From NCBI GenBank assembly GCA_977018835.1, contig OZ361257.1:4898001-4962000 (forward strand): a stretch of 64,000 bases of DNA, written 5' to 3'. This document shows positions 1-64,000 of this stretch, piece after piece. The notes under the pieces are model-generated. The model had not been told where the DNA came from. It made no database searches and saw only the letters and a list, made by a program, of their open reading frames with translations. The translations under genes were made by a program, and so were the position numbers. This DNA is from Minutocellus sp. GHC0000111. Taxonomy: Eukaryota. The first letter of the stretch is position 1; each line of letters starts with the position of its first letter.

Positions 1-610
1 TGCATGAATGGTGAAGGTAAGACGGTATTGCATACTTGTCTTGATAATCCGTCATCCCTGAAAAGCCTCCGCGATGACGATCGAGCCACCTTTGCAGTTC
101 TTGCTGCATCTTCTTGCATTACAAAGAACTTTGGCGATTACAAATCCAGTGCCCCTGGATCGAAGATTTTCATAGCAGGGAGCGACATGTCATTTGGGAC
201 GCCACTGCTGAGATCAATCCGATTTCACAACAATGATTCCTTTCGGCTTCTAGCAGATTTTGGAGCATTCTTGACAGATGGAGACATTTTGCTTGTGACA
301 AGGAGAAAGCTCTTGCGTAGACTGAGCAAGATGATCGACAGTTATTATGAATCAATTGGGCAGGGTGTTAAAAATATAGACACGTGGTCGGAGGCGTTGG
401 ATTGGTCATTTCCGCCTACGTGGAAAAATGTTGTTCGACTGAGCGGATTTTGTGGTCTACCAGAAGGTGTATTCAAGTCGCACCCTGGTTCCTTTCTTGC
501 CACGCCACTGGTTTTGCACCCCCGCTCAGCTGGCTGGTGAAAGCACCCCTTCCAGAGTCCTTGCTTCCATGGGTGAATTGGAGCTAAGATATCGCAATCA
601 GCATGTATGA
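1..610 (+). CDS. Ankyrin-like repeat protein, 5'-partial, +1 frameshift at ~484; paralog of 1961..3049
   Basis: GEGKTVLHT, GTPLLRSI and WSEALDWSFPPTWK motifs are shared with the 1961..3049 protein. Removing one C from caccctg (481-487) restores LVPFLPRHWF and reads to TGA 608-610. Confidence 0.65.
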
Positions 611-680
611 TAATCATTTCTGTATTAGCAATAATAGTATTCAATTAGCCCTGTAAAGTAAAGATAGCTTATGATTCCGC

Positions 681-1589
681 TTAAGTTACCGATATCAGCT
701 TAAAATCCTCTTCGTTGCCCGGAAATGGGAGGACTTCTGCATCCAATCCATTCTTTGCCGCTTCCTCGACAAACTTATCTCTATTCTCGCGATTGGATGG
801 GTCCACAATGAGAGCTCTGCCAATTATTTCCTCGCCATCTTCTCCAACATAACTGATAGCTTCCTCGGCTACCAATAGATACGATAGTAGCTTCGCAAGG
901 TGCACAGCTGCGTCTGCGTCATACAAAACGTCCGATGCGCACGCAAAGTCGAATTCTCCTCTGGCCTTGGGCCAAGTTGATGGATCTGACCAATCCAACT
1001 TGAGTCGATCCACGGACTTGATGGATGGTTTGGGCATTACTTCAATCTGTTCTGTACATGACCTAATTGCAAGCCTCAAGACCTCTTCATCGATGTCACT
1101 TACTGCCAACTTGGACGGCTTTCCCAAGAGAATCGCCAACGAAGCCAGCCCCAAACCCGACCCTACGTCGATACATTTTCTCCCAGCAACGAAACTCGGA
1201 CAGTTGGCAATTAATCGAGCAAGCTGTAGCGACGAGGGCCAGACAACGTCTCCTCGACCGCGTAGCTCCCCATACTTGTCGAGGAGTGCCGCTCTCGCCG
1301 ATGAGCCGGCGGATGCCGACGCTAATTTCTTCATGTCCTTTTTGTTGATTTGGTCTGGCGCCAGCTGATCAGGCGGGACGTTAATGTAGACCGTCTTGGC
1401 TGGGCCCAGGATAATCTCCTGAAGCTCTGGTTGGTTGGACGGTGGCGGTGCCACCTTTGTGGGAGCGGCACCGAAGCCCCCTCCGCCGCTCTTTTTCGCT
1501 GGTGCTCTATTCCTCTTTCCGCCCTTCTTGGCGGCAAAACCACTGCAGTCGGGGGTAAGCAGCAATAATATTATGGTAGAGAGGCGCAT
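681..1589 (-). CDS. METTL21/Methyltransf_16-type SAM-dependent protein methyltransferase, probably plastid-targeted
   Basis: VVWPSSLQLA, DVGSGLGL and ASDVLY motifs; N-terminal signal peptide ending CSG-F. Confidence 0.8.
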   Translation of the reverse strand: MRLSTIILLLLTPDCSGFAAKKGGKRNRAPAKKSGGGGFGAAPTKVAPPPSNQPELQEIILGPAKTVYINVPPDQLAPDQINKKDMKKLASASAGSSARAALLDKYGELRGRGDVVWPSSLQLARLIANCPSFVAGRKCIDVGSGLGLASLAILLGKPSKLAVSDIDEEVLRLAIRSCTEQIEVMPKPSIKSVDRLKLDWSDPSTWPKARGEFDFACASDVLYDADAAVHLAKLLSYLLVAEEAISYVGEDGEEIIGRALIVDPSNRENRDKFVEEAAKNGLDAEVLPFPGNEEDFKLISVT

Positions 1590-1960
1590 GGCTGTGATTT
1601 ATTGCGTTTGGGGACACCAGATACCCAAACGTTGCAAAGTCTGCAAGTTGCGGAAGCGCCACTGCTCTGCTGCTGCTGCGGCATGGAGCAAATCGCCGTA
1701 CGACGGAAAGACATAAATCTTTTGGTATGGATCTTTCGTTGTCAGCCACCACCGGCCGAGCCTGATCTCAAGTGCAATTGGCTTCATCCCACGCCGTCGA
1801 GCAATAGTTGGTAGATTGCTTGAAACTCGACTGGTCGTTCCACGGTTATGACAACTCTCTCAAACAGGTCGTGTAATCATCCCTTGTTCTCAAGAGATCT
1901 ACCACATTAGATCGGTCACACCATTCTTTTGCCCTACTCTCGCAGCTCTTGATTCCTAAC

Positions 1961-3049
1961 ATGTTGTCACCACTTCGTCGAAGCAAACGCTCTCGGCCAA
2001 AAGATCCCATGACAATGGTGGACGAATCGCATTTTCAAAGCAAACTGAAATTGGCTATGGAGTCAGGAGGCCTTGGGGGCATAAAAAGACTCAGTTGTTT
2101 GATTGAGAGAGCAAGTGATCGCGACATTTCGAGCATGGACTCTGCATGGTGTCCGCTTGCTCTTGCCGTGATGATATGTGGTATCGCGTCCACAGCGACA
2201 TCGATAAATGAGCATTTTGAGGACGAGCTGTTGATTCTCATCGAAACGTGTAGTCGACGAGGCATTTCCGTAGATCGGGGTTGCCGCACTTACATGTCCC
2301 AGAGACTTATACGTCCTCTTGTATTAGCTGCTTATTATGGCTTACATCGATCAGTTGAAGCACTAATTGACGCCGGTGCTACACCAGATCTAGCCGATGG
2401 AGAAGGCAAGACGGCTCTTCATACTGCCCTCGTAAACCCGTTTTGTGCAAGAACTTGGCGTGACTGTGATCGACTCACTGCGGAGCTACTTTTTAGGCAC
2501 AATATTGTCACATCGAGTCACCTCGAGTGGAAAACGGGCGGTGGCGGAAAAAATTACATCAATTGCTCAGATCACACCGGGAGTGCACTACTGACTGCCA
2601 TTAGGCATAAAAATATTGATGCCGCAGCCCTGCTTTGTGATCATGGAGCAGTTTTGACAGATCATGACTGCATACTTGTACACCGGTACGACATGACATT
2701 TCGGGGTTGGTTCCCCTTTCTTTCTCACGTTGTGAGGCGGAATTTGAGCATGCCTGCGCTTTCAGACTCGACGCACGAGTCTACGTCTTGGTCAGAGGCA
2801 TTTGATTTCACATTTCCACCAACGTGGAAAGTCGCCGTTGCCCTCTGTGGTTCATGCGGTCTTCCAGAAGATATCTTCAAGGCAAAAGTTATTCCGTTCC
2901 TACCACGTCACTGGTTTTATACTGATGTACAGCTCAAGCGAATACCACCACGCCTAGGTGCTTCGCTTGGAACATGGGATATAGACCGTCGAAATGGATG
3001 GATGCGGAAGCCTTCCGTAAATACCGTGGATTACTCAGGGCAGCTTTAA
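1961..3049 (+). CDS. Ankyrin-repeat protein
   Basis: PLVLAAYYGLHRSVEALIDAGA, GKTALHTA and SALLTAIRHKNIDAAALLCDHGA ankyrin-like units. Confidence 0.75.
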   Translation: MLSPLRRSKRSRPKDPMTMVDESHFQSKLKLAMESGGLGGIKRLSCLIERASDRDISSMDSAWCPLALAVMICGIASTATSINEHFEDELLILIETCSRRGISVDRGCRTYMSQRLIRPLVLAAYYGLHRSVEALIDAGATPDLADGEGKTALHTALVNPFCARTWRDCDRLTAELLFRHNIVTSSHLEWKTGGGGKNYINCSDHTGSALLTAIRHKNIDAAALLCDHGAVLTDHDCILVHRYDMTFRGWFPFLSHVVRRNLSMPALSDSTHESTSWSEAFDFTFPPTWKVAVALCGSCGLPEDIFKAKVIPFLPRHWFYTDVQLKRIPPRLGASLGTWDIDRRNGWMRKPSVNTVDYSGQL

Positions 3050-3099
3050 AACTTAAAAATTCTTCTAGGGACCCCATGCTGCGATTTCTGCCTCGTATG

Positions 3100-6000
3100 C
3101 TACTTATCCACGTCCGTCGGCTCAGGAACTTTTGAATCCTTTGCATTGTCTCCCTCGGGTTTCTCCCCCACTTTCGTCTCTTTGGCATGATTTTCCTCCT
3201 CGCTCAGATCTACTTTTTTCTTCGACGGCTCCAGCAGTTTCGCGAGGCTCGCATCATCGATTCCAAACTTTTCCTTCCATTGCGATAAATGGGGCTCGGG
3301 AACTATCGCTAGCATTTTTTCGTACTCTGCCTTGACAGGTGCAAATTGATCGCCTCCAAACTTCCAGGCCTCTGCAAACGACGATTTCCTACCGCTGCTC
3401 TCCTCAGCAGCCTTGATGGCATCTTCGGCGAGGCTCAGCATGGTATCTCGAGGCAAAACTACGTTGCCAAAGTGAGTCCACTCGTTCAACAGCTTGACGA
3501 AGCATTCATGAACCGGAAGGCACATGTTACTCGAGTTCTGTTTATTACCTCGAATCCAACCGATCCAAGAAGACATGACCAAATCTCTTACCCCATGAGA
3601 AAGATTGCGCTTGTATCGGAGCAAAGCTTGCGATAGAGACATGAAGAAGGACCAATCAGCTCCCAAACTTCCTCCAGATAGCCCATCCAGTGCAGCACAA
3701 AATCTTGGAAGCTGCGCCGATAGAGCAGCTTCATTCGATTGGCCAGGCTGGATAATATGAATCATGGAGCCTTCTGCAAGTGCTCGGAGGGCGGTGAGAG
3801 ACGAGGCGTCTTCCCACGGTTTCGAGTCAGCAGCTGGTCTCGCTGGAAGGGATGATGACGAGGCATCGTGCAGGTCGCCGCCGGAAGCAACTCGTCGATC
3901 AAGGTCGGACTGCAATAACAACCCAGCGAGCAGTGGCAAATATTTACGAAGAGATGCAAACGGCACGTTGACAGCGGCGGCAGCTGCTGGGTCCAAATTG
4001 TCAGTATCTACCGGAATCTTGGTCAAGCCAGCATCGGGCACAATGAAACGCTTACCTCGAACAGCACAAAGTTGAGTTGCAAATTGCGTAATGCAAAGCA
4101 ACTGAAGGAGTGATGGGACGATGGAGTGGGCGGCAGGAATAGACTTGCCCCCAAGCACATCAGCTCGGAGAGATCGGAGGATCCTATCCAGGATGATTCG
4201 CACCACAAATGGATCGGAAAGTAGCATGGTGGCGATACAGGGCATACTTGGATAGTCCATATCCTTCTTTCGTCGCTTAGCCTTGGACGGTGGAAGTGGA
4301 TCAACGTCGGTTCCCTTGAGCTTGGTGATGGCGTTGTCGTCAGTACTGCCGGATGCATCCTTGAGGGCCTTGGAGATCTTGTCGGCACGGCGCTTTCGCT
4401 CTTCGGCAGTGTCCAAAACGGCCTTCTTCTTCTTGGCCTCATCCTGCTGGTCGGCCCGTTCCAGTTGCTTTCTTCGTTTGGCGGTCTCCTTTTTGTACAA
4501 TTCGCGGGCCTGGGACAGAATGTCGTCCTTCCATACCTTCTCTTGTCGTCGAGCCTCGCCACGGAACCACGTTCCGTCCTTGCCAATGTTGTACTTGATG
4601 CAGTTGGAGTACATGAGACGGACGTCGCGTTCATATTCCGATAGGTGGCCGTACTCCATCTCCTCGGCCTTGTCTTCGATGGTGCGAATGCACATGGGTT
4701 CCTTGATGACCTTGGAATAACCCGGGGCGATTTCGTCGGTGACTGGATTCAGAAACAATCCCCGTGGATCGGCCTCACGCATGGCACGAACAGCCGCGGT
4801 GATAATCTTGCGCAGCAGCTTGTGCTGATAATCCGAGTCATCCCGATCGATGGCCTTGGTCCCACTACCACCGCCACTCCTGGCCTTGGCCATGGCGGCC
4901 GCCTCGGCCTCGTGCTTGGCCCTGGCGGCGGCCGCCTCCATGGAATTCGCGGCCCCGTCGCCCTCGTTCACGTCGCGCTGTTGGAAGATGATGCGCAGGC
5001 ATCCCTGGATCTGGGAGACGGCATCGTCGGTGATGGTCCCGGCGCGGACGCAGCCGTCCAGTATCTTGGCCAGGATGCCAACGTGCTCGTATTGCCGTGG
5101 CAGCTGCTTGTAGGTGAGGAGAATGTCGGCCGCGAGGGTGCAGTGCAGGTAGGACGATCCACCGAGGACCGTATCGGCGTTGGTATTGGCAGTACTGGAG
5201 GCTGATGTAGATGTGGATGAAGAGGTGGACGCGTCGGCGGGAGCATGCTTGCCGTGCTCGGCAATGAGCATGTTCATCACGGCCCCCATGAGCTTGGGCC
5301 GATCGCCAATGATATCGCGAATGGTGGCAACGGCATGCGCCGACGACGACATGGCAGTTGATGATTCTGATGCGCCGGCTGCCGCAACCTTGGACTTGTC
5401 CTCCGCCCCACCATTACTGTTCGACTTGCTGCCACCCCCCACTCCAGTCAACGACGCCAGTGCCGTGGTCGTGGTCTTGGTAACACCCGATGCAGAAGCA
5501 CCACCACTACCACCACCAGCAGCAGCAGCCGAGGCAGCCGATACCACCCTTCGGGCCACGGTGTGCACCCTCCGTTCCCTCACACTCTGAACAAACGCCA
5601 GGTCGGCACCTCTCCGAACCTTGTCATCCTCGCAGTACTCCACAACGGCCGGTCGGATCAGATCCGACAATACGTTGGGCGAAGTCAGTGATCCCTCCCC
5701 GGATGGATCGACGTTATTTTTGTTGGATGGGCCAGCGGCAGCGGTAGGGCCGTGGTTGGACTCCCAGTCGGCCTCGTACACGAGCCGCTTCATCTTGGGG
5801 GCGAACTGCTGCAGCAGCGCCGAATGCTTGATCCTGGTGGCAGTCGTCTTTTGGGAGGCGCCCTTTCGTTCCTCGTCTGTCTTTTCATCCCCCACTTTAT
5901 TGTTGTCGCCATCATTGGCAGTATCGTTGCCGCTATCGTCTTCCACTTCCACCACCTCCCGCTCCGCCAATCTTACCAGCAACTCGCGGGGAGTGCCCTC

Positions 6001-6513
6001 CCCCAACTTTTTCACCAGCGCCGACACCACCGGCCGCAGTTCGGGCACGGCCACGAACGACCACGCGCTGGACAGCAATCCCAGCAGGATTTGGACGCAG
6101 TGCGGATTTGTGAGGGAGGTGCGCTCAATGTCCGACTCCAGCGTGGTTAGGAGGGTGGTGGCCAGGCGCTGGTGGATGGCGGCGTGCGTCAAGGCGGGCG
6201 ATAAGTGGTGGAGGAATTGCAGCGCTGGGGTTGGATCGAACGGCTCCACTTGTGCTTGCTTTGCATTGTCATTTTCCGCGCCATCATTATCAGCAACCTC
6301 GTAGTTGGGCGCAGTCCCAAAGGACTTGGCCAGCAGGGCGTGAAGGCTGTGCTCCCGCTGGTACGTGGTGATGGTCGTGGCGGGGTCGGTGCCGCTCGAC
6401 TTGAGGGCCTGGCGGAGGTTCCGACGGGCCAACGGACCCACCGGATACTGCCGGGGGTTGGCCTGCGATAGGCGGGAGGCACCGGCAGAGGGGTTGGTGT
6501 TGCTGTTGGACAT
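3100..6513 (-). CDS. NELF-B/COBRA1-like helical protein fused to a bromodomain
   Basis: Bromodomain LFLNPVTDEIAPGYSKVIKEPM...DVRLMYSNCIKYN (~4590-4790). N-terminal blocks PALQFLH, FVAVPELRPVV, KRLVYE and HCTLAADILL resemble NELF-B. Likely start is the ATG at 6513. Confidence 0.75.
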   Translation of the reverse strand: MSNSNTNPSAGASRLSQANPRQYPVGPLARRNLRQALKSSGTDPATTITTYQREHSLHALLAKSFGTAPNYEVADNDGAENDNAKQAQVEPFDPTPALQFLHHLSPALTHAAIHQRLATTLLTTLESDIERTSLTNPHCVQILLGLLSSAWSFVAVPELRPVVSALVKKLGEGTPRELLVRLAEREVVEVEDDSGNDTANDGDNNKVGDEKTDEERKGASQKTTATRIKHSALLQQFAPKMKRLVYEADWESNHGPTAAAGPSNKNNVDPSGEGSLTSPNVLSDLIRPAVVEYCEDDKVRRGADLAFVQSVRERRVHTVARRVVSAASAAAAGGGSGGASASGVTKTTTTALASLTGVGGGSKSNSNGGAEDKSKVAAAGASESSTAMSSSAHAVATIRDIIGDRPKLMGAVMNMLIAEHGKHAPADASTSSSTSTSASSTANTNADTVLGGSSYLHCTLAADILLTYKQLPRQYEHVGILAKILDGCVRAGTITDDAVSQIQGCLRIIFQQRDVNEGDGAANSMEAAAARAKHEAEAAAMAKARSGGGSGTKAIDRDDSDYQHKLLRKIITAAVRAMREADPRGLFLNPVTDEIAPGYSKVIKEPMCIRTIEDKAEEMEYGHLSEYERDVRLMYSNCIKYNIGKDGTWFRGEARRQEKVWKDDILSQARELYKKETAKRRKQLERADQQDEAKKKKAVLDTAEERKRRADKISKALKDASGSTDDNAITKLKGTDVDPLPPSKAKRRKKDMDYPSMPCIATMLLSDPFVVRIILDRILRSLRADVLGGKSIPAAHSIVPSLLQLLCITQFATQLCAVRGKRFIVPDAGLTKIPVDTDNLDPAAAAAVNVPFASLRKYLPLLAGLLLQSDLDRRVASGGDLHDASSSSLPARPAADSKPWEDASSLTALRALAEGSMIHIIQPGQSNEAALSAQLPRFCAALDGLSGGSLGADWSFFMSLSQALLRYKRNLSHGVRDLVMSSWIGWIRGNKQNSSNMCLPVHECFVKLLNEWTHFGNVVLPRDTMLSLAEDAIKAAEESSGRKSSFAEAWKFGGDQFAPVKAEYEKMLAIVPEPHLSQWKEKFGIDDASLAKLLEPSKKKVDLSEEENHAKETKVGEKPEGDNAKDSKVPEPTDVDK

Positions 6514-6795
6514 GGCTTGGCACCGGTTGGCTAAGCTGGAGATATCAGTCCAGTAGCAACGGCCATGCCATGGAGGCAGCCGCACAAGATGTGCTGGAAA
6601 ATTAGCTTGGAAAAGATACGGGACCAGATAGGTCTGTCCGTCCGTCAACGGAGTTCTGCAAGTCTGCTCAAAATCACTGAGATTATGAAGCAGATCAATG
6701 GAAAACGCAGTTTTAGCTACGTAGCTTGAGAGGTAGGGCATGGCTATGCCAACTAGCCTACAGAAAGCTTCTACTATTGCTATTGCTAGTTCTTT

Positions 6796-9700
6796 TTACC
6801 TAGTCTTCTTGGCCTCCGGCTTGGCAAAGAGCGATGCCAGCATGCTAAAGTCTGGCTGTTCCGACCCAACAACGGCGGCGGAGGGACCACCACCGTATGA
6901 AGAGTCTCCACCGCTCTGCTCCCGTTCAAACACTGATTGTTCCATTTGCTGGGTCCTATTGATGCCGAGGTTGACAGGAAGGGGTGGGGCCTCGTATCGC
7001 ATGCCAAGCTTCTTCTGGACCTCCAGACAATAACTTGCGACCTCTGCCTTGGAGTTGAGGATCGGGCCGATGTTTTGCCACTTCTCCACGTGTTGGAGAA
7101 CAATGACGTACTCAATATAGCCCAGATCAGCCTCGACTCTCGTGGCTCGGAAACCAGAGAGGGCGATCCATTCCCTCGGTCGGTCCTTGACGAACGCTTC
7201 AATGACAGATTTGAACAGCATGACGCGATCGTAGGGGACATCACTGGCAAACTTCATGTAGACGTACACCTGGGCCTTGGGCGAACGGGCGGCGTTGATG
7301 ATCCTTGATTGCGCGAGAGATCCGTTGGAATGTGTCGCCACCTCATTGGTGGCCGCGTAACGGACGGTCGTGGAAAACAAATTGATGGCCTCGACGAACC
7401 ACGTGGCAGAGCCGTTGGCACTGGTGTCGCTTTGGGAGTTGCTAATGTGAATACGGTCTCCGATGTCGTATGGCTGCGTTGCAAGTTTTAGAGAAACGTG
7501 GGAGGTTTAGACGCCAGGACAAAGGATTCATAGGGCGATGAAGTAAGAGAAGTAAGAAAGACACATGTGAACTTACCTTCTGTACGAGAATCAGAAGAAT
7601 TCCTTCAAACATCTTGCTGGCAGCCGAACCGAAACAGAAGGAAAAACTCAAAATGAACTGTGTTGTTGGAAATTGAACGAGGGAGGAGGAAGGTGTTAGA
7701 GACGGAGTTGAGGGGAATGGCATGAATAAGGTCGAATTGAGCACCAACATCAGCAGAACATTGGCAGCGCCGAGATAATACTCACTCCCGATAGCGACAG
7801 AAAGAGCGTCCAGGGATCAAGCTTGATGATCGTCAGGACGATTAGCCATAGAACAAAGTAGAATCCAACATTGACCAGTCGTTCAAAAGCGAGGTCAAGC
7901 TGAGATGAGTTGGCGATGGCCGCTCGAAGAGTCCGCAGATCCTTGTAGATCTTGTCGCAACTTTTGACGAAGTCTAGAGCTGTGAGGCTGCCATCCCGCG
8001 CTGGGCGGAACAATCGAATGAGTTTCCTCGCATTTCTCTCATCGATTTCACCGTTCTTGTTGAGCGTGATGAGGGCAAGGGTATCGAATTGAAGCACGGG
8101 CTTGTCTGGACAGTGAAGCAAGAGACGATTGTACACATCTTGAGCAGATTCGATGCAATTTTCTCTGGTATTGGCCGGGCCAAATGCATAGGAAAATGGG
8201 TGCTTGCTATCTAAACAGAGGACCGCTTGTCTGAACTGAAGGACATCCTGGATTGAAATCGCCTTGGCCCTGTTCCCGACGGTAATGGTTGGTTCCTCCC
8301 ACTCTCCTATTAGCTCGATAAGTTTCATTTTGGCACTATCTCCAAGGGCGCTGTGAACGCGTTGGTTGCCCAGCATTGGGACCTCGACGGTACCCTCACC
8401 AGCAGATACATCGTCCAGGTTGGATGTCTTGGTGGGCATCGTCATGAATGTTCGAGTGGACTGAAGGTCCTCCGTATTGGCACGATACCGAAGCATGCTC
8501 TCTCTGAGATTAGTTGGGGCAGGGACCGGTGCCGATGTGGGTGGGGGGACCGGGGAATTTCGGCTAATTGGGTTTTCCGAACTATTTTTTGACGTTGGAG
8601 ATACAGGAGGAGAAGGCTGGGACGCCTTGGATTTAGATTCTACATCATCTTCATCGTCGCTGCTATCTGAGTCATCATCGGCTCGTTTGACATTTCGTAG
8701 CCTCTTTAGATCGAATGCCTTGTTCTGAACGCGCCTGTAAGGAGTATCGCCATCATCAAGGCCGTAGTTTTCTTCAATCTCAGCCGCTAGATGGGCAATC
8801 TCGGTGACAAAGAGCATGCGTTTCATCAACTTCTCCAGCTTCCAGCTGTACTGCAAAGTCGACTGTTTGCCCTGATACAGTGCAAGAGTTACTCTCTTGA
8901 TGGCGACGGCACAACCCAGTACAAGCATAGCGATGAGGATGCGAAAGTATGTGTCGCTCTGTGTCACAGTGCCCGCGGGGTTGCAGTAAGGATACGTGAT
9001 GTTCTGTGTATTTCCGGTGGGATCATAATAGCATTCGCCGAACCATCCAACGCCTCGCGTGGTGTTTGTGAAGCCATCGGTGGCCGCTTCAAAGTCAAAG
9101 CTTTTTGGCCCTAGATAAAACAGCCAATGCTTTGCAAATGCATGTTTGCCTTGCAAGAAGGCAAAGTTCCACACAGCCCAGAAAGTGACGATGTATGGCC
9201 AACCTCGAGCCTGGATAATGAGGAGCGAAACGAACGGCCCGAATAGCTTCAGAACAGAACGCGTACGAAGGGTGAAGACATCGACCATCAGAACCTCGGT
9301 GAATCGAGACAGTGCCAAGGTACAGACCTGTCGAGCACCTATGAACATCACCCACCAACTATAAGAAGCGAATGCAAGGGGGTTTTGTCTTCTTTCCTTG
9401 GGAGTTCCAGTCATTGGGTTGTCGGCGACATAAAACAACATGGCAGATATGAATAGCGCCGGCAAGATAATAAAGCCAACAAGATACTTGATCATCTTCT
9501 TCAATTTGAGAGACGAAGACACGTCTTGGTATATGACGGAGAAATTCTTCTCAAAGGAATTCCAACAACGAAAACACGGCAACCGGGAGAGACAAGAGTG
9601 TCCGTTGCTGTCCTTCTTCTTGCTGTTGCTTCCGGAAGGACTGTCGCGACCGCCGCTGGGCTCATCTACGAAGGCATCAGCGGCGGCGTTTGCCCCGGCA

Positions 9701-11525
9701 TCTGCAGCGGCCGCAGCGGCCTTTTGAGCTGCACTTGCAGCTGCTGCCGACTTGAATGCATTGACGGCATCATTGGCTGCCCCTTCGCTTTGGACATGTT
9801 CTCGGACCATGGCCCAGCGAGAGGCTGCGGTGGGCTTTGGACTAGGGGGCCTGCTGTTGCTGGGCCTCGACGTCGTAAGAATCCGACTCTTTTCTGCGAC
9901 GCTGCTCACGCTCTTCCTCATACTTCCTCGCCTCTTCTTCGTCTTTGAGCTTGTTGGGCAGACCAAGCATCTTGTTCATATTCTTGACCATCATGTCGCC
10001 AGCACTTATTGGATCATCGTCGCTATCGGAGTCCGACGACTCCAGCTTCTGAAGCCTTGTAGATGGTGTTGATTCTTTCAGATGTTGGCTGGAGCTATCC
10101 TTGGAGCCTACAGTGTGGAGCATCTGTCGGCTTCCGCCACTGCCATCAACTAGGTTCCGGGTCGACTGGGCAGCCTTGTACGCGGCGGCGGCCTTGAGAA
10201 GATACCCACCGGTGCCGCCGCTGGTGCTGGTGTTGGCGCGTGCCCGGCCTGCCCCGGTCTGAGCATTCTTCAATTGGGCGGCGATATCTTCAAACTTCAT
10301 ACCGGCAGAAGAGGCTACAGGAGATCGCTTCGGGCTCTTGGTGACACTTCGAGTGGGACTCGGCGGAGGTCGGGGGGCGGTGGAAGTTGAAACGGTGAGG
10401 CTTGGGCGTTCCTTGGACTCTTGCTGAAGATCAACCAATGAGTTGGAGCTGGCAGCGGCTGCAATTCCTGCCATAACACCAGCGGCAGCAGCACTTTCTT
10501 GCTCTTCTTCCTTCACCATCTGAAGGGCGGCATCTGGAATGCCACTAAGGATGCCGGTCTTTTCACCTGAATCTACTGGGGACGCTAGAATAGCATCATT
10601 GCCATGAAGGGCCCGCTCGAGCTCCAGATTTTCATGGGCGGGGTGGTTGTTGTGTTCCCATTCTCGGGCCTCGAGAGCACGAATGATGGCGTTCTCAGCT
10701 TCATCCTCAAGCGGGTTGGACTGTGCAATGAACATAGAAGGGGGAAGGTTGAGTGAGAAAAAAAATATTCAATGCTTGCCTTCTTGGTGATGCAAGCAAG
10801 GCACATTAAAAATATAGGCTTACCGTCAAATCCGTCAACGTGATTCGAGTGTTGGTCCGCTGGTGGCCAGGATTTGGAGAAAGATTAGAAATAATAGAGT
10901 CCACAGTCTTGTTCCTCTGCACTTGACGCTTAGGCTTGAGCGAGGGAGGAAGCGGGCCCGTGGGAGCAGCAGCGCCGCCACCACTGATACCGTTCATGGT
11001 GCCTCCTCTGCCACCTCCAGTGCCGGTGAGATCGGGTTGCTGCAGATTGACGCTACCAGTGGATGGGCTATCCGCTGATCCCTTGCTACTTGGGGCGTCG
11101 TAAACGCCCCAACTGACATTGCGTTTGTGACCACCCTTGGGCAATTGGTTGCGATGAGTGACGGTCTTCTGGTTCTCGGCCAACTCCTGCTGTTGCATAT
11201 CTTCCTCGGATACAGCCGAGAGGGCCGACACCTCGCTTTCGTCGCCCATTGATGCCTTGCGCAAGGGTGAGTGGCCCCGTCGGACACCGCCGGGCGCCAG
11301 CGGGGGTCTTGCAGCGGGTGATTTTGGGGGCGAGCTGCCAAGAGCAGGAGGAGGCGGCGGCGGGCCTTGCGATTGAGATGCGGCCTGATCGGACCGAGCA
11401 TCGACGTAGTCGCCAATGCCCGAAGATGCCACTGATAGATTTGTCGGTGCATCACCCGATGGATCCCGGCTGTGATCCCCTGGGCGGGGCAGATTGTCCC
11501 CGTTTTCGCTCCCGTACGGACTCAT
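6796..11525 (-). CDS. MscS-like mechanosensitive channel (paralog 1), 4 exons, frameshift in G5 run at 9845-9849
   Basis: PYDIGDRI, TTVRYAATNEVATHSNGSLAQSRIINAARSP motifs; GT-AG introns 10823-10721, 7785-7658, 7576-7474 restore the frame; EF-hand-like FRPARDGSLTALDF precedes the channel domain. Confidence 0.88.
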
Positions 11526-12364
11526 TCTACCTATCTTTCTTTTTTTGTGTATTTTCGTGCTGATGAAAAGGGGCCGAAATATTCTTTGCAATGAATGAAT
11601 CGATTCGATTTCGAGGGTTATCCGACGCAATCAATTCAATCTAATCTGAAAGATGAAGCGCTAACGACGAAGTTGGAGTATCAGTGTAAGTTTTCTTCCC
11701 GGATCGTGTAGATCAATATGGATGTTCCGGCAAGAGTTTTTGTCGGTCAAGTTCGATCGATTTCCAATCGAACGCTTTTGCAGGAAAACCAGCGCAAGAT
11801 GTGCCGCCTGCTCGAACAACAAGGCGTTTGTTGAAAGAGCTGAGCGATCAGTCCAACTCAAGGATGAACCATTCCTCTGCACTTGCAGCCCCGGCAAATG
11901 GGATGGCACTTCGTCGAGGTTCTCGTTTCGCTCCTTGCGATTGCGTGCCCAGGCAGCAATGCAACCGATTTGCAACGTGATGGCTTGAAGAGGAGCGTCT
12001 GCGTGTGGGAGAGACCGCAGACTTATCGCGTTGAAACCCAGACGAGTGATCAATGCGATTCAATTATCGGAGGGTTATTATGGGCACAGTTATCCACTGA
12101 TTGCTCTTCGTGCAGATACGCCGTTATCTTGTAACGCCTTCTGCCGATCGGTCGTGGTGAGCAGAGATGCGGACCTGCAGAATGATGAGAAAGATGAACG
12201 GCGACGGAGCAGGGCAGGCCCTTTTGTGTCTTGTTGACGTTGAAAAGAATCAAATCTTCCTTCCCCCGAATGCTTGGGAGATGCACGTCACTCTTTTTTG
12301 ACTCGCTCGACTTCTCTCGCGTTCCTTTTCAAGGGGCTCGATTCACACTCTCCGTGCTCGATTA

Positions 12365-12541
12365 CAGTCTGTTCTCACCTATAAGCAATTGGTAATTGCT
12401 TAGGTGAGGGCTGAGATTCTGAGCATATTGCTTATTCTAAGAGCTAATTGGTACCTCATTCCCATGTTATTCCTTATTCCAAAATAAGCAATTTGAGACC
12501 TCGGGCCCGAGTCTCAATTGCTTATAGGTGAGAACGGACTG
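12365..12541. mobile_element. 177-bp non-autonomous Tc1/mariner-type MITE
   Basis: 27-bp terminal inverted repeats CAGTCYGTTCTCACCTATAAGCAATTG (26/27 match), with TA on both sides (12363-64 and 12542-43); no coding capacity. Confidence 0.9.
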
Positions 12542-13197
12542 TAGAAGGAAGTGAAATGACACGGTCGTCGGCACGGTACGAGCAGTAAAGATAACAAGTT
12601 ACCACTTTTCACCATCAAAGCAAAGTAGAAGAGCTGCAGTATTGCCTGATGATATCAGCACCCAAAAATTTGGCAGAATTGTCGAGTAGAGTCTATTCTC
12701 TGTGGCGACAGCCTAAAAGAACCAAAAAAGTCTTTGTGTGATAGTGTGCCATTAGTTGATATATATCCATTTTGTAGTAGCAGTACTGTACAGAGTAAAA
12801 ACATCCGTCTCCCTCTCTCTTTCTCATTTTTTCGTTTGTTCTTCTTGCTTTGAAAGGCTCCTCCACTTCTTGCTCAGTTGTTCGTCAATGTGCAAGTCCA
12901 AAAGTGGTCAGAGCCCCCCTTCGCCTCGATTGGTCAATCATGTTCAAATGCGCGTGAGTGTGCAGGTGTGTGTGGAATGTCGATGGAGGACTTATCAACG
13001 AAGACAATCCTCGGATGTGTTGTGCGCTGGTATGGTGATGAGATTATGTGATGAAGTGTGCGATGCGTGATGATGGTGTGATAGCGAGCGTTCGTGCGTG
13101 CGTGGTGTTGTGATAGCTTGTGCGTATGGTATTGTTGTTTCCCCTCCCAAAATAATTCTCTAAAGTTATGTCGTAGATAGATAGCTTGAGCTTCGCC

Positions 13198-14622
13198 TTA
13201 GACTCGCCGCCCGGCACCGCCCATGCCTGCAGTGGCCCTGATGCCACCGCCCCGTCGCAGTGGGCTGGCCGAGTAGCGGCTGGTGCTGAGCGACCCAACG
13301 CTGCCGGAATCGGTGCTGTTGGTGCGAGGCCGGCCACCGTGGTAGCCCATGAGACTGACGTCGTCCTGCTGGGCTGCCTGAGGAGCAAAGCCTCCATGAT
13401 GATGGCTGCCGTTGGACACGGGTGCAGCGCCCGACGAGGACGGTGGGTGTCCACCGGTGGGCTCTCCAGAGGGCTGCTTGCCCGAGCTGGTAGTACTGGC
13501 ACCAGCGGAGGCCTTCTCCTGTAGGTCATATCCCATGCTGCTGGCGAAGATCTCACGGAGTCGCTCTCGGGCCGTACGGACGTCGTCGTCGCGATGGTCC
13601 AGTCCGACACGCTCGTACAGCTCGGCTAGGAATCGATGTCTGGCCCCGGCCGAGATACGGCTGAGGGAGATGTCGTCCATAACGTTGAGGACGGCCGAGT
13701 AGGCGATGGTGGACGAAGAGCAGTCGACGAAGAAGGCATCGCAGATGGACAGCTCGGCCAGATATCTTGCAAATTCGAAGATGTCCTTGCGCACACTCGA
13801 GTGGACCTGGGGCAGGAACAGGAGGAAGTGACTGACGAAGCTCACGACCGTGGGTGGGTGGACCATCCAATCGAGGTTGGAGAGAATTCGGAATTCCATC
13901 TCCTCAATGTCGGGTGGGAAGAACTGACCGCGGCTCAGATTTGACAAGGTGGTGAGCTTGATCTTCTTGGGTTCGTTGAGCTTGATGGCAATGTAGAGCG
14001 TGGTGAGAGATGTGAGGAGTGCCGAGCTTCCATTGCATCGATTTCCACGGGTGGCCAGATACCGATCGAACAGGTCGATACTGATGGCCACCGTCTCGCG
14101 GGACAGTTCGAAGTGATCGACGACACTGTATGACCTGCGTGTATAGGATTGAAGCAGGAGATGTGTCATGTTTTGAGGTGTAAGTTATATGTGACAAGTA
14201 TGTAAATATGAAGGCCATGAGGGAAAACTCCCACCTTAAAACAGGAAGAGTTCATGCGAGAAAAATTCCCGGTAGCAAAAGTAGAGTCCCTCCACTACTT
14301 ACCAGTGGCAAATTTTCTCTCGCCAAGACGAATTGAGTCGCACGTCCTGAGTGGGCTCGCTGTTGCCATTGGACGGGTTACCGTCCATGTCCTCGTCGGC
14401 CGCCTGCCTTCCGGCAGTGGCCTGAAGAAAAGCCTCCCCGAGACGGGAATAGCGGCTGTAATCGTAGGCATCGGCCTCCTGCGATCGCATGGTGTTTATG
14501 CGGTCGGCGATGCATGAGGCGGAAAGGCCGCCCCACGTCGAGGATTCTCCGATGCGTCGATTGATGCTGGAATCGCCGATGGACGCCACCGAGGCGGTAT
14601 CGACTTCCATGCTGGTGTTCAT
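13198..14622 (-). CDS. Cyclin (diatom-specific cyclin type), 2 exons
   Basis: WREKICHW-SYSVVDHFELSRETVAISIDLFDRYL cyclin box after splicing GT-AG intron 14302-14135; IEEMEFRILSNLDWMVHPPT. Confidence 0.9.
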
Positions 14623-15571
14623 GGTTGGGTTGTGACTTTTGCTTCCAGCGGTCGGCGGCAGGTCACAAGGCTGAAAAAAGACAGAACAAGGCGTCTGTCG
14701 AGCGAAAAGATGGCTGAGCGAGGAGATGTGATCAGACGAAATTCAATGCTTGTATTGAACCGTCTCAACCGTATCTTTGTCTCGACCAAATGGCTTGCTT
14801 ATGACTATAAATATGCACTTGCACGTAACTTCTCGACGAATCTTCCTCCTCACGCTGCTTCTTCCAGAGCCAGTGAATTGCGGTTATCAACACGGAGCGA
14901 GCGAGGCGGCAACTCCAACCAACGAGCGAACAAACGCGTGCTTACGTGTCGCGTCAAAATGTCATCGGAGGGCGACGATTGCCTTTCTTTGTGACGACAT
15001 ATTCCTCCTGTGACGTATAAAATTCCTCGTCAGCCTTGGATGATGGACAGACGCTTCAATGGGGGTGTACTTCCCTTTTTATTGCTCGAGCCCCGTGATA
15101 CTGATTCAGCCTTGAAGTCCAGAAAACAGCACGCTGCTGCGCTGCGCTGATGAAGGCTTGATGAAAGCAAGGAGACCTTGAACTCTAATTGCCTTATCAT
15201 CGGCAGATACACCCCTTTGCCGATGCATGCGCTTCATATTAGACGTGTATCTCCGTGTTCCCTTCCGCCAAGAGCCGAAATTTGAAACAAAGCACATCTT
15301 GTGCAGGAAAGAGTTCTGGCGTCTCGGTTCTTCCGCAGTGCGCGCTCATTTTTGGCGCCACTCACAACATAACTGGGACCGTTTGTGCTGCAAATACGCA
15401 GGGCAAACGCATCGAATTGCCGGGTTGTCTGTCTGATATCAGTGAAGCGGTTGAGCTGATTAGAGTTCTTCGGCCTCGTTAATTCGACTCGAGCCATTTC
15501 ACACTTTCTCGCGCTCCTGAATTCAGCCTAATTTTGACGAACGAGCCGTTTCCGTCTGTGAAAAGAACAAT

Positions 15572-18500
15572 ATGTCAAGCCCAAATCAATCCAAGAAGAG
15601 TCACGACGACGCCTCCTGTGCAAGCGCAGATGGTGATCCCCAGCCCCAAAGTGGCATTGCCGGTGCTCTGGCCGAACATGCCGCCGCTGCAGCTGCTACT
15701 GGCACTGCAACGACGTCAACTTCATATCGATCAGGGTACATGACTTCGGCCCTACAGAACAATCCTGAAGGTGGTGACGGCAACAACAAGGATGGGCATT
15801 TGAAGAATGATTCAGACCACAGTCTCGGCATAAACCAAGAACAACATGTGGAAGTGCAGTTCGATTCACCAGTGCGGCGAAATTTGCAAGCTGCGCTCAC
15901 GTCAGATGCCGACCTGGTCACCTCTGCAGATACTACTCCAACCCCAACGGCCTTTTTGGGATCTTCCCCCGACGATGCCGCCCTAGCCATGGCAGCGGGT
16001 GTGCTTTACGGCGGTACAAACGCTGCTGCTGCCGCTGCTGCCATGGCAGCATCGGTCAATGTCGGTGCGTCTGGTCCCTTTGGTAGTCCCGAAGCCTTCC
16101 TTTCAGGTGAGAATATTGATTTACCAACCTCCAACCCGGGTCAGCAACCGACTCCAGCGCATTCGTTGGCCACCAGCCCATACAATCCTTACGAAGATGA
16201 TGAAAGCGATGCCATCACACCCATCACCAACAACAAGATTCGTTTGGGTGCCGGCGGGCTGGGCGTCGGCGAGCTCAGCCATGGCATTCAGGTACCGATC
16301 CATGCTCTCAACATGCCCATCATCGATGAACAGGGCGCTGCCAGTATGGACTCACCTCCAGCCGAGTCGGTGGTCAGTGCCAAGCTCACCAGCGACGGAC
16401 TCTCCCCACCAGTTTTGGATTCGGCATCGGTAACTTCCAAGAGCTTTGTGGAGGATGACATTTCTCGGAATAGCGGTAGCATCGGTGGTGGTGGCGGTGG
16501 AATTCGTCCTCGACGAGGGCGGGTGCGCAGTTTGGACCATGCCCGTGCGGCAGGCAATAATGATGTGTTCATGACTGGCCTGCAGCAGCCGCACTTGGAC
16601 GATGTGCCAGAAGAAAGTTCTTTCGGGGGTGGTGCCCCGGCCTTTCGGGGAGGTGGCGATGGTGTCCCTCCCGTGGCACTTGGGGGTCCTCCCCCTCATC
16701 CACTTGCTGGCGGCGGTGGAAATGGTGGAATGGGTCGAAATACTCCCAATCGACCTCCCCGAGCACCGCCTCTACCGCCCCAGCCTCGGCCCCATGGGCA
16801 TCATGTTGGAACAGTTCAATTTAGTCACCGGCGAGGAGCAAGTTTGGGTGATCATAGCATTCTATCGGTGTTGACCGAACCGAGTTTGGAGGAAGGAGAT
16901 ATTGGAACCGGACCTCCAACAAGTACGAGTGGGAGTAGCCGGCGGAAGATATCGTGGGATTTTGATTCGACGTCTCCACGTCTAACATCGCCCAGAGGCG
17001 GCGTAGGACACCGGCATGTGGTCGGAGGTGGTGCAGGTGGAAATGTGCCCATGTCCATTCTTCAACCTGTACTATCGGAAGGCAACCTCCAGGGCCTCGA
17101 TAATACTGATTCTGAAAACGAATCGACCAAGGAGGGCAAGTCCGGCGATGTCTCGGGAAATGACATTGGCGAGGGAGAAGAGAAAGCTGCAAAAGAAAGA
17201 TTTGTCAGTACAAAACAAACATATCTTGAAATTTCTCCCGTTTCACCTGAAGCTGGAGGTGAGGGTGATACTTCTTCTCCAAAGCTACTTTCCCCCCCCG
17301 AACATCGCGAGGTGAATCTTTCGCACTCTACAGAGACATTTGCTACCAAAAATACCGCACCGCCTGCCAAGGAAAATGTATCTCTCAAGCTCAATACGCT
17401 GGGCAATGATTTCCAGAGTGTCTCTTTGAGGCCGCCGATTGCACAAAGCGGGGCCAAAATAATCACCGTTGCGGACATTGCGGCAAATCCGCACGAGGAG
17501 GAGGCTGAGACATCGATACTGAAGGCGATTGAGCGAAGGGAGTCCGAGCGGAAGGAGAGATCCAGGCGATCGATAAGTGGGCGTTCGAAAAAGATGGCGG
17601 GTATGAGCGATGCCGAGGCCGAGCAAGCTGCTGCAGCGCTTGGGGAGAATGAAACGGAAAGAGGGCTAACAAATGAGAAGGAAAACGTAGAATCTCAAGC
17701 TTCGCCAACAATCGCCACAAGAAGTGGTAGTAACAAAATGGTCGACTTGACTGAAAAACTCATGATGATGCAGCAGATGAATGTTTCCATTCGAAGCAAA
17801 CACGGCGTCGACGCAGAGGATAGTGAAATTCCCAATGTTCCCGAGGAGAATGCAATGCCGGTGTCATCGTTTGCACACTACGGAGTTGAAGCATTGGTAC
17901 AAGATGGGGCGAAGTTGTTTCGAAGAAGCAAGTCGAAGACCAAGAATTCTCAAAATATCAATGCCGAGGCATCATCTAGCGCGGGCACTCCAACAGCAAA
18001 GTCGCGGTGGGGTAACCTCCGAGGAGCCGTTGTGACCGGCGCAGTAACCAAAGAAAAGGTGAACGATGACAGCACCGGGGGCGGTGATATTGAAGACCAG
18101 AAGTCAGGACGCAACCAAGGCGAAGCCACTACTACCGATGCACCCGATGCTGACAGCGGTAATGGCGCAAAAACATTTCGAGAAAAGGGCAAGCGTGAAC
18201 TTCACGAAGTCGGCCTTGCTTTCAAAGAGGAGGTCCAACCGAGGAAAAAGATCATAATGCAAAGGGCCAAGTGGCTTCTCTTTGGTCTAATTCTCCCTGC
18301 CTTGCTCGTCGCGTCTGTGTTATTTTACGCATTGAAAAATCCCCTCGTCTGCACTCCAATAGAAGACAACGACGCGTGCGCATCGTGGTCGTGGTGGATA
18401 ATTTTCATCCTCGTCCGACAGCCAATAACGCTGTTTGCTGCTCGGGCGTTTGAGATATTCATCGTCGACATATTTTCTCTGCGAACTAGAATCTCGCTCC

Positions 18501-20456
18501 GTATTTGGGGGCCTTTCATCACACTTTGGATCGTTCAGTCAAAAGGATGGCCCTCCCTTATCACTCTCTGGGCCATCATCGATTTTATTGTTTTGTATGG
18601 TAGATCAGAATGGACAAATCACTGGCTCTTTTGGCAACAGGTGAGTGTGATATTATGGTGTCTTGTTGATTTATTGTCAATCAAGCTGCCAAAATTGACT
18701 TACTTACCGCTCGCTATTCTCAAAAATCCCAGGCAATCGATCTGTGCAATGCAAACAATCCAGCTGGAGATGTCCTAGATTCATCGGCATACACGCGATT
18801 ACTGTCTGCCGCCATAACTGCTGGCGTTCTCACAGGATTGAAGCGGCTGTGGCTATCATCTTATCTCGGGACAAGGACATGTGGTACGTGTGTCATTGTG
18901 AATACAAACAGAAGTTATTGTGGATAAGAGAAGATGTTTGCTAACGCCTTCCTATATCATCTATCCTTATTGTCTCGCGCATACAGACCACTACGGCTCA
19001 AAACTGGAGGACCTCATGCGAGAAATGGTCTTAATTTCGGAGATCTCGAATCTTTCCAAGGAAATCCGATCTCTTCAACGTGCTGGTATGAAGCGCTCCA
19101 ACCCTAATCCCGCTCGGCTCCAGCAATGGAACATGTCGTTTGCTTCTGCCAGTGAGGAGTCAATCGGGGCACAAGATTTTGACCTTCATGCAACGACCAA
19201 GCTTCAACTCACCCACATGTTAGGTGAGTGGGAAGAGCCAGATATACCCCCATCGGCGCGAAAGAATGACACTCCGTGGAACGATGCTCAAGGTTCTGTA
19301 AACGACGTTCTCCAATTCCGCCAGGCCGTATCATTGCTTGATACTCCGTGTCCATTCTCGCTTACCTTTGGGAAATGCTCTACCCGAGAAGAGTGCATTG
19401 AATCCGCCCAAACGGTATACGAGCGACTTTTGCTCCAGACTCCGGACGAAGATCTATTGCCCTTCGAGACCATGTCTTTTGTTGCACTAGACGAAAACCA
19501 CTCTATCGATGATGCCAAAATGAAACGACTCATCCGTCTATTTCGTCCCGACCGAAGTGGCAAGTTGTCCAAGCTGGATTTCGTCAAGAGCGTGGATTCT
19601 GTCTACAAGAAATTCAGAATGTTGAGGGCATCCATCTACAACTCAAGTCAAATCGACGAAGCCTTCGAGCGCCTAATCAACACCGTCTACTATTTCCTCC
19701 TTTGGATGCTCATCCTCTCAATCCTTGACCTCAACCCCTGGCCTTTCATTGCCTCGCTCACGGGAGTTTTGGTTTCCTTCGCATTTTGCTTCGGCTCGGC
19801 CGCGTCCAAGTACTTTGAAGGACTACTTCTGATCTTTGTTCGACGCCCTTACGACATAGGGGACAAGATCGCCATTAGCCCCGTCGACGATGTGTCCAAC
19901 CCAGACGGATCTTCTGCATGGTTTGTAGAGGGAGTATCGCTATTTACCACAACCGCTCGGTATGCAACGACAAATGAAGTTGCAACCTTTAGCAACGGTA
20001 GTCTCGCCAACTCCAGGATCATCAACGCCGCTCGCTCTCCCAAGGCGCAAGTGTACGTCTACTTCAAGTTTGGGCTGGATGTGCCCCACGAAAAGGTTCT
20101 TCTATTTCGCGATAGCCTGGAGAGCTTTGTCAAGGCCCGACCGAGAGAATGGATTGCCATGAGTGCTTTCCGAACGAAATCTGTCGAGGCTGATCTCGGC
20201 TACGTAGAGTATAGTGTCGTCTTGGTACATCGTGAGAAGTGGCAAAGTTTGCCCGCGATCCTTGATAGCAAGGCAGACATCCAGTCCTTTGCTGTGGAGG
20301 TGTCGCGTAGACTTGGTATTCGCTACGTGGCACCACCCATGGGAGTCATGCTGGACAACTGCGGCAGACGCAGCTGACCAGGGCGGTTCAAGCGCCGGAT
20401 CCTCGGAGAGGGAGGCCCTCATGGGCTTGGCGCAAGAATTTATGCGGAAGGATTGA
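15572..20456 (+). CDS. MscS-like mechanosensitive channel (paralog 2), 3 exons
   Basis: FAFCFGSAASKYFEG, RPYDIGDKI and SRIINAARSP motifs; introns 18641-18732 and 18884-18986. Stop is at 20377, or at 20456 if there is a terminal frameshift. Confidence 0.88.
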
Positions 20457-20547
20457 ACGCCTAGCTAGACTCGCCTCTCTCATCTATATATCCGCGCTGC
20501 TGCGCCTTGTTATAAATTAGAAAATTATGTGTTGTTTGTCCTTGCCG

Positions 20548-22994
20548 TCATATGCTGTTTGTACATGTAGCCGATGTCTTCTCCAGCAACTTCTCATTTA
20601 CTTGCCTCACGGCATCCCTCTGACCCTTGAACCTCTTTTCCGCCGACGCTTGCTGTCGCAGTAGGGCTGATAGTTCGTGTTCCAGTGCACCAATAATTTC
20701 TTGCAGGGGGGCACCATCCCCTTGCTCGTCTGGCGATTCCTCGGTCGAGGGGGGTGGTAGTTTGCAATCGAACTTGCCTTCTAACTCAGAAATAGCCTCG
20801 GCCAACTCCGATGGCTTTTGAACAAGAGCCATGCAGTCTTCAAGCCCCCCGAGTAGTCCCTGGACGGCGATTCCTGCTTGGCAATCTTTCTAGAAAGCCC
20901 AACGGTAAATTGATTTTTCTCTTTGACCTTTACCTGCATCGCTGAGACAACGGTGCCCAAACCGTCGGTCTTTTGGTTGAGTGTGTCAGTCTCGGCGGTT
21001 AATGCGGCGCTCTGAAGATCAATATCGGCAGCTTCCTTATGCCTCCGTTCAATCCGGGCCAAAATGCTGCTGGACCGATTCTCGAGAGCGGTGATATATT
21101 CTTCCAGGCCATGCATCTCCTCATGAAGATCAGCGAGATGGCTATTCTGAGCTTCGAGCGTGCTGACTTTACCGCCATACACTTCGTCGAGGGCCGCGGC
21201 CTCTTCCTGTACGAGTGATTCCTCCCTCTTGAGATTCTCCTCAACCATCAGCTGATTTTGCACCGTGTCCTTGTTGCTTTCGATCTGAGCCAGTGCAGAT
21301 GTAATCTTCTTCTTGAGAATTCCATTGCTACTCATCAAGTGAAGAGCTGCATCACGCTCCGCTTCAAGCTTCTCTTGATACTGTCTTTTGATGGATTCAA
21401 CCCCAGCGTCTAATTCTTCCCCGACGACCTCCTGGGCAATACCAAACTCTTCTTGTAGGGCCAAGAGCTTCTTCTCGAGCCCAACCCTCTTATTGTACTC
21501 GGTCTCGAAACGCTCCTCGAGCTCATTCTGAAGTGTTTGCACTTGATGTCGATGATCCAGGGCCAGTATTCGACGTTCTTGTTGGATGCGGTCGAGCCCT
21601 TTGGTCACAAAGGTTTCGGTTGCTTTGGACGTACGGACGTGTTTGGCAAGCTCCCTTCTCCTCTCCTCTTCAATACGATTGGTCTCTTCTGTGTGGCGAA
21701 GGGCCATTTCTCTTTGTTCGCGCTCAGCTTTCAATTTCGTTGCAATGACCTCCATTTCCAAAGAATGGAGACGCTCAGCCCTATTCTCGCCCTCCTCAAG
21801 ACAGGCTGCCCTGGCCTTTTCAACATCTTCGATAATTGAATTTTCTTTCCGGCGGATGTTGAACTCATGGTCGATCTTCGAGTCGTTGATGCTACGCTGG
21901 AGGTTGTCGACGGCATTGGCCAGATCATCCAGCTGCTGATTAGATATGAGCAGAGCGGCTCCGTCATCTACAGCATAGGCGGAAGTCTTGTTCTCACAGG
22001 CCCCGCGGCGATGGTCAGTAATGGCGTAAACCGATAGCCCGCCCGATGTCCCGGCTACAACCAAAGCGTCGTCGCTCTCAGAAACATGCAGATGCGATAT
22101 AGAATCTTCCAAAGGAATGTCCTCAAGAATCTTCTTCGTCTCACCAATTGCGCTCAAAAGTCGAAGGACGTGCCCAGCAGGTGCGTCGACCCCAACAAAG
22201 ACTAGACTGGAATCTGGGCTCGAAGCCGCCATTGCTTGAATCTTATCGCTGCTGAGACCGCCCAAGGTGCCCCCAGTAATAGTTTCAAGAGACGACGTGG
22301 ATAATTTCTGGATGGTACCGTCCACCAAGACCCAAACTTGGTCCTTGGTGGGTAGAGTAATTGAAGGCGCCGGCGAAGCATCCGTTGAATGTTCCCCCAA
22401 CCTCAGCGAACACTCAAGAATACAGTTCCCCCTAGACATGTCTATAGACCATCGCCCTAATGTTGTGGCTTCATCTAATGTATACAACATCGAGTTACAT
22501 GGGCTCCACGCAGTCGCTACAACACTTGCGCCGGTTCCAACAATCTCGCATATCTTGGTTGCCTTCATAAAGTCGAAGAGAGAGATTCTACTGCCATGAG
22601 CCACAGCTAGGACACTGCCGCCTCGGTTGAAACTCACATTGGATGGCTGTGGCAACTTAAACTCCAGGAAGGGATGGAGGTCACCATCGACAATATGAGC
22701 GAGGCAGATCTGATCGCCAAAGGTATAAGCGGCCGCCAAGCCCGAGGGATGCAACGCTACTGAAGATAGTGGATCATGCAACGATTTTGTCAGGACCTTG
22801 CCCCTGGATTGATGAAAGAGGAAGACAGTGCCGTCTGAAGTTCCAGCAAGTATGAGAGGCTTGGTCCTACAGGCGTCGATGCATGTTATTGGCAAGTCAG
22901 TTTCCAAGTGGGTTGGATCTCCTAGCGTTATGGGAGGGGGCATGTTGTCGGAAAGTGAGAGTACGATCGCAGTAAGTGGTCCTCGGCATACCAT
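20548..22994 (-). CDS. WD40 + long coiled-coil protein resembling CFAP57/WDR65; frameshift near 20830-20860
   Basis: WD-type N-half (SVALHPSG, VSFNRGGSVLAVA), then coiled coil containing IKRQYQEKLEAER..LMSSNGILKKK, which resembles CFAP57. Confidence 0.6.
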
Positions 22995-23104
22995 CTTGAC
23001 CTACATGTAAACGTCATGTTGCGTCACTACCCTCTACTACAGTAGAAATATTCCTCTCAGCTCTCGCTCAGCTTCATTCACCTCTCGCTAAATAAATTCG
23101 ACGA

Positions 23105-24829
23105 CTACCGGGTTGAATAATGTCGCCGAAGATCTTGGTACCATTGTGGCTCGTCCATGCAGACGGTTGTCTCTTGCTTTGTTATTGGATGTGGAAACGA
23201 TATTTCTAATGCAAAAAGGAAAAGGCGACAATGTGGATAGTCCTTTACTTTCGCCGTTTCCAACAAATCACCATCGGCAAGTGACAGCATTACATGATTA
23301 GTGCTCACAAGTTTTGTCGACTCCTCGCTCTTTCGTCGTTTTTGCTCGTGATCATTCTCCTTCTTGGTGTAGGGCCCGTACCGTTTGTCTCCAAATATCG
23401 GGCAACCCATAGCCTTCATATGTTTGCGGAGTTGATGCTTTCGCCCAGTGGTAGGGAATAGATCGACTGTCGTAATCCACCCATTTGTTCCGGGTTCCGA
23501 GCAAGGTGTATACTCAATGACCTGCCACTTCGTTTTTGAATCTTTTCCATCGATGGGCGTCTCGATGACGCCGCTTGGCAGGCTGTCCTTGCTGCAATCA
23601 TCATTACCGCTCTCTCCGCCACCTTTGCCAAGCCGACCAAAGACGATGGCACGATATCTCTTCCGACAACTTCTAGCCTTGAAGCATTTCTTGAGTTCAA
23701 TTTCGGCCGACTTGGTCTTGGCAAGCACCAATAATCCACCTGTGGGGGCATCGAGGCGATGGACCGCCACAGGCTTACCCAGTGGCTCATCTGGACTTCG
23801 TTTGGCACCCCCATCTTCTGTGGCCCTTGAGGCTTTTGTGCCTTTGAGTGCCATAAATAAATCAGAACGTGCAAGGGATGGCCGGCCGCCCATCACATTC
23901 ACGCCCTGGGGCTTTACGACTACTGCCATTACCTCATCGTCGTACACAATCTCCAAGGGGCGCCGCAATACTGCTGGGACACGTTCAATTTCAGGTGGAA
24001 TGGAAGTATCGCCCGAATCATCGTTATTCGTAGCATGAGCCGTTATGTAGTGTGATTTTATCCCTCTGATTGATGGGAACTTCTTGCCACATCCGCCACA
24101 TATCAAATGCTTGCTTTCATTCTCACGAGGGTGGAGGTGGATGGTTCGATAGTCTTGTGTTGTAGTAGAATCATTCACCATCTCACTTTGAGATAACTCT
24201 CTGTGCAGGACGAGACGCCACTTCAGCGGGCACGATGACTGTCTGCAGCAGGACGAGGACGGCTGGATGTTATCACCATCACTGTATTGCACACGTATCT
24301 TTGAGCCTTTTGGCAAGAATATAGCCCGGCCAATGAGGGTCGAAGTCAGATATGTTTGTCCTTGTGTGTGTCGGACGACATCTTCTTGCTTGGAAATGGA
24401 ATTGTTAGCGTCGGTAGAGGCATCATTTGGGCGTACCAGAGCAATTGGATCATCCTTTCCCGTCGGTAAAGGCAGACAAATCATCACGGAATCGTCGCTA
24501 GTTGTAGCGACGTGATCATCAGATGCAGCATCAGAATTCCGAGGACCAACCAACTCAGCTTGGCATCTGCAGCCGCAATAAGTGTCACCCGCCGATGACG
24601 ATTGTTCTTTGCGCTTCTTGTTCTTGTTATCGCAAGACGACCGATGATCAGTTGAGCCAGTTGGGTCATTGAGACTGGTCTCAAATGGCGCACCGGGATG
24701 TCCAAAGCATAGCGCATAAATGCCGTGCATGGGTGCAACGGCAGCATCTTGCTCGTCACCTTCTTTGTTGTTAGTACATGTAGATGGCGACGGCGAGAGA
24801 AGCTGGGAGGACCACTTTGGTGGGGGCAT
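23105..24829 (-). CDS. RluA-family pseudouridine synthase with C2H2 zinc finger
   Basis: VVKPQG, HRLDAPTGG, TGRKHQLRKH and PIFGDKRY motifs; CGGCGKKF..IKSHYITAH zinc finger. Confidence 0.9.
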   Translation of the reverse strand: MPPPKWSSQLLSPSPSTCTNNKEGDEQDAAVAPMHGIYALCFGHPGAPFETSLNDPTGSTDHRSSCDNKNKKRKEQSSSAGDTYCGCRCQAELVGPRNSDAASDDHVATTSDDSVMICLPLPTGKDDPIALVRPNDASTDANNSISKQEDVVRHTQGQTYLTSTLIGRAIFLPKGSKIRVQYSDGDNIQPSSSCCRQSSCPLKWRLVLHRELSQSEMVNDSTTTQDYRTIHLHPRENESKHLICGGCGKKFPSIRGIKSHYITAHATNNDDSGDTSIPPEIERVPAVLRRPLEIVYDDEVMAVVVKPQGVNVMGGRPSLARSDLFMALKGTKASRATEDGGAKRSPDEPLGKPVAVHRLDAPTGGLLVLAKTKSAEIELKKCFKARSCRKRYRAIVFGRLGKGGGESGNDDCSKDSLPSGVIETPIDGKDSKTKWQVIEYTPCSEPGTNGWITTVDLFPTTGRKHQLRKHMKAMGCPIFGDKRYGPYTKKENDHEQKRRKSEESTKLVSTNHVMLSLADGDLLETAKVKDYPHCRLFLFALEISFPHPITKQETTVCMDEPQWYQDLRRHYSTR

Positions 24830-25843
24830 GCTTGTGATGTGACTGAATTCTACTACTAGTATGGGACGAACTTCAGAAATAGATAACTCGATATTTTCAA
24901 GAGATATTTCACCGGTGGTACTGCGTTTTGGTCTATTGGTGAACTAAGGGTGCCTGCGTCGAGAAAAGTGCCCGCAAGCAGTCATGAGTGATTGGCGTGA
25001 TCGGGCCGCTCAAAAAGTTCTGCTACGGTCGACAGACGGACTCTCCCTTGACCATTTTTGTCTCTGATCTTTCCGGGCATCTGCCCCAACACTTCGATTT
25101 GTGCTGGATCTACCGGTGACACCCTGTTGTCAACAATGTTGCGCTGGCGGGACCACATCAATATCAGGGTTGGTTAACCTGAACATATTCTCAAAAATAA
25201 TTTTGGAGATATGTGAAAGAGACGCACAAATTTTCCTTTTCCCTTGCCTTCAACACGCCTCCATGTCCTCCCGTGCCTAGCTCGTGCCATCGGAATTCGA
25301 AAGGCAGCCGAAGCAGAACAAAAAGTGGCACGGCAGAACCGGCAGGACTGGAGGTTGGCCGTCGCCGAGAAGTTATCCTCCGCCATAATTCTTGAGAACC
25401 TGGCAGTTGGGCAATCAAGGTAAGCCTTTGCTATTGCCCTGTGGTGGTGCATGTTTCTCGTCTCGGTCTGTATCTCTGGTATCTCGAGATGTTTCGGCGG
25501 GCGGCCGGTGGTTGACAGGACGGCGGGCGTGTCATTCTTTCTTCTTCTTTTCGGTTCGAATTTGCGAATCTCGGCATTTGTGCTGGCTGGCTGGCAGAAG
25601 CAAGTTTGATGCCAATTCGCATTGGGTGTCATTGCTCGGCCATGAGGCAACGCATGCCTTGCGGATTGTCATCGGTATCTTCCCTGCATCTTCTCGTATT
25701 GTTGTTTTCAAATCTCACCCATTCTTTTCCCCTTCGGCATTTTTTTGTTCTCATTTTCCCATAATTGTTTTTGTGCGTGAACCTTTCTCGTCAGCCAGCC
25801 AGCATTGCTGCCTGTCATTGCTCAACACAATGAGCAAAAATAA

Positions 25844-28465
25844 ATGTCATCCGACGCCATACCCAACATGATTTGCCCACCGTCACCCGGCAGAAGACGG
25901 CCGCGTGCTGTCGCCAGTGCGTCTGCATCTATCGAATCTACTTCCGCGGTATCTGCCGAGATGTCGAGAATGACACCGAAAATGTCAGCCGAAAATAGAT
26001 GCAAATACAGCACAACTAACGCCCGCCGTCGGACTACTGCCGCCATGGCCCTCCTGGCTCTACTTCAGGGCAATGCTTCTACTAGCAACTCGGTCGAGGC
26101 CTTCGTGCAGCGCCGGGCTCCGTCGGTATCTTCCGTCCGAACCATTCGCGGTACCGGCGGCAAAGGTGGCAGCAGCAGTTTGAACTTTCGGCAGGACGAC
26201 GGCGACTCGGCCACCGCCCAGCCGGCGTACTACGTGCCAGGCATGCCGACGGCCGGTGGATACGCCCAGCCTTCTTCTTCTGCTACCGGCAACGCGGCGG
26301 AATTTCCCGACACCGAAGTTCGGTCGCGCATGCCCACCTGGCTGCAAACCACTCCCCAGACCCCCACCGAGGTCGACGCGGCACTGCAAACCTTGCGGGA
26401 CGCCATGATTACCACCTACCTCACCCCCTCGGAGGCGCACACGGTGTTGTCGGCCATCCAATCCTCCTCCGCCGGCAACCAGTCCAAGATGGGAGGGGCC
26501 GCGGAATTCTGCCACATTCTGGTCGATACAATGGAGATGGGCGTCACCAGCCTGGTGGCGGCCGTGAGGCATTATTGCGAATGCTACGACGTGCGGGAGA
26601 GGGAGGCTGTCAATGGATTCAGCGGTGGGACCACCCTCTTGCCGACGGGGGCTCAGTCGATCGAAATGTTTGAAATGGCCGCCCAGGCCTTTGCCTCCAG
26701 CGAGGCCAACCTGTACTGTGGTACCACCAGCAGTTCGAGCTCCTACTCCTACTCGGCCCACCATGGTGGTACTGCTACCTCGAAGGCCACCAGCACGGCC
26801 AATGACGACGAGGCCGATCAGATTGCCTCCGACGCTTCTGGACTCAAGCGGACCGAGGCCGTGGCGCACACCACCTTCCGCACCCAGACCCGTCGTCGTC
26901 ACTCCCACTCCCATGGCACTCACGTCCACGCCCGCCAGGATGCCTACGCCAACATGCAGAACCTCCTCCTCTCCGAGACGCGCGATTGGCGCTCCCTGGC
27001 CATCCGCACCGCGGCCTGTCTGTACCGTCTCCGGGGTCTGCAGGCCGCCCGCGATCACGGTCCGGCGCCCACCGCCCCCCTCACGTTCGAGGAGGTACGG
27101 CAATCCCGCGACGCGCTCCACATTTGCGCCCCCCTCGCCAGCCGGTTGGGCATGCACCGCCTCAAGAACGAGCTGGAGGGTGCCGCCTTCCGCCTCCAGT
27201 ACCGGCGGCAGTACAACCGCGTCATGGACCTGGGACGGGAACCCAGGGTGATCTACGACGATAACACCAACGGCAACCCCAACAACCCCCATGCCTTGAC
27301 GGTAGGTGAGGGCATGGCCCGGGTCCTCCGTCGCGTCGCCGAGAACGTCAAGGCCGTGCTGGACGCCGACCCCACCTTCACCGAGGCCGCCGACGACGTC
27401 GTGGTCAGCGCCCGCGTCAAGGAACCCTACAGCCTGTGGCGCAAGATCCTCAAGACCGGTGCCACGAGGTTGCTCGACGTGCCCGACGCGTTGGCGTTGC
27501 GGGTGGTCCTGAACGCCAAGAAGGAGTCGCCCGACGAACCCGACGACGTGACCGCCGCGCGGGAGCGGGCCATGTGCTACTACGTCCAGAGTCTGTGCAC
27601 CACGCACTGGGAGCCCGACCTGAACAAGGACGGCGGTCGGTTCAAGGACTACATCGACAGTCCCAAGCCCAATGGATATCAGAGTTTGCACTACACCGCC
27701 TCGACGTGGTGGGGAGGCGTCGACTGGCCTCTCGAGATTCAGGTCCGCACCGGCGAGATGCACAAGATTGCCGAGTACGGCCTGGCCGCCCACTTCGATT
27801 ACAAGGAGAATGCCAAGCGGGGTGGATATGCCGGCGAGAGCGATCCTCCGGTCTACCGTACCTACGCCGGTAGCCAGGCTAATGCCAACTTCCATGACTC
27901 TGCTGCTGCTTCCGCCGCACCGACCCGCCTCAACGACGAAACCTACCTCCAGGCCGTCCAGGAATGGCACTGGAATCAGATTGATGGTGCTTCCTACTCG
28001 TCGTCGCCATCGTACCAGCAACGTCGTTTCGAGGAAGTTCAGGGTGAGCTCAACTCCAAGATCGGAACCGGCTACAGCCCCGACCACGACGAAGACCGCG
28101 CCCAGCGCGTCCGTGCCCGTGCCGAGCGGATCGCCCCGTACATCGAGTCGTTCACCGCCGCTCAGTCTGACCTGGCTCGCAACCACGTGTTTGTCTTTTT
28201 GGCCTCGTCCGAGCAGAACCCCGCCAATGGCGGTGGGCCCAGTGGTACCATCGTCTCTCTCCCCTCGGGTTCGTGCATCCTCGACGCCCTTCGGGAGGGC
28301 GCCAAGCACTTCCCCAGCGTCGACTCCAACTGCTTCCAGGGCAAGGCCCACTTTGGTGTCCAGCGCAACGGCATGGCCGCCTCGAGTGTCACCGAAATGC
28401 TCAAGAATGGCGACGTCATCACCCTCCCAACCGTTTGTAACGCGGGAGAGGTTCTGACTCCCTAA
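25844..28465 (+). CDS. RelA/SpoT homolog ((p)ppGpp synthetase), probably plastid-targeted
   Basis: APLASRLGM, RVKEPYSLWRK, DALALRVV, KDYIDSPKPNGYQSLH and EIQVRTGEMHKIAEYGLAAH motifs; TGS-like tail. Confidence 0.92.
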   Translation: MSSDAIPNMICPPSPGRRRPRAVASASASIESTSAVSAEMSRMTPKMSAENRCKYSTTNARRRTTAAMALLALLQGNASTSNSVEAFVQRRAPSVSSVRTIRGTGGKGGSSSLNFRQDDGDSATAQPAYYVPGMPTAGGYAQPSSSATGNAAEFPDTEVRSRMPTWLQTTPQTPTEVDAALQTLRDAMITTYLTPSEAHTVLSAIQSSSAGNQSKMGGAAEFCHILVDTMEMGVTSLVAAVRHYCECYDVREREAVNGFSGGTTLLPTGAQSIEMFEMAAQAFASSEANLYCGTTSSSSSYSYSAHHGGTATSKATSTANDDEADQIASDASGLKRTEAVAHTTFRTQTRRRHSHSHGTHVHARQDAYANMQNLLLSETRDWRSLAIRTAACLYRLRGLQAARDHGPAPTAPLTFEEVRQSRDALHICAPLASRLGMHRLKNELEGAAFRLQYRRQYNRVMDLGREPRVIYDDNTNGNPNNPHALTVGEGMARVLRRVAENVKAVLDADPTFTEAADDVVVSARVKEPYSLWRKILKTGATRLLDVPDALALRVVLNAKKESPDEPDDVTAARERAMCYYVQSLCTTHWEPDLNKDGGRFKDYIDSPKPNGYQSLHYTASTWWGGVDWPLEIQVRTGEMHKIAEYGLAAHFDYKENAKRGGYAGESDPPVYRTYAGSQANANFHDSAAASAAPTRLNDETYLQAVQEWHWNQIDGASYSSSPSYQQRRFEEVQGELNSKIGTGYSPDHDEDRAQRVRARAERIAPYIESFTAAQSDLARNHVFVFLASSEQNPANGGGPSGTIVSLPSGSCILDALREGAKHFPSVDSNCFQGKAHFGVQRNGMAASSVTEMLKNGDVITLPTVCNAGEVLTP

Positions 28466-28716
28466 TTGAGCGTGCTGAAGCAAACCAACTCAAGTTATTT
28501 GAATTTGTTTTGTTGTTGATTTTATTGATCAAAATGATAGAATGTAAAATGTCCTCGTTTGACCTGGCGCGACTACTCTTTTTTGGATTCCAATTTGCAC
28601 ATACTTTCCAACATTGGGGTGAGAGTAGTTCCGCAGCCACCAAACAAATAATACAATAGAAAAAAATTTTCAATGACCTAATGTGTTACCGCATAGAATC
28701 TCTGTTCCTGCGTATT

Positions 28717-29883
28717 TCACGGCCGAGGCTGCGTTATGTCATCGGCAGTGAGATCAGACCTCAGCCATCGCTCTATACCTCCGACTTGATACTCCCTCCA
28801 ACAATACTCAAAGCTACAGTCGATGGAATGCTTTCGTAGTTCCTGATGGTACATCTCGATTTGCTTCTTCTCGCATTCCTTCCTTTCTGCTGGGTCCATG
28901 TTCGAGATGACGTACTGCCCGAGATCCTGCGGACCACTTCCGAGTCCGACCATTTCCCAATCCAATAGCTTGATTTTATTGGTATCCCCCGTCATCCAGA
29001 GGACATTACCGGGCCAAAAGTCACCGTGGACGAGGGTATAATGCTCCCCTACATTCAGACGTTTCAATTGCGCTTCCCAAGATATACCGGCCACTGCCTT
29101 CTCAACGGCCTTGCGAACATTAGCATCCCACTGAATAATTGGCTTATCAGATTTCTTTTCGGCTTCCAAGTAGGATTTCCAAAAGGTACGAACAAGATTT
29201 TGGGAAGCTTCCCAGCTGTCCCGTCCTTTCCCTTGCAGCCACTCTTGTCCACGCAACCAAGTCTTGTCTGTATTAAGTAGCTCCTCATCATTCTTCCAGA
29301 AAACAGCATGGATCTTAGCAATCTCACGAAAGGTGACTAGAGCAACCTCTCAACTACTGGGTGGTGGAGAGTTGCCGTCGTTCCAACCGGCTTTAGATAT
29401 CATATCAGGGAGGTCACGGTTCCAATTGTTGGGATTTCCAGGGCCAAAGAGGATCCCAGAATCGACCGCATTCTGCACGTCCTCCATAATTATGCACTTC
29501 TCTCCAGTCTCAAAGTTGCCGTAAGAGTAATATATCTTTGGTGTAGATTCGGGGGGAAGATTCGAGCTGAAGTGGTGATACAAGAGTGCCTCGCGCGCCA
29601 GACCGAGCTGCCGGGACAAGGCCCGACCTTGCTCGGGGACCTGTTTGATGATCAGAGTCTTATTTTCTTGACCATTATTTGCAGCCTTTCCTGCTATTGT
29701 TATGCGAAGAGTTGCACCATATTTGGCACGATCGCCTCCCTTTCTGGTTTCATTACTGACGTCAACCGCTGAGCACAAACTGCAGGGAAGATTTGTGACC
29801 TTTTCCATCCACTCTGGTGCGATGTGAGATTCGTCGAGCCATATGGGCATCGGCATATTTTCGTTCAAAGTACCTTCAGCCAT
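28717..29883 (-). CDS. APH/choline-kinase-like phosphotransferase, broken by frameshifts near 29260-29350
   Basis: LIIKQ..LAREALLY in the N-lobe; TLVHGDFWPGN, LLDWE and GPQDLGQY in the C-lobe; pieces lie in different frames. Confidence 0.75.
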
Positions 29884-29932
29884 AATTGCAGCTGTCCTAA
29901 ACTTTGAAGGATTGAAAGATTGTGAAGAAATG

Positions 29933-30032
29933 CCTTCCGCGTTTGCTGGTGGGTCGTTCACCTCTCGGCGCTTGTGAGCAAATGCCTTCTGTAACACCTT
30001 CCGCGTTTGCTGGTGGGTCGTTCACCTCTCGG
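29933..30032. repeat. Perfect 36-bp direct repeat x2 with a 28-bp spacer, in a divergent promoter
   Basis: CCTTCCGCGTTTGCTGGTGGGTCGTTCACCTCTCGG at 29933-29968 and 29997-30032. Confidence 0.9.
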
Positions 30033-30236
30033 TGCCATGGACTGAGGGCGGGGGGCTTTTCTCTTCTCGGTGCGAACCAGCGGTGCGGTGCGACCTGGCA
30101 CAGGTGCGAACCCCACGCGACGACTGACACCTCGTCGCCTGCTCTCTTTCGCCGGAACAGAACGCGAGAGTCAGCAGCAGCATGAAATAAATCGATTGTC
30201 CCGAGCATCCCATAGAGCAGAGATAGATAGAAATAA

Positions 30237-31181
30237 ATGAGAAAACACATTGTCATACCAGTCAGCGTAGCCTTGCTCACCCCTCTCGCCTACAGATACC
30301 TTCTTCCAGCCTCAACTCGAGCCAACATCTGCCCTCTTTTGGTCTGCTATCGAGAACTATTCGCATGCATACAAGAGCCGCAGTGTCTCGTTGTCACCGA
30401 ATGTATCAAAGGATGTGACGATGCGCATGGTAACTTGCGGCGAGAAGCGCGGAAAAAGTTTTTCCATGTGCAACATCCAGACGACCCCAACCTTTGCAAA
30501 TATGGCTGCTTTGATCTCATCACTGAAGACACGGCCGAGCGCTTCATCGTATGTGTTGGAGGCAGCGGTTGCCTAGATATCGAACCCCCTTTGTACAGCG
30601 ATACCTGTGCTGATATTCCACAGGACAAAGTTATGCAATTTTCGAGCATCCCTCCAGATATCTTTGAAGGTCGTTGGAAAAAGATATTTACAAATAGCTG
30701 GGACATTTGGCCTTGTCAAAGCACAGAATTCTTTGCACCACACAGCGATAAAGTGCCTCCTCTGGCCTGGATAGAAGAGTGGCCAAAAAGCAATACTGTA
30801 TGGCGCATGGATCTCAATTGGACGTCGTCAGCATCAGATAGAATATTCACCATGACAAATGAGCTCACGCCCGATGCAGGCTGGACCTTTGATGGAGGGC
30901 CATCATCCAAACCAACAGGGAAAACTCGAGCTGTTATGTGGGGCACCGAGGCACACGAGAATTGGTATGTGCTCGACTTTGACAAAGAGCACGGACATAT
31001 TTTGATGAATGTCTGTGCCTATACTCCAGCTGTTCGAAGTTTTGATGCCATAACAATGGTGCTGGTGAAGGAAGGGGCTGAGCTTACAGAAGAATTGATT
31101 GAACATGTTGATCAGTAGGCAAAAGAATTGCTGGGTGACAAGTTTGGAAGCCTCGTTCGGATCAGGGAATGCGAACGATAA
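30237..31181 (+). CDS. Violaxanthin de-epoxidase-family (VDL/VDR-like) lipocalin; in-frame TAG at 31116-31118
   Basis: Cys-rich N-domain (CYRELFACIQEPQC..ECIKGC..CKYGCFD..FIVCV..GCL), GRW, WDIWPCQ and ENWYVL lipocalin motifs. The frame stays open 20 codons past the TAG, to TAA 31179-31181. Confidence 0.7.
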
Positions 31182-31536
31182 CAGAGGAAACACCGGTAGG
31201 ATGTCAAATTCAGTTCTAGATGTACAGTAGTGCTGTCTTTCTTTATTCATCCAGCGGGCTCTCGGCCATGATTTCCTTGAAAGGGCCATCCCCAAGAAGC
31301 AAAACACTGACCTCCCACAGCCTCCTCGACCACTTTTCATCTGCTTGTCGCAACGCTCTTATTCTTTCTGATCTTTCACTATAACGAACAGGTCGGCCAA
31401 GACCATCAATATGTTGACCCCCCTCTGCATCACCAAGGGCAGCGCACAGCAGCATCTTTGCTCCATCCTCTACTTTTCGCCAGATCATCGGCATCAGGCA
31501 TTCAGATGCCACATGCGCTCCGCCAGGAACGATTAA

Positions 31537-34011
31537 AAACATGCTCTTGAGAGCAGTGTCGGTGTTTCTGCTACCGGCACCGCCAATTCTGGTGGATCGA
31601 CCGAGGAGAATTTGGATGTGCTGCTGGTTGAGGCCGCCGAAGCGCAATGCAAAGCTGCAGAGGAGGCTTTGAAAGGGCTAAGGGACACCTTGAAACGAGA
31701 AAAGCGGAAGGATGAAAAGGCCATGGCCGATGCCGAGAAGAAAAGGAACAAAATGAAGGAGGCGATGCGTCATTTGGAGCAGAGGGTGCAAATGCGTGAA
31801 CATCTTCGGTCGCACAGGATGCCGACGGATGCACCACCCGAACGCAAGAAAGCAATGAGAATGGAAGACAACATGCGACCTGCCATCAGTGCTGGGGAAC
31901 ATGTCCTTGTGTCTGCCGACTTCAGTCCCAACATGAATCGGCCTGAGGGTGAGGGATTTGTCATGGTCAGTCGAGGTGTCGGTGGAGGTGCTCTTTGCGA
32001 TGTCCAGTGTGAGAAGCCTTTTGGTGGCATGATGCATGAGAATGTGCCTCTCAAGGTCATCACCCCGATCCCACTCGGCCTCAATGCCGATTCAATTGCC
32101 AAGGACAGGCGCAAACGGACAGCAGCTGCTCAGGCGGGGATGGACAGTGTTGACAGCGCAGGTGCCAACAAGCGTGCAAAGAGCGATGGCAGTCCGATGG
32201 AGACTCTTGTCGGAAAGCTTTTGCATGGCATGCGACACAGGAAGAAGGATGGACATCTTCGAAAGGAGGCGAATCGAGCAACCAAAGGCAAGAAGGGATT
32301 GAACGACGAGGAGAAGAGCATGCTTTTTGCCCAGGGATTGCTTCTGGAAGTGCATTTGAAGAGCACCGGAGGGACGCAGCACTCAAGCAGGAACAGTTCA
32401 TCGCAGAAGTTTCAGTCGGATGGGAGGGTCACTATTCGTGAGCTCTGCAGAGCGTGGGGGAAGGGTAAGAATGGGCTGCGAGACATCCAGAACGAGTCTC
32501 GGAAGAACGCCATTGCCCGGGGCATGCCAGCAGATCAGGCCGAGCTTGCATTTGTCACCCCCGCTCCCAAGGATTCGTCGGTTCGGCCAAAGTCTACCAT
32601 TGACGATTACAAGACGGCTGAGCAGCACTTCACTGCTAAGCGCCTGTGTGCAATCAATAAGTGCAGAGAGGCAAAGTAAGGCTGCTGTGATTCTGTGTCG
32701 AAGGAGGCTGACAATGAGTTGCTCAAAACGTACCTGACCGAGTACGACACCATCAGCGACGATGACAAGCAGCTGTGGGAGCTGAAGAGGCGGGAGCACT
32801 TGGCAAGGCAGCCGTACATACAGAACGACATTGTTGCGGCCCTTTCCAGCAATCCTCAGCGATCGTTCCGTGGTTTGGAGCAGGACATTGGTCTGTGGTG
32901 CTCGCACAAGACGATTGAGCGGTGGCTCAAGTCATTCGACACCTTCACTTTCTACAAGGAGCGGCTGGTACAGCGCCTGTCAGAGGCTCAAAAAGCTAAG
33001 CATCTGGCCTTTGCTCAGCTCGTGCGGAATTTCTGGAACATTCGGGATGAGAACGGCAATTTACCGAATGGAAAGAAGCGAGTTCTCCTCGTGCATTACG
33101 ATGAGAAATGGTTCTGGGGTCTCGTCCTCCGAGCTTTTGCGAAGGCTTGCGAGGAAATCGGCGTGAAAAAGCGAGATTACGCGGCCTTTCACAGGAGCCA
33201 CATCAACAAGGTCATGGCCATTGCATTTTTTGCCGCTGTCTTTGACGGTTCTCTTGAGAATGGGTGCGAGGTTGTAAAACTGCCACTGGTACGAGCTCAA
33301 GCTCCTAAAATAGCGGAGCGAGCTCAGTGCGAAGCAGTAACACAGCCTGATGGTTCAACACGGCACCCAAATACCAACCCCGATGGGACACCAAAGGAAC
33401 CTCTTCACCGGAAAGGAGAGTCGTTTCTTGTTGATTGTTGCGTTACTGGATCGAACGAAGGCACCAAAAAGGATCCGAAATGCTCTTTGCTCCTCGTATT
33501 CAAGGAGACTATTTTCCCAGCGATTCTCAACCTTGTCGGTCCGGGCAAGCAATACGAAGATTGCCATGTTATTATCCAGGGCGACCAGGCCGGGCCTCAC
33601 GAGGACGGAACCTTCACGCAATTTGTTACTAACTTCTGTGCTGAGCAAGGCTGGACGTGGCAGCCACAGGCACCGCAGATGCCTCACGCCAACGTCCTTG
33701 ACTTGAGCGTGTTCCCCGCGATGAGCCGGCGGCACTCGGAATGGGCACGAAAAATGGTAGGCACCTCCGTCATTTCCACCGACCAGATCTGGGACACTGC
33801 CGAGGACGTTTACGATAGCATGCCTAACTGCAAAATTGCTTCGGCCTTCATTCAGTACTGGAGGATAATGGGCCTGGTGATTAAGGCCGGTGGTAGCAAT
33901 GAGTTTGTTGGAAGGTTGGGTGACGAAAACTTGCACACTGGAATTAGGATCGACTTCAACGAAACGGCCAAGGGGATGGAGCCCTCAGCTCGTCATCCTT
34001 CTAATAAATAG
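31537..34011 (+). mobile_element. Decayed Tc1/mariner-superfamily (plant/oomycete mariner-like) transposase; one reading frame with in-frame TAA at 32677-32679
   Basis: Catalytic motifs HYDEKWF, IQGDQAGPH and QAPQMPHANVLDLSVF (38 residues between the 2nd and 3rd Asp). ORFs 31612..32679 and 32695..34011 are in the same frame. No TIRs found. Confidence 0.85.
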
Positions 34012-34106
34012 ATAGTGTTAATGTCTTTACACATGTATTAAATAAATGTTACACGTCTACAAATTATTTATAGATCTACATGTAAGATGCAGCAGCATTG
34101 GTTTGT

Positions 34107-35243
34107 TTATATCACGGTGGGCTTCTTTGTTCTTCTATTTCTACCGGTATTCTGTTTTGCCTCCTTGGCCTTCTTATGATCATCAGAAAGCCACACAGCG
34201 TGGAGGGACTGACGAATCTTTCCGCGCTTCACACCATATGCATCGGCAAGTTTATTGTCAGTGAGGGCAGGGTGAGCAGTTGGTTGTTTACTCCCATCCT
34301 CATATCCCAACTTATATGCATCTAATGCAATCTTGTCAGTAGATAATGCAATAGAGAATTCTATTGTCTTGTTATCATACAATCCGAGTTCTCTGCTTCT
34401 CCACCCTTTCGGGTAGGCACCACGACCCTCTCTTACTTGGCGATCGACTTCGATCATGCCTAGCACTGTGGTGACCGCGACCTCGCTACCCCAACCAGGA
34501 ACTTGTTTGAAGGGGAGGTAGACCCCTTTCTCTTTTCTTCTTGGTTCGGGCCTCTGACTACATGTGGGTGACTTGTAGTTCTTTATATCTTGTGGTAGTG
34601 GTGCTTCTCCGTACGTCAAAAAGCACGCAAGCCTCCGATGTTCCTCAACCTCTCGTTCAATCTGTCGTTCGGTTGGTTCGGTTGGAGGCAAGGGCTCCAA
34701 GATGGTAGGGGATGACAATTGAAGGTTGCTGAACGACGGGCATGAGCGGCTTGGGGTAAGAGCATACTGAGTATGAACTGACATTGGACTTGTTACCATG
34801 GGCGTGGCGGAGGGAAGGTCGAATGAGCTCACGGGCTTTCTCCTCTCGCCGCTTGGCTTTGCGTCGGCGGTTGCTATGCTCATCTCTGAGAATGAATCAT
34901 CTTCATCAGAATGAGATGAAACGGTAGCGGTACCGCGAAAGTCGGCACGCAATATGTCATGATGCAAGTACTTCCTTGCTTGGGCTTGTTCGGCGGCGAA
35001 GCCATCCTCTTCGTTGTACTCGCGTCGATATTTCAACACACGAGGAGATGTGAGGTCTGACGATGCCGGTGGGACCCCTTGGTTGTCCTCCTTGTCATCG
35101 TTGTCCTTGTTCTCTCGATACCGCGGATGTTCCGGCGTTTCGTTGGAAGTTTCCTTCTCATGGCGCGAGGGGCTGAATGCAGTCGCCTCGGCGCGTTTCG
35201 GTGGACGCGGTGGACTGAAGATGTGTCCCTTTGGAGTATCCAT
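34107..35243 (-). CDS. Uncharacterised protein (~378 aa), convergent with the transposase
   Basis: Long intronless ORF from ATG 35243; S/P-rich N-half; no recognisable motif. Confidence 0.5.
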   Translation of the reverse strand: MDTPKGHIFSPPRPPKRAEATAFSPSRHEKETSNETPEHPRYRENKDNDDKEDNQGVPPASSDLTSPRVLKYRREYNEEDGFAAEQAQARKYLHHDILRADFRGTATVSSHSDEDDSFSEMSIATADAKPSGERRKPVSSFDLPSATPMVTSPMSVHTQYALTPSRSCPSFSNLQLSSPTILEPLPPTEPTERQIEREVEEHRRLACFLTYGEAPLPQDIKNYKSPTCSQRPEPRRKEKGVYLPFKQVPGWGSEVAVTTVLGMIEVDRQVREGRGAYPKGWRSRELGLYDNKTIEFSIALSTDKIALDAYKLGYEDGSKQPTAHPALTDNKLADAYGVKRGKIRQSLHAVWLSDDHKKAKEAKQNTGRNRRTKKPTVI

Positions 35244-35610
35244 GAGTATGGAAGCTTCTTGAAGCGCCAGTCGGCAGAAGTTGCCCAGTCTATTTGTGGT
35301 AATTGCTTGGAGGTCGGTTGTTGACGGGTGTGTTTTGATTTGCTTGCTTTGCCGCGTGTTTTTCAAGGTGCGCGCAAACCGCCGTGTCGGAAAGTCCAAA
35401 GACCCAAAAACCCGGGTCCCCGAAATTGCTGTCCCGGACCTCGTAAGAATGATGAGCTCATTTTTTGAGCCTCCACTGCTGCTGCTGCGCTGCCTCACGC
35501 CCCTCCCTCACGCCCCTGCTTCACTCATCAGGGGATCAGGGGTCGGCGGTCCCTCGTCCCTCGTCCGCTCATACTAGCTAGTAGCAGCGTCACAATCCCA
35601 ACGAATACCG

Positions 35611-36636
35611 ATGCCGATAAATGTAATATACTTCCTCATGTCATCCCTTCTCACTCTGAGGACGGTCTCGGCTTTTGCTGTTGCCGATATGCATACTCGA
35701 AGATCAGCGCTGGTGTCGTCGTGTCACTTACTATTTTCTCATCGGTCAAATCACCAAGAGTCAGCAGCAGCAAGGAATCGATATGCTCGGTTTCGTAGAA
35801 GGCGTTCTCGGTTGCAAATGACGCCGCCAGATCATGATGGCGACGGCTCTCAACTTATTGCCAAGGATTGCATGAAGTTGCTATCACGAAAAGGAAAGAC
35901 GTGGCAGCGGCTGGGTGACATCGTTCAATTGTCAATCTCCTCTTCCAATGGATCTTCAATTGCTGATATTGGAACCGATCATGGCTTACTAGCCATCGCA
36001 CTGGCAGCTACTGGACGATACGAAAAAGTGATTGGCGCCGACGTTTCGGAACAAGCGCTCGAAAATGGTGCACTTAGTTTTTACAGAAAGGTTCAAGAAG
36101 CACTAGCAAGAGATGAAGACTCCGACATCAATGACCTCCCAGTGGAATTTCGATTTGGCAATGGTCTGTCTGTTCTCGATGGGGGAGAAGTGTCAGAAGT
36201 TGCAATCGCAGGGATGGGAGTGAATACAATGATTCAAATATTAAATGAAGATGATGTGACCAGGGTTGGAGCAACTCGCCTTTTCCTACAGCCAACAAAT
36301 ACAAAGCCGGCCAACATGATAAAACTCTACGATTTCCTAAAGGCTAGTGGATGGAGCCCCAAGCAAGAACTCCTAAAATACATATCTCGCCGCTGGTATT
36401 TCTCTATACTATTCGAGAGAGACCCACAAACAAACCCCAGTCAATTTTCTGAATCATTTGATTATCTGCCAGGAGATAAGTTGCGCATGATTGATAATGA
36501 TGATCCGATGCATCGCGAGTTCATGAGATACGTCGATCATCACCGGCAGTGGCTTGACCGTGATTTGAATGCAAAAGGTACTCTCAGCGAGGAGGAATTT
36601 CGCTGGTTCAATGTCTACGGTAGAGCGTTGCAATAA
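35611..36636 (+). CDS. trmK: tRNA (adenine22-N1)-methyltransferase TrmK-like, plastid-type presequence
   Basis: IADIGTDHGLL, GNGLSVL, IAGMG and LFLQP motifs; signal peptide ending VSA-F. Confidence 0.8.
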   Translation: MPINVIYFLMSSLLTLRTVSAFAVADMHTRRSALVSSCHLLFSHRSNHQESAAARNRYARFRRRRSRLQMTPPDHDGDGSQLIAKDCMKLLSRKGKTWQRLGDIVQLSISSSNGSSIADIGTDHGLLAIALAATGRYEKVIGADVSEQALENGALSFYRKVQEALARDEDSDINDLPVEFRFGNGLSVLDGGEVSEVAIAGMGVNTMIQILNEDDVTRVGATRLFLQPTNTKPANMIKLYDFLKASGWSPKQELLKYISRRWYFSILFERDPQTNPSQFSESFDYLPGDKLRMIDNDDPMHREFMRYVDHHRQWLDRDLNAKGTLSEEEFRWFNVYGRALQ

Positions 36637-36720
36637 CAAAGCACCTCCCATCCTTTAAAGAAGGGACACCCAGACGAGGAAATCTCCCCATGATGGCATT
36701 ATGTTACGCCTCTACCTTTT

Positions 36721-37830
36721 TTACTGTAATGCCGATAGCCCTTCTATCCTTTTCACCATCTCTTCATTGAAAGGGCATTCATGACCAAACTTCTCTCCCC
36801 CAATTCTCGCAACATAACCATTCAAATAGTTGATCTCTGTCTCCCTCTCTGCCAGCACATCTTGCAACATTGATGATTTATTACTCGCAGTGTCTCGTAT
36901 AACATTGCTTACGAATGACGAGAGACTTTCGTAATCCAATTCTTTGATCAAGTCATCTGACAAACCATGGTTAGCGGCATCCTTCCGAGCAATTTGTGAC
37001 ACCTCCTTTATTATTCCATCCATTGTAGCACTTGTTTCGACATCCATATTGGCAAGCTCTCCATTTACGCAATTCTGAAGTGCAGTGAGCGGGTTGATGG
37101 CACAATTGGTCGCGAGTTTCTTCCATAGCAAAATATTCATTCCATCGGGACTTGCATATGTTGCCCGCAGACCTGCCTCGTCGAACAAGTTGGCCATTGA
37201 CTGCGACTCCACAAAGGTCGAACCGACGCCTGCATGCACAATTGAATACTGCCTTTGCTCATCATTATATGCCGTTCCTTCATTGCCAAACCGATACGCC
37301 CCATGCGTCGTCGATGCCAATGTGACCCTCGTCCCGAACTGCGACCGCTGATCGTCAACGTCGCATCTCTCACCCCGCAACAGCTCTTCAATCTCGTCTC
37401 GCACGCCCATTGCCCCATTTGATAAGATGATAATGTTAGATTTGCAATTTTTGTCCAAGCGGTGGAACACCGATGACACCGCTGCCGCCGCATCTGGTGC
37501 CTTGGTGGCCACAAGTAGGTTTTGAATGTTCGTCGTGGTCTCGTGTGCGTTGCCAGTTGGGTCAGGCGATATTATTTCAGCAGGAACATCAACGTTGAAA
37601 CTGGAGCTTTCGTCATTCGGATACTTCACTTGTGCAGTGATGCCGCTGTATTCTGCCCTCGATGGGCATATTTTGCGCGTTATTCTATCCTCATGGCCTC
37701 GGCCAGAGCGGAGAAGGACGGTGACGGGGTAGGTCGGAAGTGCACATCGAATAGACGATGCGAATAATAAGCCGATAGACCCACTTCCCAATATATGGAG
37801 AGACGGCGGTAGTATCCTACTCGGGGACAT
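36721..37830 (-). CDS. panE: 2-dehydropantoate 2-reductase (ketopantoate reductase)
   Basis: ILGSGSIG, VATKA, LWKKLATNCAINPLTA and SSMLQDV..RETEINYLNG motifs. Confidence 0.92.
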   Translation of the reverse strand: MSPSRILPPSLHILGSGSIGLLFASSIRCALPTYPVTVLLRSGRGHEDRITRKICPSRAEYSGITAQVKYPNDESSSFNVDVPAEIISPDPTGNAHETTTNIQNLLVATKAPDAAAAVSSVFHRLDKNCKSNIIILSNGAMGVRDEIEELLRGERCDVDDQRSQFGTRVTLASTTHGAYRFGNEGTAYNDEQRQYSIVHAGVGSTFVESQSMANLFDEAGLRATYASPDGMNILLWKKLATNCAINPLTALQNCVNGELANMDVETSATMDGIIKEVSQIARKDAANHGLSDDLIKELDYESLSSFVSNVIRDTASNKSSMLQDVLAERETEINYLNGYVARIGGEKFGHECPFNEEMVKRIEGLSALQ

Positions 37831-38175
37831 GGAATAAATGATGGTATCTCAATCTTGAAGAGTAAAAGCGGCCGTCAGTCTTCTCCTCATCGCTGCCACC
37901 AAGAGTTCAACGTGCTTGTATTGTTCATTCTCGGCATCTCAATTTCCATGTCAGGTTACTGTACTTTTGGTAACATAAGAGGGATTACCGGTATTCAGGG
38001 GAAAGGGGGGTATTGACTAACTCGACCGATGAGCTGCGTACGTGGTTGAAGCGAAATTCAAGCAAATCTTACCGCGTCAACATGCGCTTCGTCGCGAGGA
38101 ACAGCTTCAGCGCGCGCCTCTCCTCAACGTTGTTACTTTTCAAGTCAATATCCCAAACAAAATAATACAATCAAA

Positions 38176-39064
38176 ATGAAGCTCGCCATTGCTGCCCTTC
38201 TCGCCGGTTCCGCCGCCGCTTTCAACGTCAAGGAGGTAAGATTCTTCGTAGTGAATTGAAGATGTTTCTTTGGTGATCGCGTGGGTGACAACTGGCGGAC
38301 GCATGCGGTGCGCGTGCCTGTCCCGGGGCCCACTTGTGACGTCGGGGATCTTGTTCAGAGGAATTGAGAATTCTGCCATTGTTGACTCCGCCGTCGCGTA
38401 TTTTTGAGCAAGCCACTCACTGAACAGTCTGAATCAAGATGAGGCGCCGAGTTGCTTGCCGGTTGCGTTTGGTACTGGCTCTTTCGACGAACCAGCCGGA
38501 AAAGAACGAACGGGTTATGTTCGTCGTCCCGAAAAGATCCGACGCGTTGAGTCAGCCTCAGTCCGATGGCAGCCTCCAAGATCCACTAATGACCAAGTGG
38601 ATACGCGGTCGGCAGTGATGGTGCGGTGCTGCATGGAGATTCGGCACAACTTGTGGTATTTTCAAAGATATCCTTTTCCATAAATCTCACCTTCTTTCTC
38701 AAATTTCGACGTTCGTCACTCCAAACAACAGGCCGCCCAGGTCGGTGCCGTCTCCGGCGCTCTCGCCTTCGGCATCGCCTCCCCCGCCTTCGCCGGTGAC
38801 GTCGGAGCCGGTGAGCAGGTCTTCAACGCCAACTGCGCCGCTTGCCACGCCGGCGGACAGAACGTCATCATGCCCGAGAAGACCCTCGAGAAGGAGGCCC
38901 TCGACCAGTACCTCGCCGGCGGCCGCAAGGAGTCCTCCGTCGTCACCCAGGTCACCAACGGCAAGAACGCCATGCCCGCCTTCGGTGGACGTCTCTCCGA
39001 CGAGGACATCGCCAACGTCGCCGCCTACGTCATTGCCACCTCCGAGTCCGGCTGGGACGAGTAA
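38176..39064 (+). CDS. petJ: Cytochrome c6 precursor, 2 exons (38176-38235, 38732-39064)
   Basis: [16 protein letters not shown] presequence, lumenal AFA cleavage site, CAACH haem motif, [10 protein letters not shown]; in-phase GT-AG intron 38236-38731. Confidence 0.97.
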
Positions 39065-39889
39065 GCTCGTATGTTTCATGTTGACCGCGCGTTTCATGGC
39101 ATTTGGACGTTGGCGCCGAATAGGCGCTGCATTTCTGAAGCCGAGACCCAACCTACCTACTGCCTTGGGGTTGCTTGTATAGAAGTAGCCTTATCGTAAT
39201 GCATATAGCTACGCTCAAATTTGAACGTTCAAGGGTCTTTCTAGATCTACCTGTATATTTTTACATGTAGATCTAGGGTTGATCGCACCATTGGAAATTG
39301 CCTTCCCTTTTTTACCATTCAACGGCATCACTTCTTCTCTTGGATACCTCTGCTTCGAGAGGCGCAAAGCTGCAAAGCCTCCCACCTAACCAAGGCAATA
39401 GTTGGCCGGAGAAGATCTACATGTACATGTACGTAATTTCTGCTTCACTTTCGCCATCCATGCCTTGCTTGCAACGGGGCGCAGATCGGCCTTGATGACT
39501 GCCTGCTTGCTCGCCGCTGGGCTGTGTCAGAGTTCAGCACGAGCCGGCCGCGCTTTCCTGCCATGCCTGTCAAATTTCACTTTTGCTCGTGAAAATCGTG
39601 CGGATCGACAGTCATGAGATGACGTCGCCATGGGGTTGTGCACCAGAAAACCCGAAGGAGGCACGGTGAATGTTGGAGAAGAATCCAACGCCTCGTTGTC
39701 GAGCCACTCTCTTTCTTCCTAAAGACTTGCTGGCTGTCATCCCATCTGAATAGATTTATTGCACCCAATCTCACCTCTCATGTCATTCTTTCGCACCTTG
39801 GCTTCGCTCAGACTTTCGCAAGACATTAGATTTCGATTCTGCGGAATGTCTCGGACGCATCGAACATCACTTTTGATAATGGACGCGAA

Positions 39890-40245
39890 TGTAGCAAGCG
39901 GCCCAAATCTACCGGGGGGCAGTGCTTTGTCACGCTGCATCGAGGAGCTGGGACCAGATGCTCATTGAAGCACGGGAGAATCCCGCAAGTCTTCTTGCAA
40001 TCGACGAAGCTTCCGGACACACCTCCCTTCACTGTTGTGCCCGCGAACGAGCACCCGACGACATCATCAAAAGCCTCCTGTTATGTCGTTCGAAGAAGCC
40101 CGACGAGCCACATCCATCTCTTGTAGGGAAGGCTCTTGGACGCCGATCCATCTTAGCTGCTGAGCGATTGAGTCTGATGAGACCATTTCAGATAACAAAC
40201 TTTTATCGACATTTGCTCTGGTGCCGGGTCGAGCAGCTCACCTAA
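39890..40245 (+). pseudogene. Degenerate ankyrin-like fragment
   Basis: GHTSLHCCARERAPDDIIKSLL resembles a decayed ankyrin-like unit; no convincing start; lies in non-genic sequence. Confidence 0.35.
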
Positions 40246-40892
40246 AGCTGGACCAACTCATCTGGAGGAAGGAAGAAGGCCGGCCCGGCAATTACAAACA
40301 CACAACATGAAATTTTCCCATGTAATCTTTTGCTTTCTAGACTACGATCTTGCTAGCTATGGATAGATCTCTACTACATTCTATTCTGTTCTCTCTATTC
40401 TATTAGACTACCAAAGTTTATACGGGCATGGGAAAAAGAAGACGAGTCTGGCTTGTCTTCGTGTGATGTGTGTCTGCTAGGCAGTGAGACCGCCCCCGAC
40501 GAGCGTGAAGCTGGAGCCGCGCCCTCCCTTCACGTTGTCGCTCTCGCGACCGAATTGATGGATTTCCGCGGTTCGGTTTAACTATGTCTACCCTGATAGA
40601 TCTCTACTACATGTACCACGTACATGTAGCCAGCCAACAGTTGTCTGACCCGAAAGCAAGCACAGTAAGCACAGGTCGACCATGTACCCGAGTGACAGAC
40701 AGACGATTTCGCCGTCTCTGACGCATCAGTAGCAAGCAGTCAAGTTGACTGGAAGCGGACGAATTAACTGCACACACATGCTGTACCAGCAGAGACAGGT
40801 TCAGGCGCTACGCCAGCCCGTGTGCTTACCGGAGCTGGTTGCATAAGCAGGGAACAAAATCCTTGCAAGGCGTGTTTTCATTAGCGCGAGTT

Positions 40893-43800
40893 ATGGCCAT
40901 TGACCACCGCCATCGATTTCTGCGTCATTGCCTGCAGTCAATTCTCACTCTTTTCGTCGGAATCGCTCAAGCTCCCCCAAACGCTGGTCGAGTACTTGCA
41001 TTCGTCTTTCCCTTTGCATCGCGCCAATCCTCGTTCCTCCCTATGACCGTGTCGCCCTCTGACCTCGATATATCAGCAAGGAGCTCATCTGACCCGCTTC
41101 GACAGTATGTTGCAAGCATAACAAGGGATGCTGGTGGCAACGACGACGTCCAACTTCTTCCATCGGAAGAATTCAGATCGCCGTCTCCATATGCCAACGC
41201 AACTGAAATCAATTCACTGATATTTCGTCCCAAACATAAAGGGGACGCCGAGGGGGTATATGCCGTTGCCATTGTACAAAGTTCCGACAAGGTTGATGTG
41301 ACGAAATTCTCAAAAATACTTTCCAAGGTTGAGGGTAGCATATATGAGAAATGGGAGCTGGCGCCATCCTACCTAGTCGAGGACTTGTGTGGATTTCGAC
41401 CTGGATCAATACCACCAATTGGGTACGCTACAAAACCCTTTCGTGTGATCGTCGATGACTCACTGACGCAATTCAAAGCTGATGCTCTACTTGTTGGCGG
41501 AGGGGGAAGTCTTGACTATCGTTCATAAATAAGAGCAGAAGCATTGGTCGAGGCTGCATCGGCAGAAGTTTCGAGCATCATTGATTCGCGGGAGAGGTTT
41601 GATGGCGAAATGCTGAAGGCTGATGGAAATGCAAATCAAAAGCAGTCATATCAAAAGCCATTCTTCCAAATTGCTCCCCCAAAAGGCAGCCTTGATATGA
41701 ATTCGCAATCAGACGAGCCTCATCGGCCGATACCAGTCACCGCCATCGGGCGAGTCACTTCGGTGAGGCGAATTGCCAAACGGCTCGTCTTTGCCGACTT
41801 TGCTCCTCCAGACTACCCGATGGATCCTTCATTTAGCTCCGCGGAGAAGCAAGCAGAATACGAGAAGGATATGCCGTGGTTGAGTGGCGAAGATGGTTTG
41901 CCCATGTATGTGCAGATGATTGTTGGCAAGACCTTTTGCGATAGCCTCGGAGAAGAAGAGGGACCAGAAGCACTCAAAACACTGAAACCGGGATCATTGG
42001 TGCTTTTTCGAGGCGCAGCAAATGTTGATCCGAGGCAAAAGAATGGATGGAGCAACAGCGCGGGCAACTGGGCGCAGAAACGGTCTTTGGATATTATCGT
42101 GTCGTCATTTGAAATATTGTCTGGGCCTGAGACCACTGAAGATGTATTGAAAGAGCATCACAAAAGCCTCGGTACTTTGCCATGGGAACTGAAACGTAGA
42201 CGCTCAAGTGGTGGTGCGGACCCAATCTCGCTGCCAGCAAAACGAAGCAAAAATCTACCAGCAAAACCAAGCGAAGTAGGCGAAAATGGCCCCATCCTCA
42301 CCCTTGACCTCTTTGATTCAGAGCTACAAGGAAGCCAAACGACAATACTCAACGTCGACACAGTGGACACAGTGAACGAAATGGCAAATAATTTCGAACA
42401 GTTGCTTTCACTTTCCAATTCGGCCGAAGGAGATAACGACCCCCTGGCTTTTGTCCTGGGAATTGATTGTGAGTGGCGTCCTACAGGTGCATTTGGATCA
42501 GACGATTTCGATGGCAACCCAGTCGCGTTGCTGCAGATTAGTGCTCCCGCAATACGAAAGTTGTTCTTGGTAGATACATTCTCCTTGCTCCGCCCTGGCC
42601 TACTTGCAGAAGAAATCATGACCCCAGATGAAAGTATACTTTCCAACGCAATTGCTTCCATATTCAGTGCTCCCAGTTCATTAAAAACCGGCTTCCATGT
42701 CGCGATTGATTTTCGACGGCTAGCAGCAAGCTACCCTCATATTCCTGGCTTTCGTGAAGTGTATTCCGTCGTGGAGCTGTCTCTATTCGCTAAGAGAGTC
42801 CACCCAGGCGAGAGTCGCCACTCTATGGGCTCACTTCAACGCCTGACGCGAATGGTACTTCAACATGATCTATCGAAAGAGCAACAATGCTCTGATTGGG
42901 AACAAAGACCATTGTCACGAGAACAAATTGAATATGCCGCCTTGGATTGCGCTTTGCCAGCGCGGTTACTCGATGTGATGGCCGAGGGGTGCGGAAGATC
43001 AAAAACGGAATCGATTTTGAATCAGTCCACGAGCTCGTGGCGCTTCATCACCGTTGATAGCGACGATCAGAATGCAATCACCTTGCTGAAGGACAAGCGC
43101 GTGGTTGGCAATACGTTTGCGGTCTCCCAAAGTTGGGTGACCGGAAAATCTGCTCCAGAACCACCGTCGATGCCCACAGAAGATGGAGTCTACGTCGATA
43201 AATCAGGGATCAAGCGCATGCCATCTCATTTGCTCAAAATACATCAAGCTGCCGATGACTCTAATATTGTCTGGAACAATATGATAGGAAAAAATGTCGG
43301 CAAAACAAAAGGCAAATGCGTTGAATTGGTCGCGGAGCATGCTCTCCCCGAGCAAACAAAACTAGAATATAACCCTCGAAGCGGCTTTGTCCCATTCAAA
43401 GACGGAATCGTCCTTTTTGTGAACATGCCTGCACCAAATCAGTCCAGACGATCGCCTTATCCAAATGAATGGCTAGAAGATGGAAAGACTCTCACTTGGT
43501 ATCTACACGAAAGGGATTGGAATAATGGCCAATCAGAAACGGCAAGATTGTTGGGATTTGGATCATCGGAGAAGAAAGCTTCGGCGGTATTGTTTGTTCG
43601 ATCTGTTAGTGGCGAATTTATTTGTTGCGGAAAGTGCTCAACTTCCGCTCCCGAGACCGGTTCAGATATTCTCGGAAACAAGAGAAAGAATCTTGTTTTA
43701 CTTCACATTGAGCTCACCCAGTGGGACCTATTCAAAGACTCTCCTGAATTTGTCGACATGCTGAGGATAGCAGCAGACCAAAGCTCGAAAAGTAATGGCG

Positions 43801-44072
43801 AAGCAGAAGATGATGAGGGCGCTCTGATCGATGTGGCGACGGTGACGGATTCTACATCTTTTCAGGAGACACTGGCTCGTATGGTGATAGATGGAAATTT
43901 CATAGATGCCCTTGGGTTTGCCCTCGAGGCGAGTAACACGGATCCAAAGAAACGTTCGATTGCTGCTGGTGTGGGTTGTTTGAAGAATGTTTTCGCTAGA
44001 TCCATGGACAAGGATGTCCTCAAGGCGGTAGAGATTTTGGATGATACTGCGGCTCAGTTGGGTTTATTCTAA
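40893..44072 (+). CDS. YbaK/ProX-like editing domain + OB fold + DEDDy 3'-5' exonuclease + DUF3427-like domain; in-frame TAA at 41526-41528
   Basis: CGFRPGSIPPIG..VGGG (YbaK); GRVTSVRRIAKRLVFADF (OB); LGIDCEW, ALLQIS, QCSDWEQRPLSREQIEYAALD (exonuclease); VLFVN..YPNEW..LTWY..LFVR..FICCG. Both ORFs share one frame. Confidence 0.8.
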
Positions 44073-44096
44073 TACCTCAACGCCTAGAACTAATCC

Positions 44097-44513
44097 TCAT
44101 AGAAGTTCGCCTTGAGGCATGAGGCCGTCTCGGTTGGTAAAAGTAGCATACTTGACAAATGCGGATGGATGTTCATGCTTCCAGTCTCTCCCATAGCGGC
44201 CTGCCTGTTCTTGGACCTTTTCCCACTTCTTTTGAACGCCATTTTTAAGCATTTTTGCCTCAACGACAAGGTATTTATTGCTTCCCGGGACTTTGAAGAC
44301 CATATCCCCAACACCAGACCTTGATCGCCACTCATGAGCCTCGAGCAAGGTGTAGGGATGCGGTGGCGAGTTAATCAAAATGCGATGGAGATCGTCTTCG
44401 TTGCCAGCGTTCTTGGCTTTATTTTGTCCGTAATGGGTGGTAAAGCGCCTGATGGGTATAGTAAACGGTCCGGGACGTCTCCAAAGGACATGGCGTGCCA
44501 TTGAAGGAAACAT
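44097..44513 (-). CDS. Small PD-(D/E)XK nuclease-like protein with possible mitochondrial presequence
   Basis: HEW..GVGDMVF..YLVVEAK..QEQAGRY pattern; Arg-rich N-terminus lacking acidic residues. Confidence 0.55.
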   Translation of the reverse strand: MFPSMARHVLWRRPGPFTIPIRRFTTHYGQNKAKNAGNEDDLHRILINSPPHPYTLLEAHEWRSRSGVGDMVFKVPGSNKYLVVEAKMLKNGVQKKWEKVQEQAGRYGRDWKHEHPSAFVKYATFTNRDGLMPQGELL

Positions 44514-44695
44514 ATTGGTGGTTTTGTACTTCTTTTAGTGCGTCCAAAGAAGCAAGCTGCTGCAAAGATTTATGTCAGTCACAACTTATCATTCAATCCG
44601 ATGACGTTCCAGCCCTTATCTATCCATGGATGTCATTCCTATATTAAAATATTATGTGACCAAAAAGGAAAGGAACTAGAGTAATGATTTCGCCT

Positions 44696-45823
44696 TTAAA
44701 ATATGTTAGAAATAGTTAAACTCCAAAAAACTCGATCGTCAACATGTTTCTCACTTTTCGACTTCGCGCGACCAAATGGAGAGGATACAGAATTCTCTTC
44801 TCTTCCGGAATAATCTCTTATACGAAGGGCTTCCAAATAGGTCTTTTCGAGGTCATGCTCTCTTTCAAAAAACTTATTTCTCTGGAGCCAAATGGGGACA
44901 TCATTGGGCTCAAAGTCTCGCGTGTCATTTTCCACAAGCTTCTCTATCCTACTTACCTTCGACGTCACCGGATTTAAGCTGTTTCTACACTTTCTTCGAC
45001 TTTTATCCTTGTCCTTTCCTACGTCGGCCTCGATCCAAGATTTAGTGCTCCCTTCGAAATCAGGTATGGCAATGCATGCGGCAAACTCTTTGTTCTCGCG
45101 CGTTTTCATGTCAGAACCGAAAAGACCACCCGAAGCAAGACTTCGGGTGGTCTCGTTATCAGGAGGCAACTTCGAAAAGTATAGTCCTCCGAGCAAGTGA
45201 TAATCAGAGTCCGGGAATTGCTCTTCCAATCCATTTTTATGAAGCCAATTCAATGCATCGATGAATGTTGTGCTCATGTGGTAACGCTTGCTGGTGCTAC
45301 GATTATTCAATTCAATTGTCACAACGATTTCGCCTCCCTCCCATAGTCTCAGTCCTTCCTGATCATCAAAGTATAGCTCCCTAGATTGCAGCCAAATCCT
45401 TGCTATTTCTTTTCCTTCACTGTTACAAACAATTTCAGCATCTCTTGCAGCCATTGTGAGGGGGCAATCGTCACCCGACCTTCTTGCAACGCCGCGAACC
45501 GCCGCAAGCAGTCTTTCCATCCCGAAGAATTTCGCTTGAAGTAGGACTGGCAAAGTGAAATCAGACGCCTGAACTTTCCCAAGACGCATAAACGAAAGCA
45601 GAACTTGGAACGGCACGGGATCTTGATCAACAAATACTTCATCGTCCGGACTGTTCGGGCGGTTATTTGCCCACTCTTCAGAAAAAAGACTCTGAAAGTA
45701 TGCGGAGGAACTAGTCAGCGTCGTGATTGAAGTTGAGAATTTTGTCCCCCCGACGTTGAGCAGAACATGGTCAGAATGACGAGCCTTTTTGGCCACGTGG
45801 TTGATGTTATTGCCTTCACTCAT
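44696..45823 (-). CDS. KCTD-type BTB/POZ domain protein
   Basis: LNVGGTKFSTSITTL..YFQSLFS..FVDQDPVPFQVLLSFMR. Confidence 0.85.
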   Translation of the reverse strand: MSEGNNINHVAKKARHSDHVLLNVGGTKFSTSITTLTSSSAYFQSLFSEEWANNRPNSPDDEVFVDQDPVPFQVLLSFMRLGKVQASDFTLPVLLQAKFFGMERLLAAVRGVARRSGDDCPLTMAARDAEIVCNSEGKEIARIWLQSRELYFDDQEGLRLWEGGEIVVTIELNNRSTSKRYHMSTTFIDALNWLHKNGLEEQFPDSDYHLLGGLYFSKLPPDNETTRSLASGGLFGSDMKTRENKEFAACIAIPDFEGSTKSWIEADVGKDKDKSRRKCRNSLNPVTSKVSRIEKLVENDTRDFEPNDVPIWLQRNKFFEREHDLEKTYLEALRIRDYSGREENSVSSPFGRAKSKSEKHVDDRVFWSLTISNIF

Positions 45824-46150
45824 GCTGATGAAGATAGTGATTTACAACGCAGTGTTGATAGCCGCTCAGGAAGGCGGGGAGGGGCGGTTTGACATGTCGC
45901 CAGGCAAAGCTTCCGAAAATGAAAAGCAAAGATACGGATGGAATAGTTTCGTCTGTCCTTCATCAAATAGAGTGTTTCTTTTTGAATCAGACATGACTCA
46001 AAAAGAAATGCTTCAGGCAAAGATACCGATACGTATACGATACCGACACAAGATGTGTTGAATGTGTTGGCATTCGCCCCTCGAAATGGCTAATACAAGT
46101 ACACAAGGGGCTCATGAATAGGAAGGAATCGGCATTGATTAATTTTGACA

Positions 46151-47887
46151 ATGCAAAGACGGCAGCCTCCCTCCCGAACGGTATCGCAGTCGTCGGAGCA
46201 AACCAGTACCAGCCGACGAGAGCAACGTAAGAAGAGGAGAAAGGCAAGGAACGGTGCTCGTAGCGGGTCTGGGGCGGACAATCCTCTCGTATGCTTTTTC
46301 GTCGGCCTTATCGTAATCACCATCATTGTGCTGGTGCTCGGCGTCGGTGTGGCGGTCGGCGTAGTTGGGTCGAACTATTACAGCGACCGGCAAACAGCCA
46401 GAGCATTGCGTACATTTGAAGCCGACAATGCGGTGATCACACAGACGGACAACGTGTTCCCCCCACCATTTCCTGTGGTGTCGACTCAATCCACAACAAC
46501 ATCACTCAGCAAATATGTTCTCGATATGTGCGCCAATACTCTGTGGCATACACTAAAGACCACAACGATTGTTTTGCCTAACGACGAATCGTTCATTCAT
46601 ACTGGAGATATTGATGACCTTTGGCTGCGAGATAGTGCCGGTCAGGTCCATCCACTCCTACTGCCGTGGTTCCCAGGTGGTGCATTGGTCGCACAAGATA
46701 CAAGGCTAGCTCGTGTAGTATCTGGGCTCATTCGTCGGAGTGCATTCTACATCAGGCACGACCCTTATGCGAATGCTTTTCGAATAGATACTTCCTACAT
46801 CTTCAATGAAGAACAAAAACGAATGGGCCGGCACGATTACATTTCGACGTGGAACTACGAGCTCGACAGTGGATGCTATTATATCCGAATGCTTTACTTT
46901 TATTGGAAGGCATTGCCCGACGCACCAATCTTGCGGGAAAAGTCAGTTTTTGAAGCCGTGTCCATCATGGTTGACTTGTGGATTGCCGAACAAGATCATG
47001 AAAATGATGTATACCCCCAAGGAGAGCTGTTTGATTGTCAAAACTGCAAGGGTCCGTTCCGATATCCCGGTCTGCAACGGGGAGGCAAAGGCCGTCCAAC
47101 AAAACGAACCGGCATGACTTGGGCTGGATTTCGACCATCAGACGATGAATGTCAATTTAATTATCTGGTCCCGGCGAATATGTTCGCAGTCGTGGCTCTT
47201 GGCTACGCAACTGAGCTGGCGCAATCACTCTGGGCTGAATACGGCGGAAATGCCTTGGCAGCCAAAGCAGCAAAATTGGCAAGTGAAATCGATCAAGGAA
47301 TCAAAGAATATGGCATCGTGGAGCACGAAATGCATGGGCGAATATATGCATATGAAGTGGATGGCTTGGGCAACTCGCTGTTGATGGACGACGCCAACAT
47401 CCCTTCCCTATTGAGCGCTCCCTATATTGGATACAAATACGACGAAGAAGTTTATGGGAATACCAAGCGCTTCATCTACTCAACAAACAACCCAACATAT
47501 CAATCAGGAACGAATGCATTGACTGGCGAAATTGATGGGTATGGATCGCCACATATGAAGACTGCCATTTGGAAGAATATCTGGCCTATGAGCATGGCGA
47601 TGCGAGGCCTTGTAAGCAATGACATTGACGAAAAGGTTAAGATCATCAATCAACTCCACAAAGCATCTGCCGGGACTGGATGGATGCACGAAAGCTTCGA
47701 TGTAAACAACCCAAAGAAATTTACCCGCCCGTGGTTCTGTTGGAGCGATGCTCTCTTTGCCGAGCTTGTCATGTCTGTGAGTGATCAGTGCCCAGGAGAT
47801 GCACAGTATAAGATCCGATGGTGGCGAGATCCACAGCTGCCAGATGGTGGCAAGTATGCTGGTAGGCAACAAATAAGTAAAGGTTGA
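46151..47887 (+). CDS. Glycoside hydrolase family 125 (exo-alpha-1,6-mannosidase-like), N-terminal TM anchor
   Basis: TGDIDDLWLRDS, YELDS, FRPSDD, YEVDG..MDDANIPSLLS and MHESF..FTRPWF motifs. Confidence 0.9.
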   Translation: MQRRQPPSRTVSQSSEQTSTSRREQRKKRRKARNGARSGSGADNPLVCFFVGLIVITIIVLVLGVGVAVGVVGSNYYSDRQTARALRTFEADNAVITQTDNVFPPPFPVVSTQSTTTSLSKYVLDMCANTLWHTLKTTTIVLPNDESFIHTGDIDDLWLRDSAGQVHPLLLPWFPGGALVAQDTRLARVVSGLIRRSAFYIRHDPYANAFRIDTSYIFNEEQKRMGRHDYISTWNYELDSGCYYIRMLYFYWKALPDAPILREKSVFEAVSIMVDLWIAEQDHENDVYPQGELFDCQNCKGPFRYPGLQRGGKGRPTKRTGMTWAGFRPSDDECQFNYLVPANMFAVVALGYATELAQSLWAEYGGNALAAKAAKLASEIDQGIKEYGIVEHEMHGRIYAYEVDGLGNSLLMDDANIPSLLSAPYIGYKYDEEVYGNTKRFIYSTNNPTYQSGTNALTGEIDGYGSPHMKTAIWKNIWPMSMAMRGLVSNDIDEKVKIINQLHKASAGTGWMHESFDVNNPKKFTRPWFCWSDALFAELVMSVSDQCPGDAQYKIRWWRDPQLPDGGKYAGRQQISKG

Positions 47888-47946
47888 GTTTTGAAGATTT
47901 AGGATTGTACTAGTGTGCACCGCGCGCGGTTGCTTATATACAATGG

Positions 47947-49539
47947 TCACTCATTGGAAGACCTCCTTCCTGCAGACTTGCCCGAAAAGAATAGCGACTT
48001 GATTTTGGCTTCGTTGGGACAGCCGTGAGCGCCATCGAAGTCTTTGCTGCCATCGGCAGCAACACTCCAGTCATAGGCCATGAATTCGATATGAATCTTT
48101 TTGCCCGGCGTAATCATTCGTAAAAGCTTCTGCTTTCTATCCCCGTGCAAATATTTGGCGATGACGTTGGGAAGCTTGCTCTTCGACTCGGCAAAATCAG
48201 CACGGTACCAGTGGAAGATCATGCTCAATAGGAGAATATTCTTCTCCTCGTCCATTTGGACGTTGCCATCGTCGGAAACAAATGCTTGTGCAACGATGTC
48301 GAGCTCCTGATCAATATTTGGCACAGTAAAATCTTTCACTGGCGGACAACTCTTGGCACCGCAATTTAGAGCAAAATGAACACGCGGATCCAAGGGTATG
48401 ACCAGGTCCGCCCGTTTATCACCGCTCTTGAACGGCTTCCTTAGATGATATGGAGGATGTGCATTGCCTCTAAGAATTCCATGCTCGATATCACTGAATG
48501 TCAGCAGAGTACCGCCGATGTTGTAGGACAGACCACTAAAGAAACTGGCACGCTTGAGACTGGTCTTGGGAACGCCAACCTTGATGTACGCATGCTTGAT
48601 CATGAGGTTGTAAATGTTTATAAAGAATGCACGCCGCGCACTCTCACCTACACAGGGCAAACAAATCTCTTGCAGCTCACAAACCTGCTCTTCAAACAAG
48701 AGGTAATGAGGATCGGATTCGATTACTTGATAGTCAATTATGCCTGTCTTTGGAGAGGCGGCACGAGATTCGATCTTGTCCATGAGCTTCTTGAGACGAC
48801 CGATCAAGGCCATAAAATTGGGATCGACGCGATCGGTCCAAACACGGAAAGTGTTGAGGACCGTCGGCTGACGATATGGTTGCAGCCGGTAAAAGTAATT
48901 CGAGTCGCTGAACTCGTGATCACCACACACATGATCCAATAGCTGCGCATTTTGCAGCGTTCGGCCAAGTTCGACTGCCTCTTCGCGCTCTTCAAGGTCA
49001 TAATGGTCCATCAATGCATCAACGCCGTCGCGACCGGTGAAGCAGTCGCGATAGATCTTGGTATGATAGGACAAGTCGCATCGGGGCATGATGATGGTAA
49101 GGATCGATGTCATTTCCAGTATCGATGCCATTTCTTCATCGGGGAGGATGATGGTGTTCTTCGTCTCGTCACGCGGTGGTGCCGGAGGTGGTCCCTTGTT
49201 CTCGCTTGGTTTTGCGGTGGAGGGTGCCAAACGAGGATCGACAGGGCCTGTATTGTTGACTGGCATCAGCGCTATATTGCCGGCATAGTACCTTTCGAGG
49301 CCTCCATTTTCCAGTAGGGCAATCGTTTCGTCGCCACCACCGACATGCTGTCCTTCCACAAACACCTGTGGAACACCATTGCGGCCACACAGAGACACGA
49401 GATCGTAAATCCGCTGGGGATGCCGCTGCAAATCAATGTTCGTATAGACCACATCGTGAGAAGCGAGTGCCGCCTTGAGCTGGCGGCATCTGTCGCATCC
49501 CTCGGCGCTAAAGATGACTACGCCGCTGCTTCCGCTCAT
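47947..49539 (-). CDS. Glutaredoxin + DEP + DUF547 protein
   Basis: CDRC..VPQVFV..HVGG (glutaredoxin); CFTGRDGVDAL..HVC..FYRL (DEP); AFFINIYN..IEHGILR..DPRVHFALNCGAKSCP (DUF547). Confidence 0.88.
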   Translation of the reverse strand: MSGSSGVVIFSAEGCDRCRQLKAALASHDVVYTNIDLQRHPQRIYDLVSLCGRNGVPQVFVEGQHVGGGDETIALLENGGLERYYAGNIALMPVNNTGPVDPRLAPSTAKPSENKGPPPAPPRDETKNTIILPDEEMASILEMTSILTIIMPRCDLSYHTKIYRDCFTGRDGVDALMDHYDLEEREEAVELGRTLQNAQLLDHVCGDHEFSDSNYFYRLQPYRQPTVLNTFRVWTDRVDPNFMALIGRLKKLMDKIESRAASPKTGIIDYQVIESDPHYLLFEEQVCELQEICLPCVGESARRAFFINIYNLMIKHAYIKVGVPKTSLKRASFFSGLSYNIGGTLLTFSDIEHGILRGNAHPPYHLRKPFKSGDKRADLVIPLDPRVHFALNCGAKSCPPVKDFTVPNIDQELDIVAQAFVSDDGNVQMDEEKNILLLSMIFHWYRADFAESKSKLPNVIAKYLHGDRKQKLLRMITPGKKIHIEFMAYDWSVAADGSKDFDGAHGCPNEAKIKSLFFSGKSAGRRSSNE

Positions 49540-49785
49540 GGTACGCCCTTACTGGTACGATGCAACAACTCTTCGAGAGCGCGCCACTATCGGCGATGTT
49601 TTGATGACTTCGCCGACTTCCACTGACGCAGTAGCGACTGCATGCACACATCTTGTGCATCTTTTCAGATACGGTGGTCAATTGCGGTGGTCGCTTGTTC
49701 TGGTTGACTTTAGTTGTTGTTCAGGCCAAGCTGTGCGAAATTTGCCTTTCACCTCTTCAATAAGCAAATTTTGATTGCGAAAGCC

Positions 49786-51027
49786 ATGTCTCCCAACTCC
49801 TCACCGAAACGAAAGGCAGCCTTCGCCGCGGGGTCCATTCTCCTTGGCCTCGTGGCATTCAAAAAGGTGAACGAAGTCAGCGGTCCTGCGTTCGAGCCTA
49901 TATTGGAGGTTTGCACCGACACAACAATTGCGCCTACAGAATTTGTCGCAAAGACGGGTTATCATGAATACGATGCTGCCGTGGGCTTCAAGCTGTTCAA
50001 TGTGCTGGTGTGTCTCATTACACAGTTTTTGTTCGAATTGAGAAACACCTACCCGGAGGGATTATTGACGTGGTGTGGCTTGATGGTGGTGGCTCTTCCG
50101 TTTGGGATTGTCTCGTCTTTGGAATCGGGACGGGCTGGTGTCAAGGGATTGCTCCGCTATCCCGTTTTCATTGGATTGCTGTATCAGCTCTTTGGCATCA
50201 GTGTCATGGCCCCCCTCGTGTGGTTCCCGGCGTATGTTTACGGAGCCGGTGATGGCTGCATTTCGACGTTCCGAACCCGTCTCGCTGTGCCGCTGAACGC
50301 TCCCGGGCCCATCATTACCATAATTGTATTTGTGGTCGACACCGCCTCTAAGTTATGGACTACCTGCGCTGGCATCTTGGGAGGACCAGGCCTTCCCATG
50401 CTGGGTCTGGTTTATTGGGCCGATAGTATCCCCGCCACCGGTAAAGACAATACGTACAAGTCTCGTATCGATTCCGCCAAGAGAGCTGCATTTGCGCTCC
50501 GATCCATGGTGGCCGTTGCGTTTGCTGCTTGGTACGTCTTGGTTTACATTGCCTACAATAAATATGGATTTGATTTACCAGCTCTCTGGAAAGGGGTATG
50601 GACCGACGCCAATGGAAGCGTTGCGTTCATGACTGTCGACACAATTGTGCTGTTCTTGGCGGTCATCATTTATATCGCGTATCGGGACGAAAAGGCATAC
50701 CTCAAGGCACTTAGTCTGACGCCACTCCTTGGGCCCGGGGCAGCTTGTTCCCTCGTTCTGGCAGATATTGAGATGAATGAAGCTGTTGCATCATTTCAAA
50801 AGAAGGGTTCGTTTAAAATTAGTTTACCCATTATTGTGCGCTCACCACTTCGGTTGCTGAAGAGATGCAATGTTTCCAACAGATCATCGAGTCTTGTTAC
50901 CTCCTTCTCAACCTGTTTGTCGTATGCAGAAGCACTGTGCCCAACATTGCACTTGAGAGTAAGGACAAACATTGCCGTCGGGCTCAATATTCCAGCGTCT
51001 CGAGCTTTCAATAGCCAATCCACCTGA
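49786..51027 (+). CDS. Uncharacterised multi-pass membrane protein; true 3' end uncertain
   Basis: Several hydrophobic helices; the last ~230 bp overlap the convergent gene. Confidence 0.6.
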   Translation: MSPNSSPKRKAAFAAGSILLGLVAFKKVNEVSGPAFEPILEVCTDTTIAPTEFVAKTGYHEYDAAVGFKLFNVLVCLITQFLFELRNTYPEGLLTWCGLMVVALPFGIVSSLESGRAGVKGLLRYPVFIGLLYQLFGISVMAPLVWFPAYVYGAGDGCISTFRTRLAVPLNAPGPIITIIVFVVDTASKLWTTCAGILGGPGLPMLGLVYWADSIPATGKDNTYKSRIDSAKRAAFALRSMVAVAFAAWYVLVYIAYNKYGFDLPALWKGVWTDANGSVAFMTVDTIVLFLAVIIYIAYRDEKAYLKALSLTPLLGPGAACSLVLADIEMNEAVASFQKKGSFKISLPIIVRSPLRLLKRCNVSNRSSSLVTSFSTCLSYAEALCPTLHLRVRTNIAVGLNIPASRAFNSQST

Positions 51028-52563
51028 TCAGACATTGCATGCAAACACATATCCGATACCCAAAGGTCGATGGCCGCTCCTTTCTCTGCCAACATTGGGA
51101 TGGCGTTCTCAATGGTGCTCCTCATGTGCTCTACTCCTTCAAGATCGTCTACCGCAGGATCAAGAGCACCAGGGTCGACACTAAACACTTTCGAGCACTT
51201 TATTTCATCGATCAAATATTTAGTCCAACCGCCGGGCGCTGCTCCGCAATCAAGCGCCACAGAACCAGCCAATCTATTTCCAACAGACAATGCACCGCCT
51301 TTGTAGCGAGTCAAGGCCTCTTGTAGCTTATAGTAAGCTCTAGAAACAGACTCATCTTTGTTGCCACCATCTCCACTCGAATCTTCGTGGAATCTACTAC
51401 GATCGTGAGTGGTTATCGCATCAGTAGGAAGTGCAGAAGTCAAACCTAGCAAGTGCACAACTGCACCATTGCTCTTGGCATCCTCGGTAATAAGCTCTTT
51501 GGGCGTATCAATCTGCACAACCGATAGTGTATGTGTGAAGCCAGTTGGGCTGATATCCACCCCCGCCAAATCGTCTTCATCCCACTTGGAATCCATTGAT
51601 GCAATCAATTCCGATCGAATCTTGGGCGGAAATGCCTGGATGCGAACAACCATATTCTTATCAGTGCTTTGGCGTAGACTTGCCAGCTTATTCAATGAAA
51701 GTTGTGCCACATCTTCATTGATTTTGCCACCATTGACTACATCACCATAACTTGTTAACTGCAATCGCTGCATAGGGCACTGACAATAACTTATCCGCAA
51801 ATGCCGCAGGATCTTCGGCCTTTACAAATAACAATGAAACTGCTCTCCTCCCCGGATCAAGTTCGCTTAAAACCTCAACATCTTCGAAAACTTGCACATA
51901 ATCTACAAGTCTGTCCAAGTGACTCTTGGGACATTGAAGTACCACATTGGCTTCCTTTGAGAGATACTCCACAAGCTGATGTCTTTTCTCAGCTCGAGCC
52001 TTGCGCTTGTTCGACTTTGGCCGAGGTTTCCGACTAATGGCTGGCTTGACGACGCACCCTGGTATTGGTGATGAAATCTTTACACCTGTGTCTATTGAAT
52101 GTTCTCCCCACACTTTCAACGCATCAGCAGCTGCACTGGCGTCGGCAAAGGTAACGAACGCATATGGCTTGACTTTGCTCCTCTTCTTTTGAGATGCCTC
52201 GTCGTCATCGTCATCGACTGATCGTTTCCAGAGACCATGGAGAGTAATGTCAACCACTGGACCAAATTGGCCAAACGAATCTCGAATGAACTCCTCTTTG
52301 CAGGTATTGGGTGATAGATTTCCAACAAATACTCGATGCGAGTCGGGCAATTTAGGGGCTTTGGTGTCGAGTGCGTCAGTGGTGGAAGTTGTGACTGGTC
52401 GTCGCGTACTCGCAAGCCTGATGATACTGGGAGAAAATGCTTGCACGCAAGATGCAAGAGGCCAAGGGCCATAAGACCCTAACGTAGGTTCAGATGCTAC
52501 AGCAGCGAATGCAGCGGCGGCAAGGGGACGCTTCGAAAGGCATCTCATTGTGGTGGCTATCAT
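50796..52563 (-). CDS. RRM + FtsJ/RlmM-like rRNA 2'-O-methyltransferase; frameshift near 51750
   Basis: RVFVGNL..YAFVTF (RRM); VSRAYYKLQEA, LDCGAAPGGWT, VDP, VSDM and TLK (FtsJ-type). Confidence 0.8.
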
Positions 52564-52743
52564 CAGGTTTGAATGGCGGACGCCGTGCAGATGGCCCGGT
52601 AGGTGCGAGGTGCGTGCGTGCGAGGCCGGTGCGGTGCGGCAGGATAGGGGGGATTGTCCTGCATTTCACACTTCTGGGGAAAGAAAGGTTAAGAAGGCCA
52701 GCCACTTTGCAACAACAACCACACGTTTACACACATTAGAAGC

Positions 52744-52776
52744 AGCTAGATAGCTAGCTAGCTAGCTACGTAGGTA
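52744..52776. repeat. (TAGC)n microsatellite
   Basis: agctagatagctagctagctagctacgtaggta. Confidence 0.7.
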
Positions 52777-53373
52777 TTCCAAATATCGGCTTTATTTTAT
52801 TTTGTGACCACCGCGGATCACCGATGATCACCCATGCCAAGGAGCCGAAGAATTATCCGTAGAAGATTCGTACCCATCTAGCTAAATTAATGCCGCCAAT
52901 TGTAGACAAAATTAATCCAGGGGAGATGACCAGGCTTCAGAGTCTTGACAAAGAAATGAATTCCAATCTAGATGCATGATTCCACTCGATTGGAGCGCCC
53001 GTTAACACCAATCATCTCAAATTATTCCCACAAGGTTCGCGAGTTTGCCACAAGACTTGCCCATACTCTTCATATCTGTGTCACATCTAGTGCCATCCTG
53101 CAGGACTCGCCGTGCAGTACGTTGATGACCTGGGAGGTCCCAATCGGTGGTGCGAAAAGCCGGGGGTGTCTTCCGGTCGCGTCCCACCTTCCCTTTATCC
53201 AAGGCCCAGAATTTCCATAATCCAAGCGCAGATTTTGCTCGATCCTCTCCCCAGCCAGATGCGACTGAGAGCCTTCACTACTGTGCGAAGCCACGACAGT
53301 CGGAGGCTTGGCTAGTAGTGACTCGAGAGGATCGTCAAGCAAGAAGCGGTATCTCTTGGGAAGAAATCGCTCA

Positions 53374-53739
53374 TTACTTCTTTTTGGTCCACACGGCCAA
53401 TATGTTCCCGCTCGGGTCTTCAAACTCGAAGCGTTTGCCTCCCGGGAAATCAAAGATCTCCTTGCGGATGTCGCCGCCCGCCTCGCGCACCTTGGAAAGG
53501 GTGGCTTCAAGGTCGTCGGAGTAGAGGACTACAAGGGGACCACCAGTACCGATGGTGGTTGTGCTTCCGAGGCACAAGCCCCCCATTTCGTGTTCGGTAT
53601 CGCCGACCCTGTGAATGCCGGCGTAGCCGGGGCCGTAGTTGGTGAAGCTCCAGCCAAAAGCGGACGCATAAAAGGTCTGGGCCGCAGCCATGTCTGTGAC
53701 GGTGAATTCGATGTAATCGATGGCGTGGTGGGTGTTCAT
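53374..53739 (-). CDS. Bacterial-type VOC/glyoxalase family protein (121 aa)
   Basis: IDYIEFTVTD..FYASAFGWSF..YGPGYA..PLVVLYSDDLE..FDFPGGKRFEFEDPSGN; intronless. Confidence 0.88.
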   Translation of the reverse strand: MNTHHAIDYIEFTVTDMAAAQTFYASAFGWSFTNYGPGYAGIHRVGDTEHEMGGLCLGSTTTIGTGGPLVVLYSDDLEATLSKVREAGGDIRKEIFDFPGGKRFEFEDPSGNILAVWTKKK

Positions 53740-53959
53740 GATTTTGCTTGGTGAAAAGGAAGGAGCGAAAGGGCTCAACATGGCATATGTGTTGCAATAT
53801 GGCCAGCATGTATGGCGAGTTGTCGCGCGGAGCGGCCGCGCGCGCGGAGCGCGTGGCGGAGCGGGCGGAATTCCTGGAACGGAGGGGGGTTTCTCAATTC
53901 GGGGGGAAAGAAAGGGAAAGCTCATTTTCATTCGTTGTGCCTGATACGCACAACGAACG

Positions 53960-54841
53960 ATGGTGATGAGAATAATAACGACGGCAGCAGCACCAACGAT
54001 GGCGGCAGCCCTGTCTATTTCAATCCCCTTTGCTTGCAGTGCGCTCGGCAGATCTTCCATCACCACTCTGGGTAGATCTTCCGTCGCCAGATATCAGCAT
54101 AGCGCTCGAATGACTGCTGCATTCTCCACGTCGGCCGAGCAGCCCAACCACTTGCTGTCGATACCAGCCACCGGTCAAGATGGCTCGCTGCGCCATTCCT
54201 ACTCTGCCCTTCGACATGGACAATCATTGGCCAACGTTGCCAAGATTATTTCGTCTGACCCGGCCATATCGACGGTAGAGCATGGTCTCAGTGACTTTGG
54301 CCATGAGCAGGCACAGGAGGCCGGCAAATTGTTCGCCAAGCAGTTTCAAGCCGACAACGATAATGATGATGGTGGCGGTGAAGGAAATGATGAATATTGT
54401 GGCGTGGCAATATTTTCATCTGACTTTAAGCGTGCCAGAGAGACCGCCCAGCATATGGCCGATGCGTGCATGTCATCATCCATCCCCTTGTACAATGATG
54501 GCGTTGTGCTCGAGACCAAGCTTAGGGAAAGGAACTTCGGCACATTGAATGGAGGGAGTGATGACAGATACCAGGATGTTTGGGACATTGATATCAAAGA
54601 TCCAACACACAATGAGTTTGATGTGGAGAGTGTGTACAGTGTGGTCGAACGAACAACCAAGCTTGTGCTGGATATTGACCAAGAATTGACAAACGCAAGC
54701 GAAGGAGAGAAGAAGTATAAATGCATTCTATGTGCCCACGGCGACGTATTGCAAATACTGCAGACGGGCTTCAAGAAGATGGACGGATCGTTGCACAGAA
54801 CGCTGCCACATTTGGAAACGGCCACCGTTCGCGAGCTGTAG
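53960..54841 (+). CDS. Histidine phosphatase (phosphoglycerate mutase superfamily)
   Basis: RHGQS, SSDFKRARETA, LRERNFG and AHGD motifs; start uncertain. Confidence 0.88.
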   Translation: MVMRIITTAAAPTMAAALSISIPFACSALGRSSITTLGRSSVARYQHSARMTAAFSTSAEQPNHLLSIPATGQDGSLRHSYSALRHGQSLANVAKIISSDPAISTVEHGLSDFGHEQAQEAGKLFAKQFQADNDNDDGGGEGNDEYCGVAIFSSDFKRARETAQHMADACMSSSIPLYNDGVVLETKLRERNFGTLNGGSDDRYQDVWDIDIKDPTHNEFDVESVYSVVERTTKLVLDIDQELTNASEGEKKYKCILCAHGDVLQILQTGFKKMDGSLHRTLPHLETATVREL

Positions 54842-55003
54842 GTGGCGGAAGCCCCACTTTGCGGGTATCATGCCGTGGAATAGAGAGTCAGTATTATGCT
54901 AAGCTTATTATTGCAATTCACTTGCATTATCGTGCATTTTTCCCAATTTTTTGCTATACCAAAGTAGCTATGGCAATTTACGACGAGCAGCATCTGCACC
55001 TCA

Positions 55004-55540
55004 TCATCTCAGTTTCTTGCTAAGGATGTAGCAGTGAGGCGGATCGATCCTGCGGTAATAGTTCTCTACCGTCTTGCCCTTCTGAAAGCCAAATCCCTCC
55101 ATGTAAAACTTTTGTGCCCCATCATTGCTGGTTTGAACGTGCAGCGTCACCTCATCGACGTCGGAATACTTGGCCGTGTCGATATTCTCCGCGATATGAT
55201 CCAGCACACTCTTGACCATCTGCCGTCCCACTCCTCTGCCGCGGTAGGCCGCCAGCACGGCCAACGTCATGATGTACAGCCGTTTTCGACCTGGCGTTAC
55301 CCCGTCTTCCAAATCGGCTTCTGGGATGGGCTCAATGCGTGCGCAGATGGCCCCAACAACAAACCCATTCCAGTAGGCAAACTTGCACAGATCCTCGTCG
55401 TGCCGTTCGACAACGTCCTTGTAGAAGCCATCGTTGTATTGGACGGGGAACGACGAGGTGTTGATCATGCGCAGTTGTTCGACGTTGTCCTTGGTGATCC
55501 CGCCAAAGTCCACGGCGAGCGTCTTGTCACTGGAGGGCAT
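55004..55540 (-). CDS. NAA50: N-alpha-acetyltransferase 50 (NatE catalytic subunit)
   Basis: FPVQYNDGFY, LYIMTLAVLAAYRGRGVG, LHVQTSN and NYYRRIDP motifs. Confidence 0.9.
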   Translation of the reverse strand: MPSSDKTLAVDFGGITKDNVEQLRMINTSSFPVQYNDGFYKDVVERHDEDLCKFAYWNGFVVGAICARIEPIPEADLEDGVTPGRKRLYIMTLAVLAAYRGRGVGRQMVKSVLDHIAENIDTAKYSDVDEVTLHVQTSNDGAQKFYMEGFGFQKGKTVENYYRRIDPPHCYILSKKLR

Positions 55541-55789
55541 GTTTGTTGTGCTAGTCTTCGTGGCTGTTGCTTTGATAATTGAAAGGCTATTGGTACCGAG
55601 TCTTCACTACATGTACCCTCTCACGGCCTCATCTCAATCTGCTGCCTTTCTTTCCCCATCAGGTTATGAGGCCAATTTTGGATTGCAGCTCACCGGCACC
55701 GCGCTACCGATCTCCATGCTCACAATGCAATCTGATCTGCGCCACTGAGCTGGCTGTTATACGTTGATTTCTTTATCATTTCCAGCATC

Positions 55790-56644
55790 ATGAAGAGCAC
55801 ATCACTGCGCATCTTGGGCGCCTCGGCGCTGATTGGCTCCGCATCGGCATTTGTTGTGCCGTCATCCATCGTCACGTCATCGATTTCCATCGACGAACCA
55901 ACGGTTGCTCAGCATATCGGATCAATAGCAAGCAGAGCTCCACAAGACATCACCTCATCACGGACCCTCGCAAAACTATTTGCCGAAGCATCCTCTGGTG
56001 GTGATCAGCTCCGTGCGTCGACCGGTATCCGACCGTCGCTCCATCCAACAACAATCAATGCCATCTCCGAGGCCCTCCTCTTGCGTCACAGCAGCAAAAA
56101 CAGCAAGGGACCCATCGATGCCTACAACCTCAAAGATGACGAGCAGCCACTCTCCGTGGCTCTGACGGCAGGTGCACTGGCATCGGATCTGGTTGAAAAG
56201 CGCAAAACTAGCTGTGAGGCCGATGGCGATATTGATTCTATCCCCACGGCAGAGGAATGTCAAACGGTGGCTGGTCGAGTGGTCGGCGTGGTCATGCGGA
56301 TGAGAGAATTGGAGCAGCAATTGGCAGCCAAAGTCAACACGGCCAAGTGGGTGGCCAAGTATGGCGAGCATGGTAGTTTCGGGGTGCTCAAGAGCGAATG
56401 CAAGCAGGTCGCGGCGGAAGAGGGAGTGTCAGAGAAGGTTGAAATTGATCCCAAAATTGAAAAGGAATTGACCGATCGCATCCGAGACGATCCATTGTTT
56501 CGCATGTGCCGCGCCGAATGTTTGCTGGCGGTATTCTTGCAGACGGTGGAGGTGCCGAAATTACTTGAGGTGGGGGAAACCGTGGCAGGTGGAAGTGTGG
56601 TTGATTTTTTGGACGAAGATCGCAAGGAGGTGCTTCTTTCGTAA
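55790..56644 (+). CDS. Uncharacterised plastid-targeted protein
   Basis: Signal peptide with GSASA-FVVP motif; intact 284-aa ORF. Confidence 0.75.
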   Translation: MKSTSLRILGASALIGSASAFVVPSSIVTSSISIDEPTVAQHIGSIASRAPQDITSSRTLAKLFAEASSGGDQLRASTGIRPSLHPTTINAISEALLLRHSSKNSKGPIDAYNLKDDEQPLSVALTAGALASDLVEKRKTSCEADGDIDSIPTAEECQTVAGRVVGVVMRMRELEQQLAAKVNTAKWVAKYGEHGSFGVLKSECKQVAAEEGVSEKVEIDPKIEKELTDRIRDDPLFRMCRAECLLAVFLQTVEVPKLLEVGETVAGGSVVDFLDEDRKEVLLS

Positions 56645-56829
56645 AGAGCAGGGTTTTGTTTATACTCCTCCATTAGGCAAGAAGCCGAGGGTCCATGCTA
56701 TATTATAGTTATGAAATGTCTATTTATTTGATGTTATCTAGCTCTACCATGTTAGCCGCTTGGCAAATGTTATCAATCATTTTGATTTGGCCGGTCGTTG
56801 TAATGAATTTCTTTCTTTCATCTACCACC

Positions 56830-58608
56830 TTATTTGAGTGTCCATACTGGATCGTCTCCTCCGTCGACGGGCCGTCCATCCATCTCTCGTACCAATCTAT
56901 ACACTTCCACAACGCCAACTTCAAACATATCCGAACCACCAAGGGGTTCATTGTTGAACCCAACTGCAGGCGCACTCTCGCCCTTGGTCATGTCCTCATT
57001 CAACCTCAACCCACTCGATCCATCCTTGTTGGCACCCATGGCGATGTAGTCCTCACAGCTCACCTGGAACTGTTCAAGTAACGCGTCGACTTTGGTATCA
57101 TCCTTCGATGGTCTCCACTTGTAGCATTTCGGATTGGGAGAAGCACGGAACAGGAAGCATTCTCCATCGCCATAAATCTTGGGCCGCTTATGCGATACCC
57201 ACGCCTGGCTGGCAAACATTCCGATTGTAGCGCCGGTACCCAACACCTCGACAAGGCAAACTGTATGCTTTGTTCGTGACACCTTGTCATAGAATGCCTC
57301 CAGCGATCGGCCATGAACGTTGGTTGAAAAGATTACATCCAATTTCGTCGAACGATACTGCAGAGGCATCCATTCCGCCAATGCCGCTCTCACTCCACTG
57401 GGAACACCAAGTTCAATAGGAACATCGGCATGCTTGACATATCCCAGCGGAGGAGGAGGGGGCATCTGCAAATTGTTGGTCGACACATGCGACGCGGCCC
57501 AATCTTCATTGAATTTGACCATTCGTGCAATCGTTCGACGGCGGGGAAAGTTGACGCGTTTCCTCCATTTGCTCCCCACGGGCCCGTACGCCTTTTTCAC
57601 CAGCTTGTCGAAATCAAAGTGTTTGGAATGGGCATAATCGCGCAACTTCTTCCAAAAGGTATTGGAATCGGGCGTCTTGGCGGCTTTCAGCTCCGTCTTG
57701 TAGAGCGCAATCAACGCCACACCGAAGCGAAATAGGACCTTGGCACCCTCAATGGTATAAATGTCCATGATGCGCATCACGTGCTCATATCTCAGTAAGG
57801 GAGTAAAAAACCTACGAAATATCGGATCCAACCCCCTCGGTGTGAGGGCACCGTTGTCCTCAATCTCTCGTGCCGTTTCGGGATGCAACTTCTTCATCAA
57901 TTGAGCAAAGCTTCTGCAATAGGAATAATGATCGACTTTGCACGGTGCGACGAATTGGGAGTGATCGTTGACCATCTCCCGCAACGTGGCGTACGCGTAC
58001 GATTCCGGCATGTAATTGAGCAATATTGCGGCCATATCAGGAACTAGTGGAGCGTATTCGATGGCCGAATGCATGTGCCGCAAGACACACAGAACGCGGA
58101 TCAGTGATTGCCGACCATTGGGAAGAATTGGAGCACCTCCATGCGACTTGTGCAGTAGGTCATCCATATCTTCACGGTGCAACCCATAATCGGGCAACGT
58201 GGCGCAATTTTCATCTTCGGACGTGGCAAAGGTTTGCTCCAGCACCAGCTTCCATGTATGGTCAACACTTGCCGTGCGACTCTGCGTGCCGAACTCCTCG
58301 GCCCATTCCTTGGGCTGGTGGGAGTTGGAAACGCGCATGACCGAGCTGATCCATACCGCACAGCGCAGCGCTGGAGGTATGCCGTCGCGGCAGGCTTGTT
58401 TGAGCTCGTGACGTTCCTTGGATCCGGTGAAGAGGGGCGGACGGTCCGACCAGGGCGATTGGTTGATACCGGATGAATCGATGGGTTTGCCGCGGAGGGT
58501 ATCACTGGAGAGTACAAAGAGACGATCGTCTTTTGGTTGAGGGACATTTGATTTACTGATTGGGAGAGACGGTCTGCTCCCATCAGTGGGAGTTGTAGCG
58601 GCAGCCAT
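56830..58608 (-). CDS. Rab-GAP TBC + TLDc protein (TBC1D24-like)
   Basis: RDGIPPALRCAVW, RIMDIYTIEGAKVLFR (TBC); STNVHGRSLEAFY, YGDGECFLF (TLDc); ATG at 58608. Confidence 0.9.
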   Translation of the reverse strand: MAAATTPTDGSRPSLPISKSNVPQPKDDRLFVLSSDTLRGKPIDSSGINQSPWSDRPPLFTGSKERHELKQACRDGIPPALRCAVWISSVMRVSNSHQPKEWAEEFGTQSRTASVDHTWKLVLEQTFATSEDENCATLPDYGLHREDMDDLLHKSHGGAPILPNGRQSLIRVLCVLRHMHSAIEYAPLVPDMAAILLNYMPESYAYATLREMVNDHSQFVAPCKVDHYSYCRSFAQLMKKLHPETAREIEDNGALTPRGLDPIFRRFFTPLLRYEHVMRIMDIYTIEGAKVLFRFGVALIALYKTELKAAKTPDSNTFWKKLRDYAHSKHFDFDKLVKKAYGPVGSKWRKRVNFPRRRTIARMVKFNEDWAASHVSTNNLQMPPPPPLGYVKHADVPIELGVPSGVRAALAEWMPLQYRSTKLDVIFSTNVHGRSLEAFYDKVSRTKHTVCLVEVLGTGATIGMFASQAWVSHKRPKIYGDGECFLFRASPNPKCYKWRPSKDDTKVDALLEQFQVSCEDYIAMGANKDGSSGLRLNEDMTKGESAPAVGFNNEPLGGSDMFEVGVVEVYRLVREMDGRPVDGGDDPVWTLK

Positions 58609-59033
58609 GAGAAAAAAATGTTCTGCGGAAAATCCTATAGTTGTGTGAGTTCTGTGACGATGCGTACGATCGTAGAATGAATTAGAATAGCAAAATGCTC
58701 GGCAGAAACAACAGCTGCCTGCCGGTAGAGACTGGTTAGACGGTCCGTAGCAATACTCGAACCAATTAAATTGCTGCTTCGCTCCGCTCTGGTTGATGTT
58801 CGCTTCACCCGGTTCGCCGCTCTGCATGCGTTGAGATGTCGATTTTTGGCGGGCCGGTACGTACGTGAGCCCTTGTCCGTATGTACGTAATCTGTACGGG
58901 ATACGTACGTCCCTCAAATGCGCCGCAGTCGCCGTAGTCGTGATTTTCAGCAACCGCAGCCCGCCATGTTGGGTGGCCGTCAGCCACCTCTGACTCTACT
59001 CCGTTGGACTGACTCTCTGCTGACTGATGCACC

Positions 59034-60938
59034 ATGGCCAACAACGAATTGGCCGGCGCCATCAAAGAATTGCAAGATGCCGTCGGAGAATTTGCACAGG
59101 CTGTCGCCGGCATCACCGGCGGTGAAACCAGCACAACAACCGCCGCTGCTGCTGGGGCTGCTGCTTCCGCCGATACCAGCACAACCAGCGCCAGTCCAAA
59201 CTCGTCGTCTTCTTCTTCTCAGCCCCTCCCCAAAAAATTGTATCAACACCAAGATCTGACCGTCGGCGATCGTCTGGTCAACACGTACGTGGCCGACCGG
59301 CGCCCCAACAGCCCCCACCTGCACCGTCAGGGATTCTGCGTGGGATTTTCGGGCACGTATGCCGAGCCCAAGGTTCGAATGCTGCTGGACAACGGGCAGC
59401 AGATTACGGTATTGCTTAGCAGTGTGCAAAAGGTGGCCAAGGACGAGGCGGTGTTTGAGGGCGATCCGGCCGATGAGGAGCTTTGGATGGCCGATTTTGC
59501 AGAGGACGTCCAAGGAAATTTGAAAAAGGTGGTGACGGAACTGCACAGGAGGGCTGCCAAAATACGAAAGCGGATTCAACAGGAGAAAAAGCGGCGGCAC
59601 ATGGAGCAGCAGCGGCAAGCAGAGAAGAAACGACAGAAGATGGCAGCAGATACTGCCGATGCTACTGGCGATATCAATGGTACCGGTGAGATTGATTCCA
59701 AACCAGCGGCAGTTGCGGAGGCAGCAGCACCCGCGCCCGCAACCGCCGAACTCTCCACCGAACAAAAGCGAGAACGGCTGGCCCTCAAGCGCAAGCGGCT
59801 CGAGTTGGAGGTGGCGCAGAAGAAGTTGGCCGCCGCCCAGGCCAAGGCCACTAACGCCCAGAAGCGCAGTTTGCTGCACAGAAAGAAGGAACAAGAGAAA
59901 GCGTTGGCGGTGAGCCGACAAGCGACGCCGGTGCCGGGGGAGGTTCCGTCGAAGGCACCCCCGAGGAAGAAGCGGAAGTTGACCGACCTGGCGGCGTTGC
60001 GTCGACCCACTATACTCGTACAAAACATATCGGCGTCCGGACCCAATGAACTGGTATACATCCAACCGAGGACGTCAGATACGAAAGAAAATGATAATGA
60101 CGCCGAATCAAAGTCACGCCTGCCGACTCCGCAGCGGGAGGAGAAGAAGACAGAGCTGCAGAAGCGCCAAAAGGAGGTGTTGGAGCGGAGAGCAGAGCTC
60201 CTACGAAAGGCGGAGCTGCTCAAACAGAAGCAGCAGGAGAAACGAAAGAGTTTGGAGTTAGAAGAGGAGGAGGTCGATGATGATGAAGTTGGTCATAGTA
60301 ATGACGATGCAGAGATGGCGGCTGATGGTGGTATGGAGATGACTAGCGATGATGAAGGCGATGACGACCTCGACAATGATGATAATCTGAGAAGCGGCAC
60401 AGCTAGTGAGGCCGAGAATGACGGCGCAACAGTCGACAATGGCGATGCAGACCAAATGGAACAGCTTCGTCTACGACGGTTGGAGCTGCAATCGACGATA
60501 TCGCAACAGGCCCAAACACAGACGGAGCTGAAAAATTCCATCGAGGTACAGAACTTGCGCGGTATGGTTCGGACGCAGCTGGGCGTACTGACCAAGCAGG
60601 GCCAAAACCTATCGGAACGAACCGCACAATTGAAAGAGTGCACGGTTGACAGCGAATCGGAACGCAAAGAGGTGGAAGATGCGGAGCAGAGATTGGAGGA
60701 GCTGCTGGAGAAGAAGCGGCGGTTAGAGATCATGGCTGGGACATTTACCGACAAACTTTTGGACAGTCGCAAGAAGAATGCCGAAATACTGAAAGGAAGA
60801 GTTGTAGACAATTGTGGTGGACCCGATGCTGCTGCTGGCGGGCCACTGAGTCGAAGTCGCTCCCGATCTCCTCGACAGGGCGGCAGGCACAGCAGGTCCA
60901 AACGAAACAAGGGAGGGGCGGCGGCAGACTTTTTCTAA
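59034..60938 (+). CDS. Uncharacterised coiled-coil/low-complexity protein
   Basis: 634-aa ORF, K/E/R-rich heptads, NLS-like PRKKRK, RS-rich tail. Confidence 0.7.
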   Translation: MANNELAGAIKELQDAVGEFAQAVAGITGGETSTTTAAAAGAAASADTSTTSASPNSSSSSSQPLPKKLYQHQDLTVGDRLVNTYVADRRPNSPHLHRQGFCVGFSGTYAEPKVRMLLDNGQQITVLLSSVQKVAKDEAVFEGDPADEELWMADFAEDVQGNLKKVVTELHRRAAKIRKRIQQEKKRRHMEQQRQAEKKRQKMAADTADATGDINGTGEIDSKPAAVAEAAAPAPATAELSTEQKRERLALKRKRLELEVAQKKLAAAQAKATNAQKRSLLHRKKEQEKALAVSRQATPVPGEVPSKAPPRKKRKLTDLAALRRPTILVQNISASGPNELVYIQPRTSDTKENDNDAESKSRLPTPQREEKKTELQKRQKEVLERRAELLRKAELLKQKQQEKRKSLELEEEEVDDDEVGHSNDDAEMAADGGMEMTSDDEGDDDLDNDDNLRSGTASEAENDGATVDNGDADQMEQLRLRRLELQSTISQQAQTQTELKNSIEVQNLRGMVRTQLGVLTKQGQNLSERTAQLKECTVDSESERKEVEDAEQRLEELLEKKRRLEIMAGTFTDKLLDSRKKNAEILKGRVVDNCGGPDAAAGGPLSRSRSRSPRQGGRHSRSKRNKGGAAADFF

Positions 60939-61024
60939 TACGTACACACATACACACAGGTAATTCTCTGAATTGAATAAATAATGTATGTACCCTTAGA
61001 CCAATAGCCCAATATTGCACGCAC

Positions 61025-61791
61025 CTACCGCTTATCAATCTTATCAAAATCCAGCTCGTCCACCACCCCATACGGCACATAATGCCTCTCCATATCCAAC
61101 AAGCCCAATTCAATTCCTACCTCATAAAAGCTCGTTACCGAAAAGTCACTAATGTCATGTGCCGTATGCGCGACTGTTATTTCGTCACACACCACCTTGC
61201 ATGCCGCTTTCGTGACCTCCTGCAGCATGGCGTAGTCCTTGAAGTAGGATTTGAGCGGTGGTTTGTCCAACTGTTGCCGTTTGGCGTTCTTCCGATTGAG
61301 ATAGGCATCGACCGTTTGTTCCAATTTGGTCGCTATGCAAGTGTTATCGACATCACTGCTTCCATTTAATGATGCGTCTCCCATATTGTGATGCTCCTTC
61401 AGAACCCTGAGCATATCGGAGTATTTGTACTCCACGATAACATTGTCTCGTGGTGCATTGACGGTGTGATACGGATCAATGTGCTCATCGAGTACGACCA
61501 GCCCTCGCTTATGCCCAGCATTTTGCTCACGAGAGGCGTGATGGCACTGATACCTCGTTCCGATATGGGATCGCCCTGAGTAATGAGCAGCTTGGGTTTG
61601 GAATTCATCGTGCTAGCACACGTGGCATTGCTGCTTTCGCCGGCATTGCATGACGTAGGCGACGATGAGTCAGACCAATGCGATTGGAGAGATGCGACGA
61701 TATTGGCGGCAACTTGGGCAGGAGGGCGGGGGTCGTAATACCCCATCCCCTCAATTATGACTGGGTGATACCTTGCGAGTTCGGCGAGCAT
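61025..61791 (-). CDS. Uncharacterised protein split by frameshift(s) near 61400-61510
   Basis: Two overlapping same-strand ORFs with protein-like composition. Confidence 0.5.
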
Positions 61792-62105
61792 GGTTAGTTT
61801 CTAATATACTATGAATTCGGCTCTCTGCTACAGGCATGCGATTCTCGGAGCGAGGCAGAAAAATGAGATGAGTTTTTGGTTTGGCGGCTTGGCGGAGCGA
61901 CGGAAAGACCAAAAGTCATCGGATGGGGACATCGCGCGTGGTCATGCTTGCTCAGCTCTTGGCGCCCGCCCATCCAAACGAGAATTTGGCGGCAAGTTGC
62001 CTTGCCCCTTCATTCATTTGTTCTGTACAAGCATCATACCTAACCACAACGAGAAGCATTTATTTGTAAAGCAAAGAAATCAAGTCAACGGCCATCTATC
62101 TCTAA

Positions 62106-63357
62106 ATGAGAGTTCCAAGCCCTACGTCGACCATCATGACCGCCAGCGCCGCCTCCGCTTCCGGCACAAAAAGCGCTACTAATTCTACTTCGACAATCTC
62201 AAAGAATGTCTGCACCCAATGTCCTCCCACCACTGCAAAGCACTACCCCCTTCAAGGACCTCACCCATCACAAACTTTTTCGCACTTAATAAAAACTTAA
62301 TTCGAGCGATGCCGCCAATCCTCCATCATTCGCAACGATCCGCTAGCCGCCGACGTCCTCCGTCGTCGCATCGTGCCAGGGCAATTCAGGCTGGTGACCG
62401 AACACGAGCCCAGCTTGTTTGCCTTGAAGAGACCCGCCACGGTCACGCAAAAGGTAAACATGGACGAGTCTTTTGATCAGAATAAATTCAACTTCAACAA
62501 GGTTAGGGGTGACGAGGAGGTTCTGGCGGTACTACAAGATGGAGATGAGCAGAGTCATCGCATACTGGTCAACGTCAGCCCGCTCATGTTTGGCCATGGT
62601 CTGCTCGTACCATTTGCGGAGCAATGTCTGCCGCAGCAATTGACATCGGATGCAATCGATTTGGCTATAAGACTGTTGCGGAGAGACATTGACTATGCCA
62701 CAGACGAAATTCTCAACGATAGTAGCAGCAGTAGCGGCAAGTCGACAAATCCATCCGCCGACACATTCTGCATCGGTTTCAACAGCCTCGGTGCCTTCTC
62801 GTCCGTCAATCATTTGCATCTTCACATTTTGTACCCGTCCGAGTTGGATCATGAGGCACGTGGTGAGAGACTGCTTCCCGATGGCAGAACCAATTTTCCC
62901 ATTGTATATGCATCCACCAAGCGGGTTGTGACGGAAAATTATCTGCAGAATAAATGCCGGGTTGAGGAGTTGCATTGGACCGTCCCGTGCTTTGCGTTTC
63001 AAGCTAGTGTGGATGAATGCCTTCCCAATCGGTGGCGTCCTTCGTGCGACATTTACACGAGCAGAGGATACCGCACAATGTGCTCTTTATCCAGAAAAAA
63101 GCGACGGCAATAGCAATGACGAAAGTGCCCATAGTACAATCCGATGCATCGTCATCCCCCGGCAGCACCAGGATCACTTCGACAAGGACAAACATGGGTT
63201 CAATGCGGTACTTGGAGAGATATCGGGCATGCTGATTGCTCGTACGAAGGAGCACTTTGAACCATTCCAAGAATTAGATATCATAGAGCAGATGCAAAAA
63301 TATGTGGCGTGTGAATACAATGATTTGGAGGGCATTTACGAGGAGCTTCAAAGGTAG
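62106..63357 (+). CDS. GDP-D-glucose phosphorylase 1 / VTC2-family HIT protein with several frameshifts; start uncertain
   Basis: FDQNKFNFNKV, VNVSPLMFGH and GFNSLGAFSSVNHLHLH motifs; continues in shifted frames as IPHNVLF and IVIPRQ..GFNAVLGEISG. Confidence 0.8.
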
Positions 63358-63382
63358 AGACGAGGAGCTGCAAAGGTAGAGA
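63339..63382. repeat. 22-bp tandem duplication spanning the stop codon
   Basis: CGAGGAGCTTCAAAGGTAGAGA followed by CGAGGAGCTGCAAAGGTAGAGA. Confidence 0.8.
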
Positions 63383-63423
63383 TAGGTAGCACGGAAAGTT
63401 TGTAGAAACATGTTGATCTTATT

Positions 63424-64000
63424 CTATTCTTTATTTTGATTCATTGCATCAAAAACAGATGCAGAATGTATTTGCATGGAGTACATGGAGCTTCCACCAA
63501 CACTTTGGTCGTCAACCCCACCAGCAGCATCATCGGCATTGTCCGTTCGATACGCCGCTGGCATTTCCAGCTGGAAGAAGCGCGTTTCGTCATCGGTGCC
63601 AGTCGAGCTGGCAACTTCCGCAAGCAGGTTGGTGTACTTGCCACGAAGAATGTCGTCGGTAGTTTCGTCCAGATCGACAGATGTGTCGGCATTGCTCACA
63701 TCGTCGTCGATGATCTGATCGCCAGAAGTCTTCCTGGAACCGTTGGCGGCCATCGAGTTATCCAGATAACGCAACGAGTCCAAGTTGTCTTCCGGTTTAT
63801 TCTCATCATCATCGTCATCATCATTTCCTAGGATTGATCCGATAATTGATCCTGCCGCACTCTTGGTAGTCGAACTGGGGGCGCCCTTGCTGCTAAAACC
63901 AACGTCGCTGTTGGACTCATCGACCTCTGGGATGGTGGCCGAGTGTATGGACGGAGCAGGACGAGTGTGGAAAAGAAGGGATTCGTCCTCAGCCTCGGAA
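63424..64000 (-). CDS. 3' end of an uncharacterised acidic protein (runs off the window)
   Basis: Open D/S-rich frame ending at 63424. Confidence 0.55.
   Translation of the reverse strand, partial: SEAEDESLLFHTRPAPSIHSATIPEVDESNSDVGFSSKGAPSSTTKSAAGSIIGSILGNDDDDDDENKPEDNLDSLRYLDNSMAANGSRKTSGDQIIDDDVSNADTSVDLDETTDDILRGKYTNLLAEVASSTGTDDETRFFQLEMPAAYRTDNADDAAGGVDDQSVGGSSMYSMQIHSASVFDAMNQNKE

Follow-up and report, generated by a model that had tools for sequence, protein, structure and literature searches.

TpA-directed A>G hypermutation of copies of a Tc1/mariner-type DNA transposon

Main finding

Copies of a Tc1/mariner-type DNA transposon are almost certainly subject to TpA-directed A>G hypermutation. 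The changes run in one direction and share one sequence context, fall on both strands, recur in different copies, occur in two transposon families, exceed those found in host genes and are biased towards the front part of the element. The signal had been picked up in the initial annotation of this DNA as a transposase gene stripped of TA dinucleotides, where it was read as the trace of a RIP-like defence against transposons.

The TA-free run and the element that carries it

The window (the whole 64-kb stretch of DNA that was analysed) contains the element and its flanks, and the features discussed here are collected in Table 1. The compositional observations of the initial annotation, namely a TA-free stretch of 752 bp, no other TA-free run longer than about 300 bp, CpG that stays common and host genes that keep their TA, were all borne out. 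TA dinucleotides occur at 31679 and then at 32433, the two longest gaps elsewhere in the window measure 307 and 286 bases, and the observed/expected ratio of CpG in 31554–32700 is 0.77, while that of TpA is 0.16, compared with 0.57 for the whole window. In 14 host open reading frames the longest TA gap per frame ranges only from 94 to 196 bases, and 700-bp TA-free runs are therefore not a feature of these ordinary genes. Chance is excluded as the origin of the run, as about 1.6e-8 such runs are expected at the TA rate of the window. Synonymous-codon resampling of the present, Tyr-free protein yields a mean of 20 TA and reaches zero TA in 0 of 20000 draws, and the run is thus not due to amino-acid content. 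A sister element (L001) has 19 TA in the stretch aligned to 31681–32432. A sequencing artefact was ruled out, since the variants are carried by contigs of the Illumina RNA runs X4 and X6.

Table 1. Features of the transposon copy, with positions in the window
Feature	Position	Strand	Remarks
Tc1/mariner-type DNA transposon copy, high-copy, 5'-truncated	31554..35443	+	depth ~100-fold over flanks; loose ends 31554 and 35445
Transposase gene remnant	31554..34011	+	N-terminal accessory part, HTH (PF01498), catalytic D522-D683-D722 (D38D)
RTAY-free run	31410..32731	.	1321 bases; longest of the window; surviving internal TA all non-RTAY
TA-free run	31681..32432	.	752 bases
Private premature stop	32677..32679	+	GAA>TAA; Glu in 12/12 copies
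RTAY-site cluster, more often mutated in internally deleted than in full-length copies	33290..33373	.	27/73 vs 12/114
ORF2, convergent cargo ORF inside the element, 378 aa	34107..35243	-	weakly TA-mutated across copies
Right terminal inverted repeat	35401..35443	.	~43 bases; inner limit borrowed from sister element
TA target site, retained	35444..35445	.	directly after the right terminal inverted repeat

The copy in the window lacks the left terminal inverted repeat and about 190 N-terminal codons (a full-length copy is P0102), and its left end was likely lost together with the adjoining flank. The frames 31537–32679 and 32680–34011 constitute one transposase of about 1000 aa (999 aa in P0102). 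The initial annotation had described a 355-aa open reading frame with about 17 Met and one Tyr; the composition stands (17 Met, 11 His, 6 Cys and a single Tyr in the stretch starting at 31612), but the separate reading frame does not, being the middle of this larger protein. The PF01498 profile scores above the cutoff in P0102 and in the sister protein P0143, and below it (E 1.9e-6) in the window fragment. The spacing between the second and third catalytic Asp is 38 residues in all five proteins checked, with the residue numbers in Table 1 referring to the read-through protein P0003. The stop at 32677 is a transversion and is separate from the TA process. One relative of the transposase is named from Cylindrotheca closterium. 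ORF2 has no match to Pfam profiles, and L001 lacks it.

L001 is complete, with inverted repeats at both ends and TA on either side, and the right end of the window copy resembles the end of L001 (85% over 62 bases); terminal inverted repeats and a TA target site are thus seen at the right end here and at both ends in the sister. Contig depth rises about 100-fold across 31554–35445, a depth that is not a copy number. In runs X1 and X2 an allele joins 31555 to 35444 through other sequence, and therefore the insertion is polymorphic. The family is abundant and still mobile. A common deleted derivative is devoid of 31757–33045, a segment of lower depth, and open frames of 660–999 aa persist among the copy proteins with heavy mutation loads.

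Substitution spectrum and flanking context

Copies of the transposase were compared for 76 of 224 clustered protein copies, one of them unalignable; as the copies are seen as proteins, only amino-acid-changing events count, synonymous ones are invisible, and the copies are not independent. The spectrum covers codons 506–821 and is polarised on family-majority states, given that polarisation by the sister protein mis-assigns codons such as 35, 63, 309 and 658. Within this scope, T[A>G] accounts for 129 of 2125 copy-sites and affects 22 of 39 sites (p=5e-14 by sites), whereas A>G after other bases is limited to 24 of 14821 copy-sites (A[A>G] 15/5162, C[A>G] 7/4397, G[A>G] 2/5262). The remaining classes are similarly rare, with [C>T]G at 8/3702, other C>T at 30/12082 and transversions at 65/79828. 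The same contrast is found in ORF2 (63 of ~221 copies), where T[A>G] reaches 42/2443 as against 9/13140 for other A>G (A[A>G] 1/4208), together with a mild excess of CpG changes (8/3807 vs 10/12301). Both products, TpG and CpA, are on record, as Cys and His at the same Tyr sites and as TG/CA doublets. The tabulation by context across copies thus yields the large excess of TA>TG and TA>CA that the initial annotation had predicted, and its central claim, a strand-symmetric A>G change in TpA acting on transposon copies, is upheld, Tyr being the sister state at the affected sites.

The motif on each strand is TAY. In codons 506–821, changes were found at 21 of 26 TAY sites and at 1 of 13 TAR sites (p=1.7e-5), a contrast that is weaker in ORF2 (35/1667 vs 7/776 copy-sites). 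Among sites that are still TA in the window, to which the four-base counts are restricted, those variable among copies comprise 10 of 10 RTAY, 6 of 14 YTAY, 3 of 9 RTAR and 0 of 8 YTAR; the mis-polarised sites 31722, 31754, 32472, 33722, 33837 and 33891 are left out, and site 33338, the source of 25 of 28 apparent RTAR events, is RTAY in the family majority. The ADAR-type context TAG is cold, with 0/217 changes in codons 506–821 and 2/481 in ORF2.

Ancestral states

The direction of change is supported by the sister element, which shares 72% DNA identity with the window copy. Of 35 TA dinucleotides of L001 aligned to 31554–32700, the window copy keeps 2 and carries CA at 13 and TG at 9, while the other dinucleotides of L001 are kept at 39–60% in the same alignment (p=3e-8 vs TA); in the rear part, it retains 16 of 39 TA. 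Across copies, Cys and His replace Tyr, Met and Thr replace Ile, and Ala takes the place of both Val and Thr. Ten residues of the window copy are former Tyr (C38, H122, C158, H234, H240, H364, C371, C384, C598 and H610), and P0143 has Tyr at nine of these positions and Phe at position 38, where L001 reads TAC. Tyr is therefore the sister state at the hot sites, as was expected from the initial annotation, which had flagged Cys and His residues as former Tyr and Met residues as former ATA codons. This reading stands for the ten positions above, but three of the flagged residues are ancestral (in ALCDVQCEK the first Cys, in AINKCREA the Cys and in GMMHENV the His), and the His of EPLHRK did not come from Tyr, since Arg occupies this position in 56 of 56 copies and the change is CG>CA. 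For Met, an origin from ATA is clear at M330 (Ile 2, Thr 5, Met 3), while most of the 17 Met residues are found in all or nearly all copies.

Differences between the window and other strains or copies were considered at the DNA level for the best 40 of 60, of which 31 lie in the element and represent 26 events: 5 TG/CA doublets, 10 TA lost here, 1 TA kept here, 2 CG>CA and 8 others. TA ranks third by depth at four of the five doublets, and CG is the L001 state at none of them; therefore CpG decay is not their source. The doublet at 31686 is itself ambiguous between a TA and a CG origin.

Recurrence and position within the element

TG and CA products recur at identical sites among copies, and allele pairs incompatible with a single tree make up 36 of 99 in the front part and 45 of 62 in the rear, which together indicates repeated independent hits or gene conversion. 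The initial annotation had described the loss of TA as total in the 5' part and partial over the catalytic domain, and the copies agree. In 14 copies spanning both parts, RTAY Tyr or Ile sites are changed at 40 of 68 in the front and 12 of 96 in the rear (p=6e-10), a TA change in the front part that is about fivefold that of the catalytic part of the same copies. Non-TA amino-acid differences, at 29/3428 and 31/5558, differ 1.5-fold (p=0.11). Synonymous TA are likewise gone in the front and kept in the rear.

The six sites at 33290–33372 are more often changed in deleted copies than in full-length ones (per-copy p=6.5e-4; counts in Table 1), with an equal non-TA background in both, and this contrast becomes weaker when identical haplotypes are collapsed (18/54 vs 6/30). 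Position and lineage selection, which are not fully separated, may both underlie the gradient. T[A>G] is lower still in ORF2, falling from 0.061 in the catalytic region to 0.017, but this fall is not read as positional because the transversion background drops too, from 0.0008 to 0.0003. The segment 31757–33045 is among the most mutated parts; since the commoner deleted derivative lacks it and its depth is lower, this does not point to copy dose. No strand-coordinated clusters were found among 165 adjacent pairs, of which 74 are on the same strand as against 79 expected (a count that takes in two mis-polarised columns). Summed by hand over 13 RTAY Tyr sites, His reaches 74 and Cys 53; with His no rarer than Cys, there is no coding-strand A>G excess of the simple R-loop kind.

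Other transposons, host genes and flanks

The signature extends to a second transposon family, 46% identical to the first and found on contigs of identical lengths, in which the commonest changes among 31 of 204 proteins are Y>H (21), Y>C (15) and I>M (15). No Tyr>His or Tyr>Cys changes were seen in the clusters of P0010 (10 proteins) and P0143 (7 proteins), which likely come from other organisms, and among 32 metagenome loci of related transposases no TA gap exceeds 250 and no TpA observed/expected ratio lies below 0.43; both sets consist mostly of short metagenome assemblies that may hide minority variants.

Within the window, TA-type events make up 16 of 26 in the element and 6 of 39 in host genes (p=1.7e-4; differences from other strains and copies), with the host control comprising the best 40 of 366 differences, all within 40838–42345. 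The host TA-type events run in both directions. An exception to clean targeting is the left flank, in which 4 of 6 differences, on the allele without this insertion, are TA-type. A short MITE at 12363–12543 retains its TA sites. The hypermutation is likely aimed at mobile DNA.

Among the host genes, a nuclear cytochrome c6 gene lies at approximately 38176–39064 and encodes a signal peptide ending in AAAF, an ending that diatom plastid proteins typically have. Among solved structures, its best relative is 3dmi from Phaeodactylum (168 bits; the next reaches 118). With this gene and the transposase relative from Cylindrotheca closterium, the host is likely a diatom.

Possible mechanism and its alternatives

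The explanation that we regard as best, with a probability of roughly one half, is that a predicted TadA/ADAT-like DNA adenine deaminase of the host changes TAY adenines on mobile or foreign DNA. The adenine of 5'-TAY-3' has been turned into guanine on both DNA strands of transposon copies, and this by a process that likely originates from the host and likely is aimed at mobile or foreign DNA, hitting copy by copy, probably after insertion. The predicted enzyme would convert DNA adenine to inosine, which would be read as G at replication and give TA>TG, or TA>CA via the other strand. Palindromic RTAY sites, being hot on both strands, would be lost first. The process may be guided by chromatin, small RNA or transcription. 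As each TA can be changed only once, the process erases its own substrate, and none of the TA>TG/CA changes leads from a sense codon to a stop; the process is thus a missense-only and self-limiting mutagen. A feature that argues against a deaminase is the absence of strand-coordinated clusters, which a processive single-strand DNA deaminase would leave within one episode.

The claim of the initial annotation that the process inactivates transposons is not supported, in view of the absence of stop routes, the persistence of long open frames and the polymorphic insertion. A role in defence is possible but unproven, as the process generates no stop codons, the family remains abundant and mobile, and the short MITE keeps its TA. 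The initial annotation also expected TA target sites to be erased, but the element's own TA at 35444 is intact. A bolder and, as a whole, tentative proposal is that a diatom DNA adenine editor, shared across SAR with Bigelowiella, is recruited to the front zone of the transposon and rewrites TAY on both strands, and that an internal deletion bringing the catalytic-region sites 1.3 kb nearer to the left end makes them mutate roughly three times as often. If this is true, targeting would be positional and not homology-driven.

The main rival to the deaminase, possible though rather unlikely, is a chromatin-guided enzyme that modifies T or A at TpA, preferably in RTAY, in silenced mobile DNA, with mutation as a by-product of the mark via miscoding or deamination, comparable to CpG decay from 5mC. 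The symmetric hierarchy of sites (RTAY > YTAY/RTAR > YTAR), the change of both strands without strand-coordinated clusters and the regional gradient within copies are all consistent with such a mark, and the preference for RTAY palindromes would be explained just as well by a base modification on both strands of duplex DNA. Against such a mark, one specific to TpA is not known. Eukaryotic 6mA (AMT1) sits at ApT near active gene starts, with neither transposon enrichment nor ApT depletion, and Phaeodactylum has 5mC only (10.1101/2024.10.28.620566). In Bigelowiella the process was on in only 11 of 15 lines (10.64898/2026.01.13.699255). Also improbable is an origin of the A>G changes at WA sites from error-prone replication of transposon chromatin, either by synthesis of the Pol eta type or through weak mismatch repair. 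Pol eta makes A:T>G:C changes at WA with a preference for TA, and within the catalytic region A[A>G] ranks second among the A>G classes. However, the rate at AA (15/5162) is not near that at TA (129/2125), the difference being about 20-fold and also marked in ORF2 (1/4208 vs 42/2443), whereas the WA motif predicts a far smaller gap and no strict 3' pyrimidine rule.

Two further explanations dispense with a targeted adenine mutagen. GC-biased gene conversion between copies, or the purging of lineages mutated in the catalytic domain, could be invoked since mutation is heaviest in the N-terminus, which is poorly conserved, deleted copies that are non-autonomous are more changed at the same catalytic-region sites, and homoplasy could stem from conversion. 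As a complete account this is very improbable, because conversion would favour every AT>GC change, whereas A>G outside TA does not rise above background. In addition, the front part exceeds the rear only 1.5-fold in non-TA amino-acid differences (p=0.11), and synonymous TA are gone there and kept behind; selection or conversion may account for part of the gradient, not for the signature. Ordinary 5mC decay at CpG, through DNMT5-type transposon methylation, would explain TG versus CA doublets at five sites equally well if CG were ancestral, and the two private CG>CA changes of the window copy and the mild CpG excess in ORF2 (8/3807 vs 10/12301) are of this type; moreover, DNMT5a controls diatom transposons (PMC9998398). 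As the main cause it is scarcely credible and is refuted by the TA ancestral states (TA as third state at 4/5 doublets, CG at none in L001, Tyr as the sister residue) and by CpG that is not depleted (observed/expected 0.77 vs 0.16 for TpA), with [C>T]G about 28-fold below T[A>G].

Significance

The known mutational repeat defences, RIP, APOBEC and 5mC decay, all act on cytosine. For a process directed at adenine in genomic DNA, the searchable literature offers a single precedent, a preprint without an enzyme. What is added here is a young family whose copies are only partly mutated, together with polarised counts by copy, the TAY rule and the gradient along the element. These numerous young copies, from a second group of hosts, provide a quantitative fingerprint of the process, comprising TAY per strand, hot and cold sites and the gradient, and the transposon may serve as a ready reporter on the way to the enzyme in genetically tractable diatoms. 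At TA sites, consensus sequences and age estimates of diatom transposons are biased as a consequence. The base-editing field, too, would take an interest in a natural DNA adenine deaminase, as the adenine editors used there were evolved from an RNA enzyme.

Comparison with known systems

Among named transposon families, the nearest by features is PlantMar (DD39D), with which (PMC7325037) the element shares HTH_Tnp_Tc3_2, a DDD triad, short terminal inverted repeats and a TA target. It differs from PlantMar in its D38D spacing, its long N-terminal extension and its convergent cargo ORF, and membership was rejected, since the spacing is 38 and not 39 in five of five proteins.

The process resembles RIP of Neurospora and other ascomycetes in its dinucleotide-specific transitions on both strands, concentrated on repeats. 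RIP prefers CpA>TpA, responds to repeat homology, acts before meiosis and depends on RID. It is a C>T change that creates TpA and stops, whereas the process observed here destroys TpA and makes no stops; [C>T]A is found at 2/3715 copy-sites and TpA is depleted. The description as RIP-like given in the initial annotation therefore does not hold in a strict sense, the polarity being opposite and a part missing from the commoner deleted derivative being among the most mutated. The A-to-I chemistry of TadA/ADAT2-3 and ADAR gives A>G, and a 3' C, as in the TadA motif, agrees with the preference for TAC seen here, with 5'ACG listed for TadA/ADAT2 and 5'UAG for ADAR1/2 in a table of PMC10661471; these enzymes naturally act on RNA, however, and the ADAR-type TAG is cold here.

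No paper on a TA-erasing process in diatoms was found by a search with most subscription journals outside its reach; the main text of a Tree-of-Life mutation preprint (10.64898/2025.12.28.691837) does not contain diatom, alga, adenine, transpos- or protist, and the available part of the Prasinoderma paper (PMC11884799) does not mention TpA. The initial annotation knew of no characterised mechanism, but the same spectrum has been described, likewise without an enzyme, by Mettrop et al. (10.64898/2026.01.13.699255) for a distantly related alga, Bigelowiella natans, in which hypermutation of integrated DNA of NCLDV and virophages is restricted to TpA. Two viral inserts had acquired 231 new mutations, and 230 of these were A>G or T>C, every one at TpA; the rate was about 1000-fold that of the genome. 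DDE-endonuclease and reverse-transcriptase domains were enriched among TpA-poor coding sequences, and an ADAT2-like enzyme was proposed as a candidate by prediction only (10.64898/2026.01.13.699255). The main text of the preprint mentions neither diatoms nor the words 'context' and 'trinucleotide' and gives no flank context, which its figures or supplement may hold; the TAY/RTAY flank rule and the within-element gradient are seen here. The two cases also differ in host, here a likely diatom, in target, mainly a single-copy silent viral insert there and a multi-copy, still mobile DNA transposon here, and in evidence, mutation accumulation there and copy comparison here. They are alike in that A>G or T>C at TpA gives TpG and CpA and that foreign or mobile DNA is hit. 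Features of the Bigelowiella process that are found in the present element are transitions concentrated at TpA, on both strands, and in mobile DNA over host genes (16/26 vs 6/39, from 40 of 366 host differences, and with the left flank as exception). The signature is the same as that of Bigelowiella natans, and the two may possibly represent the same system.

TA-poor tracts and host haplotypes

The second-longest run in the window that is free of RTAY, the TA context hit hardest by the A>G process, extends over 991 bases (39430-40421). TpA obs/exp is 0.23 over 39434-40080, no ORF longer than 120 aa is found in the run, and it is likely an older, mutated relic of mobile or foreign origin. TA-poor DNA (obs/exp 0.24) also adjoins the MITE-like element, at 11717-12363; the element itself retains its TA sites, RTAY among them. 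A recurrent palindromic motif resembling AGATCTACATGTA, intergenic and close to gene ends, is rich in RTAY yet free of mutation.

In the left flank of the main element (31253-31553), comparison with the X1 allele gives six differences, four of which set CA/TG against TA, and the window state also occurs on an allele in X2 that lacks the insertion; this flank is possibly a decayed gene or else a separate target. Host haplotypes diverge strongly: X1 carries 53 differences across the 617 bases of 42062-42678, and in X2 and X7 depth falls to roughly half over the 7-kb stretch 43215-50213, where a loose end at 43244 is also present, which suggests a hemizygous block.

Features of the window and of the sister element
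Feature	Location	Strand	Details
AGATCTACATGTA-like motif	window 39241-39276, 39413-39431, 40598-40629, 34065-34085		
MITE-like element	window 12363-12543		29-base inverted ends, beginning TA-CAGT
Cargo ORF2	window 34107-35243	minus	378 aa
Sister element, complete	L001 82-3791		~3.7 kb; both TIRs and TA flanks

Transposase, cargo and sister element

The N-terminus of the full-length transposase copy P0102 includes a beta-rich segment (residues ~290-350; window ~31880-32070), which is conserved in P0010, a 55% relative, and by eye appears SH3/Tudor-like, with no match in Pfam. Copies of ORF2 are 99% identical to one another; one relative elsewhere (42%) shares a conserved C-terminal domain with it, and a Pfam search gave no match. 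The sister element lacks ORF2; its transposase frame is open and the TA content of the element is normal. It is unmutated and useful as an outgroup.
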